Assembly: GCA_902800905.1 (NCBI GenBank) | Contig: CADCGC010000003.1 | Coordinates: forward strand, 2,283 to 66,282 | From: an uncultured Erysipelotrichaceae bacterium | Lineage (GTDB): Bacteria; Bacillota_I; Bacilli_A; RFN20; CAG-826 | Length of the DNA stretch: 64,000 nucleotides | Reading direction: 5' to 3' | Part shown: piece by piece, positions 1 through 64,000 of the stretch | Numbering within the stretch: position 1 is the first letter of the stretch | How the letters are laid out: each line of letters begins with the position of its first letter | The notes under the pieces: model-generated | What the model saw: only the letters and a program-made list of their open reading frames with translations | Told to the model about the DNA's origin: nothing | Databases searched by the model: none | Translations under genes and position numbers: made by a program

Positions 1-246
1 TTTAATAACCCAGCAAAGGAGTTTGATGAAAAGCCAAGAAATAACAATCCACGCGATAGCAACAAGAATTCTTGTTAAATATGAAACTCCGTTATCATCT
101 GGAGTAGTAAAAAACGCTCCTATTCTTGCCCAAAACTCTTCCCAAGTCATTGGTGCATCACTAGCTGCGGCTGTAGTTTGTTCCGCAGTTGTGTCTGTAG
201 TAGTTGTATCAGTTGCTGCTCTAAAAATATCAAATAAGTTCATCAT
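1..246 (-). CDS. Partial CDS: N-terminal part of a membrane protein; the gene continues beyond the window start
   Basis: Reverse-strand ATGATG at 246-241 translates to MMNLFDIFRAATDTTTTDTTAEQTTAAASDAPMTWEEFWARIGAFF...ILVAIAWIVISWLFIKLL. This is a low-complexity Thr/Ala linker followed by a clean TM helix. The plus-strand 79-aa ORF at 23..262 is its antisense shadow. Confidence 0.4.
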   Translation of the reverse strand, partial: MMNLFDIFRAATDTTTTDTTAEQTTAAASDAPMTWEEFWARIGAFFTTPDDNGVSYLTRILVAIAWIVISWLFIKLLCWVIK

Positions 247-322
247 AGCGTTATTATTCTAGTAAATAAAAAGAATAATATCTACAACAATTTTAGGCAT
301 ATAATATCTACTGAAGAGGTAA

Positions 323-1633
323 ATGATAATGGAATCAACAAAATTAGGTATTAGAAAATGGCTATCTTTTATCATAGCTGGATTAATCGGCCAATTGGCG
401 TGGGCTATTGAAAATAACTACTTAAATGTCTACGTTTTTGACTGTACAAAAAACTATGACTATATCCCAATCATGGTCGCCTTATCTGCGGTCGCCGCAA
501 CAGTGACCACATTATTAATGGGTGCACTCAGTGATAGACTTGGAAAAAGGAAAATCTTTATTGCTGGAGGATATCTCATTTGGGGTATCACTATCATTTT
601 ATTCGCATTCTTAGATCCTAATAGTAGCGTGAGTTTTGTCGCTCAATCCGCTGCACTAAGTGGAGCGTTCATTGTCGCAATGGATTGCATTATGACTTTC
701 TTTGGAAGCACCGCTAACGATGCAGCGTTTAACGCCTTTGTTACTGATAACACCGAAGAAAACAATAGAGGAAAGGTTGAATCAGTTCTTTCAATTCTTC
801 CATTAATTGCAATGATTGCAGTCGTTCTTCTTCAAGGAATGCTAGTAAGAAAAGTTAGTGAAACAATCAATGATTGGAGTTTGTTCTTCTACGTCTTTGG
901 TGGATTAACATCTCTAGTTGGTATTGTTTGTTTCTTCCTTTTACCACCAGACGTCAAAAAACCAAATAAAGAAGAACCATATTTCAAAAATATCATTTAT
1001 GGATTTAGACCAAGCGTCATCAAAGAAAACCCAAATCTATATATCACCTTGTTTGCTTTCATGATTTTCAGTATTGGCATTCAAGTCTTTATGCCATACT
1101 TTATGGTTTATATTCAAAAAGTATTGAATTTCGACTTAGTGATGTCCGCCGGTCCAATTCTTGGTAGTGCCTGTGTCATTACTGTTGTTGTTGGTGTCTA
1201 TATGGACAAGATTGGCAAATACAAAGTGGTATTTGGTGCTTTAGGCGCAACAATATTAGGCGCGATTCTTTTATTCTTCTTCCAAGAATTAGGTGGAGTT
1301 ATCGCTGGTGGCATCATCCTTATGAGCGGATTCTTATTAGCGACCGCTGTCTTTGGAGCGAAAATCAGAGACTACACTCCAGAAAACGAAGTTGGTTTGT
1401 TCCAAGGAGTAAGAATGATTTTTGCAGTTTTAATTCCAATGGTCACTGGGCCATATATTGGACAAGGTGCTTCCTATATTAATGGAACAATGTATGTTGA
1501 TGATTTTGGTCAAACATCGATTCAACCAAATCAATATATTTTCCTTTTCACTGCGATTGTTATGTTGCTCGTATTCATTCCAATCATCATCTTATTAAGA
1601 AGAGAAAAACAAGATGGAAAACAAGCCGCTTAG
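323..1633 (+). CDS. MFS-type sugar/cation transporter, 12 TM
   Basis: 436-aa polytopic membrane protein with an MFS motif-A-like segment (LSDRLGKRKIFIAG). AGAGG lies 3 nt before the ATG at 323, and a second in-frame ATG at 329 has better spacing. Overlaps the downstream GH2 gene (operon). Confidence 0.6.
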   Translation: MIMESTKLGIRKWLSFIIAGLIGQLAWAIENNYLNVYVFDCTKNYDYIPIMVALSAVAATVTTLLMGALSDRLGKRKIFIAGGYLIWGITIILFAFLDPNSSVSFVAQSAALSGAFIVAMDCIMTFFGSTANDAAFNAFVTDNTEENNRGKVESVLSILPLIAMIAVVLLQGMLVRKVSETINDWSLFFYVFGGLTSLVGIVCFFLLPPDVKKPNKEEPYFKNIIYGFRPSVIKENPNLYITLFAFMIFSIGIQVFMPYFMVYIQKVLNFDLVMSAGPILGSACVITVVVGVYMDKIGKYKVVFGALGATILGAILLFFFQELGGVIAGGIILMSGFLLATAVFGAKIRDYTPENEVGLFQGVRMIFAVLIPMVTGPYIGQGASYINGTMYVDDFGQTSIQPNQYIFLFTAIVMLLVFIPIIILLRREKQDGKQAA

Positions 1634-3287
1634 TGAATATCCTCGCCCTCAGTTATATCGCGTTTCCTACTTATCTTTAAATGGATATTGGGACTATAAA
1701 ATTAGTAAAAACGACTCACTTCCTACAAGTTATGACGGGAAAATACTCGTTCCTTTTTCTCCTGAAACAGAGATAAGTGGAGTTAATAAGGTAGTTAGTC
1801 CAGACGATTATTTGTTTTATCGATTAAACTTCTCTCTTAGTGATTTCACAATCCTTGATAAAGTCATTCTCCATTTTCTAGGAGTAGATCAAATCGCTGA
1901 TATATATCTAAACGGACATTTTTTAGGAAATCACATTGGAGGTTTTCTTCCTTTTGAATTTGAAATTAGTAAATATATCAACACTGATAATAATGAACTA
2001 ATTGTGAGAGTTAGAGACACTACCGATACTTCATATCATTCAAGAGGAAAACAAAGAATTAATAGAGGTGGTATATGGTACACTCCTCAAAGTGGAATAT
2101 ATTTCCCAGTTTGGATTGAAAGCGTTTCCTCTGACTATGTTAAAAATATCAAGATAACTCCAGATATTGATAAAGAAGAAGTTGTTATTAATATTGAAAC
2201 CGACGCAAACGAAGCAGCAATCCATATCTTTGGAATGGATCGACCAATCAATGTTAATAAAGATGTCCACATCAAAGTAAAAGATATGCACTTATGGTCA
2301 CCAGAAGATCCTTATTTATACTTTATAAAAGTAATGACTGAGTCAGATGAAGTCACATCATATTTCGCGATGAGAAAATTCTCGTTAGTGAAAGATCAAA
2401 ACGGAATGACTAGAATCGGATTAAATAATAAACCATATTTCATGAAAGGCATCCTAGATCAAGGATATTATAAAGAAGGCCTATTAACTCCAAGCAGCTA
2501 CGAAGATTATGTCAAAGACATAGAGCTAATTAAATCGCTTGGTTTTAATACGATTAGAAAACACATCAAAATTGAAATTCCACGTTGGTATTTTGAATGT
2601 GATAAAAGAGGAATTATCATCTGGCAAGACTTTGTTAATGGAGGGGAAGAATATAAATTCTCCACTATCGCGTTCCCATTAATCACAGGCGTTCATCACG
2701 ATGACCATAACTATAAGAAGTTTAATAGAGAAAACAAGGAAGGAAGAGAAGAGACTCTTAATGAATTCAAAGAGACTATTAAATATCTTTATAATGTTCC
2801 TTCAATCGCACTGTGGACTATCTTTAATGAAGGATGGGGACAATTTGATAGCAAGGAAGTATATGAAGAGTTAGTAAAACTAGATCCTACAAGATTATTT
2901 GACCATGCTTCTGGATGGCATGACCAAGGAATTAGCGATGTGAAGTCATATCATGTCTATTTTAAAGATTTTAAATTGAAAAAGAATAATTCTTCTCGAG
3001 CAGTTATACTTTCAGAATTCGGAGGATTCGTTCTTCCTATAAACGGACATATGCAAAAAGGTAAAGCGACTTATAAGAGCTTTAAAGATGTAGATAGTTG
3101 GCTAAAACGATATAAGAAGTCCATTGAAGTTGATATTTTGAAAAACATTCCTAATGGATTATCCGCGATGATATACACTCAATTAAGTGATGTTGAAGAC
3201 GAATTAAATGGGTTTGTAACTTTCGATAGAGAGATCATTAAAGTCAATCCAAAATTGATAAAAGAAATCAACGATAACATCAAATGA
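1614..3287 (+). CDS. Glycoside hydrolase family 2-like protein (beta-galactosidase/glucuronidase/mannosidase superfamily)
   Basis: GH2 sugar-binding-domain-like N-terminus (NGYWDYKI, LHFLGVDQIADIYLNGHFLGNH, FEFEIS, VRVRD). TIM-barrel region with WQDF and NEGWG (putative acid/base Glu). TGA stop at 3285-3287. Confidence 0.55.
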   Translation: MENKPLSEYPRPQLYRVSYLSLNGYWDYKISKNDSLPTSYDGKILVPFSPETEISGVNKVVSPDDYLFYRLNFSLSDFTILDKVILHFLGVDQIADIYLNGHFLGNHIGGFLPFEFEISKYINTDNNELIVRVRDTTDTSYHSRGKQRINRGGIWYTPQSGIYFPVWIESVSSDYVKNIKITPDIDKEEVVINIETDANEAAIHIFGMDRPINVNKDVHIKVKDMHLWSPEDPYLYFIKVMTESDEVTSYFAMRKFSLVKDQNGMTRIGLNNKPYFMKGILDQGYYKEGLLTPSSYEDYVKDIELIKSLGFNTIRKHIKIEIPRWYFECDKRGIIIWQDFVNGGEEYKFSTIAFPLITGVHHDDHNYKKFNRENKEGREETLNEFKETIKYLYNVPSIALWTIFNEGWGQFDSKEVYEELVKLDPTRLFDHASGWHDQGISDVKSYHVYFKDFKLKKNNSSRAVILSEFGGFVLPINGHMQKGKATYKSFKDVDSWLKRYKKSIEVDILKNIPNGLSAMIYTQLSDVEDELNGFVTFDREIIKVNPKLIKEINDNIK

Positions 3288-3290
3288 AGA

Positions 3291-3318
3291 AAGTCATATA
3301 TTGACTTTTTTCTTTTTG
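3291..3318 (+). terminator. Rho-independent terminator after the GH2 gene
   Basis: aagtca-tatat-tgactt hairpin followed by a T-run (tttttctttttgg). Confidence 0.6.
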
Positions 3319-3596
3319 GTTATAATATCCTTTCACTAGTTAATCTAGTTGAAAGAGAGAAAAAAACATATGAAAAGACAATCAACGAAGAAATCATTTC
3401 TATCTATTACGGTAAACAAAGAAATGACGCTGATTATCGAATTACTTTAACTCCAACAGAGCATAAATATGTCTCCTTTGAAAAGAAAATAGAGGACAAA
3501 TATGTTTCTCAAGCAATTTATACAGTAGAAGCATAATCAAACCATCAATCAAAAAAAAGACATTGGTTAATATCAATGCCTTTTTATTATGTTTTT

Positions 3597-5045
3597 TTAT
3601 TTTCCTTTAACAGCGAGTTCTACAGCCTTATATCCACCATCATAGATACCTTGCTTTTTGAGTTCTATGATTTGTTTATTAAGGTGAATGAGTAACTCTT
3701 TATCACTTAGGAGTCTATCAAGCATTTCAGTCATGCTCTTCTTATCTGGACATTCAAATGTTGAATCTCCAATTTCTTGAGCGTGAACCGCACCATAGAC
3801 TTCGTGTCCACCAATGTGTTTCATCATTACCTTAACAACTGGATAGAACGCTAATTCACTTGGTTTAGTAATGAGGAATTCAACATGTCTCATTAGTAGG
3901 TTTGTGCTATAAACTGCCTCGAAGATGTTTTTGTGATAGAAGATATGGATACCGGAGACCTTCTCTTTTGCCATTTTATCGACAAATTTCTTTGTCTCAT
4001 CATATCGATCGAAATGGGTTTCACACATATCTTCAAATCCAGGAATTTGTTTTTTGAGATAGTCATACATATCAAGGTGGTCACCTAGATTGATAAATAA
4101 GGCTGCCTTGTTTTCTTTAATAAGAGGGATAAGGTGATTAACGATTTCTAAGAATGATTTAGCACCTGCACCAGCTCCTCCTACAGAAGTAAGGATTCTA
4201 ACTGGCTCACCATTTTCAATTCTTTTAACTCTTGCCTCAACATCTTTTTCAACGTTAGCGACAAGTTCATGGTCGATATAATGACCAACTTCACGTAATT
4301 CGCTTTCAGGAATGCCTTTTAAAGGCTTCTTAGCCATTCCATTAAGCATCTTATAACCAAGATACGCAAATGGGGTTTGTACAGCGTGAATCGCACCTTC
4401 AGAAAGATGCAAGGCCATTGGCCAGTTATCAGGAATTGCATTAACAACATGTGTTAAGCCAGCGTGTACTGCACCTTGGCTTGGCCATACGTGAGTAGCA
4501 ACATATGGAACGTCTTTTGGTAAATCAAAATATAAAGGGGCTAATAATTCAGAATTCTTTTGGTCAACAGAGTTATAGGTAATTTGTCTAAAACCTTCAC
4601 TATTAAGTGGTTCCCAAATAATCGTATTAAAAAGTTTTGATTTTTGAGAGATGCGACTCGCTAAAGAATACATGTCATTTTGTTTACGAATCATCTTGCT
4701 ACCAGTCGCATCAAAACTAGCAAGGTCCATCCAGACTGGTTCATATCCTAATGCTTTCGCGCAGCTCGCTAAAGAAATAGAAATACGGTAGTGACCAAAT
4801 CCCATTCTGATGTTTCCAACCACGACTGCTTTTTTAGGTAGTTCTAATGGCTTATCAGAAAGAACTAAATTTTGAGCACCGATAAAATCTAAAGTTGGAA
4901 TCGGTTCAAGTCCGAGATGATATTCTTTTTGAGTGTCATCACCGAATTCTTTGATGAACTTTTCTTTGCTTTTATTGGCTTTCTTGATAGTCTTTTGATC
5001 AATTTGATTGCCAAAAATGACACTTGATTTGTCTTTAATTTCCAT
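3597..5045 (-). CDS. GT-B fold glycosyltransferase, MGDG-synthase/UgtP (GT28)-like
   Basis: Start trimmed from the track's GTG at 5075 to the ATG at 5045, which has AAGGAGAA 6 nt upstream. N-terminal VVVGNIRMGFGHYRIS resembles the G-x-G-H motif of UgtP/MGDG synthases. C-terminal half has ILTSVGGAGAGAK and ITKPSE (compare UgtP ITKPGG). Family assignment from memory; needs an HMM check. Confidence 0.4.
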   Translation of the reverse strand: MEIKDKSSVIFGNQIDQKTIKKANKSKEKFIKEFGDDTQKEYHLGLEPIPTLDFIGAQNLVLSDKPLELPKKAVVVGNIRMGFGHYRISISLASCAKALGYEPVWMDLASFDATGSKMIRKQNDMYSLASRISQKSKLFNTIIWEPLNSEGFRQITYNSVDQKNSELLAPLYFDLPKDVPYVATHVWPSQGAVHAGLTHVVNAIPDNWPMALHLSEGAIHAVQTPFAYLGYKMLNGMAKKPLKGIPESELREVGHYIDHELVANVEKDVEARVKRIENGEPVRILTSVGGAGAGAKSFLEIVNHLIPLIKENKAALFINLGDHLDMYDYLKKQIPGFEDMCETHFDRYDETKKFVDKMAKEKVSGIHIFYHKNIFEAVYSTNLLMRHVEFLITKPSELAFYPVVKVMMKHIGGHEVYGAVHAQEIGDSTFECPDKKSMTEMLDRLLSDKELLIHLNKQIIELKKQGIYDGGYKAVELAVKGK

Positions 5046-5067
5046 TTGGTTCTCCTTTAGATAAAAT

Positions 5068-5092
5068 GACCCCACTAGATTTTAGCGGGGTC
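5068..5092 (-). terminator. Intercistronic hairpin (attenuator or partial terminator) between the GPH transporter and the GT28-like gene
   Basis: gacccc-N13-ggggtc inverted repeat lying between the transporter stop (5106) and the glycosyltransferase ATG (5045). The downstream U-tract is weak (auuuuau). Confidence 0.35.
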
Positions 5093-5105
5093 AATAAATA
5101 ATTAA

Positions 5106-6812
5106 TTATTCAGCAGGTTGTTCACTAGCTGGTTGTTGTTCTGCTGCTTCGAAATCTTTCTTATGTCTTTCTTCAAGAGCATCGACGATTTCTTGATGCT
5201 TTTCTTCAGTAATTGTGTAACCAAAGTGCATGAGTAACCAAGAAGCAACAACAGCACCAACTAAGATAATAACAATTAAGATACCTGCAATTCTTAAGGC
5301 ATCTGCAGTCGCCATATTCTTAGCGGCAATAACATCATCAACGAATTGTTCGTCGAAATATGTTGGATCTGTTAAATGAGACGCTGTATTGATATTGTGT
5401 GCGTTTTCAGCATCACTAATCGCGGTAACAGCTGGCATTAATCCTGCCACTAAGAAGATTAAATATTGGAATCCTCTTAATAAAGCAGAGGATAATTTAA
5501 CATCTAACGGTCTCCAAGCAGAGATAATGGATTCTTTTCTTTCGCCATATTGGTATTCATTATAATCGATAGCGTCTTGGAACATAACCATGACAACGAG
5601 GTACATCATACCCATGCCGAAGAAGAAGATGAATGGGAATAAGTAGTACATAAACATTGTGCCACCGAAAGCCCAACCTAAATCCATATCAAAGAATTTG
5701 GTCTTATCTGCTAAGTCTGCTATTTCGTTATATGCGACTGGGTGTTCTCCAAATAGAGGAATACAGCAGAGGAAGAATCCTGCGAATCCGACCATTTGAA
5801 CAATAAATGAAATTGTTAAGATTTTTTGTTTTGATAATTTTTTTGCAATCATTGGATATAAAGCTTGAGATGAGACCATCGCAAGAACGTACATGACAGA
5901 GATAATTGTAGAAACAAGTCCACCTCTACCAGAACCATATCCTAAGGATAAATAGAAGTAGTTAAGTCCAATACCACCGGTAAGAACCCCACTAGCTAAG
6001 TAATATAAGAACATTGAGATAATCGCAACTCTAAGTTCTTTGTTCTTTCCAAAGACTTTGAATAAGTCAAGGAAGTGTGTTTTTTCACTAACATCAACTT
6101 GGTTTGGATCTTCTTTTCTTTCCTTGCAGAAGAGGAAGACCGCTAATTGGGATAGCAAGAATAGTACCGCTATCACAATAGAAAGAATCATGTACATTTG
6201 TGCAGAAGAAATGTTACTGAACATTGTTGGAAGTAACATACAACCAGCGGTCATTAAGAAACCACCGATAGAAGCACAAACAGTCATTCTTGAAGTAATG
6301 GATGCTCTTTCGTGTTCATCATTTGTTAATGATGGAAGCATTGACCAATAACCAATATCGTTAACTGTGAAGAATAAATCCCATAAGAAATAGAAAGCAA
6401 TCATAACGCCGACAAATGCCCAGCCATTAGCTGAACCATCTGCAAATGTTGGTCTAATAAGGAACATACAGACAACTGCAACTGCATTGCCGATAGCGCC
6501 AAATAAGATCCATGGTTTGAATTTGCCTAAATTCTTGAAACGGAATTTTTCAACAATAAAGCCCATGATTGGGTCATTAATACCATCCCAAATAAGAGCG
6601 ACAATCATCGCAATGGTAATAACACCATATTGTGCTTTAAAAGTAGCAGGATCTGAACTCAAAACACCACTGTTAATAGCGTATTGAAGTAAGAAAGAGC
6701 CTACTAAGGCATAACAGGCATCTCTAAAAATACCTGATAATGGGAAGAGCCACTTTGTAAGTTTAGGAATTTTGTTTCCTTCATATGTGGCGTTTACATT
6801 TAAAAAGCCCAT
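5106..6812 (-). CDS. GPH-family glycoside/cation symporter with a ~90-aa charged C-terminal tail
   Basis: 568 aa. GPH signature region DIGYWSMLPSLTNDEHERASITSRM. 12 TM. AAGGAGAAA RBS. Acidic/Gln-rich C-terminal extension (…EERHKKDFEAAEQQPASEQPAE). Confidence 0.7.
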   Translation of the reverse strand: MGFLNVNATYEGNKIPKLTKWLFPLSGIFRDACYALVGSFLLQYAINSGVLSSDPATFKAQYGVITIAMIVALIWDGINDPIMGFIVEKFRFKNLGKFKPWILFGAIGNAVAVVCMFLIRPTFADGSANGWAFVGVMIAFYFLWDLFFTVNDIGYWSMLPSLTNDEHERASITSRMTVCASIGGFLMTAGCMLLPTMFSNISSAQMYMILSIVIAVLFLLSQLAVFLFCKERKEDPNQVDVSEKTHFLDLFKVFGKNKELRVAIISMFLYYLASGVLTGGIGLNYFYLSLGYGSGRGGLVSTIISVMYVLAMVSSQALYPMIAKKLSKQKILTISFIVQMVGFAGFFLCCIPLFGEHPVAYNEIADLADKTKFFDMDLGWAFGGTMFMYYLFPFIFFFGMGMMYLVVMVMFQDAIDYNEYQYGERKESIISAWRPLDVKLSSALLRGFQYLIFLVAGLMPAVTAISDAENAHNINTASHLTDPTYFDEQFVDDVIAAKNMATADALRIAGILIVIILVGAVVASWLLMHFGYTITEEKHQEIVDALEERHKKDFEAAEQQPASEQPAE

Positions 6813-6952
6813 TTAAGTTTCTCCTTTATGAAATAAATGCATATAGATTGTATATGATTATTAGACTTTAAACAATGAATAAAAATATTCATACGATTTA
6901 TAACCAATAAAAAAATCGCGACTAAATCGCGACTTTTTAATTTTATTATCAT

Positions 6953-8122
6953 TTAGAATTTATATAGGGTTTTTGGTCCATCTTCTCTAATGAAGATTTC
7001 AACAACGTTCTCATTACCGTACTTTTTCTTAAGCTTTGACATTGCTGTTTTTAAGTATTTAGTAGGAATAATTGAGATAACACTTCCCGCAAAACCTCCA
7101 CCATTGATTTTTACAGCGCCATGGTTTTCAGTTGCTTCCATAACTAAGTCACAAGCTTCAAGAGGGCTTCCTTCATATTGATTACCAACCATCATGTTTT
7201 TGAGGTTGTTTGTTGATGATAATCTTGATTCATTTATTGCATCTAAGAAGGCTTGTTCGTTTTCTTCTTTAAGAGCATTTATGGCGTTTCTTACGCGTAA
7301 ATTCTCACTATAGAAGTGTTTAGCACGTAGATATTGCATCTCTGTTAGATTAGGTTTTGCTTCTTCCAATTCTTGTTCTGATGCATCCGCTAAAAAGCGT
7401 TGTTTCATCTCATTAGCAGCAGCGTACATATCTTGAGGGATAGAAGAATATAAATCGCTTAGTGATGAATGGTCTCCACCAGTGTTAACAATTACGAAAT
7501 GTAAATCTTTGAATGGGAACTTAATTTGTTCAACTTCTGGATTCTCAATATTCTTGAAGTCAATCTTAACTATTCCACCATAACCGACACCAATTTGATC
7601 AAGGAGTCCACTCTTCTTGCCAAAATATTCGTTTTCGGCATATTGCCCAGCTTTACATAAAACGAGATTTGGAATCTTTCCTTCATTAAAGAGGACATTA
7701 TAAATATGACCAACTAATAGTTCAAAAGCAGCGGAAGATGATACACCTGCTCCTCTAAAGACTGTTGATATGGTGTAAGCGTTAAACCCACCAATTTTAT
7801 ATCCTTTATTATTTAAATAGTAAGCAATGCCACGAATTAAAGCTTCACTACGTTCTTTTTCACCATCAACAACATCAAGATTTGATAAGTCGACTTCGTT
7901 TTCTTGATAGCCTAAAGATTTTAAAACCACTTTCTTATCTTTTCTTCTTCTAACTGCAGCAACGATTTCAAGATTACACGCTGAAGCCAAACATAAACCG
8001 TGATTGTGGTCTGTGTGATTGCCCAAGATTTCAAATCTTCCACCACAAGAGCAAACGATTTCTGGATCTTCGTTATGATAAACTTTGTAGTTATTAATTA
8101 GGTTTTTGATGTTCTCTTCCAT
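6953..8122 (-). CDS. galK: Galactokinase-family GHMP kinase
   Basis: GalK signature GGRFEILGNHTDHNHG (compare GRVNLIGEHTDYN). GHMP ATP-binding motif GAGVSSSAAF. 389 aa. Lies next to an aldose 1-epimerase gene. Confidence 0.55.
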   Translation of the reverse strand: MEENIKNLINNYKVYHNEDPEIVCSCGGRFEILGNHTDHNHGLCLASACNLEIVAAVRRRKDKKVVLKSLGYQENEVDLSNLDVVDGEKERSEALIRGIAYYLNNKGYKIGGFNAYTISTVFRGAGVSSSAAFELLVGHIYNVLFNEGKIPNLVLCKAGQYAENEYFGKKSGLLDQIGVGYGGIVKIDFKNIENPEVEQIKFPFKDLHFVIVNTGGDHSSLSDLYSSIPQDMYAAANEMKQRFLADASEQELEEAKPNLTEMQYLRAKHFYSENLRVRNAINALKEENEQAFLDAINESRLSSTNNLKNMMVGNQYEGSPLEACDLVMEATENHGAVKINGGGFAGSVISIIPTKYLKTAMSKLKKKYGNENVVEIFIREDGPKTLYKF

Positions 8123-8127
8123 ATCTC

Positions 8128-9111
8128 TTATTCCTTAACTTTAAATATGTATTTAGTAGTTCTTGTATATAGTGTATCTTTTTTTAAAAGATGTAAAGAT
8201 TTGAATGAATCACTAGGTTCAATAGCCACACTATCGAATAATCCATTTGTGTCTGGGTATAATTCTACCTTTGGATCAAATCCTGAGGTGTAGATTTGAA
8301 CTCCAGAAAAATTAGTGTATATATCCATTTGGAATTTTGCGTTACTCAAACTCAACACTTTGTTTGATAAGCTATTGTTTTCAAAATAGAAGTAATGGTC
8401 ATAGCCGTTTAATCTAGTTGAATGTAATGAATCATCCTCTATGTCTGCACATATCTTTTTTGGAGTCCTAAAATCCAAAGCTTTTGAAACAAACTTACGT
8501 TCAGTTGCTAAAAGGGTTTCCGGATCAGTTTTTAAGTAGTTATTTGAATCAATCCAAAGAGTTAATCCTTTAATTGATTTGCATCCTAATGTGAAATATG
8601 AATGATTGCATAAAGACAGCACTGTATCCATATCACTAACCGCGTTATATTCGATATCTATTTCATTAGAATTAACGTAAACAATGTATTTAACTTCAAC
8701 GTTCAAATTTCCAGGATAACCATCCTCTAAATGTTTAACAATATGAGAATAAATGATTTCTATTTTTTCATTATCTTTCACGACATTTACATCAAATAAT
8801 GCGTAAGAAAGCCCATATTTGCCTCCATGAAGAATATTGTTTCCTTCGTTTGGTTCTAATTCATATCGATAGCCATTAAGAATGAAGGCGTGACCTTTCA
8901 TACGGTTAGACACTCTTCCGATAGTCTTTCCATAGTAAACGGTTGGATTATAAAAATCATTCACATACTTAACATTTCTAGTTAGTACATATCCGTCATA
9001 GTTTATCTTAAAGATAGACGCTCCAAGGTTAGCGAAAACAACCTTAAGATTTTTATCGTTAGTGACTTCAGTAAATAATATGTTTTCTTTGGAATAACTT
9101 CTTATGTTCAT
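8128..9111 (-). CDS. galM: Aldose 1-epimerase (galactose mutarotase)
   Basis: Aldose_epim motifs GRVSNRM, ILNGYRYEL, NILHGG. 327 aa. 5-bp gap to galK. Confidence 0.6.
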   Translation of the reverse strand: MNIRSYSKENILFTEVTNDKNLKVVFANLGASIFKINYDGYVLTRNVKYVNDFYNPTVYYGKTIGRVSNRMKGHAFILNGYRYELEPNEGNNILHGGKYGLSYALFDVNVVKDNEKIEIIYSHIVKHLEDGYPGNLNVEVKYIVYVNSNEIDIEYNAVSDMDTVLSLCNHSYFTLGCKSIKGLTLWIDSNNYLKTDPETLLATERKFVSKALDFRTPKKICADIEDDSLHSTRLNGYDHYFYFENNSLSNKVLSLSNAKFQMDIYTNFSGVQIYTSGFDPKVELYPDTNGLFDSVAIEPSDSFKSLHLLKKDTLYTRTTKYIFKVKE

Positions 9112-9113
9112 AA

Positions 9114-9674
9114 CTATTTGATGTATTTTCTTCCGTCTTTAAATGCTTGGCCAACTTTTTCACCAACCACATAGTAGCCGTGATTAAATGGGTCATAGGA
9201 AATAACTCTCATCTTAGCTAAATCAACGTTGCCTTTGTCGTCCACAAACTCTTCATCAACAGATAAACGAACGATTTCGCCTAAAACTCCATACTCTCCT
9301 TGGAATTCAATATCCTTACATTCCATACAAATTGGGAAATCATCAAGAATAGGAGCATCGATTAAATCAGACTTATGAGCTTTTAAACCAGTTCTTTTAA
9401 ATTTGTCTTTGACTTTATCACCTGACACTAAGCCGACATAATCGGCTTCTGCAATATGGTCAGCAGTTGCAACTGTAACTGTGAAGCAACCTGTTCTTCT
9501 AATATTCTTGGTAGTTCTATGACTTTCACTAATATTTAATTGAATTTGATGTAAGTCATATGCACATCCCCATGCAGCGTTCATAACATCAATCGTACCA
9601 TCCTCATTATAAGTAGCAATAAGAATGACTGGCATTGGAAATATAGCAGGGCAAATCTTTAATTGTTTCTTCAT
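9114..9674 (-). CDS. Flavin reductase-like (FMN-binding split-barrel) protein
   Basis: 186 aa. N-terminal ICPAIFPMPVILIATYNEDGTIDVMNAAWG is typical of the flavin-reductase-like domain. Strong RBS AAGGAGAAA. Confidence 0.6.
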   Translation of the reverse strand: MKKQLKICPAIFPMPVILIATYNEDGTIDVMNAAWGCAYDLHQIQLNISESHRTTKNIRRTGCFTVTVATADHIAEADYVGLVSGDKVKDKFKRTGLKAHKSDLIDAPILDDFPICMECKDIEFQGEYGVLGEIVRLSVDEEFVDDKGNVDLAKMRVISYDPFNHGYYVVGEKVGQAFKDGRKYIK

Positions 9675-9685
9675 TTTGTTTCTCC

Positions 9686-10834
9686 TTATTTAGATAAAAA
9701 TTTCTTTAGTGATTCACACAAATGTATGATATTTTTCTTTTGAGTTGCAATGTTGATTCTAATAAAGCTTGAATAGAATTCGTGATAATGTTTTCCGTCA
9801 ATCACAATGATGTTTTCTTCCTCTTTAAATCTCTTAGCGAAGTCTTCTGAATCGCGACTGTAATTTGATATGTCAATCCAGAGGAGATAAGTACATGAAC
9901 CATCAATAATCTTTAAATTTAGACCGTTTTTGTCGAAAAATTCCTTCAAAAACGCTTTATTTTCTTTTATATACTCATTTTCTTCTTTCACGTATTCTTC
10001 ACATTCGTTATACGCTGCAACGACTGGTTCAATTGAAAAGTATGAAGGCTCTCCAACATCATCTTCTCCTAGTCCTTTTTCTATTAATTCTCGTATATCT
10101 TTATCTTCGATTACGACAACTGATGAATGAAGTCCTGCTAGGTTAAAAACCTTTCCTGGAGATAATAACGTAATGAGCTTATCATAATGGTTGCATCTCG
10201 CCATTGGAACATAACGGTTTTCGTTATAATCTAAGTCACAATGGATCTCGTCTGAGAGAATATAAACATCATATTTCTTGCATAGTTCAATGATTAGGTT
10301 GTTCTCTTCTTCACTATAAATTTTCCCAAATGGATTATGTGGATTACAGTGAATGAATATCTTTGATTGGATTAGTCCTTTTTCTAGTAATTCCCAATTA
10401 ATTGAATATTGATAATCTTTGTAATCGAAAGGTACTTCAATTATTTTTCGGTTATTGTTTTTGATGCAGTCATAAAAGACATTGTAGTTAGGTGATAAGA
10501 CACAAACTCCATCGTTTGGGTTACTTAATCTTTTGATAATCGAGTCGATTGAAGCAACGATGCTTGTTGAAAAACAGAACCACTCTTTTTTGAAAGTAAC
10601 ATTATGATGTCTCTTCCACCAATTGATATAAGCTTCATAATATTCGTCAGGGACAAAAGTGTATCCGTATGTTGGATTTTTAGCTCTTTCAATAATTGCT
10701 TTTTGAATTTCGTCTGCCACCATAAAATCGGTGTCAGCGATCGACAAGGAAATATAGTTATTTGGAATATTCCATTTATAACTATGTGTTTGTCTTCTAT
10801 CAATCTCTTTATCGAAGTTATATTTATTCGCCAT
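9686..10834 (-). CDS. PLP-dependent C-S lyase, MalY/PatB family (cystathionine beta-lyase-like aminotransferase)
   Basis: Class I/II aminotransferase fold. N-terminal FDKEIDRRQTHSYKWN is characteristic of PatB/MalY. The track's start at 10840 is a TTG; the ATG at 10834 is used here and overlaps the upstream stop by 11 nt. Confidence 0.6.
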   Translation of the reverse strand: MANKYNFDKEIDRRQTHSYKWNIPNNYISLSIADTDFMVADEIQKAIIERAKNPTYGYTFVPDEYYEAYINWWKRHHNVTFKKEWFCFSTSIVASIDSIIKRLSNPNDGVCVLSPNYNVFYDCIKNNNRKIIEVPFDYKDYQYSINWELLEKGLIQSKIFIHCNPHNPFGKIYSEEENNLIIELCKKYDVYILSDEIHCDLDYNENRYVPMARCNHYDKLITLLSPGKVFNLAGLHSSVVVIEDKDIRELIEKGLGEDDVGEPSYFSIEPVVAAYNECEEYVKEENEYIKENKAFLKEFFDKNGLNLKIIDGSCTYLLWIDISNYSRDSEDFAKRFKEEENIIVIDGKHYHEFYSSFIRINIATQKKNIIHLCESLKKFLSK

Positions 10835-11675
10835 AACCAACCACTATTTTTACTCTCGTTTTATCAATATTTTCATCATCTTGGATGATTTCTTTAACAC
10901 CTTTAACTCTAATAATACCTGAAATAGGATTTTTAATTGAATCCACTACTGTGCTTATATCTGCATCAATATTTGAGCAATATTCAAAACACAAATCGCT
11001 ATAAATGAGTTCACAGTTAATCATTTTTAGATTATCAATATAGCAAAGACCTTGATGGGAAATTAATTTGCAATTAATAAATGTGATACCTTTAGTGTTC
11101 CACGCAAGATATTCACCAATAATTGTGGAATTTGTAATAACAACGTCTTCACAATTCCAAAAACTGTCTTTGCTATTTAAAACAGAATTATTAATACGGA
11201 TATGTTTAGCACCATCAAAGCAGTAATTACCATCTAGATGTAATTCATTAACTTCGATGTTTTCGCTATTCATTCCAAAATAATCGCCGTTAGCGTCGAC
11301 ATTTTCTAAAACAATATTCTTACAGCCCCAGAATGACTCTTTAGCGTTAGGCATTTTGGTAAAAACAAGTTTTACCCCATCACATCTTCTAAATGTCTTA
11401 GGAGCGTAAATATTTGAGAAGTTGAATTCGATATTGTTTACATACCAAACCCCACTTCTAGCGGTTTCTAAGAATGTAACATTGTTACATTTTACATTTT
11501 TTGTATACCATAATGGGTATTTCCAACGGAATTCGCTATTATCTATATCAATATCAGAACTTTCTTTGAGTGGAGATTCTCCATCTTCAAAAACACAATT
11601 TAAAATATGAACGTCTTTGCTCATGAACAAAGCACGTTCACCAGTATAAACACCTTTTTCTATGGTCTTTTTCAT
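10824..11675 (-). CDS. DUF3737-like beta-helix repeat protein
   Basis: 283 aa with repeated NxxF/NC(E/K)L turns (NCVFEDGESPLKE, NSEFRWKYPLWY, NCKLISHQGLCY, NCELIYSDLCF), typical of the DUF3737 family seen in Bacillota. Name from memory. Confidence 0.45.
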   Translation of the reverse strand: MKKTIEKGVYTGERALFMSKDVHILNCVFEDGESPLKESSDIDIDNSEFRWKYPLWYTKNVKCNNVTFLETARSGVWYVNNIEFNFSNIYAPKTFRRCDGVKLVFTKMPNAKESFWGCKNIVLENVDANGDYFGMNSENIEVNELHLDGNYCFDGAKHIRINNSVLNSKDSFWNCEDVVITNSTIIGEYLAWNTKGITFINCKLISHQGLCYIDNLKMINCELIYSDLCFEYCSNIDADISTVVDSIKNPISGIIRVKGVKEIIQDDENIDKTRVKIVVGYGE

Positions 11676-11713
11676 TGCGTATTAATTCTATCAAAATTAA
11701 TATTTTGTATCAA

Positions 11714-12373
11714 TTAATTAGGCCAAATAAAAGTACAATTTAAATCTTTTTCTCCATTATCAACCAGGACATCTTGCCCACTCATTGATTTATTGATAAC
11801 CAAAAGGAAGTAAACCCATTCACATACTTCATCTAAAGAAGCCCACTTTTTAAGAGGGGTAACGTCCATTATTTCTTTCCAAAGTTTAGGATCGTTCATC
11901 ACTGGATTATTAGAATCAGTAAGAACTCCACCAAGAGACAATGAGTTACAAGTGACACCGTTTTTAGCGACTTTACACGCTACTGTTTTCATATATCCAA
12001 CAAGGCCAGCTTTACTAGCGACATATTCTTCAAATTCAAAGCCTGTTGATGAACTTGCAGATGCATTAAAAAGAATAGATTTTATGCTCTTTTGGAAAGC
12101 GTATTTTTTAGTGACATTCATTGTGCCAACTAAGTTATTTTGAATATCACTTTCTGAGTTCTGCAATCCAGCGTTATTGAATAAATAATCGATATCATTT
12201 ATCTCAGGTAAATCATCATATTTTTTGATATCACAAATATAATGTTTGTAGTTTAAGTCATTGATTGAAGAAGGAAGTAGATCAATACCGATAACTTCAA
12301 ATCCTTTATCTAAAAAATATTTGCTAGCTGCAAATCCAATTCCTTTAGATGAACCAGTAATTAAAATCTTCAT
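11714..12373 (-). CDS. SDR-family short-chain dehydrogenase/reductase
   Basis: N-terminal Rossmann motif ILITGSSKGIGFA. NAG motif (FNNAGL). Catalytic YxxxK (YVASK). Confidence 0.7.
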   Translation of the reverse strand: MKILITGSSKGIGFAASKYFLDKGFEVIGIDLLPSSINDLNYKHYICDIKKYDDLPEINDIDYLFNNAGLQNSESDIQNNLVGTMNVTKKYAFQKSIKSILFNASASSSTGFEFEEYVASKAGLVGYMKTVACKVAKNGVTCNSLSLGGVLTDSNNPVMNDPKLWKEIMDVTPLKKWASLDEVCEWVYFLLVINKSMSGQDVLVDNGEKDLNCTFIWPN

Positions 12374-13125
12374 TAGATCTCACCTTTCACATAATCTAAA
12401 TATTGTTGACCAACACAGTTTCTTTTCCACCTTTTTGAAACCCAATATCCAAACGGAGAAAAGAAGACTTCAAACAGTAATTCGATAATCGCACCGAGCG
12501 CTGAACAGCTAACACATTGTACAAAACTCCACTCAAATCCCCAGTAAATAGGTGCAAAAACCATAAATGTTAATACTGCAAAGATTAAATTGTCAATGAA
12601 CTGACCGAAGATAGTTGAAACATATGATCTGACAAAAAACGCAAGCTTTCCATCTGGGTTCTTTTTAAATATAAATCCAATAAAATAATTAGACCAAATA
12701 TTAAGTAAACCACTGATTAAAAACGCGATTGTTGAATCAAGAAGCACGAACCATGTTGACCCGAAAATTTCATTAAAAGAAGTGAAATCCATTTCAGTTG
12801 GAATGATAGATACAACCCAAAATATCAAACAACATAATAGGTTAACTGACATTGCGAATATTGTTATCTTAAAACTCGCTCTTGGACCGAAGTGTTTTGT
12901 GATGACATCCATGCACAAAAACGAGAGCCAACTGACAAGAATTCCGCCATCGATTGCGAGCCATTCATTTTCATAGATTGTCTTGTTTGCAAGTAGGTTC
13001 ATTGTCACAACCGAAATAACAAACAAAGCAACAACTACTGCTGGTATGGAATAGAAGAGTAATTTAGTCTCCTCTTTTTGTTTTAAAAACCATCCCTTGA
13101 GAGGATGGCAAAATGATTCTTTCAT
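12373..13125 (-). CDS. Queuosine-precursor transporter, YhhQ/QueT (DUF165/VUT) family
   Basis: 250-aa multi-TM protein. The architecture and conserved segments (LANKTIY, WLSFLCMDVITKHFG) match the YhhQ family. Preceded by a preQ1-I-like riboswitch. AAGGAGG RBS. Confidence 0.55.
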   Translation of the reverse strand: MKESFCHPLKGWFLKQKEETKLLFYSIPAVVVALFVISVVTMNLLANKTIYENEWLAIDGGILVSWLSFLCMDVITKHFGPRASFKITIFAMSVNLLCCLIFWVVSIIPTEMDFTSFNEIFGSTWFVLLDSTIAFLISGLLNIWSNYFIGFIFKKNPDGKLAFFVRSYVSTIFGQFIDNLIFAVLTFMVFAPIYWGFEWSFVQCVSCSALGAIIELLFEVFFSPFGYWVSKRWKRNCVGQQYLDYVKGEI

Positions 13126-13130
13126 TAATA

Positions 13131-13186
13131 AGTCCTCCTTGGTTTTATTTTATATAGCGAAGGATTTAGAGCCCGAACTTCGCTGC
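13131..13186 (-). ncRNA. preQ1-I-like riboswitch in the 5' UTR of the yhhQ-like transporter
   Basis: Minus-strand RNA GCGAAG-UUCGGGCUCUAAAUC-CUUCGC-UAUAUAAAAUAAAACCAAGGAGG, then 6 nt, then AUG. It has a 6-bp stem, a loop beginning UUC, and an A-rich tail that runs into the SD, as in B. subtilis queC and T. tengcongensis preQ1-I aptamers. YhhQ/QueT genes are the classic preQ1 riboswitch targets. Confidence 0.6.
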
Positions 13187-13199
13187 GAGTTAATTATAC

Positions 13200-13865
13200 T
13201 TATTTTGAATTTTTAATCAATAAATCAATATATTCGGCTAACTCACCAACACCGATATCATCTTTTGCAGATACCTTGAATACTTTTGTGTTTTCATTTC
13301 TTTGATGAATGTACTCTTCACACTTATCAAAATCGAAATCAAACACAGGTAAGGTATCGATCTTAGTGATGACAGCAATTTTACTGACTTGGAACATCAA
13401 TGGATACTTTAATGGTTTATCATGCCCTTCTGGAACTGATAGAAGCATCATATTGATATTGCTTCCTGTGTCAAATTCAGCAGGACACACTAAGTTGCCA
13501 ATATTTTCCAAGAACACAAGATTTAAACCATCAACATCAAAATGGTTAAATGAGTCTTCTACCATTTGAGCAGTTAAGTGACATGCACCAGAAGTATGGA
13601 TCTGAATTGACTTAACTCCAGTCAATTTCGAGATCCTTTCCGCGTCGACATCACCATCAATATCAGCCTCCATAACACCAATATGATATTTGGACTTTAG
13701 TCGATTTATTATATTAACTAAAAGAGTGGTTTTTCCGCTTCCTGGAGAAGCCATAACATTAATAAAATAAATGCCTTTTTCTTTTAGCTTTTTTCTGACC
13801 TCATCAGCCTTTTTGTCATTCTCAATAAGAATGTTTTCTTTTACTTCGACTACTTTGAAATCCAT
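13200..13865 (-). CDS. hypB: Hydrogenase/urease-type nickel-incorporation GTPase HypB (paralogue 1)
   Basis: P-loop MASPGSGKTT. Metal-binding switch motifs HTSGACHL and LVFLENIGNLVCPAEFD. VLSVPEGHDKPLKYPLMFQ. NK(I)D motif (ITKID). No N-terminal His-rich stretch. Confidence 0.8.
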   Translation of the reverse strand: MDFKVVEVKENILIENDKKADEVRKKLKEKGIYFINVMASPGSGKTTLLVNIINRLKSKYHIGVMEADIDGDVDAERISKLTGVKSIQIHTSGACHLTAQMVEDSFNHFDVDGLNLVFLENIGNLVCPAEFDTGSNINMMLLSVPEGHDKPLKYPLMFQVSKIAVITKIDTLPVFDFDFDKCEEYIHQRNENTKVFKVSAKDDIGVGELAEYIDLLIKNSK

Positions 13866-13957
13866 ATGTTGTTCCTTCGCCTGTTATTATACGTGAAAAA
13901 AATAAATATTTTAATATTTTAGATTTCTTAGTAAGATAATTAACGTAATTGAACACT

Positions 13958-14632
13958 ATGTCAGATATCAAAACAATCACTGTTAATCGTTCAGCATATG
14001 CTGATAATGATTTAGAAGCGGACGCTTTAAGAGAGTATCTGAAAGAGAGAGGAACATTCCTAGTTAATTTGATGTCTTCTCCAGGTGCTGGAAAGACCAC
14101 TACACTTACCGCTCTCATTAATTCTCTTAAAGATATCTACCGCATCGGAGTGATGGAAGCTGATATCGATAGCGATGTTGATGCGATTTCAATCGCAAAA
14201 AACACAGGTGTTAAATCAATCCAAATCCATACCTCAGGAATGTGTCATCTTGATGCAGGAATGACAAAGTCAGGATTAGATGGAATTGATATAAGTGATT
14301 TAAATCTCGTCTTCCTTGAGAATGTTGGTAATCTCGTGTGCCCTGCTGAATTTGATACAGGAGCCTCACTTGATATCATGATTCTCTCAGTGCCGGAGGG
14401 CGATGACAAACCACTTAAATATCCTCTCATCTTCCAAAAATGTGATCTTGTTATTATTAATAAGATTGACACTATTGGATACTTCAACTTCGATTTCAAG
14501 AAGTGTGAAGAAACAATCAAGATGAGAAATAAAAACGCCACGATTATTCCAATAAGTGCAAAAACTGGTCAAGGAATAGACCAAGTTAAACAATATTTCA
14601 TTAAAACAATTACTAACTGGAAGGAGAAATAA
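13958..14632 (+). CDS. hypB: HypB-family nickel-incorporation GTPase (paralogue 2), divergent from paralogue 1
   Basis: MSSPGAGKTT, HTSGMCHLDA, LVFLENVGNLVCPAEFD, ILSVPEGDDKPLKYPLIFQ, INKID. The track's start at 13949 is a TTG; the first ATG is at 13958. Confidence 0.8.
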   Translation: MSDIKTITVNRSAYADNDLEADALREYLKERGTFLVNLMSSPGAGKTTTLTALINSLKDIYRIGVMEADIDSDVDAISIAKNTGVKSIQIHTSGMCHLDAGMTKSGLDGIDISDLNLVFLENVGNLVCPAEFDTGASLDIMILSVPEGDDKPLKYPLIFQKCDLVIINKIDTIGYFNFDFKKCEETIKMRNKNATIIPISAKTGQGIDQVKQYFIKTITNWKEK

Positions 14633-14633
14633 T

Positions 14634-17528
14634 ATGCCAGAACAAAGTAAAAAAGTTGCGACCCCTTATTACGGAGAGAAAGGTTATTCTTACGAAAAGA
14701 AACTTTGCAAATTAGCAAAAAAGATTACCGATGTCGTTCCACACAAATTAACAGGTGTTAAAACAACCGACCCAGAATACTGGGGATTAAGAGAAGTGTT
14801 AACCGAACCAATGATTGACATTCTCTTAAAGATGAAACAAAGAAAACATTATCTTTTTGAAGATCTCCAAAAGATGAACCTTGAACATAATCCTGTTGAG
14901 CTTCAAAAACTCTTAGATGAAATGTCAATTATCGGTATCATCGAATACGATTACGGTGATAACTATGCTTGGGATCATCCACTTGAAGATAAACCAAAAG
15001 TGAAGAGATACATGCTCAGCTACTTTGTTCCAGGAAGTGCTGAACTTATGAACTCCACAGTTGAGAGAATTAATAAGAATCCAGCAGTTGCTTCTTTCTT
15101 TGAAAGAATGACATTTATTCCTCTCGCTGGTGTCACTGAAATGCTTCCTCCAGGTGGTGGCGGTGTTGGTATGCACGTCATCCCAGTTGAAAAAGCGATT
15201 GAATCTAATAATGAAGCAATCGATGTTGAAAAGATTTCCCACTGGATGAAGAAATACGAAGGACATATCTCCGCTGGTATTTGTTCTTGTAGAGCAAGTA
15301 GAGCAATGTTAGGAGATGGCTGTATCGACGATGTCGATGACTGGTGTGTCCAATTCGGTGATATGGCAGACTACACTGTTGAAACAGGTAGAGCCCACTA
15401 CATTACCAAAGAAAGAGCGTTAGAAATCTTTGAAATGGCTGAAAAGAACGGCTACGTTCACCAAATCACAAATATCGATGGCGAAAATAAGATTTTCGAT
15501 ATCTGTAACTGTGATGTTAAAATCTGTAACGCTTTAAGAACTGCATTATTATTCAATACTCCTTATCTTGAAAGAAGTGCCTATACTGCAAAAGTCACAA
15601 CCACCAACTGTGTGGCCTGTGGTCAATGTGTTGCTAATTGTCCAGCTGGTGCTGTTAAGTTAGGTCAAAAACTCTGCAAAGCAGATGGCAAACCAATGGA
15701 ATATCCAAAAGCACCTCTCCCAGATAAGATTAAATGGGGTAAATATGCTTGGGATGAAAACTATAGAGATACAGCAAGAAAGAGTGATACTTGGGATACC
15801 GGTACCGCTCCATGTAAAGTTGCTTGTCCAGCTCACGTCCCAGTTCAAGGATATTTACAAATGGCAAAAGAAGGCAGATATAGAGAAGCTCTTGCCTTAA
15901 TTAAAACTCAAAACCCATTCCCAGCAGTCTGTGGTCGTGTTTGTAACAGAAAATGTGAAGAAGCATGTACCAGAGGAAAGATCGACGCTCCAGTTAGCAT
16001 TGACGCTGTCAAGAAATTCCTTGCTGATTTAGAAATTAATTCTAAAGATAGATATATTCCAGAAAAAATCGTTGCTAGTACATATGGCAAATTCGATGAA
16101 AAGATCGCAATCATCGGTGCTGGTCCAGCTGGTTTAAGTGCTGCTTACTACTTAGCAGAAATGGGATTCACTCCAACAGTCTTTGAAAAAGAAAAGAAAC
16201 CTGGTGGAATGATGATGTATGGAATCCCATCCTATAAACTTGAAAAAGATGTCATCGAAGCTGAAATCGACGTTTTAAGAAAACTTGGTGTTGAAATCAA
16301 GTGTGGCGTTGAAGTCGGTAAAGATGTCACAATCGAAGAACTCAAAAAACAAGGATATAAAGCCTTCTACATTGCTATTGGATGCCAAGGCGGCAAACGC
16401 CCAGGAGTTCCAAATGACACCACTAAAGGAACAGATATCGCTGTTAGTTATTTAAGAACTGCTCTTGATAAACAAGAAGAATTCAAGGGTGAAGTTGTTA
16501 TTGTTGGTGGTGGTAATGTCGCAGTTGACTGTGCTCGTACAGCCCATAGATTAAAAGCCGCTAATGTCTCAATGTACTGTTTAGAAAGTAGAGACACCAT
16601 GCCAGCAAGCAATGAAGAAATTAGAGAAACACTCGAAGAAAATATCGCAATCAACAATGGTTGGGGACCAAAAGAAGTTAAGATTAACGCCAAAGGCGAA
16701 GTCACAGGTATCGTCTTCAAGAAGTGCTTATCCACTATCGATCCAGAAACCGGCAAATTCTCACCAAAATATGATGAAAACGAGACTATGGAAGTTAAAG
16801 CTGATAGAATCGTCTTCGCTATCGGCCAAGAAATCGTCTGGGGTGACTTACTCAAAGGTAGTAAAGTTACATTCTGGCATGGCAATTACCCACTCGCTGA
16901 TAAGTTAACTTATCAAACCGCTGATGAAGATATCTTCGTTGGTGGTGACGTCTTCACTGGTCCAAAATTCGTTATTAACGCTATCGCCGCCGGACACGAA
17001 GTTGCTGATGCCTTAGCAAGACACGTTAGACCAAACGCTCACCCAACCATTGCTTTCAACCAACGCGGATTCACACCACTCAACAAGGAAGATATTACCA
17101 TTCCTGGTTATGATGATGCTGGTAGACAAGAAGCTGGTATGGACGAATCAATCGACCACAAGAACTCTTTCAAAGATGCACATCGTACATTAACCGAAGA
17201 ACAAGTTAAGACAGAAACCCAACGTTGTTTAAGTTGTGGCGCTGCTCACGTTGATCCAAATAAATGTATCGGTTGTGGTATTTGTACCACCAAGTGTCAC
17301 TTCGACGCTATCCATCTCGTTAGAGATCATCCAGAATGCTCTAATATGAGAAAAGCTGAAAAGAAAGTCAGTGGCTTACTTGGTTACGCTGTCCCACGTA
17401 TGTTCAAGATTCTCTTCTACTCTGGTAGTAAAGAAGCACGTGAAATGGCCAAGAAACGTAAAGCGTGGAACAAATACTATAAAGAAGCAAAGAAGACTAA
17501 ACCACATACCGGAAACGCAGTTGAATAA
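14634..17528 (+). CDS. Large Fe-S flavoprotein: Cys-rich N-terminal domain + GltD/NfnB/SudA-like NAD(P)H:FAD oxidoreductase + C-terminal 2x[4Fe-4S] ferredoxin
   Basis: 964 aa. AGGAGA RBS. Middle region CKVACPAHVPVQGY…NPFPAVCGRVCNRKCEEACTRG is the GltD/NfnB N-terminal cluster region. Dinucleotide-binding motifs IAIIGAGPAGLSAAYYL and VVIVGGGNVAVDCA. C-terminal CLSCGAAHVDPNKCIGCGICTTKCHFDA. The N-terminal 330 aa (…GICSCRASRAMLGDGC…DICNCDVKICNAL…CVACGQCVANCPAG) is unassigned. Confidence 0.6.
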   Translation: MPEQSKKVATPYYGEKGYSYEKKLCKLAKKITDVVPHKLTGVKTTDPEYWGLREVLTEPMIDILLKMKQRKHYLFEDLQKMNLEHNPVELQKLLDEMSIIGIIEYDYGDNYAWDHPLEDKPKVKRYMLSYFVPGSAELMNSTVERINKNPAVASFFERMTFIPLAGVTEMLPPGGGGVGMHVIPVEKAIESNNEAIDVEKISHWMKKYEGHISAGICSCRASRAMLGDGCIDDVDDWCVQFGDMADYTVETGRAHYITKERALEIFEMAEKNGYVHQITNIDGENKIFDICNCDVKICNALRTALLFNTPYLERSAYTAKVTTTNCVACGQCVANCPAGAVKLGQKLCKADGKPMEYPKAPLPDKIKWGKYAWDENYRDTARKSDTWDTGTAPCKVACPAHVPVQGYLQMAKEGRYREALALIKTQNPFPAVCGRVCNRKCEEACTRGKIDAPVSIDAVKKFLADLEINSKDRYIPEKIVASTYGKFDEKIAIIGAGPAGLSAAYYLAEMGFTPTVFEKEKKPGGMMMYGIPSYKLEKDVIEAEIDVLRKLGVEIKCGVEVGKDVTIEELKKQGYKAFYIAIGCQGGKRPGVPNDTTKGTDIAVSYLRTALDKQEEFKGEVVIVGGGNVAVDCARTAHRLKAANVSMYCLESRDTMPASNEEIRETLEENIAINNGWGPKEVKINAKGEVTGIVFKKCLSTIDPETGKFSPKYDENETMEVKADRIVFAIGQEIVWGDLLKGSKVTFWHGNYPLADKLTYQTADEDIFVGGDVFTGPKFVINAIAAGHEVADALARHVRPNAHPTIAFNQRGFTPLNKEDITIPGYDDAGRQEAGMDESIDHKNSFKDAHRTLTEEQVKTETQRCLSCGAAHVDPNKCIGCGICTTKCHFDAIHLVRDHPECSNMRKAEKKVSGLLGYAVPRMFKILFYSGSKEAREMAKKRKAWNKYYKEAKKTKPHTGNAVE

Positions 17529-17533
17529 TCGGT

Positions 17534-17878
17534 ATGCATGAATTAGGAATCGTTGTCCACGTCATTAACCAAATTGAAAAATTAGCCAAAGAAAACAAGG
17601 TCAACAAAGTTGTTGAACTTACTCTTGAAGTTGGAGAGGTCAGTGGAGTTGTCAAAGAATACTTCATTGACGCCTTTAACTGGGCGATTAAGAAAACTGA
17701 ATATATGAAAGAATGTAAACTTGTTTACATCACTATTCAAGGAATCAGTTATTGCGAGGACTGCAAACAAACATATCCAACTACGGAATATGGAAAAGAA
17801 TGTCCACATTGTCATTCTGGTCACACTTACTTAGTGACTGGAAGCGATGTTGTCATTAAAAATTTCAAAGTTGAATAA
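17534..17878 (+). CDS. hypA: Hydrogenase nickel-insertion metallochaperone HypA
   Basis: N-terminal MHE Ni-binding motif (MHELGIV). Two CxxC pairs (CEDC…CPHC) form the Zn site. 114 aa. Confidence 0.8.
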   Translation: MHELGIVVHVINQIEKLAKENKVNKVVELTLEVGEVSGVVKEYFIDAFNWAIKKTEYMKECKLVYITIQGISYCEDCKQTYPTTEYGKECPHCHSGHTYLVTGSDVVIKNFKVE

Positions 17879-17957
17879 TAGAATTGGAGTTGTGTTTATT
17901 TACAACTCCTTTTTCTTTACTGGTGTATGCGTAAAAATATAAAATATATAAGAATTT

Positions 17958-19196
17958 ATGTTTGATCAATTTGAAAAATTTGACATGAAGGCCAATCCGA
18001 AAAATCCGGTATTAGTTCCTTTAACCACTCTTATTGGAGCGTTAGAAGTATGGAAGCATGACGCTAAAATCAGAAAAACAAATATGAGTGGCATTAAGCC
18101 ACCATATATCATTTTAGCGAACCACAACGCCTTCCTAGACATCCAAATGTTACGTTATATAACATTCCCTCATAAGATGAGTTACATCGTCGCTATCGAC
18201 GGATTTTTAGGAAGAAAGAAGTTCCTAGAATCAATTGGATGTATTTGTAAAAGAAAATTCACTACTGATCCATATCTCATTCAGCATATCGATTATGTTT
18301 TAAACAAACAAAAACATATTTTAGCGATGTTCCCAGAAGCGAGATATTCATTATGTGGCACAACCGCGATCATTCCAAAAAGTGTTGCTAGATTAGTGAA
18401 GCACTTCAAAGTCCCACTCGTGATTCTTAAGATGAATGGTCACCACATCAATTCGCCATTCTGGAATCTTCATATTCGTAAAGTCAAAGGCATTGAAGCT
18501 GAGCTTAAATGTGTCGCCACCGCAGAAGAGATTGAGAATCTGTCAATCGATGAAATCGATGATATCATTCAACACGAATTCATCTATGATGAATATAGCT
18601 GGCAAAAGAAAAGAAATATCCACATTACCTACGAAGGTAGAGCGGAAGGATTACACAAAGTCTTATATAAGTGTCCTCATTGTGGAACTGAATATAAAAT
18701 GTCTTCTAAAGGCACAATTCTTAAATGTGATGCCTGTGGAAAAGAATGGTTCTACACTGAACTTGGTGAGCTCGAAGGAAAAGATGGAGTTACTGAATTC
18801 TCTCATATCCCAGATTGGTATGAATGGGAAAGAGATGAAGTTAGAAAAGAAGTTGAAGCCGGAACCTACTATTTCGAAAGCGAAGTTCACACCGATATTC
18901 TCCCAATGGATAAATTCATTCCAATTGGAAAAGGTAAGTTGGTCCATAGTCTAGAAGGATTCAAACTTACTGGAGAATTTGAAGGAAAACCATATGAACT
19001 AAAGATTGCTTCTAGTAGCATCTATGGAGTTCATATTGAATATGAATATTTAGGAAAATATGGGGACTGTGTCGATTTGAACACTCTCGATAATACATAT
19101 TACGTATATCCAGAAAGACCAGATTTCTCAGTTACAAAAATATCTCTTGCAGTTGAAGAGATATATAAGAACAAATTTAAGAACAAAGGCGACTAA
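17958..19196 (+). CDS. PlsC-family lysophospholipid/glycerol-phosphate acyltransferase with a C-terminal extension
   Basis: HX4D motif (ANHNAFLD), FPEARYS motif, and a C-terminal domain with CPHCG…CDACG (Zn-ribbon-like). Confidence 0.55.
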   Translation: MFDQFEKFDMKANPKNPVLVPLTTLIGALEVWKHDAKIRKTNMSGIKPPYIILANHNAFLDIQMLRYITFPHKMSYIVAIDGFLGRKKFLESIGCICKRKFTTDPYLIQHIDYVLNKQKHILAMFPEARYSLCGTTAIIPKSVARLVKHFKVPLVILKMNGHHINSPFWNLHIRKVKGIEAELKCVATAEEIENLSIDEIDDIIQHEFIYDEYSWQKKRNIHITYEGRAEGLHKVLYKCPHCGTEYKMSSKGTILKCDACGKEWFYTELGELEGKDGVTEFSHIPDWYEWERDEVRKEVEAGTYYFESEVHTDILPMDKFIPIGKGKLVHSLEGFKLTGEFEGKPYELKIASSSIYGVHIEYEYLGKYGDCVDLNTLDNTYYVYPERPDFSVTKISLAVEEIYKNKFKNKGD

Positions 19197-20047
19197 TCAT
19201 TGTCGCCTTCTTTTTTGTCATATTCATCAAGGAATGAATGTTGAATTCCTTTGTCTTTATATCCAAGAATCATATCAAGAGTGACGTTCTCACTTGCTTT
19301 GAAGATATTGAATTCTACTTGAGGGATTTCTTTCTTTAATTCTTTGATCAATTCCTTGGTTCTCTTTCTCATGCTTCTATTTTCATCAATCGCTGCTTCT
19401 TCAGTGAATCGACAAGCGCACTGTAAGAAATGTAAATCATGATGTTTAGCCCAAAGTTTAATGTCATTTTCTCTAACGAAATACATTGGTCTAATTAGTT
19501 CCATTCCTTCAAAGTTTGTGCTATGAAGTTTTGGAAGCATGGTTTGGAAAGAACCACTATTGAGCATATTCATTAATGTGGTTTCTATGACATCGTCATA
19601 ATGGTGTCCTAAAGCAATTTTATTACAACCTAAATTTTTAGCGGCGTTATATAACGCTCCTCGTCTCATCTTAGCGCATAAGAAACAAGCGTTTTTTGGA
19701 TCTCTCGCATTAGCGATTTCAAAGATATCGGTTTTAATAAACGTCGCAGGAATATGGAGTTTCTTAATGTTTTCTTTAATGAGCTTTCTATTCTCACTAT
19801 TGTAGCCAGGATCCATCACTAGAAACTTTGCTTCAAAATCAAAATCACTATGTCTTTGAAGTAGCATAAATAGCTTTGCTAAGCACATTGAATCTTTTCC
19901 GCCAGAAATACAAACACAAACTTTGTCTCCTGGAGAAAGAAGTTTATATTCTTTAAGTCCTTTTACAAATCGTGACCAAATACCTCTACGATATGTAGTA
20001 GAGAGACTCTTTTCATATTCATCGATATGTCTATTTCCATCAGTCAT
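19193..20047 (-). CDS. ttcA: tRNA 2-thiocytidine(32) synthetase TtcA-like PP-loop ATPase
   Basis: PP-loop SGGKDS (VCVCISGGKDSMC). Fe-S-ligand Cys motifs (CFLCAKMRRG, FLQCACRF). The track's start at 20149 is a TTG; the first ATG at 20047 gives a 285-aa protein, typical TtcA length. Confidence 0.6.
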   Translation of the reverse strand: MTDGNRHIDEYEKSLSTTYRRGIWSRFVKGLKEYKLLSPGDKVCVCISGGKDSMCLAKLFMLLQRHSDFDFEAKFLVMDPGYNSENRKLIKENIKKLHIPATFIKTDIFEIANARDPKNACFLCAKMRRGALYNAAKNLGCNKIALGHHYDDVIETTLMNMLNSGSFQTMLPKLHSTNFEGMELIRPMYFVRENDIKLWAKHHDLHFLQCACRFTEEAAIDENRSMRKRTKELIKELKKEIPQVEFNIFKASENVTLDMILGYKDKGIQHSFLDEYDKKEGDND

Positions 20048-20148
20048 AACTTGTAGGTAACTCCATATTTTTAAAATTTCTTTGCTTATTATTTTTACAT
20101 TACAAGTAAAAAATATACAATAGAAAAGAAAAATAAGAGGTATTAACA

Positions 20149-21372
20149 ATGGAATTAGAAAGATTAAGAGAATACGCTGAACTATTAGCGAAAAAAGGTA
20201 TTAACGTTCTTCCTGGAGAAGAAGTTTGGATTAACTGCGGTTTAGACCAAGTCGAATTTGTCCGCTTAGTGGTCGAAGAATGCTATAAAGCTGGAGCGAA
20301 AAAAGTTAGGGTGGATTTTTCTGATAACAAAATCAGTAGGCTCCACTACGAACATATGTCTTTAAAAGAACTATGTAAAGTTCCTGAATACACGATTAGT
20401 GAATATAAATATATGGTTAAGCATCTTCCTAGCATTCTCCATATTGTTAGTGATGACCCAGATGCTTTTAAAGGAATCAAACAATCTATTCTTTCTAAAA
20501 GCAGTATGAAACTTAGAAAAAAGATTAAACCATATAGAGATTTAATTGACGGTAAATACAAATGGTGTATCGCTGCTGTTCCAAGCAAAGAATGGGCAAG
20601 AATCGTCTTTAAAGGCAAAGAAGATGATGAGGCTGTTGAATTATTATGGAACGCCATTTTATCAACCTCAAGAGTGGATGGTCACGCAGTTGAAAATTGG
20701 GAAAAACACAACAGAAACCTCCTCGATCACTGTAACAAGCTTAATTCTTTAGACCTCCAATATCTCGAATACAAAGCAAGTAATGGCACCAATTTCAAAG
20801 TCGAATTAATCAAAGGTGCTCGTTGGGGTGGAGGAGCGGAATATACAGATGATAAACGCATCTATAATCCAAATATCCCAAGCGAAGAAGTATTTACTTC
20901 CCCACTAGCAGGATCTTGTGAAGGAATCGTCTACGCCAGTAAACCACTATCATATAACGGACAATTAATTGAAGGATTCTCAGTTCGTTTTGAAAACGGA
21001 AGAGCGGTTGAAGTCAAAGCCAAAAAGAATCAAAAACTCTTAGAGCAAATGATTGCGATGGACGAAGGTGCTGCTCAACTTGGCGAAGTCGCTCTTGTTC
21101 CATATGATTCGCCAATCCAAAATAGCGGTATCCTTTTCTATGAAACACTGTTTGATGAAAATGCAGCATGTCACCTTGCTTTAGGACACGGATTTAAAGA
21201 ATTATTGCCTAATGGAGCAAGTTTAACTAATGAAGAAGCTAAAGAACTCGGCTTAAATGATTCAATGATCCATGTCGATTTCATGATTGGCACTAAAGAT
21301 TTAGAAATCATTGGCACATCTTTTGATGGCAAGAAAACCGCCATCTTCAAAGACGGAAACTGGGCAATTTGA
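20149..21372 (+). CDS. M29-family aminopeptidase (AmpS/PepS, thermophilic-metalloprotease family)
   Basis: N-terminal LAELLAKKGINVLPGEEVWINCGLDQVEFVRLVVEECYKAGAKKV is characteristic of peptidase M29. TAAGAGG RBS with 8-nt spacing. Confidence 0.65.
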   Translation: MELERLREYAELLAKKGINVLPGEEVWINCGLDQVEFVRLVVEECYKAGAKKVRVDFSDNKISRLHYEHMSLKELCKVPEYTISEYKYMVKHLPSILHIVSDDPDAFKGIKQSILSKSSMKLRKKIKPYRDLIDGKYKWCIAAVPSKEWARIVFKGKEDDEAVELLWNAILSTSRVDGHAVENWEKHNRNLLDHCNKLNSLDLQYLEYKASNGTNFKVELIKGARWGGGAEYTDDKRIYNPNIPSEEVFTSPLAGSCEGIVYASKPLSYNGQLIEGFSVRFENGRAVEVKAKKNQKLLEQMIAMDEGAAQLGEVALVPYDSPIQNSGILFYETLFDENAACHLALGHGFKELLPNGASLTNEEAKELGLNDSMIHVDFMIGTKDLEIIGTSFDGKKTAIFKDGNWAI

Positions 21373-21435
21373 TATAATCGATATCATTTATCATTAAAAC
21401 ATAAATCCCTTAATGGGGATTTTAAATTACTTACT

Positions 21436-21469
21436 AATCGTGCGATTGTTTTTTATTAATCGCACGATT
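21436..21469 (+). promoter_or_regulatory. Perfect 12-bp inverted repeat (aatcgtgcgatt-N10-aatcgcacgatt), ~50 bp upstream of the Phd-like gene
   Basis: Seen directly in the sequence. Could be the aminopeptidase terminator (the loop is T-rich) and/or an operator for the Phd/YefM-like DNA-binding domain encoded downstream. A TATAAT box follows at 21496-21501. Confidence 0.4.
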
Positions 21470-21519
21470 TATACTGTATGTTTTGTACGGTTAATTTATA
21501 ATGATTTTGAGGTGATTAT

Positions 21520-22041
21520 ATGCGTACTATTACAGCAACAGAATTAAAAGAAAATTTAGGTAAATATCTAAAGCTTGGCGAAAACGAAGTGATTAAAATC
21601 ACAAGAAGAGGCAAAGTTATTTTGTCAATCGTCCCAGAAAAAGAACGCTTAGAAGAAGAATTGATTTCTATCTTTGGATCAGTTCCAAGAGAAGCCATTA
21701 AAGCTATAGATGGCAAGATACAAGGATATATCTGTTCTAGCCAGTTAACAGACATTTACTATGTTTTAAGAAAATATGTTGATGAAGCAACGAAGCGCAA
21801 AATTATTAGAGCGGTGCTAAGCTCATTCACTGTTTTGCCTTTGTTACCAAGTTTTACATCTTATTGCGTTGATTCAGATATGGAAGATTACGAAGATGCA
21901 ATACTAGATGAAGTTGCAAAAGTTAATATGATTAATTATTTGGTTACAAATGATGAAAAAGATTTCCAAAAAGCTAAAAGCACAATCATTACACCAAAAA
22001 ATCTTGATCTCTTAATATCGGCTGCAGAAGGGACAAATTGA
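21520..22041 (+). CDS. Phd/YefM-type antitoxin domain fused to a C-terminal PIN-like (VapC-like) domain
   Basis: The N-terminal 50 aa (MRTITATELKENLGKYLKL…VIKITRRGKVILSIVPEKE) are a textbook Phd/YefM fold signature. The C-terminal part (…SYCVDSDMEDYEDAILDEVAKVNMINYLVTNDEKDFQKAK) has the PIN C-terminal acidic motifs and the xLVTNDxxDF ending. The PIN N-terminal catalytic Asp strand is not evident. GAGGTGA RBS. Confidence 0.5.
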   Translation: MRTITATELKENLGKYLKLGENEVIKITRRGKVILSIVPEKERLEEELISIFGSVPREAIKAIDGKIQGYICSSQLTDIYYVLRKYVDEATKRKIIRAVLSSFTVLPLLPSFTSYCVDSDMEDYEDAILDEVAKVNMINYLVTNDEKDFQKAKSTIITPKNLDLLISAAEGTN

Positions 22042-22155
22042 TAATAAGGATACTTTTTCGCAAAATCTATTGAAGTCTATTTCAATATTATGATATTGTA
22101 ATTCAGCAAACTTTCTTAGAACGACATTAAGGTTCTAGGCGGAAGGAGATTACAA

Positions 22156-22359
22156 ATGAAAAAAGACGTACATCCAAAATACTACAGATGTGTAGTTACA
22201 TGTGTCAGCTGTGGAGCAACATTCGAAACTGGTTCAACTGCTAAAGAAATCAAAGTCGATACATGCAGCAATTGTCATCCATTCTATACCGGCAAACAAA
22301 GATATGTTCAAGCCGATGGAAGAGTCGACAGATTCAACCGTAAATACGGACTTAAATAA
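22156..22359 (+). CDS. rpmE: 50S ribosomal protein L31 (Zn-ribbon type A)
   Basis: [10 protein letters not shown]…CxxC…[12 protein letters not shown], the canonical L31. GGAAGGAG RBS. Confidence 0.9.
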
Positions 22360-22365
22360 GGAAAT

Positions 22366-22387
22366 AACCGGTTATACCGGTTTTTTT
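22366..22387 (+). terminator. Rho-independent terminator after rpmE, ending 9 nt before the metG ATG
   Basis: aaccggt-tat-accggtt hairpin followed by ttttttt. Confidence 0.65.
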
Positions 22388-22395
22388 GCAGTTTT

Positions 22396-23988
22396 ATGAA
22401 GAAAAGATTTTACATTACTACCCCGATTTATTACCCAAGCGCTAAGCTACATATTGGTCATGCTTACTGCACTACTTTGACCGATGTTTTCGCACGTTCA
22501 AAAAGAGAAAGAGGCTATGAATGTTTCTTCCTTACAGGCGCTGACGAACACGGTTTAAAAATTCAAAAGAACGCTGAAGCTGCAGGGGTTACTCCTCAAC
22601 AATTCGTCGATAATATCGTTGAAGGATTCTACAAACTTTGGGATTTATTAAAAATCACAAACGACGATTTTATTAGAACAACTCAAGATAGACACATCAA
22701 AGTTGTTCAAGAAGCATTTACTAAAATGTTAAATCAAGGTGATATCTATCTCGGAAAATATGAAGGATGGTATTGCCGTTACTGTGAAGCTTTCTGGACC
22801 GACACTCAAGTTGGTAAAGAACATATTTGCCCTGACTGTGGTAGAGAAGTTCAAAAAGCCGAAGAAGAAGCCTATTTCTTTAAAACCAGTAAATATGTTG
22901 ATTCTTTACTTAAATTCTATGATGAGAATCCAAAATTCTTGGTTCCTGAAAGTAGAAAGAACGAGATGATCAACACCTTCATTAAACCAGGATTAGAAGA
23001 CTTATGTGTTTCAAGAACTTCATTCTCTTGGGGAATTCCTGTTAGAGAAAATCCAAAACACGTTGTCTATGTTTGGCTTGATGCCTTAACTAACTATATT
23101 TCCGCTTTAGGTTATGGAAGTGATAATCCAGAACTCTATAAGAAGTACTGGGAAGATGAAGATACTGAAATCATTCATATCTTAGGCGCTGATATTACTA
23201 GATTCCACGCTATCTATTGGCCAATGTTCCTTGAATCACTTGGAGTTAGAAAGCCTGATAGAGAATTCGTTCATGGCCTACTCATGATGAAAGATAGTAA
23301 GATGAGCAAATCTAAAGGCAATGTCGTTGACCCATACCCACTTGTGGAACGTTATGGAGTTGATGCAGTTAGATATTATCTAACTAGAGAAATTAGTTTT
23401 GGAAGCGATGGAAGTTTCTCTCCAGAACAATTCGTTGAAAGAATTAACGCTGATCTAGCCAATTCATATGGTAACTTACTTAATAGAACCATCGGAATGA
23501 TGACCAAATATTTTGGTGGAACAATTCCAGAATATAAAAGTCAAGTTACTGAATTTGATGGAAGCCTTGAAAGCGTTATTGCTACTACAATTAAGAGCTA
23601 TGAAAACGCAATGGATGATTTAAAAATCACCGATGCGATTGTCTATGTTAACGAACTCGTTAATAGAGCCAATAAATATATTGATGAAACTCAACCATGG
23701 GTTTTAGCAAAAGATCCTGCTAATACCGATAAACTTGCAAGTGTCATGAATCATCTTGCGTATGCAATCTTTGTGGCTAGTAGACTCTATCACCCAGTTC
23801 TTGTTACTGCTAGTGATAAAGCCTTTGATCAATTAGGTTTAGACAAAAAAGAAAGAGAATATGCGAATATCTCTAATAAAAATCTTCTTGATAATCATCA
23901 AGTCAACAAAGGTGAACCACTATTCCCAAGACTTGACGCAAATATCGAAGTCCCATTCATTAACGAACTAATGTCGGGAAACAAATAA
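22396..23988 (+). CDS. metG: Methionine--tRNA ligase (short form, no C-terminal tRNA-binding domain)
   Basis: HIGH motif (KLHIGHAY), KMSKS (KMSKSKGN), Zn-knuckle CPDCG. 530 aa. Confidence 0.9.
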   Translation: MKKRFYITTPIYYPSAKLHIGHAYCTTLTDVFARSKRERGYECFFLTGADEHGLKIQKNAEAAGVTPQQFVDNIVEGFYKLWDLLKITNDDFIRTTQDRHIKVVQEAFTKMLNQGDIYLGKYEGWYCRYCEAFWTDTQVGKEHICPDCGREVQKAEEEAYFFKTSKYVDSLLKFYDENPKFLVPESRKNEMINTFIKPGLEDLCVSRTSFSWGIPVRENPKHVVYVWLDALTNYISALGYGSDNPELYKKYWEDEDTEIIHILGADITRFHAIYWPMFLESLGVRKPDREFVHGLLMMKDSKMSKSKGNVVDPYPLVERYGVDAVRYYLTREISFGSDGSFSPEQFVERINADLANSYGNLLNRTIGMMTKYFGGTIPEYKSQVTEFDGSLESVIATTIKSYENAMDDLKITDAIVYVNELVNRANKYIDETQPWVLAKDPANTDKLASVMNHLAYAIFVASRLYHPVLVTASDKAFDQLGLDKKEREYANISNKNLLDNHQVNKGEPLFPRLDANIEVPFINELMSGNK

Positions 23989-23989
23989 G

Positions 23990-24580
23990 ATGAGAAGTTC
24001 ATTTGAAGACATCAACATGCTACTAAGTAGCAACGAAGAAGTTCTCTTTGAAGTCAAACCAAACAAGAAAAGATATATCTTGATTGGAAATATCTTTGGA
24101 AGCTTACTCGGTATCATATTTGGCGCGGTATTCTTCACAATCGGACTATTAATCCTCTTAGGAATTATTGTGAGCACTGATGAATCATCAATGTGGGTCG
24201 GTGGATTGGTGTTTCTAATCTTTGGAGCAATTCCAATGCTTAGCCCAATTATCAACTTCATTACTAAGTTCTTCGCATATAAGAATCTTATGTACGTTGT
24301 GACTAATGACAGACTAATCATTAGAAGCGGAGTTATCGGAGTTGATTACAAAGAAATGTCATTATACTCCATTACCTCAATGAATGTTAGAGTGGATTTC
24401 TTTGATAAGTTAGTGAATCCAAATACTGGAGTCATATACTTCGCAAGCGCATCAACACCAATGGTGATGAATCAAAACGGTAAGACAAACACTTCTTCAT
24501 TCAAATTTGAATACATCGAAAATCCTTACGATGTATATAAGAAGATTAAAGAAGCATTACCAGAGAATAATTCAAAATAG
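23990..24580 (+). CDS. Membrane protein with a bacterial PH (YdbS/YdbT-like, DUF304) domain
   Basis: Two TM helices flanked by PH-like segments (EEVLFEVKPNKK…; MYVVTNDRLIIRSGVIGVDYKEMSLYSI). Translationally coupled to metG (1-nt gap). Confidence 0.45.
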   Translation: MRSSFEDINMLLSSNEEVLFEVKPNKKRYILIGNIFGSLLGIIFGAVFFTIGLLILLGIIVSTDESSMWVGGLVFLIFGAIPMLSPIINFITKFFAYKNLMYVVTNDRLIIRSGVIGVDYKEMSLYSITSMNVRVDFFDKLVNPNTGVIYFASASTPMVMNQNGKTNTSSFKFEYIENPYDVYKKIKEALPENNSK

Positions 24581-24581
24581 G

Positions 24582-24610
24582 CAATTCCCTACACGAGAAT
24601 TGCTTTTTTT
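24582..24610 (+). terminator. Rho-independent terminator
   Basis: gcaattc-N9-gaattgc hairpin followed by ttttttt. Confidence 0.6.
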
Positions 24611-24629
24611 ATGTTATGATTGAATAGTT

Positions 24630-25202
24630 ATGAATGAGCAAATTATTAAAGACGCAAAAGAATATATTGAATCACTATTAGTAGATGAATCAACTGGTCA
24701 CGATGTTGACCATATTTATCGTGTCTATCGTACTTCTTTAGAAATCGCAAAAGACTATCCTAATAGCAATCTTTTCTATATCTCACTAGCGGCCCTTCTA
24801 CATGATGTCGATGACTCAAAAATCTTTAAGACCACAAATAATGAAAATGCTAGAAAGTTTTTAGCTAATAGAGTTAATAAAGAAGATGAAGAATCAATCA
24901 TCCAAATCATTAACGAAATATCATTTAGTAAAAACAAAGATAAAACGCCAACTTCCCTAGAAGCAATGATTGTACAAGATGCGGATAGATTAGACGCGAT
25001 TGGAGCGGTTGGAGTAGCGAGAGCCTTCGCCTATGGAGGAAATCAAAATAGGCCACTCTCAAAGTCGATTGAACATTTCCATGACAAGTTATTACTTATC
25101 AAAGATAAATTAAATACAGAAGCCGCTAAAAGGATTGGAGAAGAAAGACACCAATTCTTATTAGACTTCTTAGAAGAATATAAAAAAGAAACTCGCGATT
25201 AG
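24630..25202 (+). CDS. HD-domain phosphohydrolase
   Basis: H…HD…D metal-binding motifs (GHDVDHIYRV; LLHDVDD; QDADRLDA). 190 aa. Confidence 0.7.
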   Translation: MNEQIIKDAKEYIESLLVDESTGHDVDHIYRVYRTSLEIAKDYPNSNLFYISLAALLHDVDDSKIFKTTNNENARKFLANRVNKEDEESIIQIINEISFSKNKDKTPTSLEAMIVQDADRLDAIGAVGVARAFAYGGNQNRPLSKSIEHFHDKLLLIKDKLNTEAAKRIGEERHQFLLDFLEEYKKETRD

Positions 25203-26647
25203 GCGAGTTCTTCTTTTGTTTCAGTAGGTACTTCTCCCACTACTTCTTTTTCTTTTTGGAAATAAATCACAAAGATTGGGAAGAGGAAGACAAGCATTAA
25301 GTAATGAATAGTTTCAATGATTGAATATAGTAAGAAGCAAAGGACTCCTATTCCAACCGCAAAGACGAATTCAGGGGATTTCTTATAGCTTTTAATGACT
25401 ACATATCCTGAATATCCTAAGAAGACAAGATATCCTAAAAGTAATAAGATTCCTCCACTACCAATCATGTTAAGTAGAGATGAATGGGTTGGGAAGACAT
25501 GGTCATTATGAGTGACAATATTTAAAGGCATTAGTTGTAAGCAAATTGAGCCAAAACCTCTACCAATAAGCCACCAGCCATTTCTTAATAATTGCCAGCA
25601 GTTATCCCAAATGTAGGTTCTAGTAGTCATGGTCATTCCTTCACCAGTCACTGATTTGATTAGTTCATAGATTTTTCCTAAGACCTTTCCTTTAGTGAGA
25701 TAAGGAACTCCAACAACGACTAGAGCAATTAAAATAATTGAACCTGTAACAATTAAAGTAATCTTGTTTCTTTTTGGATGGTCTTTATATGTAACAATGA
25801 GTCGATATATAAAATATATAAAAGACACAAGAAGAGTGATAAGGATGCCGGTCTTGCAGTAACTGAAGACCATATTGATAAAGAAGAAGACCGCTAAAGG
25901 ATAGAGCCAAATTCTAGGCTTAATACTTTGGTTAATGAATGTGAAGATAATACCAATCATACACATCATTCCAAAAGCGTTCTTATGGAGAATGAATGAT
26001 TTAACCGCATACATGCCAGATAACTCATCCATCGTGATATCTTTATCAATTCTTAATAACCACTTAAACGTCATCAAATAGCAGTTATATTCAGTGATAT
26101 AGCTAAAGAGGAACATAACTCCAAGGAATATAAAGAATAAAAATCCTAAATATTCAATGAATTTAATTCCAGTAATTCTCTTTGAGAAGACAAAGAAAGC
26201 GATATAAATAAATGTTGCTGCTCCAGTTAATTCTGCAATAAAGATGAACTTGTGCATTGGAGAAACACTTAGTAAGACTGTTTCTTGAGTGCCAACAAGT
26301 TCAGGGAAGTCCGCGTTATATCTAATTGTCACTACTTCACTAGATGAAGCTGGTTGGGCTAAGATTGCAACAATATTAAGTAACGCTAAAGCAGCAAAAC
26401 TAATTGCGATATATGGATTGATTTTTTCTTTCCTAATATAGAGTTCTATATATAAATATGATCCAAATAGTCCAATCATTGCCACAAAGCAAATAATCGC
26501 AGCCCATAAAGGAAATGGAACATCATTTGGATTAGGATGTTGCATGAATTCTTGACCAAAATAAAGGAAGAACGCTAAAACCGCTAACCCTAATAATAAG
26601 AGCAAGTCACTTAATCTAAGTTCTAAGGATTTAATAAAGTTCTTCAT
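25199..26647 (-). CDS. Polytopic membrane protein, possibly O-antigen ligase/polymerase (Wzy/WaaL)-like
   Basis: 482 aa, at least 10 predicted TM helices. No soluble domain recognised. Family assignment is weak. Confidence 0.3.
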   Translation of the reverse strand: MKNFIKSLELRLSDLLLLLGLAVLAFFLYFGQEFMQHPNPNDVPFPLWAAIICFVAMIGLFGSYLYIELYIRKEKINPYIAISFAALALLNIVAILAQPASSSEVVTIRYNADFPELVGTQETVLLSVSPMHKFIFIAELTGAATFIYIAFFVFSKRITGIKFIEYLGFLFFIFLGVMFLFSYITEYNCYLMTFKWLLRIDKDITMDELSGMYAVKSFILHKNAFGMMCMIGIIFTFINQSIKPRIWLYPLAVFFFINMVFSYCKTGILITLLVSFIYFIYRLIVTYKDHPKRNKITLIVTGSIILIALVVVGVPYLTKGKVLGKIYELIKSVTGEGMTMTTRTYIWDNCWQLLRNGWWLIGRGFGSICLQLMPLNIVTHNDHVFPTHSSLLNMIGSGGILLLLGYLVFLGYSGYVVIKSYKKSPEFVFAVGIGVLCFLLYSIIETIHYLMLVFLFPIFVIYFQKEKEVVGEVPTETKEELA

Positions 26648-26648
26648 A

Positions 26649-27368
26649 CTACGCTAGTTTAATATCAATTTTATGGATGAATAATCTTTGAGCAACATCA
26701 TCTTGTTCTCTAGGAGCAACGATATGTAAAGAGTTGCTATTAATTGTGTATTCTAATTCTTGTGTTTCATCTTCGTCGGAAACAGAATGGGCTGCTAAAT
26801 CTTTACGGACATCATTGATTGACAAGTAGGTATTGCTATCAACACTATAATTTTCATGATATGTATCATATTTGACATACGCTTCAGCATAAACTTTGAT
26901 ATATTCGATTTCTTTTTTAAATGTCCAAGTCATGTCACATCCTTTTGGATTATTTGCATTAGCGTTACCTAACGCCATAGTTTTAACTTTTCTTTCTGTT
27001 CCAAGATTAAACGGAGTATTTAAACCTGCGAATCCCCCAGTAGCAGAAGTAAGTTGAACTTTGTCGCTAGTGAAAAAATATGCATTTAAACACTTTGTGA
27101 ATTTTGGGTGCTCACTATCAAAGTTGAACGGTAAATCTTTTTTATCATCAGGATCTTTCACTTTGTCTCCGCTATGAATATATGAAAAATCAATTGTGAA
27201 GTCATATGTTTTTGTCTCTGGGTCAACTGGATCTTCTGGATCGACTGGGTCTACTGGGTCATCTCCTGGATCAGCTGGTCCCAGATTACCACCACCATTA
27301 CCAATTGGAGTGCAACTACCTAAAAGTAGTCCAATACTTAATAGAGAGATAATCAATTTATAATTCAT
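26649..27368 (-). CDS. Lipoprotein with a (DPV/DPE) repeat linker and a C-terminal domain shared with the 45-50.7 kb secreted-protein family
   Basis: Lipobox LLLGSC. PGDDPVDPVDPEDPVDP repeat. C-terminal …HIVAPREQDDVAQRLFIHKIDIKLA resembles YVKVAPKANAEVHIDQVSIKYTC of the ORF at 50149..50748. Confidence 0.55.
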   Translation of the reverse strand: MNYKLIISLLSIGLLLGSCTPIGNGGGNLGPADPGDDPVDPVDPEDPVDPETKTYDFTIDFSYIHSGDKVKDPDDKKDLPFNFDSEHPKFTKCLNAYFFTSDKVQLTSATGGFAGLNTPFNLGTERKVKTMALGNANANNPKGCDMTWTFKKEIEYIKVYAEAYVKYDTYHENYSVDSNTYLSINDVRKDLAAHSVSDEDETQELEYTINSNSLHIVAPREQDDVAQRLFIHKIDIKLA

Positions 27369-27439
27369 TTTGATGTCCTCAATTATATGATTATATCATT
27401 TCTTCATAAGAATAGAAAAACCATTATATTTTTATTATA

Positions 27440-28783
27440 ATGGTGAAGATGAAAAACATAATTAAAGGTAAATGTGTTGATATATCTTCTGAAGGCAAAG
27501 GTGTCATTAAGACAGTGTACGGAGTCATTTTTGTTGACGCTTTACTCTTAGGAGAAGAAGCAGAGATTGAAGTAACATACGCCCGTAAAGGCGTTGCATA
27601 TGGAAAAATAGTGAGACTCATTACTAAATCTCCAGATAGAATTCAACCAAAATGTCCAGTGTCCACCTCTTGTGGAGGATGTACCTTTCAAAACGCTACA
27701 TATGAGTATGAATTAAGATATAAGAAACATAAGATTGAAGAAGACTTAAAACGTATTGGTCACCTAGAAAATATTGTTGTTAATGATGTTATTGGAATGG
27801 AAAATCCAGAACACTATCGTAACAAAATCCAAGTTCCTTTTGGAAAAGACCATAGACACGTTATCTATGGGTTCTATAAAGCTAACACTCATAAAATCAT
27901 TCCAATTAAAGAATGTAACATCGAAGATAAAAAGGCTGGACCAATCCTAAAAGAAATCGCCTTATTAATGGAGAAATATCATATTGATCCATATAACGAA
28001 GACTATAGAACTGGAATCATTAGACATGTCTTGATTAGAACAAGTATGTCCACTGATGAAGTTATGGTGGTCTTTGTGAGTAATGTTGATACCTTTCCAG
28101 GAAGAAACAATTTCATCAAAGAACTTGTAGGAAGTCGCCCGGAAATCTCCACGATTGTCTTTAATGTCAATAAAAGAGACACGAACGTCATTCTAGGAGA
28201 AAGTGAAAAAGTATTGTACGGAAAAGGCTATATTACTGATGAGATTTTAGGTCTTAAATTTAATATCTCCAGTAAAAGTTTCTTCCAAGTTAACCCTATC
28301 CAAGTTCAAAAGCTATATGGCAGGGCTATTGAACTTGCTAATCTCAGTAAAAACGACACAGTTCTTGATGCCTATGCAGGAGTGTGTACGATTGGTCTAC
28401 TTGTGGCCCCACACGTCAAACATGTTACCAGTGTTGAAGTCGTCAAAAGCGCAGTAATAAATGGAAAGAATAACGCTAAATTAAATAACATTACTAATAT
28501 CGATATTATCGAAGATGACTGCACACTTTATATAAATAAAAAACTTCCTAAGTTTGATGTGGTCATTATGGACCCACCAAGAAAAGGAAGCACACCTGAG
28601 TTTTTAGACGCTTTATTAAAAATTAAGCCAAGAACAATCGTCTATGTTTCTTGTGAACCTTCAACATTAGCAAGAGACTTGGAATATCTTAAAAACGATT
28701 ACAATATCACCACTATTCAACCAGTAGACATGTTCCCAAGAAGTTTTCATGTCGAGACAGTCGCTAGTTTGACACGCTTGTAA
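27440..28783 (+). CDS. rlmD: 23S rRNA (uracil-C5)-methyltransferase RlmD/RumA family
   Basis: N-terminal TRAM domain. [4Fe-4S] Cys cluster (CPVSTSCGGC). SAM-MTase motifs (VLDAYAGVCTIGL, DPPRKG). Confidence 0.75.
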   Translation: MVKMKNIIKGKCVDISSEGKGVIKTVYGVIFVDALLLGEEAEIEVTYARKGVAYGKIVRLITKSPDRIQPKCPVSTSCGGCTFQNATYEYELRYKKHKIEEDLKRIGHLENIVVNDVIGMENPEHYRNKIQVPFGKDHRHVIYGFYKANTHKIIPIKECNIEDKKAGPILKEIALLMEKYHIDPYNEDYRTGIIRHVLIRTSMSTDEVMVVFVSNVDTFPGRNNFIKELVGSRPEISTIVFNVNKRDTNVILGESEKVLYGKGYITDEILGLKFNISSKSFFQVNPIQVQKLYGRAIELANLSKNDTVLDAYAGVCTIGLLVAPHVKHVTSVEVVKSAVINGKNNAKLNNITNIDIIEDDCTLYINKKLPKFDVVIMDPPRKGSTPEFLDALLKIKPRTIVYVSCEPSTLARDLEYLKNDYNITTIQPVDMFPRSFHVETVASLTRL

Positions 28784-28812
28784 TAATTACATTATTTGTA
28801 TAATATGATTGT

Positions 28813-29130
28813 ATGGATTTTGGAAAAAGTTTCAAACACTATAGACAAAAAGCAGGATTAACACAGAAGGAAGCTGCTGACCTTATAGGCATTAAGGATT
28901 ATCAGTTAGGTAATTACGAAACAAATAGGAGCCAGCCTAGTTTGGAAATACTTGTGAAAATGAGCAAGGTTTATTTGGTTAGTGTTGATAAAATGCTTGG
29001 TAATAATCTTCTTCGAAACAAGATGGAAAAAGAGAACCCAGAATATAGTAAAGATTACGTTGACATTAATGAAATACTTAAGTCTCTTTCTGAATATGTA
29101 GAGCAAGTAAACAAGAAAAACAAACAGTAA
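28813..29130 (+). CDS. XRE-family helix-turn-helix transcriptional regulator
   Basis: HTH_3 signature LTQKEAADLIGIKDYQLGNYETNRSQPSLEILVKMSKVY. Confidence 0.7.
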   Translation: MDFGKSFKHYRQKAGLTQKEAADLIGIKDYQLGNYETNRSQPSLEILVKMSKVYLVSVDKMLGNNLLRNKMEKENPEYSKDYVDINEILKSLSEYVEQVNKKNKQ

Positions 29131-29192
29131 ATACATGTAAAAAATACAAGAAACATAAAAAATACTGATTTTTATTGAAATGTCGCACTTTC

Positions 29193-29225
29193 CATGCGAT
29201 TATTTTTTATGAAAAGAAGCATTAT
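29193..29225 (+). terminator. Terminator after the XRE gene
   Basis: gtcgcac-tttcca-tgcgat hairpin followed by tattttttat. Confidence 0.5.
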
Positions 29226-29273
29226 TGCTGACCTTCATTTCGAATAGATATATTAGAAAGTTGAGACAAGGAA

Positions 29274-30314
29274 ATGAATTACGATATTAAGGATTTTAAA
29301 TACATGAATAAAGAGTTTTATAACGACATCGTTGAGATATTGGAACGAGCTAGAAAAAGAGTATATCGCAATATTCAAAGTGAAATGGTCCTTGCTTATT
29401 GGCAAATTGGGAAGATGATTGTAGAGAAGCAAGGCGGTAGTCCAAGAGCGGATTATGGCGAGGGTCTAATTAGTGAGTTATCCATCCAAATGACCAAAGA
29501 TTATGGGAAGGGTTTTGATGCAACTAATTTAAGGAAAATGAGACAGTTTTATATGCTCTTTCCAAAACGCGCTACAGTGTGGCGCGAATTGAGTTGGAGT
29601 CATTATAAACTTTTAATTCGTATCGAAGATGACAATGCTAGAAACTTCTATATTAAAGAATCGATTGATGGCAATTGGAGTGTTAGACAACTTGAAAGAG
29701 AGATTAATACTTTCTCCTATCAAAGATATTTAGCTAGTCATTGTAATCATAATATTGTGGAGGAAACCGCTAAAAAAGAATTACCTGTCAATCCTAAAGA
29801 TATTATTAAAGACCCATACGTATTAGAGTTTGCTGGTTTAAAAGCTGATGCTTCATTTTATGAAAAAGATTTGGAATCCGCTTTGATTACCCATCTTAAT
29901 GAATTCCTGTTGGAACTTGGTAATGGCTTTGCTTTTGTGGCAAGGCAAAGACGATTTGATATAGATGGAAGAAACTATTATGTTGATTTAGTTCTATATA
30001 ATTACAAACTCAAATGCTTTGTATTAATTGATTTAAAACGAGGAGACTTAACTCATCAAGATATTGGACAAATGCAGATGTATGTGAATTATTACACTAG
30101 AGAATTGATGGAAACAGGAGATAATCCTCCAATTGGTATTATTCTATGTTCGACCAAAAGCGACACTTTGGTTAGATACACTTTGCCTTTAGACAACAAT
30201 CAGATATATGTATCAAAATATACGCTTTATTTGCCCAAAGAAGAGGATTTAAGAAAAGAAATTAATCAACAGAGAGAAATCTTAGAAAAATATGGTATCA
30301 AAGGAGATGAATAA
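29274..30314 (+). CDS. DUF1016/YhcG-family PD-(D/E)XK nuclease-like protein
   Basis: N-terminal domain with LSWSHYKLL and WSVRQLEREI…YQRY. C-terminal PD-(D/E)XK core (GNGFAFVARQRRFDIDGRNYYVDLVLYNYKLKCFVLIDLK). Confidence 0.6.
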   Translation: MNYDIKDFKYMNKEFYNDIVEILERARKRVYRNIQSEMVLAYWQIGKMIVEKQGGSPRADYGEGLISELSIQMTKDYGKGFDATNLRKMRQFYMLFPKRATVWRELSWSHYKLLIRIEDDNARNFYIKESIDGNWSVRQLEREINTFSYQRYLASHCNHNIVEETAKKELPVNPKDIIKDPYVLEFAGLKADASFYEKDLESALITHLNEFLLELGNGFAFVARQRRFDIDGRNYYVDLVLYNYKLKCFVLIDLKRGDLTHQDIGQMQMYVNYYTRELMETGDNPPIGIILCSTKSDTLVRYTLPLDNNQIYVSKYTLYLPKEEDLRKEINQQREILEKYGIKGDE

Positions 30315-30316
30315 CA

Positions 30317-30994
30317 ATGGGGAGACATTGTGGTTTTAGTTTTTATAGATTGGTGGATGGCAAGCTTGAAGATGCTGCTGTTGTTACAAATCCATGGTTA
30401 GAAGATGAGAACAAGTTGTGTAATTGGCTGCAAATTGATGGAAGATGTGATGCTACCACAATTTTTCTTGATTTAGTTATAAACAAGCAAATATATAAAA
30501 ATTGGAGAGAAGAAAGAAAACCAGAAGAAAAATATACTGCCTATTTGTTGCTCAATCATCCAGAATTAGACGGATTTAAAAAGTACTGGAAAGTTGACGA
30601 GCTTTATGACAAATCATACGAAGGATGGTTTGATAAATATTTTTATTTTGGAATAGATAATTTTAAGTCTCATTTTGATTTTGAAGAAGCTCAAAAAACT
30701 CACGACAGATGGATTCAAAATTATAAAGATGATATTCAAGAGTACAAACAGGAAATTGAGTTATTAAGAACCCACCAAGAAAAGGCTGAAACAAAAACAG
30801 CGTTCGATGGTTTTGAAGAAAAAATTAACGAACTAAAAGAAGACATTTCTTCTGCTAATACCTCGATTCATGATTTAGAGGAAGATGATTACAATTATAA
30901 TCACTATATGATTATCAAATTATACATTGAAAAAGTTGAAAAAGTCATTGCCGAACATCCCGATGTTATTGCCGTTGCATGGGCAAATGATTAG
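30317..30994 (+). CDS. Hypothetical protein (no recognisable domain), translationally coupled to the DUF1016 gene
   Basis: 225 aa, acidic, with a predicted coiled-coil C-terminus. 3-nt gap upstream and 11-nt gap downstream. Confidence 0.4.
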   Translation: MGRHCGFSFYRLVDGKLEDAAVVTNPWLEDENKLCNWLQIDGRCDATTIFLDLVINKQIYKNWREERKPEEKYTAYLLLNHPELDGFKKYWKVDELYDKSYEGWFDKYFYFGIDNFKSHFDFEEAQKTHDRWIQNYKDDIQEYKQEIELLRTHQEKAETKTAFDGFEEKINELKEDISSANTSIHDLEEDDYNYNHYMIIKLYIEKVEKVIAEHPDVIAVAWAND

Positions 30995-31005
30995 AGGCTT
31001 TTTTT

Positions 31006-31668
31006 ATGATTTTTATTACAGGTGATACCCATGGTGATATTGATTATAGGAAGCTTCTCGCTTTAAAGGAGAAGCATCTTTCCTATAACGATTATTTGAT
31101 TATATGCGGTGACGCAGGAATCTGTTGGTCCCCCCAAACGTTTCAATATCATTTAGATTTATACAACGATATAGGTTGCACAATTATTTTTATTGATGGC
31201 AATCATGAAAACTTTGATATGTTGAATCAATGTCCGTTAGTAGAATATCTTGGTGCATTAATGCACAAAATTGATAAACACATATTTCATGTTTTAAGAG
31301 GCGAAATCATGACAATAGACAATAAGACATTCTTATGTATTGGAGGCGCCATATCCATAGATAAAATGTATAGAACACCATATATTTCATGGTGGCCAGA
31401 AGAAGAAATCACGTATCATGATATTGATAACGCTTTAAACAACTTAGAAATAGTAAACAACAAAGTTGATTATGTTATAACACACTGCTGCGACACACAT
31501 ACAGTAACAAAGGCATTTTGTTATAGAAGAGACGTTTGCACTGATCAACTAACTTTTATAGACAAAGTAGTAGATTATAAACATTGGTTCTTTGGCCATT
31601 ATCACTTTGATAGACAAATCAATGGCACAAAGACATGCCTTTATCAGGAAATAGTGGAGTTAAAGTAA
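31006..31668 (+). CDS. Calcineurin-like metallophosphoesterase
   Basis: GDTHGD, GDAGICW, IDGNHENF motifs (MPP motifs I-III). 220 aa. Confidence 0.65.
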   Translation: MIFITGDTHGDIDYRKLLALKEKHLSYNDYLIICGDAGICWSPQTFQYHLDLYNDIGCTIIFIDGNHENFDMLNQCPLVEYLGALMHKIDKHIFHVLRGEIMTIDNKTFLCIGGAISIDKMYRTPYISWWPEEEITYHDIDNALNNLEIVNNKVDYVITHCCDTHTVTKAFCYRRDVCTDQLTFIDKVVDYKHWFFGHYHFDRQINGTKTCLYQEIVELK

Positions 31669-31963
31669 TTATAGATTATTCCGATGAAATATTGCGATTA
31701 AGATTATCGACGAATATATCCATTACTACAATTACGAAAGGCCAGCCTATTCTCTTGAGTATGAAACTCCGATGAACCTTTATAAGAAGTATTTACTTAA
31801 GAAATTCATCATGTGTCTACTTTTGCTTGACTAGTGCGCAGAAATTAAAAACTCGCTAGGATTTTTCCGAAAATATATAAAAAAGTCATTCAGTTTTTTC
31901 CGAAATGATGTATATAAGAAGATTAAATAAAAGCTATGTTATTTAGGATTCACGTTCAGTGTC

Positions 31964-32755
31964 CTAACCCTTAGATCTTTTTATTACCGCTTTATATATT
32001 GAAGTTTCAACGAAATAAGTTAAGAAAGTTATTAATGCGATAACAGATAAGAAAGCAATTAGATAGACTGGATATCCTGCTTTTTCTTGAACGATATTAC
32101 CTATTGGTAAATTAGTAATCCTTGTTGGATTGATAAAGAACATATTAATAAAGCGTGGATAAAAAGCTACGTTGATAATAATCGCAATCACCGCTGTAAT
32201 AGCAAACGCAATCAAACTTCTATATACCGTTTTGATAGTGATATTCTTTCTATTCCAGACGTAAATGAAAACACCAAGAACCACTTGAGAACCATGATGG
32301 ATGAAAGTCTGAATGTTGATATAAATAAATGTTGATGTAGCCATTTTTGTATAAATACAAACAGCAATACCTGCGGCCAAAGTAATCAAACATAAATATC
32401 CGGTAGCGGCATCGACAATCTTTGGATGCTTTTCTTTATTAACAAACAAAATGATTGGAATGAAGTAATAAACCATTGAGCATATACTGAACGGGAAATC
32501 ACGAACACTATATTCCCAATAAGATGGATCTCCGTAGTAAAACGATTTAACTAATTGCTTAAATATTTCTAAAACAATTAGAACAACCCAAAAGATAAAA
32601 AGAATCCTTTTATATATTTTTTCTTCAGCATTTCTAAAGAATAGAGGAATTAATATTGCCAAAGCGATAATTGGAATTAACGCGATAAAATGGAACCAAG
32701 AAATAACCTCTGGTTCTTCCATTGTACCTTGAAGAAAATGAATAAAATCTTCCAT
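31964..32755 (-). CDS. Integral membrane protein (7-8 TM), unassigned family
   Basis: 263 aa, hydrophobic throughout. Confidence 0.4.
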   Translation of the reverse strand: MEDFIHFLQGTMEEPEVISWFHFIALIPIIALAILIPLFFRNAEEKIYKRILFIFWVVLIVLEIFKQLVKSFYYGDPSYWEYSVRDFPFSICSMVYYFIPIILFVNKEKHPKIVDAATGYLCLITLAAGIAVCIYTKMATSTFIYINIQTFIHHGSQVVLGVFIYVWNRKNITIKTVYRSLIAFAITAVIAIIINVAFYPRFINMFFINPTRITNLPIGNIVQEKAGYPVYLIAFLSVIALITFLTYFVETSIYKAVIKRSKG

Positions 32756-32803
32756 TGCTTAAATTATAATATACGCGTTAATTATGTTAAAATAATAAGA
32801 ACT

Positions 32804-33751
32804 ATGAAAGATAGACCAATTGTTAACGCTAGAAAAATCAATAAAATGCGTTGTATCTCTGGAATCGTTATTTGCTCATTAGTCATAGTTTTGACTTTTG
32901 TCGCTATAAGTTTGAGTTTATCGGATTATTTTAACAGCGGAAGCTCAGAGGCTGGTATTGGCACTTTTAAAATGTTTACAACCATCTCAAATATCATCGC
33001 TGCTTTTTCTGCTGCAATGTGTCTTCCTTTCCAAATTGATGGTCTAAGAAGAGACAGATATAAACTTCCTTTTTGGATTGTAATCGTGATGTATGTCGGT
33101 GCTGTTGGAGTGTTTTTAACTTTCTTTGTCGCGATAACTATCATCAGTGCTTATCAAGGATTTGTAAAAGCGATGTTTACGAACGCTAAATTATTTACGC
33201 ACACCATTAATCCTCTTTTAATTACATTGCTATTTGTGCTTGTTATTTCTGATACACACATCAAGTTTTCTTTTTCTTTCATTTCAATAATTCCTGTTTT
33301 CGTATATATGATTATTTATCTCATCATGGTCATTATCTTAAAAGAATGGAATGATCATTATTACACCGATAAATACATTCCGTGGCCCGTATCATTGATA
33401 TTAATAATTGCTATCAGTTTTGGGATTTGCCAACTTTTGAGATTCCTTCATAATTTGACAAATAAACACGTTGATAAAACCATTGAAAAATATTATAAGG
33501 AATCGCCTGATTTCGAATTCCCTATGATAAAAGACGCAATTGCGTCACTAGCAAAAATTGAATCGAAATTTTACTATAAAGGTGATGATATATATATTCC
33601 TGTTGATATTATCAAAATGCTCTCTGATAGATATGGCAACGAAGGTGTTCCTCTTGATATCCTTTATGATATTTATTTAGAAAATTATTTAATAAACATT
33701 GGTGATAACTATGATAATCCAATGTGGTCATCAAAAAATAAAAAAATGTAG
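32804..33751 (+). CDS. Integral membrane protein with a cytoplasmic C-terminal domain
   Basis: The track's ORF starts at 32690, which would overlap the divergent gene. The ATG at 32804 (MKDRPIVNARK…) is used here. About 6 TM, then a ~100-aa soluble tail. Confidence 0.4.
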   Translation: MKDRPIVNARKINKMRCISGIVICSLVIVLTFVAISLSLSDYFNSGSSEAGIGTFKMFTTISNIIAAFSAAMCLPFQIDGLRRDRYKLPFWIVIVMYVGAVGVFLTFFVAITIISAYQGFVKAMFTNAKLFTHTINPLLITLLFVLVISDTHIKFSFSFISIIPVFVYMIIYLIMVIILKEWNDHYYTDKYIPWPVSLILIIAISFGICQLLRFLHNLTNKHVDKTIEKYYKESPDFEFPMIKDAIASLAKIESKFYYKGDDIYIPVDIIKMLSDRYGNEGVPLDILYDIYLENYLINIGDNYDNPMWSSKNKKM

Positions 33752-34208
33752 TTAATTGGTATAAAATATCTACTTAGTATATATATCACCATTGTAGTGA
33801 CTACACATGTAGAAACCGTGGTTTGTTTGAAATTAAATAATAATTAAGCAACATATTTGTAGTTGTCCAAACCGATTAATCAAAAAATGACGAGCTGCCC
33901 CAGACGACAGCAAAAAAGATTGCTTCGGGGCTCGTGACACAAGCTTTTCATGACATAATGTTAATGAAAGATTTTGTGCAAAACAGAACGAAATGATTTA
34001 GACAACTTCATAGATAAACTCACTTATTTTTTGTTGCTGCTTCTTTCGCCATAATAAAACGCAAACAAAAAAATTTTATAAATAAACGTTGCTCTATAGT
34101 GTAGAAGCGATGTTTTTATAATGTAGATACAATATTTCTTATATAAAGTGAATATATTGTGTAATATAATATCTTTGATAATTAATCAAAGAGAATCGTA
34201 GGTATTTT

Positions 34209-37200
34209 ATGAAGAAAAGAATTATAGGCCTTCTTTTTGGCTCCCTAGCCCTTTCTTTAGGTGCTCTTTTGGGTGTAACCAGTTCGGATAAAAAATTTGT
34301 AGAAGCCTCGGCTTATTATACTCCAAGTACACATTATGAAGTTTCTGATACTGCATCAGAATTAGCGTCTTATTATAGTTCAATTTCTGATAGTGATACA
34401 GGTACGTCTCTTTTAAGCAAACTTCAATCATTAAATAGCACCAAACGTAAAAGAACAGTTGGCTATAGCGGGGTTGGTACTGACACGAACGGTGCTTTCA
34501 TTTATACAGATTACGATTTAAATTACACCACTACAGATAGCAATGGTCAGACATATGGAACTAAAGTTGCATCTTTTTACACAAAAACACCTGCAACAAG
34601 CTGGAATAGAGAACACATGTGGCCTAATTCGCATGGCGGTAACAACGTTGAAGCGGATATCTTACATACAAGACCTACCATTTCTAGTGAAAACTCTTCT
34701 CGTGGCAATTCTTTCTACGTTGAAGGCAAAAATAGTAGTTCTGCAGGATGGGACCCATATACTGCAGGTTATGACGCTGAAGTTCGAGGAGAATGCGCTC
34801 GAGTAATTTTATATTGCGTTGTTGCATATCCAAGTTTTACTTTAAGTGATTCTGATTCGCACAGCACAAGTAATAGTAATAAAGATAATATGATGGGCAA
34901 TATGAACACTTTAATTAAGTGGCATTTTGACTACGCACCTAACGTTTACGAAATGAATCGTAACAATGGTTCTGAATATCTTCAAGGTAACAGAAACCCA
35001 TTCGTTGATCACCCAGAATATGTTGCACGTATTTGGTCAAGCTTTAACTCAACTGTTAGTTCCTTATGCTCAAATAACGCAGGTAAATACGAAAGTTGGA
35101 CACCAGGAAATTATTGTGAATATGGTTCTAATACACCGGTTAATAATGATGGAGTTAGTATTAGTGCCTCTTCGGCTAGTGTTTCTGTTGGAAGTACAAC
35201 AACATTATCTGCGACCGCATCTAATGGTGGAACAATTTCATGGACAACATCAAATAGTTCTGTTGCTAGCATAAGTTCATCATCATCAAATAGTGGCGCT
35301 AATATTACCATTACTGGTGTTGCTGCTGGCACCGCCACTATTACTGCTAGAGCAACCATTAACGGAACTCAATATTCTAAAACCTGTACAGTTACTGTTA
35401 CCAAAGTAGTTAGTTCACTTTCTAAAGGTTCTACTTCTCCAAATAAAACAACATATACCGCTGGAGAATCATTCGATCCAACTGGATTAACAATTACCGC
35501 TACTTATAGTGATTCTACTAGTAGCAATGTGACAAATTCTGTAGTTTGGACACCAGACCCATTAACTGCTGGAACAACTTCCGTTACAGGTACTTTTGGC
35601 GGCAAATCAATTACCATTACTGGACTAACAGTTAACGCTCAAACAGATCCAGAGATTATTGATAGTAATTCCGATTTATCCGTTGGTGATTATGTTGTTA
35701 TTCGTACCGCTGCCGGCGTTGGTGTCACAGGATGGAACAACAATAAAGACGCAACTGTTTCTGAAACAGAATCGGCATGGAAGAAATACTATGTTGCTAG
35801 TGCATCAAGTAGCGGTTTTACTTTAAAAGATGAAGCTGCAAATAACTTCATTGCAAGCCCAGGTAGTAGTAACCAATTCGTTTATGGTTCTGCTGCAACA
35901 TGCAGTACTGACTCAAGCGGTCATTTAATCTGTAATAGTAGATACCTATGCAAAAATGGAACCAACTACCGTTTCTACAGTAGTATTGGCAGTTATTTGC
36001 CGTTCTTTATTTATAAAGTTCCGGCATCATCTGCCAAAACTTTAACTTCAATTTCAGTAAACACCGCCCCTACTAAAACCACATACACCGTAGGAGAAAC
36101 ATTTGATCCTACTGGATTAGTTATAAATAGAAATTATTCTGATTCAACATCAGACACATATACATATAGTGGACATACATCTGAATTTACATTCACTCCA
36201 TCTACATCTACTCAGTTAACAACTAGTAATGTAAGCGTTACCATTTCCTATGGTGGTAAATCAACTTCACAGGCTATTGCCGTTAACGAAGCTGCAGTAG
36301 GAGAATTAACCGCTTCTTTAAATGAAGAAGGTCGAATCTTTTATGTCGGAGAAAGCATTAATAACGATGATATTAATGTCGAAAAAGGTTCTCAAAACTT
36401 ATACGACGATTTCTTGCTCGAAGGAAGCCAAGATTATAGCTATACATTCACTTATAATGACGCTCCAAGTGGCGGCGGAACAGGCTATAAAACTTTTGAG
36501 ATTGCTGACTTGAATGAAACCTGTTCTTGTTCATTAACTGTCCAAGTTAAAAGGAAACCATACGAACAGACATCTGGTTCCAATTTTGTTTCTGTAACAT
36601 ATACCGATTTACCAACCTCATATCAAACTTCTACCACACAAAGAACCGCTGCTAGCGGAGTAAAATTTATCGCTTATAACTTAGCAAATTATTCTTCTAA
36701 GATGCAATTTAAAGCATCTGGAGGATATTTCCAAACTACTGAGGAGATGAATCTAAAAACACTAACAATTAATAACCGTGAAACAAACACATTAACAGTG
36801 TATGGAAGCACCAACGGGACTTCATTTAGCCAAACAATCACCGGCACAAACGATGTCTATAATTTAACCGGATACAGCTATGTTAAAGTCATGAAAAATG
36901 GCAGCGGAGCTGCTTATTGTGCGAGCCTCACTATTGAACTTGTATCAGAAACCGCAAAAAATGTTTCTAATTACATTATGTATACAGATACAGAAAATCA
37001 ATGTAATCAAAAATTAGATATCGCAACAGGATATTTAAGTAATTTATCTTCAACCGAACTTAACACATTCAAAACTTCCTCTGATTATGTAATTGCTACT
37101 GCTAGGACTAGACTTGAAGCGTGGGCGACTAGCAAAGGAAAAACTATTAACTATACATACGGACACGTGGTCGCAAATGTAGTTCGTGTTCCTTTGATTA

Positions 37201-37313
37201 ATTCTGATCGAGAATCAATTAATAATATTGTATTAATTGTTTTATCTTCATTAGGTGCAGTTAGCATAATTGGAACATATTTCTTTGTTAGGAAAAGAAA
37301 AGAAAAAGATTAA
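34209..37313 (+). CDS. Surface-anchored extracellular nuclease: Endonuclease-I (EndA/Vvn/Bsn-like) domain + Big_2/Big_3-like Ig domains + C-terminal TM anchor
   Basis: Signal peptide (MKKRIIGLLFGSLALSLGALLG). Nuclease motifs NREHMWPNSHGG … NRNPFVDHPEYVARIW. Ig-like repeats (VSISASSASVSVGSTTTLSAT…; two TYTAGESFDPTGL(T/V)I modules). C-terminal hydrophobic helix followed by RKRKEKD. 1034 aa. Confidence 0.6.
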   Translation: MKKRIIGLLFGSLALSLGALLGVTSSDKKFVEASAYYTPSTHYEVSDTASELASYYSSISDSDTGTSLLSKLQSLNSTKRKRTVGYSGVGTDTNGAFIYTDYDLNYTTTDSNGQTYGTKVASFYTKTPATSWNREHMWPNSHGGNNVEADILHTRPTISSENSSRGNSFYVEGKNSSSAGWDPYTAGYDAEVRGECARVILYCVVAYPSFTLSDSDSHSTSNSNKDNMMGNMNTLIKWHFDYAPNVYEMNRNNGSEYLQGNRNPFVDHPEYVARIWSSFNSTVSSLCSNNAGKYESWTPGNYCEYGSNTPVNNDGVSISASSASVSVGSTTTLSATASNGGTISWTTSNSSVASISSSSSNSGANITITGVAAGTATITARATINGTQYSKTCTVTVTKVVSSLSKGSTSPNKTTYTAGESFDPTGLTITATYSDSTSSNVTNSVVWTPDPLTAGTTSVTGTFGGKSITITGLTVNAQTDPEIIDSNSDLSVGDYVVIRTAAGVGVTGWNNNKDATVSETESAWKKYYVASASSSGFTLKDEAANNFIASPGSSNQFVYGSAATCSTDSSGHLICNSRYLCKNGTNYRFYSSIGSYLPFFIYKVPASSAKTLTSISVNTAPTKTTYTVGETFDPTGLVINRNYSDSTSDTYTYSGHTSEFTFTPSTSTQLTTSNVSVTISYGGKSTSQAIAVNEAAVGELTASLNEEGRIFYVGESINNDDINVEKGSQNLYDDFLLEGSQDYSYTFTYNDAPSGGGTGYKTFEIADLNETCSCSLTVQVKRKPYEQTSGSNFVSVTYTDLPTSYQTSTTQRTAASGVKFIAYNLANYSSKMQFKASGGYFQTTEEMNLKTLTINNRETNTLTVYGSTNGTSFSQTITGTNDVYNLTGYSYVKVMKNGSGAAYCASLTIELVSETAKNVSNYIMYTDTENQCNQKLDIATGYLSNLSSTELNTFKTSSDYVIATARTRLEAWATSKGKTINYTYGHVVANVVRVPLINSDRESINNIVLIVLSSLGAVSIIGTYFFVRKRKEKD

Positions 37314-37325
37314 AAACTCATATTA

Positions 37326-37357
37326 AGTATTCCTGCGTTCAGGGATACTTTTTTTAA
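37326..37357 (+). terminator. Rho-independent terminator after the nuclease gene
   Basis: gtattcctg-cgttc-agggatac hairpin followed by tttttttaaac. Confidence 0.6.
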
Positions 37358-37370
37358 ACTTTTTCTACTG

Positions 37371-37643
37371 TTGTTGGATGCCGTCGCAGTAAGCTTTGAG
37401 ACAGTCACTATCAAACAACAGCTTTTTTGGATAATCAAATACAAACAAAACACCAAAGGGTTTGATAAATCATTTTTAAAAGCTGGTGAAACAAAAACTA
37501 TTCAAATAGAAATCCACCGCGACTCTTTCGCGTATTTTGATAAATCATTAAATAAATGGTCAGTGAAATCTAGTGTATATAAAATCCAAATTGGAAAGTC
37601 TTGTTCAAATATTCAATTGCAAGTTGATGTAAATATCAAATAA
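37371..37643 (+). pseudogene. Remnant of a GH3 beta-glucosidase: only the C-terminal fibronectin-III-like domain (~90 aa)
   Basis: …KGFDKSFLKAGETKTIQIEIHRDSFAYFDKSLNKWSVKSSVYKIQIGKSCSNIQLQ matches the GH3 C-terminal Fn3-like domain consensus (KGFxKVxLxPGExKTVxFxL…WxVExGxYxIxVGxSSxDIxL). It starts immediately after a terminator. No upstream GH3 catalytic domains are present. Confidence 0.6.
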
Positions 37644-37704
37644 CAATATTGAATACTAAGTTTCAAGAACTTATTATAAATATCGTGATAAATAGAGGTG
37701 TGTT

Positions 37705-38004
37705 ATGGTTGCAAAAATATTAGAAGCTATCATGATTGTTTTGTTTGGGATTAGTTGGCCCTTCAATTTAATGAAATCAATTAGAAGCAAAACAACAAAA
37801 GGAAAAAGCTTATTGTTTTTAGTCTTAATAGATGCTGGCTATATTGCCGGCATTACTTCTAAATTTTTCTCAGAGACTTTTGTGTGGGCTACTGACTGGT
37901 GGATATTTGTTATCTACACGATTAACTTCACTTTAGTAACCGCTGATTTGATTGTCTATTTTATCAATAAATCTAGAGAGGCGAGGTTGGAACAAGTAGC
38001 GTAG
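37705..38004 (+). CDS. Small 3-TM protein, possibly a SemiSWEET/PQ-loop sugar transporter
   Basis: 99 aa. TM1 plus loop ISWPFNLMKSIRSKTTKGKS resembles the SemiSWEET PQ-loop segment (SFLPQVLRVVMTKQTRDIS). Three predicted TM helices. Confidence 0.4.
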   Translation: MVAKILEAIMIVLFGISWPFNLMKSIRSKTTKGKSLLFLVLIDAGYIAGITSKFFSETFVWATDWWIFVIYTINFTLVTADLIVYFINKSREARLEQVA

Positions 38005-38045
38005 TGAATCAAACATTATTCTTTTCGCGTTAAGAACAATTATTA

Positions 38046-39137
38046 TTGCTAGTCATCGCAAACGAAGGAAACAAAACATTATCTTTGTTATATAATTTAA
38101 ATAAGAGAAAAAATATGGCTCATCCTTACGATATTAATAATCATTACAAAACGATTAGAAAAACTTGTTACACCGCAAACATCGCTTATTTGATTTTGCG
38201 TGTTTTTTATTTAGTTCTTTTCCTTGCTAGTAAACTCTGGATTATCGCAGGCGTTACTGGAGCGACAGTCATCATCTATTTGTTCTGTTTCTTATTAATG
38301 AAAAAGAAGAAATATTATTTATACGCTTTGGTATGCGGAAACGAATTCTTCGTCTTCATTATAGTAACCACTGTAATGCTAGGCTTCTCAACCGGATTCC
38401 ACTTCTATTTAATTGGATTAAGTGTTGTTTCTTTCTTCACTTCCTATTTCTCTAAGGACAACAATATCAAAGGATCTATCTTTTGGGCTGGTTTGTCATT
38501 AATCATTTATTTAGCGTTATATTTCGGTACTAGCTATAACGGCCCATATTACGCGATTGATAGATGGTTAGAAATGACTCTATTTGCAACCCATGTAGTA
38601 GTTGTGTTCTTATTCGTTGTTTTCTATATGGTAACCTTCTTGAAACACGCCCTATCACTAGAAAGAAGAATCATGAACGAATCAAGAACTGATGAGCTTA
38701 CCCAAATCAGTAACCGTTATGGTTTATATGATTATTTCTCTGAAGAAACAAACAAATCCAGCAAGGTTCTTGCGCTTTTTGATATCGATAATTTCAAATT
38801 AATCAACGATTTACACGGTCACGTAACTGGTGACTTTATTCTTAAAAGGGTCGCGGAAATCGCCACTACTGTTTTAGAAGATTCGTTTGTTTGTCGTTAT
38901 GGAGGGGAAGAGTTTGTTGTTGTTTTAGATAGTAAAAACTCTTTTGACAAATTAGAAAATCTCAGACAAAGCATTGAAAAAGAAGACTTTATCTTCGAAG
39001 GCACCAAACTTAAAATTACCATCACCATCGGTGTTAGTAGCTACTCAAGAGATATGACACTAGAAAAATGGGTTAGTCTCGCTGATGAGAAAATGTATTC
39101 TGGTAAGAAGACCGGAAAGAACAAAACTGTTTCTTAA
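38046..39137 (+). CDS. Membrane-anchored GGDEF diguanylate cyclase
   Basis: N-terminal ~6 TM region. GGDEF domain with an intact active site RYGGEEF and an RxxD-like I-site region. The alternative ATG at 38115 (MAHPYD…) may be the true start. Confidence 0.75.
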   Translation: MLVIANEGNKTLSLLYNLNKRKNMAHPYDINNHYKTIRKTCYTANIAYLILRVFYLVLFLASKLWIIAGVTGATVIIYLFCFLLMKKKKYYLYALVCGNEFFVFIIVTTVMLGFSTGFHFYLIGLSVVSFFTSYFSKDNNIKGSIFWAGLSLIIYLALYFGTSYNGPYYAIDRWLEMTLFATHVVVVFLFVVFYMVTFLKHALSLERRIMNESRTDELTQISNRYGLYDYFSEETNKSSKVLALFDIDNFKLINDLHGHVTGDFILKRVAEIATTVLEDSFVCRYGGEEFVVVLDSKNSFDKLENLRQSIEKEDFIFEGTKLKITITIGVSSYSRDMTLEKWVSLADEKMYSGKKTGKNKTVS

Positions 39138-39177
39138 TATTGATATATTATTTATATGCTCGTATAGCGAGCTTTTT

Positions 39178-47673: not shown

Positions 47674-50136
47674 ATGACCAAAAAGATATTGGCGCCACTA
47701 TTTGTAATCGCTTTAGCGGTTACAGGTTGTACTAATCCTTCAGGAGGAAACACTCCAGAAGAATATAAATCTTTTAACGCGATTAAATCAGCAATTCTTT
47801 CAAAGCACAATTATACAGCACATGTATACGCTGAATATGATGAAACACACGAAAAAATCGCAGATGCACGTTATTACAATATTAACAACGATGCTTTATA
47901 TAGTGACGCTAGCGAATATATGTATACCGGATACATCAGGCAAAAAAATCAAGGATTTATCTTATTTCAAATGCTTAAGACAGGTTCTGCTGTTATCCCT
48001 GGTTATTTCGTTGCCACTAATACTAATTTAGGTGTAAGTGACATCTATACTCTAGCTATTGAGAATTTAGTAAACGCTGATTTTTCACAAGAAGAAGATA
48101 ATACATTTGTTGCAAGAAACGCTAAGGCAGTCGCAGTTGCGGCTAATCTTGCTCTAGGAGATTTTGTTGTCTACTGTTCTGCTCCAGAAAATAACGAATT
48201 TAAAGTTACTGTTGCAGAAGACTTCTCTTCTATTACTGTTGAAGCAAAATTTGTTTATAACTATCAAGATGTTTCAGAAGGTAGCTTAGATGATACATTT
48301 AAACAAGCTCCTTTAACTGTAAGTATCACTATTGATCATATCGGTTCAACAAGGAACTCTGCAATTGAAGCATATATTGCTAACCCAGACACCACCTTCT
48401 CTAATCCAACTGATTGGGATGATGGAGTTAAGACATTATTTAAAAACTACTACAACAATTACATCCCACCATTTATGGAAGGACTAAGTTATTCATGGAG
48501 ATATGGTGAAGATGTTTCAGAAGGCAAGGTTGTCGCTCGTGTTGAAGACTATGCTTCCGGCGATTTAACAAGTAGGTACTCCACTCTTTTAGTGAATAAT
48601 GGCTATGTTAAATCGGGTAATGAATATATCAAAACCGTTCAAGATGATGCAAACAAAGTAGTTCATAAATATTACGTAAAGATGAGCTATTACGCTCCAA
48701 CTCAAAAAGACGCAAGTGGAATGGAATATGGATATTTATATCCTAACGGAGTCTTCTCAGTTAAATTCCTATACAAAGGACAAACATTGGAAGAAGTTAC
48801 AACTGTTGGATTATTAAATAGCTATCTTTCAAACACAGATGCTGGTTCGTTCATTCCTCAACTCGGGCTTGATGAAAACATTAAAGTTAGTAACTTTAGT
48901 GATAATACATATAATTCGAATAACGCTGGTAACGGAGAAATCTACGCCTTCGTTGCACCAAACAGAACTTCTTATTTCAATGTTCACATCGAAGATTATT
49001 CAAGCGCTTTAGCGTTTGTTAATTCCTACAAAGCATCATGTGAGTCTAAAGGATTCACGTTCCAAAGTGCTATGGGAGCGTCTTACGGAACAGATGAATA
49101 TGGAAGCATTATTAGAATTACTGACGTTGCATCAGTTTCTTCCTCTTCTTGGTCATCCATTAAAAAAGTTCAAATGCAATATGTCATCTTGAAAGAATCT
49201 GTTGCCCACGATTCGGGTTCAGATCCAGAAGGTCAATTATATAACATTTACACTGCTTCTAACCCAGGAGCGACCATTGATGTTTCAATGCCAGCAAGTA
49301 GAAAAGCAAAAGAAGGCAATCAAGTCATCTTTAAAGTTACAGTTACTGATGGTTATCAATTAAATGGCGTTGTAGTCAAATATGGTTCAGACAAAACTGT
49401 TGCTGTTACTGGACCAAACTTATCTACTGGAGCATACACATTCGATATGCCAGCAGCTGATGTTACAATTCATGCGATTACTTCAGCTTCAGGCGGAGGA
49501 GAAACCACCAAATACGAAGTTAAATTAGACAGCGTTACTGGCGCCGCAATTGAAGTTACTTCTCACTCTAATAGAATGGCTGCCGCAGGAGAAACAGTAA
49601 CATTTAAAGTTCACGTTAGTAGCGGCTACACTCTTGAAAGTGTATTAGTAAAAGCAAGCAATGGCAACGAAGTAAGAGTGTCAGGAAATGTTGCTACTGG
49701 TTCTGAATTCTCATTCACAATGCCATCATGTGATGTTCTAATTTGCCCAACCGTTAGTCAAAGCTCAACTCCAGGAGGAGATACTGGACTTGTTGTCGGT
49801 GCTCAATATAAACTCGCATACAATCAATATGTTGATATGATTCTTACCTTTGGTAGAGATGGCACTGGAACATATATCAAATACCGTAATAATAACAGCA
49901 CTACCGAATCAACATTATCATTCAAATATTCTGTTAATGGAGATAAAATCACTGTTACATTAGTGAGTGGAAGTGCAAGTGATTTCCCAGGATCAAGTTC
50001 TTCACGCTTAAGACTATTCTATGGTTCCGAAGTAAACGAAGTTAATGATACAGGTAAAATTAACGCTGATGGAACAATTTCATTTGATATGTATGGTTCT
50101 GATGGTGAAACCACAAAACAAACATTTAGCAAGTAG
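47674..50136 (+). CDS. Large lipoprotein (820 aa) with two internal tandem Ig-like repeats; C-terminus paralogous to the ORF at 46766
   Basis: Lipobox AVTGC. AAAGAGG RBS. Tandem ~75-aa repeats (…GNQVIFKVTVTDGYQLNGVVVKYGSDKTVAVTG…FDMPAADVTIHAI / …GETVTFKVHVSSGYTLESVLVKASNGNEVRVSG…FTMPSCDVLICP) at about nt 49268-49760. C-terminal …MYGSDGETTKQTFSK resembles …YGMGSSSTKTFNKA. Confidence 0.55.
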   Translation: MTKKILAPLFVIALAVTGCTNPSGGNTPEEYKSFNAIKSAILSKHNYTAHVYAEYDETHEKIADARYYNINNDALYSDASEYMYTGYIRQKNQGFILFQMLKTGSAVIPGYFVATNTNLGVSDIYTLAIENLVNADFSQEEDNTFVARNAKAVAVAANLALGDFVVYCSAPENNEFKVTVAEDFSSITVEAKFVYNYQDVSEGSLDDTFKQAPLTVSITIDHIGSTRNSAIEAYIANPDTTFSNPTDWDDGVKTLFKNYYNNYIPPFMEGLSYSWRYGEDVSEGKVVARVEDYASGDLTSRYSTLLVNNGYVKSGNEYIKTVQDDANKVVHKYYVKMSYYAPTQKDASGMEYGYLYPNGVFSVKFLYKGQTLEEVTTVGLLNSYLSNTDAGSFIPQLGLDENIKVSNFSDNTYNSNNAGNGEIYAFVAPNRTSYFNVHIEDYSSALAFVNSYKASCESKGFTFQSAMGASYGTDEYGSIIRITDVASVSSSSWSSIKKVQMQYVILKESVAHDSGSDPEGQLYNIYTASNPGATIDVSMPASRKAKEGNQVIFKVTVTDGYQLNGVVVKYGSDKTVAVTGPNLSTGAYTFDMPAADVTIHAITSASGGGETTKYEVKLDSVTGAAIEVTSHSNRMAAAGETVTFKVHVSSGYTLESVLVKASNGNEVRVSGNVATGSEFSFTMPSCDVLICPTVSQSSTPGGDTGLVVGAQYKLAYNQYVDMILTFGRDGTGTYIKYRNNNSTTESTLSFKYSVNGDKITVTLVSGSASDFPGSSSSRLRLFYGSEVNEVNDTGKINADGTISFDMYGSDGETTKQTFSK

Positions 50137-50148
50137 GAGGTCCCCTAA

Positions 50149-50748
50149 ATGAATAAAAAATCTATTATATTAATCTCGTCTCTTTCAACCCTATTTGTGG
50201 TTGGAATGACAGTTGTTGTTTCTAAAGGAATTGATAGTAACAATTCTCTTTTAGGAAGGGCTAGCAATGATGTTACTGAAACTTTAACATTTAATAGAAG
50301 CACTGCAGTGTATAACAAAATTAGTACATACGTATATTCGTTTGGTAAAACCTCAACATCTGGAAACAACTTCTATTTGTATTCTGATAACTGGTACAAC
50401 TTATCTTCTAGTGATTATTCAAACCACATAGTTGGTTTCTATAATTTAAGCGGTAATAGTTATTTCACATTTTCAAAATCAGCATCAGCAGTCGAAGCTT
50501 GTCGTTTCCAAACTATAAACACTATTTCAATTAGAACAACAGGTGCTGTAGCAAAAGTACTCATTTATACCGAATCAACCGACGGAATTAACTTCACCGA
50601 TGCAAGTCCAGAAGAAGTTGAAGTCAACTATTTAGGAAAAGCATTTGCGCTAAGTAATTCAGAAGCACATTACGTAAAGGTTGCCCCAAAAGCAAATGCT
50701 GAAGTTCATATTGATCAGGTATCAATCAAATACACCTGCGCTCAATAA
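50149..50748 (+). CDS. Small secreted protein of the paralogous family
   Basis: AGGAGG RBS. N-terminal TM/signal sequence. VLIYTESTDGINFTDASP and YVKVAPKANAEVHIDQVSIKYTC motifs. Confidence 0.55.
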   Translation: MNKKSIILISSLSTLFVVGMTVVVSKGIDSNNSLLGRASNDVTETLTFNRSTAVYNKISTYVYSFGKTSTSGNNFYLYSDNWYNLSSSDYSNHIVGFYNLSGNSYFTFSKSASAVEACRFQTINTISIRTTGAVAKVLIYTESTDGINFTDASPEEVEVNYLGKAFALSNSEAHYVKVAPKANAEVHIDQVSIKYTCAQ

Positions 50749-50760
50749 TCAAGAAATCAA

Positions 50761-50788
50761 GTAGCAATTTGAAATGCTACTTTTTTTC
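50761..50788 (+). terminator. Rho-independent terminator
   Basis: gtagca-atttgaaa-tgctac hairpin followed by tttttttc. Confidence 0.6.
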
Positions 50789-50809
50789 TAAATGTGTTAA
50801 TATCTTGAT

Positions 50810-52471
50810 ATGGAAATTGCAAAAGTAATTATCAATCTTCTTGTAGGATTAGTCGTCTTCGTTACCGGCATGAACTTAATGTCCACAGGACTTAAGGCTA
50901 GTGCAGGAAGATCAATCAGAAAGCTATTTAAGAAAATAAAGAACAACAAGATTGCCGCGGCTGGAATTGGAGCAGGAACTACTGCCATTATTCAATCTAG
51001 TGGTGCTACAACTGTTATGGTGGTTGGTTTTCTTTCCGCTGGAGCGTTGACTTTTGCTCAAGGTTTCTCAGTAATGTTAGGAGCGTTCTTAGGCACTACT
51101 GTTACTGGTTTACTAGTTTCCTTATCATCTTTCTCGTTCTCAATGTTTTTAATGGCGATTGCCTTTATTGGATTCATCTTAGGGTTCTTTAAAAATGCCA
51201 CTGTTAAAAGTGTTGGTCAAATATTAGTTGGATTTGGAATTCTTTTCTTTGGTCTAGAAGCTATGAAGAGTGCTTTTGCTAACGAACAAGTTCAAGGTGC
51301 ATTAGTAGAAATGCTAAGCGCAATTAGCTTCCCACTACTCTTAATGCTTATTGGAGCAGTATTAACCGCAATTACTCAATCTAGTAGTGCTACAAATGGC
51401 ATTGTCATTGTTATGGTCGCTGCTAACCCATCTTTGTTATCAAGTGGATTATATTTAGTTATTGGCGCCACTATTGGCGCGTTAATGCCAACAATTTTAG
51501 CGGCTTTAACAAGCAACACCCTCGCTAAACGTGTGACATACTCAACTTTAATTTGCAGAGCTCTTTTCGCATTAATTGCTACTTCTATCATTTGGGCATG
51601 CTCTGTTCCATTAGTGGATTGGTTAAACACCATTCCTCAAGAAAACGTTGGCCTATTATTAGCGGTATTTACTGTTATATACAACTTTATCTATATTGTT
51701 CTTATGTTGCCACTTACAAAGCCAGTTGAATTATTAGCAAACAAAATCTTCAAAGATCGTGATCGAGAAAGAAAACAAAAATCACTCAAATATATTAATG
51801 ACAACTTACTCAACACTCCTTCAGTGGCCATCATTCAAGTTAAGAAAGAAATTCAATCAATGTTAGGAATGGCAAGAGCCAACTTATTTTTTGGCTTAGA
51901 TTTTGTTATTAATCAAGATTTAAATAAAGCTAAAGAAGTTGAAGATAGAGAAGAAACCATCGACTTCATTAATAGTGAAATCAGTGATTATTTAATTAAA
52001 TTATCTGCAAAAGCAGATATTAATGATGAAGCCTTTATCGGTTCTTATTATCATGTCATTAACGATATTGAACGTATCGGAGATCATGCCTATAACTTCT
52101 TAGAGATGGCGAGAAAAATGAAAAATGAAGATCTTCAATTCTCTGATACCGCTAAAAGGGAATTTGATGAATTCATCAACATCCTCAAAGAAATGTTTGT
52201 GGTTGCAGAGAAATCGTTCATGGATGGAAGCAAAGAAGATTTGTTAAAGCTGACAGAGTTAGAAAAAGCCACTGATGAATTAAAAGACAAATTAGCGGCA
52301 GCGCATTTTGAACGAATTAAAAAGAACGAATGTAATAACGAATTATCTCCATTCCACTCCACATTATTAAGCGAGTTAGAAAGAGTGGCAGATCACTTAA
52401 CTAATGTTGGTTATTCAAGCGATAACCCAACAGGAGATGAAGAAACCCATTATCAAAGAATGGATGAATGA
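50810..52471 (+). CDS. Na+/phosphate symporter (NptA/YjbB family) with C-terminal PhoU-like domains
   Basis: Na_Pi_cotrans repeats (LVGLVVFVTGMNLMSTGLK; IIQSSGATTVMVVGF; ITQSSSATNGIVIV). C-terminal helical PhoU-like region. The ATG lies 7 nt after an extended -10 (TGTTAATAT), so the mRNA is possibly leaderless. Confidence 0.7.
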   Translation: MEIAKVIINLLVGLVVFVTGMNLMSTGLKASAGRSIRKLFKKIKNNKIAAAGIGAGTTAIIQSSGATTVMVVGFLSAGALTFAQGFSVMLGAFLGTTVTGLLVSLSSFSFSMFLMAIAFIGFILGFFKNATVKSVGQILVGFGILFFGLEAMKSAFANEQVQGALVEMLSAISFPLLLMLIGAVLTAITQSSSATNGIVIVMVAANPSLLSSGLYLVIGATIGALMPTILAALTSNTLAKRVTYSTLICRALFALIATSIIWACSVPLVDWLNTIPQENVGLLLAVFTVIYNFIYIVLMLPLTKPVELLANKIFKDRDRERKQKSLKYINDNLLNTPSVAIIQVKKEIQSMLGMARANLFFGLDFVINQDLNKAKEVEDREETIDFINSEISDYLIKLSAKADINDEAFIGSYYHVINDIERIGDHAYNFLEMARKMKNEDLQFSDTAKREFDEFINILKEMFVVAEKSFMDGSKEDLLKLTELEKATDELKDKLAAAHFERIKKNECNNELSPFHSTLLSELERVADHLTNVGYSSDNPTGDEETHYQRMDE

Positions 52472-52478
52472 AATGAAA

Positions 52479-52510
52479 AGTGAGGAATGATATTTGCCTC
52501 ACTTTTTCAT
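52479..52510. terminator. Bidirectional terminator between convergent genes
   Basis: aagtgagg-N12-cctcactt hairpin flanked by an A-run and a T-run. Confidence 0.55.
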
Positions 52511-52529
52511 TTATCACACAATAAACCCC

Positions 52530-52988
52530 TTATTTTATCTTTTTAAGGTATTCCCAAGCTTCATCTTTTAAGTCTTCATCAGAACACGCTACTTCGAGTT
52601 CGTTTTTAGCGTCATAATATTTCTTTAGCTTAAATAAGCATTCACCTTTGATGAGATGAATAAATTCTTTGTTATGGGAACATTCCGCAAGGTTTAAGAC
52701 TAAATTACAAATGATAATACCTTCTTCATAGTATTTGTGTTCGTATAGAATACGTATAGGAAAATGATAATCTTCTCCAACATCATCTTTTTGAGCAAGT
52801 TCATTAAGAAGATGAACAAGTTTAGTAGTAACATCTCTACTTAAATCATTCTTAACAAATAGTTCAATAACATCACTGAGTTCATAAAAGTCTAGTTTGT
52901 TATTTTCAAAATATTTTTTTGATAGTTCATAAACTTGTTGAAAATTCTTTGTTTTAATTAGTGATTCAACTTCTTTTTTATACATCAT
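52530..52988 (-). CDS. Hypothetical cytoplasmic helical protein
   Basis: 152 aa, predicted all-alpha (TPR-like?). No motif recognised. Confidence 0.35.
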   Translation of the reverse strand: MMYKKEVESLIKTKNFQQVYELSKKYFENNKLDFYELSDVIELFVKNDLSRDVTTKLVHLLNELAQKDDVGEDYHFPIRILYEHKYYEEGIIICNLVLNLAECSHNKEFIHLIKGECLFKLKKYYDAKNELEVACSDEDLKDEAWEYLKKIK

Positions 52989-53096
52989 TTGTTTTTCCTT
53001 ACAAAAAAATATTACCAGTTAATGGCATTATTCAACTATATATTTTCAAATATTTGACAATATAAATATAATAATAATGTTGAGGTAAAAAGATTT

Positions 53097-55829
53097 ATGA
53101 ACGCTGATATCATCCTTTTGATGGCCATTTGTTATGGCGTTTTAGGAATTTTACTCGCTATCGTATTAGTTCGTTTTGCGGTGTACAAATTTCTTGGTAA
53201 CATCACACTTTATGTAATTATCTGCTATGCGATATGCGTTGTGTTTGCAATGTACGCTAATTATCACCCACAACCAGTTGAGGTTGATGGAGTAATTATA
53301 CAGCCAGAATATGGGGATAGGTGGACAGTTGCCGCAACCTCATTCTTTGATGCTTTAAAAATGATGGCGGTCGCTTTTGAACGTGACAAAATTGATGCAT
53401 TCATCAAATCAGAAGAAATAGCAAACAGAATCTTTGGTTATGGATATATCGGTGCTTCTGTTATCGCTTTAATCTTTACCTCATTAACTGTTATTCTTGC
53501 CTACGCTAGAAATATCCACGCTAAATTAATGAACTGGCTAAGAGGTATTTTCTTAAAAAAAGGAACTGTTTATCTTTTTACCGACTCAAAAGTAACTATT
53601 ACTCTTCGTCTTGCAGAAGAGCTCAAAAAAGATGGATATGTGGTCATTACATATCTTTCTAGAGCAAGTCAAAAAACCCAAGAAGGAACAGAATTCAAAG
53701 ATCAATTTGTTGGAAGAAGTCTAGATGTTAGAATCGAACAATATGGCCAAGGAATCGCTGATTTGCTTTTCTCAAGGAGTCAATTCCCACTTGCTAGACA
53801 TATATTTAAAACCAAGAGATATGTCTATTGTTTATTCTCTGAAGATAATACGTCAATTAGTATGGCGGATTACTTCAAACGTGCAGTGACAAAGAACCTT
53901 CTTTTTAAGACTACAAAAAGAGGCATTATATTCGATGACAAATATCGCAATAATAACGGTGCAATAGATAGATTATACAAAGCTTTAGCGTTTGGAAACC
54001 CAGATGAAAGAGTGGATGCCTATCGCGCTGTTGCGGAAGTATTAGGTCTTGGTGCTGTTATTAATAAGAGAGACTTTAGAGTCTGGCGATTTGCGAGAAG
54101 ATACAAAATCTCTGATGATTCATTAGGTTACCTCATCAGTTCGTTTGATAAAGATGTTAAAAGAGTTATTAATCCAAATATCATCAAAGTTAAAAAATGG
54201 ATTAAAAGAATTGAAAATTTAAATAAGACTTGTGAAGTCAAGAGCAAGAGAATTGAGGCTCTTGAAAGATTTAAGGTGTTCATTACCTATCACGAAAGTG
54301 ATATCGATATCATCAATCACTATTCAGATTCAACATTACAAATTGTTAACACTCTATCTGAATACGATATGATTTCTTCAGACTTTGTTCTTAATAATCA
54401 AATCACTAACTTTCTTAATCTCCAATTTGACGAAAAGAACAAGGATTGTTCAATCAAAGAAAAAATTAATAACGATAATATGCACGTCACTTTCTTAGGA
54501 TTTGGGAAAATTAATCAACCAATCTTCCAAAAGATGACCTATGCATATCAGTTGTGGGATGATAATGAAAACAAAGTCCACTACCACATTCTTGATCGAT
54601 ACGCTGATGCATATCTAGAATCAGTCAAAAACATTTATACCAACAAAGAACACGCTGATAATAACAAGGATAAGTATTTCCCATTCCTTTATAGTGTGTC
54701 TACTGAGGAAGACGGCAAAGATTTAACAGATTATCAGACAGTAGAAGCATATATTTCTGAGGTTTTCAAAGATAAAAATAGATTTAGCAAAGATGGCTTT
54801 GAAATCTTTGTTGTTTCTGTTATTAACACTGCAACGAGTGTTCAAGTGGCCCTCGCACTTAGAAGAGCGATTTTGAAGCTTCAAGGAAACGACAATGATA
54901 AGACAAGAACATTAAAAACTGCTATCTTTGTAAAGATTAGCAACACTAATGTTTCAAGAAGTTTCTTCTCTAATAGTAAATTTGTTAAGAGTCAACAAGA
55001 TATTAATGATGGTCTCTTGTTAAAAGAAGAGAATCGTAGTGAAGACACTCTCGCACCAATCATTCCGTTTGGTGAAAACGCCTTAATGTCAAGATATGTT
55101 TCCACCACCCACAAACTTCTTAACGAAGTTGGTAGAACCGCTCAAAAAGCGTATGATGACACCAATAGGATTAAAAAGAGTTGGTTATTATCAGACAAAC
55201 TCAGTTATCTTTCAAACATCATGACTGCGTTCTCTATAAAGCCAAAACTCGCATTATTAAATCAAAGGCTTGATCGAGGCTTCCATCTAGTCGATAAAAA
55301 CTTCATAGAACATATTTCTTCTTTAGAGGAGTTTAGACAAAGAGAAGTTAATGAAGTTCCGCTCGATTATGATAAATACTCTAATAACGTCAAACTACTT
55401 GCCGCGTTAGAGCATAACCGTTGGTTAGTTAGCAATTATATCATCCATCAATCTGGTCAAATGTCTTTTGAATCATTCAAAAACAAGCTCAAGATTGTTA
55501 ATGAAAAACCTATCGTTGTTTCTAAGGCAAATGGGTATGCGAATCACGTTTGTATGATTACCAATAAAGGTTTAGAAGAATTAAGAAATCAAGGCTTAGC
55601 GCACTTTAGACAAATGCTTAAATTAGAAAACAAGTCTGAAGAAGAAATTAATAATAACCCAACTTACTTAAAAGCGCTTGACAGATTATACAATCTCACT
55701 CTTGTCTACGACATCAAAGCAATGATGTACGCTTTCGATGCATTAGAAAGTCCTTGCAACAAAAAAGAAAGACTCAAATTAGAAAAGGCAAAACGTAAAC
55801 ATGAACAAAAACAAAGTAAGTCCAATTGA
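53097..55829 (+). CDS. Large (910 aa) membrane-anchored protein of unknown function
   Basis: Three to four N-terminal TM helices, then ~750 aa of cytoplasmic sequence with no recognisable catalytic motif. Strong promoter-like TTGACA…TATAAT upstream. GAGGTAAAAAG RBS. Confidence 0.4.
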   Translation: MNADIILLMAICYGVLGILLAIVLVRFAVYKFLGNITLYVIICYAICVVFAMYANYHPQPVEVDGVIIQPEYGDRWTVAATSFFDALKMMAVAFERDKIDAFIKSEEIANRIFGYGYIGASVIALIFTSLTVILAYARNIHAKLMNWLRGIFLKKGTVYLFTDSKVTITLRLAEELKKDGYVVITYLSRASQKTQEGTEFKDQFVGRSLDVRIEQYGQGIADLLFSRSQFPLARHIFKTKRYVYCLFSEDNTSISMADYFKRAVTKNLLFKTTKRGIIFDDKYRNNNGAIDRLYKALAFGNPDERVDAYRAVAEVLGLGAVINKRDFRVWRFARRYKISDDSLGYLISSFDKDVKRVINPNIIKVKKWIKRIENLNKTCEVKSKRIEALERFKVFITYHESDIDIINHYSDSTLQIVNTLSEYDMISSDFVLNNQITNFLNLQFDEKNKDCSIKEKINNDNMHVTFLGFGKINQPIFQKMTYAYQLWDDNENKVHYHILDRYADAYLESVKNIYTNKEHADNNKDKYFPFLYSVSTEEDGKDLTDYQTVEAYISEVFKDKNRFSKDGFEIFVVSVINTATSVQVALALRRAILKLQGNDNDKTRTLKTAIFVKISNTNVSRSFFSNSKFVKSQQDINDGLLLKEENRSEDTLAPIIPFGENALMSRYVSTTHKLLNEVGRTAQKAYDDTNRIKKSWLLSDKLSYLSNIMTAFSIKPKLALLNQRLDRGFHLVDKNFIEHISSLEEFRQREVNEVPLDYDKYSNNVKLLAALEHNRWLVSNYIIHQSGQMSFESFKNKLKIVNEKPIVVSKANGYANHVCMITNKGLEELRNQGLAHFRQMLKLENKSEEEINNNPTYLKALDRLYNLTLVYDIKAMMYAFDALESPCNKKERLKLEKAKRKHEQKQSKSN

Positions 55830-56100
55830 TGCGTTATATGATGAAAATAACGAAGACAACATTTTTCTATATAACGAAAACGATGAACCAATAGAGTTCG
55901 CTCAAATCGCTGTCATTCCAATTGAAGAAAACGTCTATGTTATTTTAAAACCAATTGAACCAGTTGAAGGAATCGCTGATGATGAAGCGCTGGTCTTTGA
56001 AATCATTGATGATGAAGAAATTCATATTGTTCAAGATGAAAAAATAGCAACAAAAGTGTTTGATATCTATTACGAGATGTTGAACAAAGAAGGAAATTAA
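55801..56100 (+). CDS. DUF1292 (YrzB/UPF0473)-family small acidic protein
   Basis: IFLYNENDEPIEFAQIAVIPIEENVYVILKPIEP…EALVFEIIDDEEIHIVQDEKIATKVFDIYYEML fits the DUF1292 pattern. Overlaps the upstream ORF by 29 nt. Confidence 0.5.
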   Translation: MNKNKVSPIDALYDENNEDNIFLYNENDEPIEFAQIAVIPIEENVYVILKPIEPVEGIADDEALVFEIIDDEEIHIVQDEKIATKVFDIYYEMLNKEGN

Positions 56101-56204
56101 TTAACACATAAACCTAGTCTATAAGGGATTAGGTTTTTTGTTATATACACCAATAATCATAAGATTATGTTGTAAAAAACGTGTTAAATGATAAGATATA
56201 ATAA

Positions 56205-56339
56205 AGATATATCGGCAAACCCGGAGTAATTCGGCGACGCAAAGCTATAGGGTCCAAGACATTGGATAGCCAGTTGCACTCATAGGATACACTTATTTTG
56301 TGTATAAGAGTTTGTCGGTGTATTATACCGATTTTTTTA
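56205..56339 (+). ncRNA. c-di-GMP-I (GEMM) riboswitch with an intrinsic terminator, in the 5' UTR of a GGDEF cyclase gene
   Basis: GGCAAACC-CGGAG-GUAA-UUCGG-C-GACGCAAAGC…CAUUGG…GUUGCACUC aligns with the V. cholerae Vc2 aptamer (GGCAAACC…GACGCAAAGCC…UUGCACUCC), including a GNRA (GUAA) tetraloop on P1. Expression-platform hairpin tcggtgtattataccga followed by ttttttt at 56316-56339. Confidence 0.7.
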
Positions 56340-56346
56340 TAGCAAC

Positions 56347-57828
56347 ATGGAAGAACAAAAGAAAAAGAAATTTCGTTTTAGATTCCCATTATGGGCCAAG
56401 ACATTAATCGTTTTAGTGTTATCCGTTTCACTCGTTAGTATTGTCGCGGTTGTTTTCTCTACGAACGTTTACAAAGACATCACAAGAAACCACTACATTG
56501 AACACTCTATCGAACTCGCGGACACTCTTGGTATGTATCTCAATCTTGATGACACCAAAGCAGTTAAAAACAAGGTTGACACTATTTACAAAGGCCTCTC
56601 AGAAGAACAAAAAGTTGAGAACTCTTATTGGGGAGAACCAGAATGGGAAGCATATTTACAAAACTACAACGAAGTAGTTGCAATGCCAGAATACACTCGT
56701 CTATTCAACCAAATTCATGAATTCCATTCAAAGAATAATGTGAAATTCACATATCTTGCTTACGCTGATTTTACAAATTATAGACTTATCTATTTAGTGG
56801 ATGATTCTCCAGAAGAAGAAAGATGTCTTCCGGGAAGTTTTGATGATTTCACTGAAAGTGATATGACAATCTTTGATCACCTTGAAAGCGGTTTCACTCC
56901 TGAAATTACTAACATGCCAGAATATGGATATCTCGCTAGTGTTGGTAGACCAATCTTTGATGGTACTACCCACAATATGGAAACATTAGTGGCTTTCTCC
57001 TTAGTAGACCTTTCAATGGATGACATCATCGCTAAAGAAAACGAAGGAATTAGAACACTATCGTTCCTCTTAGCGGGATTAGGTGCTGGAGCGGTCATTA
57101 TTAGCTATATTCTTGTTTTAATCTTACTTGTTAGACCAGTAAGAAAGCTCACTAAAGTCGCTAATGAATATGTTGAAGGTGGAGATGAAAACTTAAATAA
57201 ATTCAGTAAGATTAAGATTAACACCGCTGATGAAATTGAAGACTTATCTAACTCCATGAAGAAGATGGAAGAAGATCTTAACCGCTACATCACCGACCTC
57301 TTATCTACAAGTACCAAGCTTGAAGGTGCAGAGAAACAAGCGATTGAAATGAAGCACCTCGCTGTTGTTGATGCTTTAACTAATGTTGGTAACAAACTCG
57401 CGTATTTTGAAACAGAAGAAAGATTAAATGCCTTAATTAATGAGAATAACGCTAAATTTGCTATCTGCATGATTGACTTAAATGATCTAAAACTCACTAA
57501 CGACACGATGGGTCATGAAACAGGTGATGACTTAATTGTTGAATTAAGTAATATCATTAAAAATGTCTTTGTGAACTCAACGATCTATCGTATTGGTGGA
57601 GATGAATTCGCGGTTGTTATTGAAGGTGAAGAAGTTAAGAACCTTAAGAAATTAGAAAATCAATTCATTGCTCGTATTCAAGAGTCAATAAATAAAGGCG
57701 GAGATATCATTGTCTCTGCAGCGATTGGTTCAGCGACATTCAATCCAAATATTGATAACAACGTTGAAGATACATTCAAGCGCGCTGACACAAGAATGTA
57801 TGAGAGCAAAAAGAAAATGAAAAAATAG
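56347..57828 (+). CDS. Sensor diguanylate cyclase: TM – extracytoplasmic sensor (Cache-like) – TM – coiled coil – GGDEF
   Basis: Two TM helices flank a ~200-aa extracellular domain. GGDEF active site RIGGDEF. 493 aa. Confidence 0.75.
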   Translation: MEEQKKKKFRFRFPLWAKTLIVLVLSVSLVSIVAVVFSTNVYKDITRNHYIEHSIELADTLGMYLNLDDTKAVKNKVDTIYKGLSEEQKVENSYWGEPEWEAYLQNYNEVVAMPEYTRLFNQIHEFHSKNNVKFTYLAYADFTNYRLIYLVDDSPEEERCLPGSFDDFTESDMTIFDHLESGFTPEITNMPEYGYLASVGRPIFDGTTHNMETLVAFSLVDLSMDDIIAKENEGIRTLSFLLAGLGAGAVIISYILVLILLVRPVRKLTKVANEYVEGGDENLNKFSKIKINTADEIEDLSNSMKKMEEDLNRYITDLLSTSTKLEGAEKQAIEMKHLAVVDALTNVGNKLAYFETEERLNALINENNAKFAICMIDLNDLKLTNDTMGHETGDDLIVELSNIIKNVFVNSTIYRIGGDEFAVVIEGEEVKNLKKLENQFIARIQESINKGGDIIVSAAIGSATFNPNIDNNVEDTFKRADTRMYESKKKMKK

Positions 57829-57853
57829 GGGATGCTTAAACATCCCTTTTCTT
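57828..57853 (+). terminator. Rho-independent terminator
   Basis: ggggatg-cttaaa-catccc hairpin followed by ttttc. Confidence 0.6.
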
Positions 57854-57975
57854 ATATTAATTTAATTGTTTTTCCACTTAGTCTTTTTTTGTTTTAAGGT
57901 TTCTTCTAGGTTGTCACACTGAGAGAAGTGATTGCTAATATCAACGTTTAGGCGACATAAATTAATGGTACTAAG

Positions 57976-59244
57976 TTATATGAATTTTTCGTTGTTAAGA
58001 ATAAAACTAATTAGGTTCATATGTTTGACACCACTTCTTTTTTGTTGAAGTTTGTCGAGCGTTAATAAATATCTCGGATATCCATCTGTTATTGTTTCCA
58101 GTGGAGCGTATTCCCTTTCTTCAGTAATCAATTTCCCGTTTTCATCATAAATATCATTAATGATGCGTGTGGCAACTTGAATGTATGCGTAATCGAGGGT
58201 AATTTCATCTCGAGCAATAAAATCTACTTCAAGTTTTCCAATTCTTCCAACTGAGGCAGAATAGTTATTTGAAAGCAAATAATTATAAACAATATTTTCT
58301 AAAGTAGGACCGTAGTTAATTCTATTGTCTGTTTGATTAGCAAAGTAAAAGCTCAAATCAGAAAGATAGTATTTTTCTTCTCCGTTTAAAGATTTTTTAC
58401 TTTTTAAATCGAAACGGTGACAACAAGATATGATTTTGACATTTTCGAGGATTGTTAAGTACGAATAAACTGTGTTGTTGCTAGGCCTTTTGCCATTTAC
58501 CTTTTCCAAATAATCACAAAGCGATATTACCGATGTTGTTGCTCCATAATTATTAATAATATATGTCTGTATTTGATTAAAAAGATGCCAATTTTTGATT
58601 TTCTTGTTTTTCTTAACATCCTTCTTATATATTTCATCAATGACGCCTTTTACATAATTTCGTTTTTCAAATATCGAATCGTATTTTATTGCAAGAGGAA
58701 ACCCACCTTCCAAAATATAGTTGTTGAACTCGATTTCTAAATCGTTGTTTACAGGCTTTTTGAAAAACTTTTTCATTTCTATATATTCCGAAAAAGATAA
58801 AGTACCAACATTGAATTCTAAGTATCGTCCAGTTAATTTAGTGGCTAATTCCCCAGACAACAAATAAGCATTGCTCCCTGTAATAAAAATCGAGCAATTA
58901 TCATCTTCTCTAAAAGCGTTAATCACCTCTTCATAATCTTTAACATTTTGTATTTCATCAATGAAAAGGTATTTATTTCCTTTAATCGGGTCGAGTTTGT
59001 TTGCAAGAACTTCCTCAAGTTGGTCTGGTTTTTTAATTCTACGATATGGTCTTTTATCAAGATTTAAATAAACGATTTTGCTTTCATCCACACCACTTTT
59101 AACTAGTTCTTTTGCAATCAACTGCATCAAAGATGATTTTCCACATCTTCTAACACCAGTTATTACTTTAATCAAATCGTTTTCATGATAAAAAGGTCTT
59201 ATATTCTTTAAATACAATTCTCTAGAATATAGTTTTTTGTACAT
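57976..59244 (-). CDS. AAA_14/DUF4143-family ATPase
   Basis: Walker A GVRRCGKSS. Walker B LFIDEIQ. Conserved N-terminal RPFYHE. Overall organisation typical of the AAA_14 + DUF4143 family. Confidence 0.65.
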   Translation of the reverse strand: MYKKLYSRELYLKNIRPFYHENDLIKVITGVRRCGKSSLMQLIAKELVKSGVDESKIVYLNLDKRPYRRIKKPDQLEEVLANKLDPIKGNKYLFIDEIQNVKDYEEVINAFREDDNCSIFITGSNAYLLSGELATKLTGRYLEFNVGTLSFSEYIEMKKFFKKPVNNDLEIEFNNYILEGGFPLAIKYDSIFEKRNYVKGVIDEIYKKDVKKNKKIKNWHLFNQIQTYIINNYGATTSVISLCDYLEKVNGKRPSNNTVYSYLTILENVKIISCCHRFDLKSKKSLNGEEKYYLSDLSFYFANQTDNRINYGPTLENIVYNYLLSNNYSASVGRIGKLEVDFIARDEITLDYAYIQVATRIINDIYDENGKLITEEREYAPLETITDGYPRYLLTLDKLQQKRSGVKHMNLISFILNNEKFI

Positions 59245-59590
59245 CTAAATCACCTCGCAACAATAATATATCACGAAAATGGTACTTTATCTGCATTTTT
59301 TTGTAATTTTTTGATTTTTTTTCACTTTATACCAGTACTTCATATATATACTCTAGAATCATTCTCTTTTTCTTAAATCATTTTCATTGATAAAATTGTT
59401 AGTGCTCATTTAACGTTCTTAAGTAAGAAACTATCGCTTATTTAAATGGCGAGAGTGTGTCGCTATATATACGGCGTTTGTTAACAATTTTCCTAGTACT
59501 TTGATTTTTGTTGAGTCAAGCTTCTATGATTACATAGCCATTACTCCCATCTTGATTATTTTGAATATATGTTATAGGGTTAGAGAGAAT

Positions 59591-60124
59591 ATGAGTGATA
59601 ACAATAAAGAAAAGAAAAAGATTAATAAATGGTTAATAACTATTCTTTTGTTGCTTCTTCTATTAATAGGAGCAGTACTAGCGATATTTCTTCCTGGAAT
59701 CATTAATGGAAATAAGGAAGATACAAAATATGTTTCTTCCTATACAGTGAATCTCATTAATGATTCATCATCATTAGATACAGATAAATCATTCACTCTT
59801 CATTTAACTAATGAAGTATTAAATAAAGAAGAATCATTAAGATTTTCCTCTACTGATAATAATGTAGGTGTTGGTCCATATCTCACTAAACCATATATCT
59901 TTGAAGATCGAGGTGGGGTTAATAGTAATGTCAAAATAGAATTCACTATCAGTGACCTCACTATCAAAGAAATCAAATATGAAATAAGTGTGTCAGATAT
60001 TGATGGTAATAACATCACCATCTTAGATGAATCATCATATACATTAGAGAATAACTCTGTTACATACGTATCCACTAGTGATATTTTCATTAACAAAGTA
60101 GTTGTAACTTACTCTATAAAATAA
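59591..60124 (+). CDS. N-terminally membrane-anchored hypothetical protein with a Ser/Thr/Asn-rich extracellular part
   Basis: The first ATG with RBS-like AGAGAGAAT is at 59591 (MSDNNKEKKK…); the track extends to 59501. A single TM helix (LITILLLLLLLIGAVLAIFL). Confidence 0.4.
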   Translation: MSDNNKEKKKINKWLITILLLLLLLIGAVLAIFLPGIINGNKEDTKYVSSYTVNLINDSSSLDTDKSFTLHLTNEVLNKEESLRFSSTDNNVGVGPYLTKPYIFEDRGGVNSNVKIEFTISDLTIKEIKYEISVSDIDGNNITILDESSYTLENNSVTYVSTSDIFINKVVVTYSIK

Positions 60125-60140
60125 ATAAATTGTATTTTTA

Positions 60141-60944
60141 TTAAATCCTTGTGATAAAGGAGATAATTGTTTCCTTAACGACTTCGTAGTCAACATCTAT
60201 CCACTTTGATGCTGGGCTTCTAACTTCTTTAGAAAAGTCTTTATCATCAAGCGTGTCAATTATTGAATCGGTTAATTCATTAATATCGTTTGGCTTTCTA
60301 TTAGACGATGCAAAAAACAGCTTTAATATGTCCCTGACTTTTGAAGTATCAACAAGTTTGTTAACAATTAAATAATATAAATCATATATATCTTTGTATC
60401 TTGTGCTTAAAGGCCCAAGTCTTGCTAGCGATAACAATTTTTCAGAAAAGATTTGTTCACAAGGATTTACTTTCATTTGAATATTTTTGTTCCCGTTTTC
60501 AAAGGAAAAAACAATCCTTTCTTGTTCAATTGCGGAGTATGTGTGAACGCCGATATCTAGTTTTATTCTCAGTTTGCTTTGCTCTTTGTCTTGAAGCAAC
60601 AAATTTATTCTTACGCCTTGATAATCTTCTTGGTGCAATTTCTCAATGTCGCCAACAATCGATGCGGATATGTCATCGTTAATTGAATCTAACTTTTCAA
60701 CAAACCACCTTATAGATTCGTCTTCAATTGAATATCTAATCAAATCAAAATCAATATCTTGTGTAACGCGTCTATCACTTTTGGTTAAATTGAACATCAC
60801 TATACCACCTTTTAAGGTAACGTGATCTGATAATGGTGATGAGGCAATCTTTGTTAACAAGATTTCTTCCGCTGCCAAATTTTGAGCGTTTCTATAATTG
60901 TGCCCAGAACCAATGTATTTATTAACGATTTCTTTAATTAACAT
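60141..60944 (-). CDS. AbiEii/AbiGii-family nucleotidyltransferase toxin (type IV TA / abortive infection)
   Basis: NTase motif TLKGGIVMF…RVTQDIDFD (GG…DIDF). 267 aa. Immediately downstream of an AbiEi-like gene. Confidence 0.65.
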   Translation of the reverse strand: MLIKEIVNKYIGSGHNYRNAQNLAAEEILLTKIASSPLSDHVTLKGGIVMFNLTKSDRRVTQDIDFDLIRYSIEDESIRWFVEKLDSINDDISASIVGDIEKLHQEDYQGVRINLLLQDKEQSKLRIKLDIGVHTYSAIEQERIVFSFENGNKNIQMKVNPCEQIFSEKLLSLARLGPLSTRYKDIYDLYYLIVNKLVDTSKVRDILKLFFASSNRKPNDINELTDSIIDTLDDKDFSKEVRSPASKWIDVDYEVVKETIISFITRI

Positions 60945-61490
60945 TTATATTGCCTCCTTAATTTTTAGTAATATGCTACTACCATTTGAAAATGATTTAA
61001 GATACCGATTGACCTTATAAAAATCTATTTTGTCTTTAATCTTTCTAAAAGAATTAACAACCTCATAATATATTTCTCTTGGATACTTTTCTTTTAATCT
61101 AAATAGTTCAATTAGAAGTCTTTCTAAATCATATGTTCTTACATATCCTTCTTCTAGTTTTTTAATAGTGACACCAACCTCAAAGAAAGAAGAATCTTGA
61201 TAAGATTGTTTGATATCGCTTCTTCTAATAGGAAAACTGTGTTGTTCAGTTGCAAGATAATAGCGATCCGGAATAAAATCAGTCAATCCATAAATATAAA
61301 ACGCTGAAAGGCCAGTCAGTATTGCGTATGGATATTTTTTATAAATGAATACTTCGCTATTGAAAGAAGAATTGGGTTCATCACAATAATATCCTCTTTC
61401 GAACATAAATAAAGAACCGCCTTTTAATTTGTTTCGGATAGAGTATTCGGTTTCACCTTTTTCCAACAATTCTTTAGTTGTATAAATCAT
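60945..61490 (-). CDS. AbiEi-family antitoxin/transcriptional regulator
   Basis: 181 aa. The C-terminal segment (VRTYDLERLLIELFRLKEKYPRE…) is homologous to the partial gene at 63712-64000. Lies directly upstream of the AbiEii gene. Confidence 0.5.
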   Translation of the reverse strand: MIYTTKELLEKGETEYSIRNKLKGGSLFMFERGYYCDEPNSSFNSEVFIYKKYPYAILTGLSAFYIYGLTDFIPDRYYLATEQHSFPIRRSDIKQSYQDSSFFEVGVTIKKLEEGYVRTYDLERLLIELFRLKEKYPREIYYEVVNSFRKIKDKIDFYKVNRYLKSFSNGSSILLKIKEAI

Positions 61491-61618
61491 ATCTATAATT
61501 TATGTAATTCTAGGTCTTTTGTCAAGAAACACCTAGGATTTCCTAAATATTTTTATCGTGAGAGCAGTCAAAGAAAAAGCGAGTTGAACTGAACTCGCTA
61601 TTTCTTTTGATTGTTGTA

Positions 61619-62530
61619 TTAGTTCTTTTTCTTTCTTAAGAACAAGAATGATCCAATACCCACTAATGAGATAGATGATATTAATACCGCTAAAGCGATA
61701 TATGTATTAGTGTCCTTACTAGCAAAGCTAATAACATCACTATTTCTTGCATATTGATGAGTGTCTCTACTAGTAACAAATTCAGTGTACTTAGTAATAC
61801 TCTTATTGTACTTGTTAATGACAAAGTCATATTTTGACATTGCCCATTCAATAGAGTTATTACTATCATCTTTATCAGCGTCAGTGTAGCTCACATATCT
61901 AAGATAGTTCTTTGCAGGGGCTATTAAGGCGTCATACACATCTTTAGCAGCGTCCCATTCATCTACACTAGGACCATTCACTTTGTCGTCACAGTTGATG
62001 TTTTTCATCGCTGTAACAAATGAGGTAGTAGAAGCATCAAATGAAAGTAGATTTAGTCTCGCGTTATCTCCTGAAGATAGATTAGCCCATAATTCAAATC
62101 CCCAAATGTTATTAGTGAGATTTAAGTAATAAGAATCAGATGTATCTCTAATATATGTATATCCACCACTTTCAACAACTTTCCATTCAAAGTTGCAATT
62201 CTCAACATTCGTGTTGGAATAATATTTCGCATCTTTGCCTAATCTAGCTAAGTAATTGTTGCTATAGAGATTTCTAATATAGTAAACACTTGATTTACCA
62301 GATACCTCTTCAAAGTAATAAGGAGTTGCTAATGAGTTATATGCTTGAGCGGTAATAGAGTAATTGTTTCCTTCTTTTACTCCATAAGAAGAATTCATAT
62401 TTAAGATCCAATATCTTTCACTAGAGGTAAAAGAATCCGCTTTTACTTGTTGATAACTATTATTATTAAATAATAAAGCACCACCTAATAGTGACACCAT
62501 TAATAGACTTGTTAATATCGTTTTCTTCAT
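61619..62530 (-). CDS. Surface protein with a ricin-B-like (beta-trefoil) lectin region and a C-terminal TM anchor
   Basis: Signal peptide. Repeated (Y)YIRN/YIRD…NNYL…FEWKV pattern. C-terminal IALAVLISSISLVGIGSFLFL followed by RKKKN, the same anchor style as the nuclease at 34209. Confidence 0.4.
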   Translation of the reverse strand: MKKTILTSLLMVSLLGGALLFNNNSYQQVKADSFTSSERYWILNMNSSYGVKEGNNYSITAQAYNSLATPYYFEEVSGKSSVYYIRNLYSNNYLARLGKDAKYYSNTNVENCNFEWKVVESGGYTYIRDTSDSYYLNLTNNIWGFELWANLSSGDNARLNLLSFDASTTSFVTAMKNINCDDKVNGPSVDEWDAAKDVYDALIAPAKNYLRYVSYTDADKDDSNNSIEWAMSKYDFVINKYNKSITKYTEFVTSRDTHQYARNSDVISFASKDTNTYIALAVLISSISLVGIGSFLFLRKKKN

Positions 62531-62627
62531 GTTCTCAATCTCCTTACCCTATGGGCATTGTGAAAACAATATATGAATTGTCTATATGTGTCAAGTAAAA
62601 GGAAGAACTATCTCCTTAATATTATTC

Positions 62628-62866
62628 GGGTCGGGTCGAGATATCAGGGTTCTTATATGGTTATTTAAAAGAGCTATCAAAGCCAAAAAGCTTGTTATAA
62701 GAATAGTACCAAAGGTGGAAAGTGTATGCCCATCACGGAATAGCTACCGCAGATGCAAGCATCAGCATGCAACCACGGCGCATCTCTTCGGAGGTAGTAC
62801 AGTGCGATTCAGGAATTCGCTGTCCTGGTTGGTAACAAAAACGTCCCTAGAAAGGATGTTTTTTTA
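62628..62866 (+). ncRNA. Candidate structured RNA of unknown class (GC-rich island, ~240 nt), ending in a bidirectional terminator
   Basis: Local GC is far above the flanking sequence (gggtcgggtcgag…ccacggcgcatctcttcggagg…). Multiple hairpins (gcgattc-agg-aattcgc; ctcttcggag). A -10 TAATAT box sits 7 nt upstream of the GGG start. Terminator acgtcc-ctagaaa-ggatgt followed by ttttttt at 62841-62866. The overlapping 141-aa ORF is Arg-rich and not protein-like. Confidence 0.4.
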
Positions 62867-62882
62867 TAATTATGAATTTTTA

Positions 62883-63719
62883 CTAGTAGCAAACATCTAT
62901 CCAATATTTAATTATATTTACAACATCTTTGAAAGAAAGATTTTCTGCATATTTGACCTTTTTGCCAAAGGCGATCCATCTTTTATTGATATGTTCATTA
63001 TTCATTATTAAATCGATAAGATTAAGTGCTTCTACTTTAGATATGGAACAATTCCTGTAATTACATGTTTGTCTATATGCTTCTCTTAAAATATCGTTAT
63101 TAATATATGTACGCTGCGTTTTGTTTAAAATATATAAATCGTAATAGTCCTTACTTCTACTATTAGCAATACCTCTCGATAAAACAGTTTCAAGTTTCTC
63201 AGCAACTACGCTTTCCAAACTATACGCCTTGATTGGTAGAACTTCTCCAGTTACCAAGCATTTATAATTATAAGAACGCTCTGAAGGAAAAATAGGATCA
63301 CCTGTTGCTATATCAATTCCAAATTGGTATTTAACATTATCGAGTTTTGCTAACATAATAACTTGGAAACCACCATATAAATCATCTTCTCTGATATTTG
63401 AAGAGTCAACAACTGTAAAGGAAATATCATCACCAATATCAATAGATATAATTTCTTTGATTAGTGTTACAATCTTTTCTTTTTCCATAGATACTTTTCT
63501 TAAATAGAAATCCATATCCATAGTGCTTCTTGCATCAATTCCAAGGACAGACGATAAATATAAACCGCCTTTGAGAATTAATTTGTTTTTATATTTTGAA
63601 ACCGCTAAGCGAGATAAAAAAGCATCATAAAAGAAACGATTATAAATAACATTTTGAGAAACATTTAATTCTTTAGCTAGATTATTCGCTCTAGCTTTAA
63701 GTGAATCCTTATTAATCAT
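62883..63719 (-). CDS. AbiEii/AbiGii-family nucleotidyltransferase toxin (second copy)
   Basis: ILKGGLYLSSVLGIDARSTMDMDFYL NTase motif. 278 aa. Confidence 0.65.
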   Translation of the reverse strand: MINKDSLKARANNLAKELNVSQNVIYNRFFYDAFLSRLAVSKYKNKLILKGGLYLSSVLGIDARSTMDMDFYLRKVSMEKEKIVTLIKEIISIDIGDDISFTVVDSSNIREDDLYGGFQVIMLAKLDNVKYQFGIDIATGDPIFPSERSYNYKCLVTGEVLPIKAYSLESVVAEKLETVLSRGIANSRSKDYYDLYILNKTQRTYINNDILREAYRQTCNYRNCSISKVEALNLIDLIMNNEHINKRWIAFGKKVKYAENLSFKDVVNIIKYWIDVCY

Positions 63720-64000
63720 TGTTGACTATCTCCATTACTTCAAACATCTTCTTTTCAATTTTCATTTTTCTTGCATACTCAAATAGCTTTGGTTGGTTAT
63801 TTGTTTTTTTAACATAGAACTTAATAGCCTTAATAAATGTCTCGCTATCATATTTATCACGAAATTTTATGATGTCACATATGGTTCTCTCTTCATCATA
63901 TACTCTTACTTTATTACCAAAAATAGTCTCTATTTCAGTAATTCCAAGATCATATATATCTCTACTAGAGATTCTACGTATAGAAAGATTATCTATTTTA
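63712..64000 (-). CDS. AbiEi-family antitoxin, partial (C-terminal ~95 aa; N-terminus lies beyond the window end)
   Basis: Minus-strand translation …VRVYDEERTICDIIKFRDKYDSETFIKAIKFYVKK…MEIVNND* is homologous to the C-terminus of the ORF at 60945. Its stop overlaps the AbiEii ATG by 8 nt. Confidence 0.5.
   Translation of the reverse strand, partial: KIDNLSIRRISSRDIYDLGITEIETIFGNKVRVYDEERTICDIIKFRDKYDSETFIKAIKFYVKKTNNQPKLFEYARKMKIEKKMFEVMEIVNND

What the first reader, a model, noticed from the sequence alone, without database searches (positions are those of the whole stretch)
13200..17878. Orphan Ni-metallochaperone locus: two divergent hypB paralogues, a 964-aa Fe-S flavoprotein and hypA, with no hydrogenase genes
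Two HypB GTPases (about half identical by eye) share a ~90-bp divergent promoter region. hypA sits 3' of a large GltD/NfnB-like NAD(P)H-FAD oxidoreductase with an unassigned Cys-rich 330-aa N-terminal domain and a C-terminal 2x[4Fe-4S] ferredoxin. HypA/HypB normally flank [NiFe]-hydrogenase (or urease) structural and hypCDEF genes, and none are present here. The flavoprotein has no H-cluster motifs. There are three options: the chaperones serve an enzyme encoded elsewhere, the flavoprotein is a new Ni-dependent client, or one HypB paralogue has a diverged metal specificity.
Basis: partly seen in the sequence, partly recalled or inferred. Interest (0 to 1): 0.6.

Follow-up and report, generated by a model that had tools for sequence, protein, structure and literature searches.

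The report
Nickel-chaperone-linked IsrA-type reductase operon
This rumen-bacterium locus is a new member of a published but biochemically untested family: large iron-sulfur flavoprotein reductases (relatives of the putative isoprene reductase IsrA) that sit next to the nickel chaperones HypA and HypB instead of next to a hydrogenase, so the reductase itself is probably the nickel client.

Summary
There are two HypB GTPases (55% identical), divergently transcribed across a ~90-bp spacer. One of them heads a tightly packed hypB–964-aa oxidoreductase–hypA operon that ends in a terminator-like hairpin. No hydrogenase, urease, CODH, hypCDEF or Ni-transporter gene was found in the 64-kb window.

The locus is not an unexplained orphan. 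The 964-aa protein is a full-length, colinear homologue (43% identity) of IsrA, the putative isoprene reductase of Acetobacterium wieringae (Kronen 2023). It keeps IsrA's six-cysteine site, with two CxC motifs 74 residues apart. That paper already reported hypA/hypB linkage for this "clade 9" family and proposed nickel at that site.

My scan of 80 species in several phyla confirms the linkage. hypA lies immediately downstream in 66/69 loci and hypB immediately upstream in 46/72. Six other species also have two hypB copies. Both window HypBs keep all GTPase and Ni-ligand motifs, so a diverged metal specificity is not supported.

One new lead: in the closest non-congeneric relatives (71–72% identical), a homologue of the linoleate (PAI) isomerase abuts the reductase gene. 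This suggests conjugated fatty acids as substrates. Nickel content and substrate remain untested.

The parts
13200..13865 (-). hypB-1, the divergently transcribed second HypB paralogue (221 aa)
   Evidence: TIGR00073 hypB 225 bits against a cut-off of 121. It aligns to H. pylori HypB 4LPS at E=3.5e-43, with the Cys-His...Cys Ni ligands conserved. The P-loop ASPGSGKTT, MEADID, SGACHLT, GNLVCP and ITKID motifs are intact. An orthologous divergent copy is present in the closest relative, L002.
13866..13957 (.). Divergent intergenic spacer with promoter-like hexamers on both strands
   Evidence: The consensus scan finds TTAATA-18-GATAAT at 13911-13940 (+) and TTAAAA-17-TATAAT at 13914-13886 (-). 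These are consensus matches only, and the total number of matches in the region is barely above the shuffled expectation.
13958..14632 (+). hypB-2, first gene of the operon (224 aa from the ATG; the ORF is open from a TTG at 13949)
   Evidence: TIGR00073 218 bits. It is 55% identical to hypB-1. Its stop is 1 bp before the oxidoreductase start. A hypB lies in this position and orientation in 46/72 testable loci.
14634..17528 (+). IsrA-family Fe-S flavoprotein oxidoreductase (964 aa)
   Evidence: 43% identity and 61% positives, colinear over residues 22-899 against IsrA residues 3-878 (P0277). P0277 was verified as IsrA by its contig, position and operon. Many homologues at 76-89% identity occur in Bacilli/Erysipelotrichaceae MAGs.
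14751..14963 (+). Winged-helix-like subdomain (about aa 40-110)
   Evidence: High-pLDDT helices and strands in the model. There are weak Foldseek matches to MarR/DsrD-type winged helices (E 0.015-0.3) and weak profile hits to TFE/AsnC.
15282..15527 (+). Six-cysteine site: C217, C219, C238, C291, C293, C298 (two CxC motifs 74 residues apart), the proposed Ni or Ni-Fe-S site
   Evidence: These residues are invariant in 20 homologues down to ~28% identity, together with R220, E270, H276 and N292. They map onto IsrA C180, C182, C201, C254, C256 and C261. No PDB relative was found by sequence, profile or Foldseek.
15609..16040 (+). CxxCxxCxxxCP motif (C326-C336) and Fer4_20 [4Fe-4S] domain (aa 391-469)
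   Evidence: Pfam Fer4_20 E=2.5e-22. The cysteines are invariant across the family.
16101..16994 (+). FAD / NAD(P)H-binding module (Pyr_redox_2, aa 490-787)
   Evidence: Pfam E=3.4e-27. PDB sequence relatives are NfnB-type subunits, GltD and DPD.
17226..17312 (+). C-terminal Fe-S motifs (C865/C868 and C878/C881/C884/C888)
   Evidence: Pfam Fer4 at aa 871-893. The cysteines are conserved in full-length homologues.
17534..17878 (+). hypA, Ni metallochaperone (114 aa), last gene of the operon
   Evidence: PF01155 96 bits. The N-terminal MHE and both CxxC zinc motifs align to H. pylori HypA 6G81/2KDX. It starts 5 bp after the oxidoreductase stop. A hypA lies immediately downstream on the same strand in 66/69 testable loci.
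17886..17919 (+). Terminator-like hairpin and T-run closing the operon
   Evidence: A 9-bp stem with 4 GC pairs, followed by TTTTTCTTTA. This is a consensus match only.

Best explanation
The locus is an operon (hypB-2, oxidoreductase, hypA), plus a divergent extra hypB-1. It encodes an IsrA-family reductase together with its own nickel-delivery machinery.

Shown: the family membership, the conserved Cys6 site, intact chaperone motifs, and tight, phylogenetically broad synteny.

Inferred mechanism: HypA (Ni bound at its N-terminal Met-His-Glu) and GTP-loaded HypB insert Ni into the N-terminal domain at the invariant six-cysteine site. That site would form a Ni-thiolate or Ni-Fe-S centre. NAD(P)H reduces the FAD of the NfnB/GltD-like module, and electrons pass along about four [4Fe-4S] clusters to the Ni site. 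There an unactivated, probably conjugated, C=C bond is hydrogenated, by analogy with isoprene to methylbutene in A. wieringae.

The natural substrate in this rumen Erysipelotrichaceae-like organism is unknown. A conjugated-diene lipid such as conjugated linoleic acid is the best lead.

The second HypB is most simply an additional functional Ni-GTPase, possibly a heterodimer partner. It is a recurrent but not universal feature of the family.
For: Family membership:
- 43% colinear identity to verified IsrA.
- Same domain order and the same CxC spacing of 74 residues.
- Six Cys invariant down to ~28% identity.
- The DUF5692 neighbour reported in the published genome-neighbourhood analysis is recovered independently, in 16 of my loci (PMC10134865).

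Dedicated chaperones:
- hypA immediately downstream in 66/69 loci and hypB immediately upstream in 46/72, among 80 species from several phyla, with median gaps of about 30-45 bp.
- In the window the gaps are 1 bp and 5 bp.
- Clustering the ORFs of all 80 flanks produced no recurrent neighbour family resembling hydrogenase structural genes or hypCDEF; only the recurrent clusters were annotated.
- A. wieringae ISORED-2 has no [NiFe]-hydrogenase, and isrA, hypA and hypB are induced together by isoprene (PMC10134865).
- hypA and hypB transcripts rise about 370- and 585-fold with isoprene in Pelotomaculum (bioRxiv 10.64898/2026.02.25.708027).

Chaperone competence:
- HypB CH...C ligands and GTPase motifs are intact.
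- HypA MHE and zinc motifs are intact.

Substrate lead:
- PAI-like isomerase genes abut the reductase gene in L003, L004 and L005, whose reductases are 71-72% identical to the window protein. PAI-like genes also lie a few kb upstream in L010 and L015.
Against: - No member of the family has been purified. Nickel content, the nature of the Cys6 centre and catalytic activity are all unproven, and even IsrA is only 'putative'.
- The six cysteines could bind an ordinary or unusual Fe-S cluster with no Ni.
- I could not scan the rest of this genome for a hydrogenase, urease or CODH.
- Some hosts of family members, the rumen butyrivibrios, do have the [NiFe] hydrogenase Ech (PMC4478896). Pelotomaculum has [NiFe] hydrogenases too. 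Dual use of HypA/HypB is therefore possible.
- About 30% of loci with at least 2.5 kb on both sides show no hypB nearby (14 of 49).
- The window has no PAI-like gene and no DUF5692, and its immediate flanks are not conserved even in the closest relative, L002. The substrate inference therefore rests on other species.
- HypA scores below the curated cut-offs of all NCBIfam HypA equivalogs (66.5 against 88.1 bits).
Confidence: 0.65

Rival explanations
1. The HypA/HypB proteins mature a conventional Ni enzyme ([NiFe]-hydrogenase, urease or CODH) encoded elsewhere in the genome. On this view the linkage to the flavoprotein reflects co-regulation or an electron-transfer partnership, not metal delivery.
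For: This is the canonical role of HypA and HypB, and both HypBs pass the hypB equivalog cut-off. Some hosts of family members have [NiFe] hydrogenases: Ech in butyrivibrios and group 4 enzymes in Pelotomaculum. The rest of this genome could not be inspected.
Against: No hydrogenase, urease, CODH or hypCDEF was found among the scanned ORFs of the 64-kb window or among the recurrent neighbours in the 10-kb flanks of 80 related loci. hypA abuts the reductase gene in 66/69 loci across several phyla. A. wieringae ISORED-2 has the same arrangement and no [NiFe]-hydrogenase, and its other Ni enzymes have their own maturases (PMC10134865). hypC, hypD, hypE and hypF, which a hydrogenase would also need, are never linked.
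Confidence: 0.15
2. One of the two HypB paralogues has changed metal specificity (for example Zn, Co or Fe) or has become a non-catalytic regulator.
For: The copies are only 55% identical. hypB-1 has TKID in place of NKID and an unusual SGACHLT context. In an unsupported neighbour-joining tree it does not group with hypB-2. In five other species the paired copies fall into two sequence classes, one with the signature MDVDIE/GGLCHID.
Against: All Ni ligands (Cys-His...Cys), the P-loop and the switch residues are retained in both window copies. H. pylori HypB, a bona fide Ni-GTPase, itself has SKAD at the G4 position (alignment). 55% identity is no lower than between single-copy orthologues of different phyla.
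Confidence: 0.1
3. The six-cysteine site holds only an iron-sulfur cluster. HypA and HypB would then act as structural or assembly partners, or deliver a metal to a different site, so the enzyme is not a nickel enzyme in the catalytic sense.
For: CxC motifs are known Fe-S ligands, and the published model places the site at electron-transfer distance (13.5 A) from the cluster chain (PMC10134865). No Ni measurement exists for any member.
Against: An Fe-S-only site gives no reason for Ni-specific chaperones with intact Ni ligands to stay fused to the operon across phyla. Four canonical clusters already account for electron transfer.
Confidence: 0.1

Closest known systems
IsrA, putative isoprene reductase of Acetobacterium wieringae ISORED-2 / strain Y, and the 'clade 9' oxidoreductases (Kronen et al. 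2023, PMC10134865)
   Same: Full-length colinear homology (43% identity). The domain order is the same: winged helix, Cys6 domain, CxxCxxCxxxCP, Fer4_20, FAD/NAD(P), C-terminal Fe-S. The CxC...CxC spacing is identical. hypA and hypB are adjacent, and no hydrogenase genes are nearby.
   Different: The gene order differs: hypB-reductase-hypA plus a divergent second hypB here, against isrA-hypA-hypB-fdx-hypA in A. wieringae. This locus has one hypA and two hypB, not two hypA and one hypB. There is no stand-alone IsrE-like ferredoxin gene. The window protein lacks the 26-residue insert specific to the isoprene-reducing subclade and has a ~65-residue Lys-rich C-terminal tail. The host is a rumen Erysipelotrichaceae-like bacterium, not an acetogen. 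At 43% identity the substrate is probably different: Acetobacterium homologues at 47-49% identity come from strains that do not reduce isoprene.
NfnB / GltD / dihydropyrimidine dehydrogenase N-terminal module (for example PDB 5JCA_L, 4YLF_B, 2VDC_G, 9N5U_A)
   Same: Residues ~390-800 share the Fer4_20 two-cluster domain and the FAD plus NAD(P)H Rossmann domains (E 1e-47 to 1e-89).
   Different: The window protein reaches no NCBIfam cut-off for GltD, NfnB-like, AegA or YgfK families. It carries an extra ~320-residue N-terminal domain with the Cys6 site and extra ferredoxin-type motifs. No NfnA or GltB partner gene is present.
HypA/HypB of Helicobacter pylori, chaperones that serve two clients (hydrogenase and urease)
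   Same: It has the same short 'type 1' HypB without a His-rich N-terminus and with the CH...C site. HypA has the same MHE and double CxxC. This is a precedent for HypA/HypB delivering Ni to something other than a [NiFe]-hydrogenase (PMC5557546, abstract).
   Different: No urease or hydrogenase genes are nearby. HypA is below the NCBIfam HypA equivalog cut-offs. Two HypB paralogues are present.
Acetyl-CoA synthase A-cluster (Ni-Ni-[4Fe-4S] held by six cysteines, including a Cys-Gly-Cys motif). The comparison is from my own knowledge and was not tested here.
   Same: Both have a six-cysteine environment that includes a Cys-x-Cys motif able to give thiolate/amide coordination to Ni next to an Fe-S cluster. 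In both, Ni is delivered by a P-loop NTPase.
   Different: No sequence or fold similarity was detected. This site has two CxC motifs, not one. The chaperones are HypA/HypB rather than AcsF/CooC. This is an analogy only.

Membership tests
IsrA-like 'clade 9' oxidoreductases (Kronen 2023) | Aligns over the whole ~900-aa length of IsrA, not only the ~500-aa GltD-like core | tested here: met
   BLASTP against P0277 (verified IsrA): 43% identity over 908 columns, residues 22-899 against 3-878.
IsrA-like 'clade 9' oxidoreductases (Kronen 2023) | N-terminal six-cysteine site with two CxC motifs (IsrA C180/C182 and C254/C256) | tested here: met
   C217/C219 and C291/C293 have the same 74-residue spacing, plus C238 and C298. 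All are invariant in 20 diverse homologues.
IsrA-like 'clade 9' oxidoreductases (Kronen 2023) | Cysteine motifs for four canonical [4Fe-4S] clusters plus a FAD/NAD(P)H domain | tested here: met
   16 further conserved Cys (326/329/332/336, 394/398, 433/437/441/445, 865/868, 878/881/884/888). Pfam Fer4_20, Pyr_redox_2 and Fer4 match. Which cysteines bind which cluster was not checked, because model coordinates are not returned.
IsrA-like 'clade 9' oxidoreductases (Kronen 2023) | hypA and hypB within a few genes | tested here: met
   hypB-2 is 1 bp upstream, hypA is 5 bp downstream, and hypB-1 is divergent. The same pattern occurs in 66/69 and 46/72 related loci.
IsrA-like 'clade 9' oxidoreductases (Kronen 2023) | Reduces isoprene or another unactivated conjugated C=C bond | not testable with these tools
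   No biochemical data exist for any member. The window protein lacks the 26-residue insert specific to the isoprene-reducing subclade (PMC10134865).
IsrA-like 'clade 9' oxidoreductases (Kronen 2023) | Contains nickel | not testable with these tools
   This is only a proposal in the literature. It needs ICP-MS or XAS on purified protein.
HypB (TIGR00073) Ni-GTPase | Scores above the curated equivalog cut-off | tested here: met
   225 and 218 bits against a cut-off of 121.2.
HypB (TIGR00073) Ni-GTPase | G-domain Ni ligands Cys-His...Cys and GTPase motifs | tested here: met
   The alignment to 4LPS shows the ligands. The motif table gives GSGKTT/GAGKTT, MEADID, CH, GNLVCP and T/NKID.
HypA Ni metallochaperone | Pfam PF01155 above the gathering score; N-terminal MHE Ni site; two CxxC Zn motifs | tested here: met
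   96.4 bits against 28.9. MHELG..., CEDC and CPHC align to 6G81/2KDX.
HypA Ni metallochaperone | NCBIfam hydrogenase-maturation HypA equivalog cut-off (TIGR00100 and related models) | tested here: not met
   66.5 bits against 88.1, and all other HypA models are also below their cut-offs. This is a divergent HypA subgroup.
[NiFe]-hydrogenase maturation locus | hypC, hypD, hypE, hypF and/or hydrogenase large and small subunit genes in the neighbourhood | tested here: not met
   None was found among the scanned ORFs of the 64-kb window or among the recurrent neighbours in 80 related loci.
Glutamate synthase small subunit / NfnB | Reaches the curated NCBIfam cut-off, with a partner subunit gene (GltB or NfnA) adjacent | tested here: not met
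   The best model is NF009410 at 433 bits against 516. gltA, gltD and the others are far below their cut-offs. No partner gene is present.

The most novel reading that the evidence does not exclude
The rumen/gut subclade to which this protein belongs may be the nickel-dependent reductase that hydrogenates conjugated dienoic fatty acids, for example trans-10,cis-12 or cis-9,trans-11 conjugated linoleic acid to an 18:1 fatty acid. That would make it a missing enzyme of ruminal biohydrogenation and a new class of nickel enzyme.

The case rests on four points. Homologues of the P. acnes linoleate isomerase (PDB 2B9W family) lie directly upstream of the reductase gene in the closest non-congeneric relatives. 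The family is concentrated in rumen and gut anaerobes, including Pseudobutyrivibrio. The only member with a proposed substrate acts on a conjugated diene (isoprene). An oleate hydratase neighbours the A. woodii homologue (PMC10134865).
Probability: 0.2. Interest if true: 0.85.

Novelty: new member of a known kind. Interest (0 to 1): 0.45.

Why it matters
If the IsrA family really uses HypA/HypB-delivered nickel at a six-cysteine site to hydrogenate unactivated C=C bonds, it would add a new catalytic class to the short list of nickel enzymes. It would also widen the known role of the 'hydrogenase' chaperones.

The family is abundant in rumen and gut anaerobes. Its substrates could include conjugated fatty acids or plant dienes and terpenes, which affect milk and meat fat composition and the fate of biogenic hydrocarbons.

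This locus adds little that is conceptually new beyond the 2023 description. It does provide a compact three-gene operon from a rumen bacterium for co-expression, an extra HypB paralogue to test, and, through its relatives, a concrete substrate hypothesis.

Tried and rejected
- Fold assignment of the N-terminal domain. The AlphaFold2 model of residues 40-345 is of moderate quality (pTM 0.73, mean pLDDT 69.5). Foldseek against the PDB gave only weak winged-helix matches (best E 0.015) and nothing for the Cys-rich core. phmmer and a 14-sequence profile against PDB sequences matched only the generic CxxCxxCxxxCP motif and weak winged-helix proteins.
- Model coordinates are not returned, so I could not check whether the six cysteines converge in space.
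- The paper's held supplements contain no sequences. IsrA was recovered instead through a database search seeded with a distant representative.
- GltD/NfnB identity was rejected, because every curated cut-off is missed.
- A hydrogenase-like role for the flavoprotein was rejected: there is no Fe-hydrogenase or NiFe large-subunit domain.
- Functional links to the flanking genes (Vut_1 transporter, SDR, DUF3737, PlsC-like acyltransferase) were rejected. They are absent or rearranged in the closest relative, L002, and in all other loci.
- No Ni/Co riboswitch or other RNA element lies near the locus. The only Rfam hit in the window is a c-di-GMP-I riboswitch 38 kb away.
- A whole-genome census of Ni enzymes for the source organism was not possible with the available tools.
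Full report
**1. What is in the sequence**

The ORF list confirms four genes at the stated coordinates:
- hypB-1, 13200-13865 on the minus strand (221 aa).
- hypB-2, 13949-14632 on the plus strand. The more probable start is the ATG at 13958, giving the 224-aa product called on the source scaffold.
- A 964-aa ORF, 14634-17528.
- hypA, 17534-17878.

Both HypBs exceed the curated cut-off of the NCBIfam hypB equivalog (225 and 218 bits against 121) and are 55% identical. HypA passes Pfam PF01155 (96 bits) but lies below every NCBIfam HypA equivalog cut-off, so it is a divergent HypA.

The gaps are 1 bp (hypB-2 to the oxidoreductase) and 5 bp (oxidoreductase to hypA). A terminator-like hairpin follows hypA at 17886-17909. 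The 83-92-bp hypB-1/hypB-2 spacer has promoter-like hexamers on both strands; these are consensus matches only.

I scanned 46 of the larger ORFs across the 64-kb window and found no hydrogenase, urease, CODH, hypCDEF or Ni-transporter family. The only Rfam hit is a c-di-GMP-I riboswitch far away.

One correction applies. The C-terminus holds one full CxxCxxCxxxC motif and one CxxC, not a self-contained 2x[4Fe-4S] ferredoxin.

**2. The large protein**

Residues ~390-800 are an NfnB/GltD/DPD-type module (Fer4_20 plus FAD/NAD(P)H domains). No curated GltD/NfnB-type model reaches its cut-off.

Residues 1-~320 match no Pfam family and no PDB sequence. An exhaustive search of 1.84 billion representatives shows that the N-terminal domain defines a family: 1,706 representatives at E<=1e-3 and 624 at E<=1e-10. 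It occurs in ~900-aa full-length proteins and in ~400-aa stand-alone forms.

In an alignment of 20 members down to ~28% identity, six cysteines are invariant: C217, C219, C238, C291, C293 and C298, forming two CxC motifs 74 residues apart. R220, E270, H276 and N292 are also invariant. Sixteen further cysteines, enough for four canonical [4Fe-4S] clusters, are conserved.

**3. The family is already described**

A literature search led to Kronen et al. 2023 (PMC10134865). In Acetobacterium wieringae ISORED-2, an isoprene-induced five-gene operon encodes:
- a 901-aa oxidoreductase, IsrA, the putative isoprene reductase;
- two HypA proteins;
- one HypB;
- a ferredoxin that shares the N-terminal domain.

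That genome has no [NiFe]-hydrogenase. IsrA carries a Cys6 site with CxC motifs at 180/182 and 254/256, which the authors propose as the nickel site. Of 988 'clade 9' homologues, 73% lie within five genes of hypA and 56% within five genes of hypB. DUF5692 is another frequent neighbour. The homologues occur in Firmicutes, Spirochaetes, Tenericutes, Actinobacteria, Bacteroidetes and other phyla.

Two 2026 preprints on Pelotomaculum still treat the enzyme as putative. No biochemical characterisation was found in the searchable library.

**4. Direct membership test**

Searching the large protein database with a distant representative returned P0277, a 901-aa A. wieringae protein. It is encoded at position 69,745 of the 90,374-bp ISORED-2 contig, followed by hypA, hypB, a 376-aa ferredoxin and a second hypA. 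It has CxC at 180/182 and 254/256. This matches the paper exactly, so P0277 is IsrA.

The window protein aligns colinearly with it at 43% identity and 61% positives, residues 22-899 against 3-878. All six site cysteines correspond. The window protein lacks the 26-residue insert specific to the isoprene-reducing subclade and has a ~65-residue Lys-rich tail. It is therefore a new member of the IsrA-like family and probably has a different substrate. Acetobacterium homologues at 47-49% identity come from strains that do not reduce isoprene (PMC10134865).

**5. Independent synteny test**

A scan of one genome per species (GTDB set) with a 14-sequence alignment of the N-terminal domain returned 80 loci. 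Most are rumen or gut MAGs and isolates labelled Erysipelotrichaceae/Bacilli, Clostridia, Lachnospiraceae (including Pseudobutyrivibrio ruminis AD2017), Oscillospiraceae, Bacteroidales, Spirochaetia, Atopobiaceae, Hallerella and Acholeplasmatales.

tblastn with the window's proteins gave:
- hypA immediately downstream on the same strand in 66 of 69 testable loci;
- hypB immediately upstream in 46 of 72;
- a hypB somewhere within the locus in 35 of 49 loci with at least 2.5 kb on both sides.

Clustering all flank ORFs found no recurrent hydrogenase or hypCDEF family. The recurrent neighbours are DUF5692 (16 loci by tblastn), a GntR/FCD regulator (12 loci) and a few others. The window's own flanking genes are not conserved even in the closest relative, L002. 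Only the hypB / reductase / hypA block is the conserved unit.

**6. The two HypB copies**

Two hypB genes also occur in six other loci:
- L002, divergent as in the window;
- L027, L031, L032 and L053, in tandem upstream;
- L042, in tandem downstream.

A neighbour-joining tree without support values places the window's hypB-1 near the distal copies of the tandem pairs and apart from hypB-2. This suggests the extra copy is not a recent local duplicate.

Both window copies retain the P-loop, the MEADID switch, the Cys-His...Cys nickel ligands (aligned to H. pylori HypB 4LPS) and an [N/T]KxD motif. H. pylori HypB itself has SKAD at that position. Nothing indicates altered metal specificity or loss of catalysis. 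HypB acts as a nucleotide-dependent dimer (PMC3262836, abstract), so a heterodimer is conceivable but untested.

**7. Mechanism, shown and inferred**

Shown: the anatomy, the conservation, the linkage and the competence motifs of the chaperones (HypA MHE and Zn motifs; HypB motifs).

Inferred: HypA and HypB insert Ni into the Cys6 site. NAD(P)H reduces the FAD, and electrons flow through about four [4Fe-4S] clusters to the Ni-containing centre. There an unactivated, probably conjugated, C=C bond is reduced.

A six-cysteine environment with a Cys-x-Cys motif recalls the A-cluster of acetyl-CoA synthase. That comparison is from my own knowledge, is an analogy only, and is not backed by any detected homology.

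**8. Substrate lead**

A 462-476-aa FAD protein matches PDB 2B9W and its sister entries at E=6e-132. The PDB labels these 'putative aminooxidase'. From my own knowledge they are the Propionibacterium acnes polyunsaturated fatty-acid isomerase, which makes trans-10,cis-12 CLA.

This gene appears in five loci:
- L003 and L004: it directly abuts the reductase gene on the same strand.
- L005: it lies upstream of hypB and the reductase.
- L010 and L015: it lies a few kb upstream, followed by another amine-oxidase-like flavoprotein, a FAD/NAD/2Fe-2S reductase and two reductase paralogues.

The L003, L004 and L005 reductases are 71-72% identical to the window protein, the closest after the congeneric L002. 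These five loci represent roughly three independent lineages, because the isomerases of L003/L004 and of L010/L015 are over 90% identical to each other.

Isoprene is a conjugated diene, and Kronen et al. note an oleate hydratase next to the A. woodii homologue. Together these points suggest conjugated dienoic fatty acids as substrates of the rumen clade. No paper in the library links this family with a fatty-acid isomerase or CLA.

The window itself has no PAI-like or DUF5692 gene, so this remains a lead with a probability of about 0.2.

**9. Caveats**

- No member of the family has been purified.
- The genome outside the 64-kb window could not be searched.
- Some hosts of family members do have [NiFe]-hydrogenases: Ech in butyrivibrios (PMC4478896) and several in Pelotomaculum. 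HypA and HypB may have two clients there.
- About 30% of loci with at least 2.5 kb on both sides lack a nearby hypB (14 of 49).

**10. Verdict**

It was already published for this family in 2023, so the locus is a new member of a known kind.

Interest is moderate at 0.45. The family is still an open biochemical problem, and this locus supplies a compact operon, a recurrent second HypB and, through its relatives, a testable fatty-acid hypothesis. The central idea is not new.

Noticed in passing
L003:8476-9870, L004:8443-9873, L005:186-1625, L010:2647-4035, L015:5505-6893: Homologues of the P. acnes polyunsaturated fatty-acid (linoleate) isomerase (PDB 2B9W family, E=6e-132) lie directly upstream of, or a few kb from, IsrA-like reductase genes. 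The reductases in L003-L005 are the closest non-congeneric relatives of the window protein (71-72% identical). I found no literature linking the two families.
   Followed up: partly
L028:543-5975, L030:4374-9884, L036:3103-8372, L063:6429-10769, L071:3232-7897: A recurrent block lies next to IsrA-like genes in five species, including Pseudobutyrivibrio ruminis AD2017. It comprises a CooC-like ATPase, two HGD-D (2-hydroxyacyl-CoA dehydratase-like) proteins, a BcrAD/BadFG activator ATPase and, in four of the five loci, a small CdhC-like (ACS beta-like) protein. In L030 and L036 no hypB is nearby.
   Followed up: no
L056:7788-8831 and 15 further loci (for example L070:13090-14133, L045:10845-11885): A DUF5692 membrane protein gene usually follows hypA directly. 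It may be a substrate or metal transporter. A divergent GntR/FCD regulator occurs in 12 loci. The window has neither.
   Followed up: partly
L027, L031, L032, L042, L053 (tandem hypB pairs): In each tandem pair one HypB copy carries a distinct signature (MDVDIE in place of MEADID, GGLCHID in place of GGMCHLD). The pairs therefore represent two sequence classes, possibly heterodimer partners.
   Followed up: partly
L010:7041-9857 and 9878-12799 and 13207-16113; L015:9878-12802 and 13892-16702: Two or three IsrA-like paralogues (about 49% identical to the window protein) sit side by side in the same locus and share a single hypA.
   Followed up: no
window 56204-56281 (+): A c-di-GMP-I riboswitch (52 bits against a gathering score of 35) lies just upstream of a GGDEF diguanylate cyclase gene (56347-57828). 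The arrangement suggests a possible feedback loop.
   Followed up: no
window 21520-22041 (+) and the 68-aa gene just upstream (L001:16887-17524): A PhdYeFM antitoxin / PIN-domain toxin pair lies 3.6 kb downstream of the operon. An AbiEii toxin gene is at 60141-60944.
   Followed up: no
window 3597-5075 (-): A DUF6937/DUF6938 protein (E about 1e-100 for each domain) lies next to an MFS sugar transporter, a galactokinase and an aldose epimerase. It is an uncharacterised but well-conserved component of a sugar-utilisation cluster.
   Followed up: no

Follow-up and report, generated by a model that had tools for sequence, protein, structure and literature searches.

The intergenic region and its neighbours

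The window (the whole stretch of 64,000 nucleotides analyzed here) contains a 352-nt intergenic region (62531-62882) hosting an element of about 240 nt (62628-62866) that an earlier reading of the DNA had singled out as a candidate structured RNA. Both genes flanking this region are on the minus strand (Table 1), and they belong to a defence island comprising two AbiE pairs along with DUF4143 ATPase, DUF4379 and CoiA-like genes. The element had been described as lying between the two AbiE pairs; in fact, it sits between the second abiEii gene and the gene coding for a 303-aa protein, which separates AbiE pair 1 from it. No gene lies downstream of it on the plus strand, and hence the view that it is unlikely to be a cis-regulator of a plus-strand gene is upheld. 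The earlier note had overlooked the minus strand, on which the element is situated between the abiEii terminator and the next gene's promoter. Past the window end, we observed four copies of the 16-nt motif TTTCGGTGTTTTGAAA (L054 8528-8589 and 8862-8877), three of them spaced exactly 23 nt, shortly before a second AAA_14/DUF4143 ATPase gene; the arrangement is reminiscent of an operator or iteron.

Table 1. Genes, signals and predicted structures at and around the element, in window coordinates
Feature	Position	Strand	Remarks
AbiE pair 1	60141-61490	minus	Beyond the 303-aa gene as seen from the element
Gene for a 303-aa secreted, membrane-anchored protein	61619-62530	minus	Weak ricin-lectin-like match
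Promoter-like site of the 303-aa gene	62566-62594	minus	TTGACA-17-TATTGT; promoter scan, 10/12 matches; outside the element
Through-running ORF, 141 aa	62586-63011	plus	Open across the intergenic region; passes the terminator and runs antisense into abiEii
TAATAT -10-like hexamer	62617-62622	plus	5 nt ahead of GGG at 62628; putative, weak promoter
AT-rich 5′ segment	62628-62699	plus	37.5% GC; 8-bp inverted repeat 62650-62657 / 62696-62703; fold z = +0.69
Predicted multi-branch fold of the GC-rich core	62700-62836	plus	Closed by UACCAA (62707-62712) with UUGGUA (62829-62834), the predicted P1; a further predicted hairpin at 62809-62828
cUUCGg-capped hairpin	62782-62795	plus	AUCUC-UUCG-GAGGU, 5 bp, one U.G pair
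Bidirectional terminator-like hairpin	62837-62870	both	AAAAACGUCC / GGAUGUUUUU, 7-nt loop; U7 on plus, UUUUUGUU on minus
Second abiEii gene	62883-63719	minus	278 aa; Pfam PF08843, E = 7e-35; convergent neighbour, terminator common to both

The 303-aa gene differs from its surroundings in variability: among 4-6 otherwise near-identical contigs, 37 of its 912 nt vary, compared with about one position each in the element and the abiE genes. At 62490-62545, immediately to the left of the element, there is an abrupt change in SNP density, and several contigs break off there. The gene has the appearance of a surface antigen that varies between strains and is possibly diversifying, with a recombination boundary close to its start. 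An "empty site" was also sought through the 303-aa product and a 293-aa product, neither of which is on record as a protein.

AbiE is described as a two-protein toxin-antitoxin system, in which AbiEii is neutralized by AbiEi (PMC3985639; bioRxiv 10.64898/2026.01.19.700257). The earlier note had proposed checking whether homologues of the element co-localize with abiE genes, and we fetched 13 loci with relatives of this AbiEii (71-79% identity). These present seven distinct downstream contexts, namely a 181-aa ORF, a DUF3990 operon, a Cas4-like gene, a nitroreductase gene, a 122-aa ORF adjoining DUF4160, HTH and Y1 transposase genes, and two others. Searches of the 13 loci with nhmmer, blastn and a covariance model found the element in none of them, and an association of the element with abiE is thereby refuted. 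The occurrence of the relatives' cassettes in seven contexts further indicates that the neighborhood is often reshuffled. Some abiE relatives carry a different non-coding spacer of 259 nt after abiEii (L044 / L048 4844-5102; 32% GC), which begins with a terminator-like hairpin of its own and, compared by eye, is largely shared by two contig families; it bears no relation to the element.

Composition, coding potential and folding of the element

The region stands out by its base composition. The 150-nt GC maximum reaches 0.50 at about 62701-62850 (window mean 0.34, standard deviation 0.046), and no other of the window's 18 intergenic regions of >= 80 nt reaches its 100-nt peak of 0.55. The intergenic region that harbors a c-di-GMP riboswitch, the sole bona fide structured RNA of the window, peaks at 0.45; as the element's peak exceeds those of all other intergenic regions, this one included, the compositional anomaly is real. 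The "sharp GC-rich island" reported earlier nevertheless has to be narrowed: it holds for a core at 62700-62836 (50.4% GC against a window mean of 34%) but not for the AT-rich segment preceding it in Table 1. The element is also purine-rich on the plus strand (56%), whereas the flanks, with their genes on the minus strand, contain 46.5-47.4% purine on the plus strand. The next-highest 100-nt GC peaks (0.42-0.47) belong to the intergenic regions 33752-34208, 17529-17957, 22042-22395 and 1-322, which have no Rfam match at gathering level. The riboswitch itself is a c-di-GMP-I RNA (RF01051; 56204-56281, plus strand; 52 bits vs a gathering score of 35) located 66 nt upstream of a gene for a HAMP-GGDEF diguanylate cyclase (56347-57828), an arrangement that raises the possibility of a feedback loop in which a c-di-GMP-sensing RNA controls a c-di-GMP synthase.

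A frame open across the whole intergenic region is called as an ORF of 141 aa by metagenome gene callers (Table 1), and on this ground one may consider a small protein, encoded by it or by a shorter ORF inside it. We regard such a protein as barely credible. The ORF passes through the terminator and on into abiEii in antisense, there is no Shine-Dalgarno sequence ahead of its ATG, and no Pfam match to its product was obtained at E <= 10; among 5.8 billion protein clusters the product matched itself and nothing else. Its GC content by codon position is flat (0.42/0.47/0.44), whereas that of AbiEii is periodic (0.37/0.29/0.21). The dismissal of the overlapping ORF as junk was thus borne out, both by the sole homologue being the ORF itself and by the missing codon periodicity. 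A blastx-like concatenated search with the open stretches of the remaining five frames likewise gave 0 matches at E <= 1. As far as can be tested from the sequence, the element is thus non-coding. For a decayed foreign coding fragment there was no positive support in any frame, with the proviso that a badly decayed fragment of 140 nt is hard to detect.

The description of the element as a structured RNA fared less well. Its folding energy is no lower than that of shuffled sequence on either strand: compared with dinucleotide shuffles, the minimum free energy (MFE) of the whole element has z = -0.17 on the plus strand and -0.64 on the minus strand, and across seven sub-regions on both strands z ranges from -1.83 to +0.69. 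The predicted fold of the core is marginally better on the minus strand (z = -1.10) than on the plus strand (z = -0.39). Internal hairpins are present as previously noted, but their stability does not exceed that seen in dinucleotide shuffles. One of them, capped by a cUUCGg loop, stands alone among the 11 CTTCGG sites of the window's two strands (128 kb) in being closed by at least four consecutive pairs; its U.G pair on the plus strand becomes an A.C mismatch on the minus strand.

These values near zero are consistent with the island being a relic without function, or one confined to the DNA level, at a point where cassettes of a variable defence island meet, for example a leftover fragment of a GC-richer gene or RNA gene or the scar of an insertion or deletion, in which the hairpins are those of any sequence with 50% GC and the terminal hairpin is simply the abiEii terminator. 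The frequent reshuffling around abiE, and the shift in SNP density with contig breaks at 62490-62545, fit such a junction. Against this, the flanking genes of the island are AT-rich, as the codon-position values of AbiEii illustrate, and with AT-rich mobile DNA on its flanks the composition of a donor fails to explain the GC-rich block; the cUUCGg hairpin, the asymmetry of the wobble pairs and the purine loading would moreover all have to be coincidences. We consider a relic possible, and nearly as likely as the plus-strand sRNA to which we turn below.

Promoter- and terminator-like signals on the two strands

The proposed start of the element at a GGG behind a -10 box stands insofar as both sequences are there, but the promoter scan calls no promoter at this site. 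The -35 available to the TAATAT box is poor (AGTAAA at 17-nt spacing) and a TG extension is absent; it is for want of an acceptable -35 that the site is missing from the scan's list. Promoter-like sites as such occur in the region at chance level (five observed vs 4.1 expected). As to the terminal structure, the earlier note spoke of a strong bidirectional hairpin with a U-tract. The hairpin and its T7 are present, and the terminator scan calls them on the plus strand (hairpin 62837-62863, then T7), but their strength is modest, with 3 G-C pairs among 10 and free energies of -9.4 kcal/mol on the plus strand and -7.9 on the minus strand. The plus strand has the longer U-tract as well as a G.U pair that becomes an A.C mismatch on the minus strand. 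Since the hairpin begins 17 nt beyond the abiEii stop codon, it doubles as the abiEii terminator and would be needed there regardless. Judged by the pairing of a promoter and a terminator on one strand that is expected of an independent sRNA, the plus strand offers a called terminator and a TAATAT box without its -35.

The weakness of this terminator on the minus strand, with its A.C mismatch and its tail UUUUUGUU, and the minus-strand orientation of both flanking genes bring up a different reading, by which leaky termination after abiEii would carry transcription into the GC-rich block, so that the block would lie between cistrons or in the 5′ leader before the 303-aa gene and would serve as an additional insulator or terminator, or in RNA processing or stability. 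The slightly better folding of the core on the minus strand (z of -1.1 to -1.8 there, vs -0.2 to -0.4 on the plus strand) is in keeping with this. However, the 303-aa gene has a good promoter of its own (62594-62566) downstream of the element, which places the element upstream of that promoter and out of the gene's leader, and makes read-through unneeded. Further, the element matches no cis-regulatory family of Rfam on the minus strand, the z-scores are non-significant, and the purine skew and wobble pairs point to the plus strand. We therefore view a minus-strand element as unlikely.

The sole plus-strand promoter-like site reported by the scan in the region lies further upstream, at 62491-62518 (GTGACA-16-TAATAT, with an upstream TG forming an extended -10), within the first codons of the 303-aa gene. 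A transcript from this site would be a longer antisense RNA of about 340 nt that overlaps the start codon, RBS and 5′ UTR of the 303-aa gene (62525-62559) and might regulate it in cis, with the GC-rich part as a stabilizing 3′ domain. In this connection, ATCTCCTTA, the complement of the RBS of that gene (TAAGGAGAT), occurs twice on the plus strand, 72 nt apart (62538-62546 and 62610-62618). Read on the minus strand, the second copy lacks a suitably spaced start codon; it may be what is left of an RBS or, should a longer plus-strand RNA exist, an anti-SD motif. The promoter-like site that this antisense RNA requires is nonetheless of a kind found at chance frequency, the 9-nt repeat is weak, the fold of the 342-nt sequence has z = -0.19 and there is no conservation to test; all told, we deem it quite improbable.

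The account that we tentatively favor is that the island is a lineage-restricted plus-strand sRNA of about 240 nt with an unspecified target. Such an RNA would be transcribed independently from a start near G62628 and would run to the U-tract near 62870, stopping at the intrinsic terminator common to it and the convergent abiEii. A small number of hairpins, the cUUCGg-capped stem among them, would form in its GC-rich 3′ domain of 137 nt. Other orphan sRNAs of Firmicutes suggest, by analogy, a regulator that would work by base pairing or by binding a protein. Whereas the compositional anomaly, the hairpins, the terminator and the missing coding signal are observed, we infer that the island is transcribed, from which strand and start, and that it has a function. 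The cUUCGg hairpin, the wobble pairs, the purine loading and the better terminator are weak and post hoc clues in favor of a plus-strand transcript. Against 49 translation-initiation regions, predicted pairing did not surpass that of shuffled sRNAs, 23% of which reached the best energy observed, and the neighboring genes were average as predicted targets.

Known RNA families, relatives and published candidates

A scan of the whole window against Rfam 15 at gathering scores returned the c-di-GMP-I riboswitch and nothing at the element, and when 62500-62950 was scanned permissively on either strand, the matches were at chance level, all with E >= 0.1. ARAGORN detected neither a tRNA nor a tmRNA. 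The label "unclassified" is thus confirmed by the cmscan that the earlier note had called for, with no Rfam 15 family reaching its gathering score on either strand; the families covered include tmRNA, RNase P, SRP, 6S, T-box, riboswitches, known sRNAs, parts of group I/II introns and HEARO. The best permissive match, STnc370 (RF02064; 24.1 bits vs a gathering score of 54, E = 0.68), was set aside as a chance match driven by the terminator: that family likewise combines a small hairpin with a terminator hairpin and U-tract behind it, but it is enterobacterial. We likewise rejected a type III antitoxin RNA of the ToxI-like kind, which consists of a tandem array of repeats of about 34-36 nt adjoining a toxin gene; TRF reported no array in 62400-63000 (minimum score 30), and direct repeats measure 9 nt at most. 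Also rejected was a mobile or repeat element (a MITE, IS end or att repeat), there being no second copy in the 64-kb window and no meaningful repeats at the boundaries. A 21-nt motif in the 5′ part of the element, GGGTTCTTATATGGTTATTTA (62647-62667), recurs with 19/21 identical positions about 3 kb past the window end (L054 3153-3173), at a different intergenic junction within the same minus-strand operon. Beyond the motif the two places are not alike, and the match is at about chance level in an all-against-all comparison; this pair is the only repeat between the element and the approximately 9 kb beyond the window.

Copies of the locus itself were recovered on 14 metagenome contigs from ENA and Logan, all the same locus at >= 99.3% identity; they were found through the ORF product as an index, and a set chosen in this way for an identical product is biased against variants and uninformative on constraint. 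The contigs derive from rumen samples, the ERZ1029110-16 and STEW19-1 sets among others. The element carries one SNP among them (62837 A>T). One scaffold (ena:ERZ28613091, STEW19-1 scaffold_210525) contains an 838-nt piece identical to 62502-63339, covering the element and the 3′ part of abiEii. Its flanks (L062 1-120 and 959-1416) are extremely AT-rich by eye, and one of them encodes an 88-aa DHHC-type (PF01529) ORF of eukaryotic appearance; either the scaffold is chimeric or the bacterial DNA sits within a eukaryote of the rumen.

Searches for more distant relatives were uniformly negative within their respective ranges. No relative was found with blastn among PLSDB plasmids and INPHARED phages, or with three exact probes in IMG/VR, where a 15-mer gave 38 chance matches in contigs of about 61% GC. 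Six back-translated anchors scanned against 185,579 GTDB representative genomes and against JGI metagenomes yielded 266 and 368 pattern matches, respectively, none of them confirmed, and two-anchor DNA patterns yielded 20 and 12 loci in these collections, all 32 alike at the anchors only; scans of this type detect relatives of roughly >= 85-90% identity. The source locus was itself recovered in neither the GTDB nor the JGI scan, and the lineage is hence poorly represented in both collections. A single-sequence covariance model of the core, run over 153 kb (the window and related loci), found itself only. As no diverged homologue was found, there is neither covariation nor evidence of selection to draw on; by the earlier note's own standard, which treats missing conservation in relatives as a refutation, the candidate would at face value fail. 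This confinement to one locus of one population, with absence from every relative and collection searched, adds to the case for a relic, and so does the fate of most GC-rich "unknown" intergenic regions in published surveys, which never gain support; against a relic, the DNA and six-frame protein searches found no donor sequence. One might alternatively ascribe the lack of homologues to poor sampling of this rumen lineage and posit an undescribed structured RNA (a decoy, sensor or regulator) working with the defence island, which we judge to be highly improbable.

The setting of the element also invites comparison with RNA antitoxins. RNAs of this kind are known beside abortive-infection and toxin-antitoxin toxins: those of type III, such as ToxI and AntiQ, consist of repeats, and those of type I, such as SR4/bsrG and RatA/txpA, are antisense RNAs overlapping at the 3′ end. 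Like them, the present ncRNA candidate adjoins a toxin gene in a defence island, to which it is convergent, with complementary 3′ ends across a common terminator. It differs from them in having no tandem array and in that its overlap with the abiEii mRNA would be limited to the terminator of about 30 nt.

Closer parallels are offered by the "unnamed" or low-ranking candidates of the GC-IGR and DIMPL pipelines (Breaker lab; PMC11109978, PMC6429828, PMC8723152). The rationale of the former is that GC-rich intergenic regions in AT-rich genomes are enriched for ncRNAs (PMC11109978), and the logic by which the earlier note had picked out this site is that of these pipelines. Their candidates share with the element a long intergenic region, an ncRNA-like GC content, an AT-rich host genome and the lack of an ORF and of any known RNA. 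The difference is that promotion in these schemes needs several unique representatives with a covarying consensus, and here there is one unique sequence, for which reason the site would be filed under "Unnamed: insufficient evidence to classify" in the GC-IGR scheme. In the GC-IGR survey, the 4,714 intergenic regions with ncRNA-like GC content and length resolved into, among others, 2,948 ORFs (PMC11109978, Table 1), 607 low-ranking cases, 427 that stayed "unnamed" for lack of representatives, 250 mobile or repeat elements, 48 terminator stems and 10 sRNA candidates (PMC11109978). Here, GC content and a terminator sufficed to flag a site, not to establish an RNA. The island is in these terms a legitimate, if as yet unsupported, ncRNA candidate: an orphan, unclassified and not linked to AbiE.

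If it is transcribed, it would be one more lineage-specific sRNA of an uncultured rumen bacterium, of local interest unless functionally tied to the defence island. Such an RNA would resemble the orphan trans-acting sRNAs of Firmicutes. It differs from them in its weak promoter and in showing no conserved seed and no predicted target above background; it shares with them the free-standing unit of about 200-250 nt with a -10 box, hairpins, a U-tract terminator and no ORF, as well as an intrinsic terminator held in common with a convergent gene.
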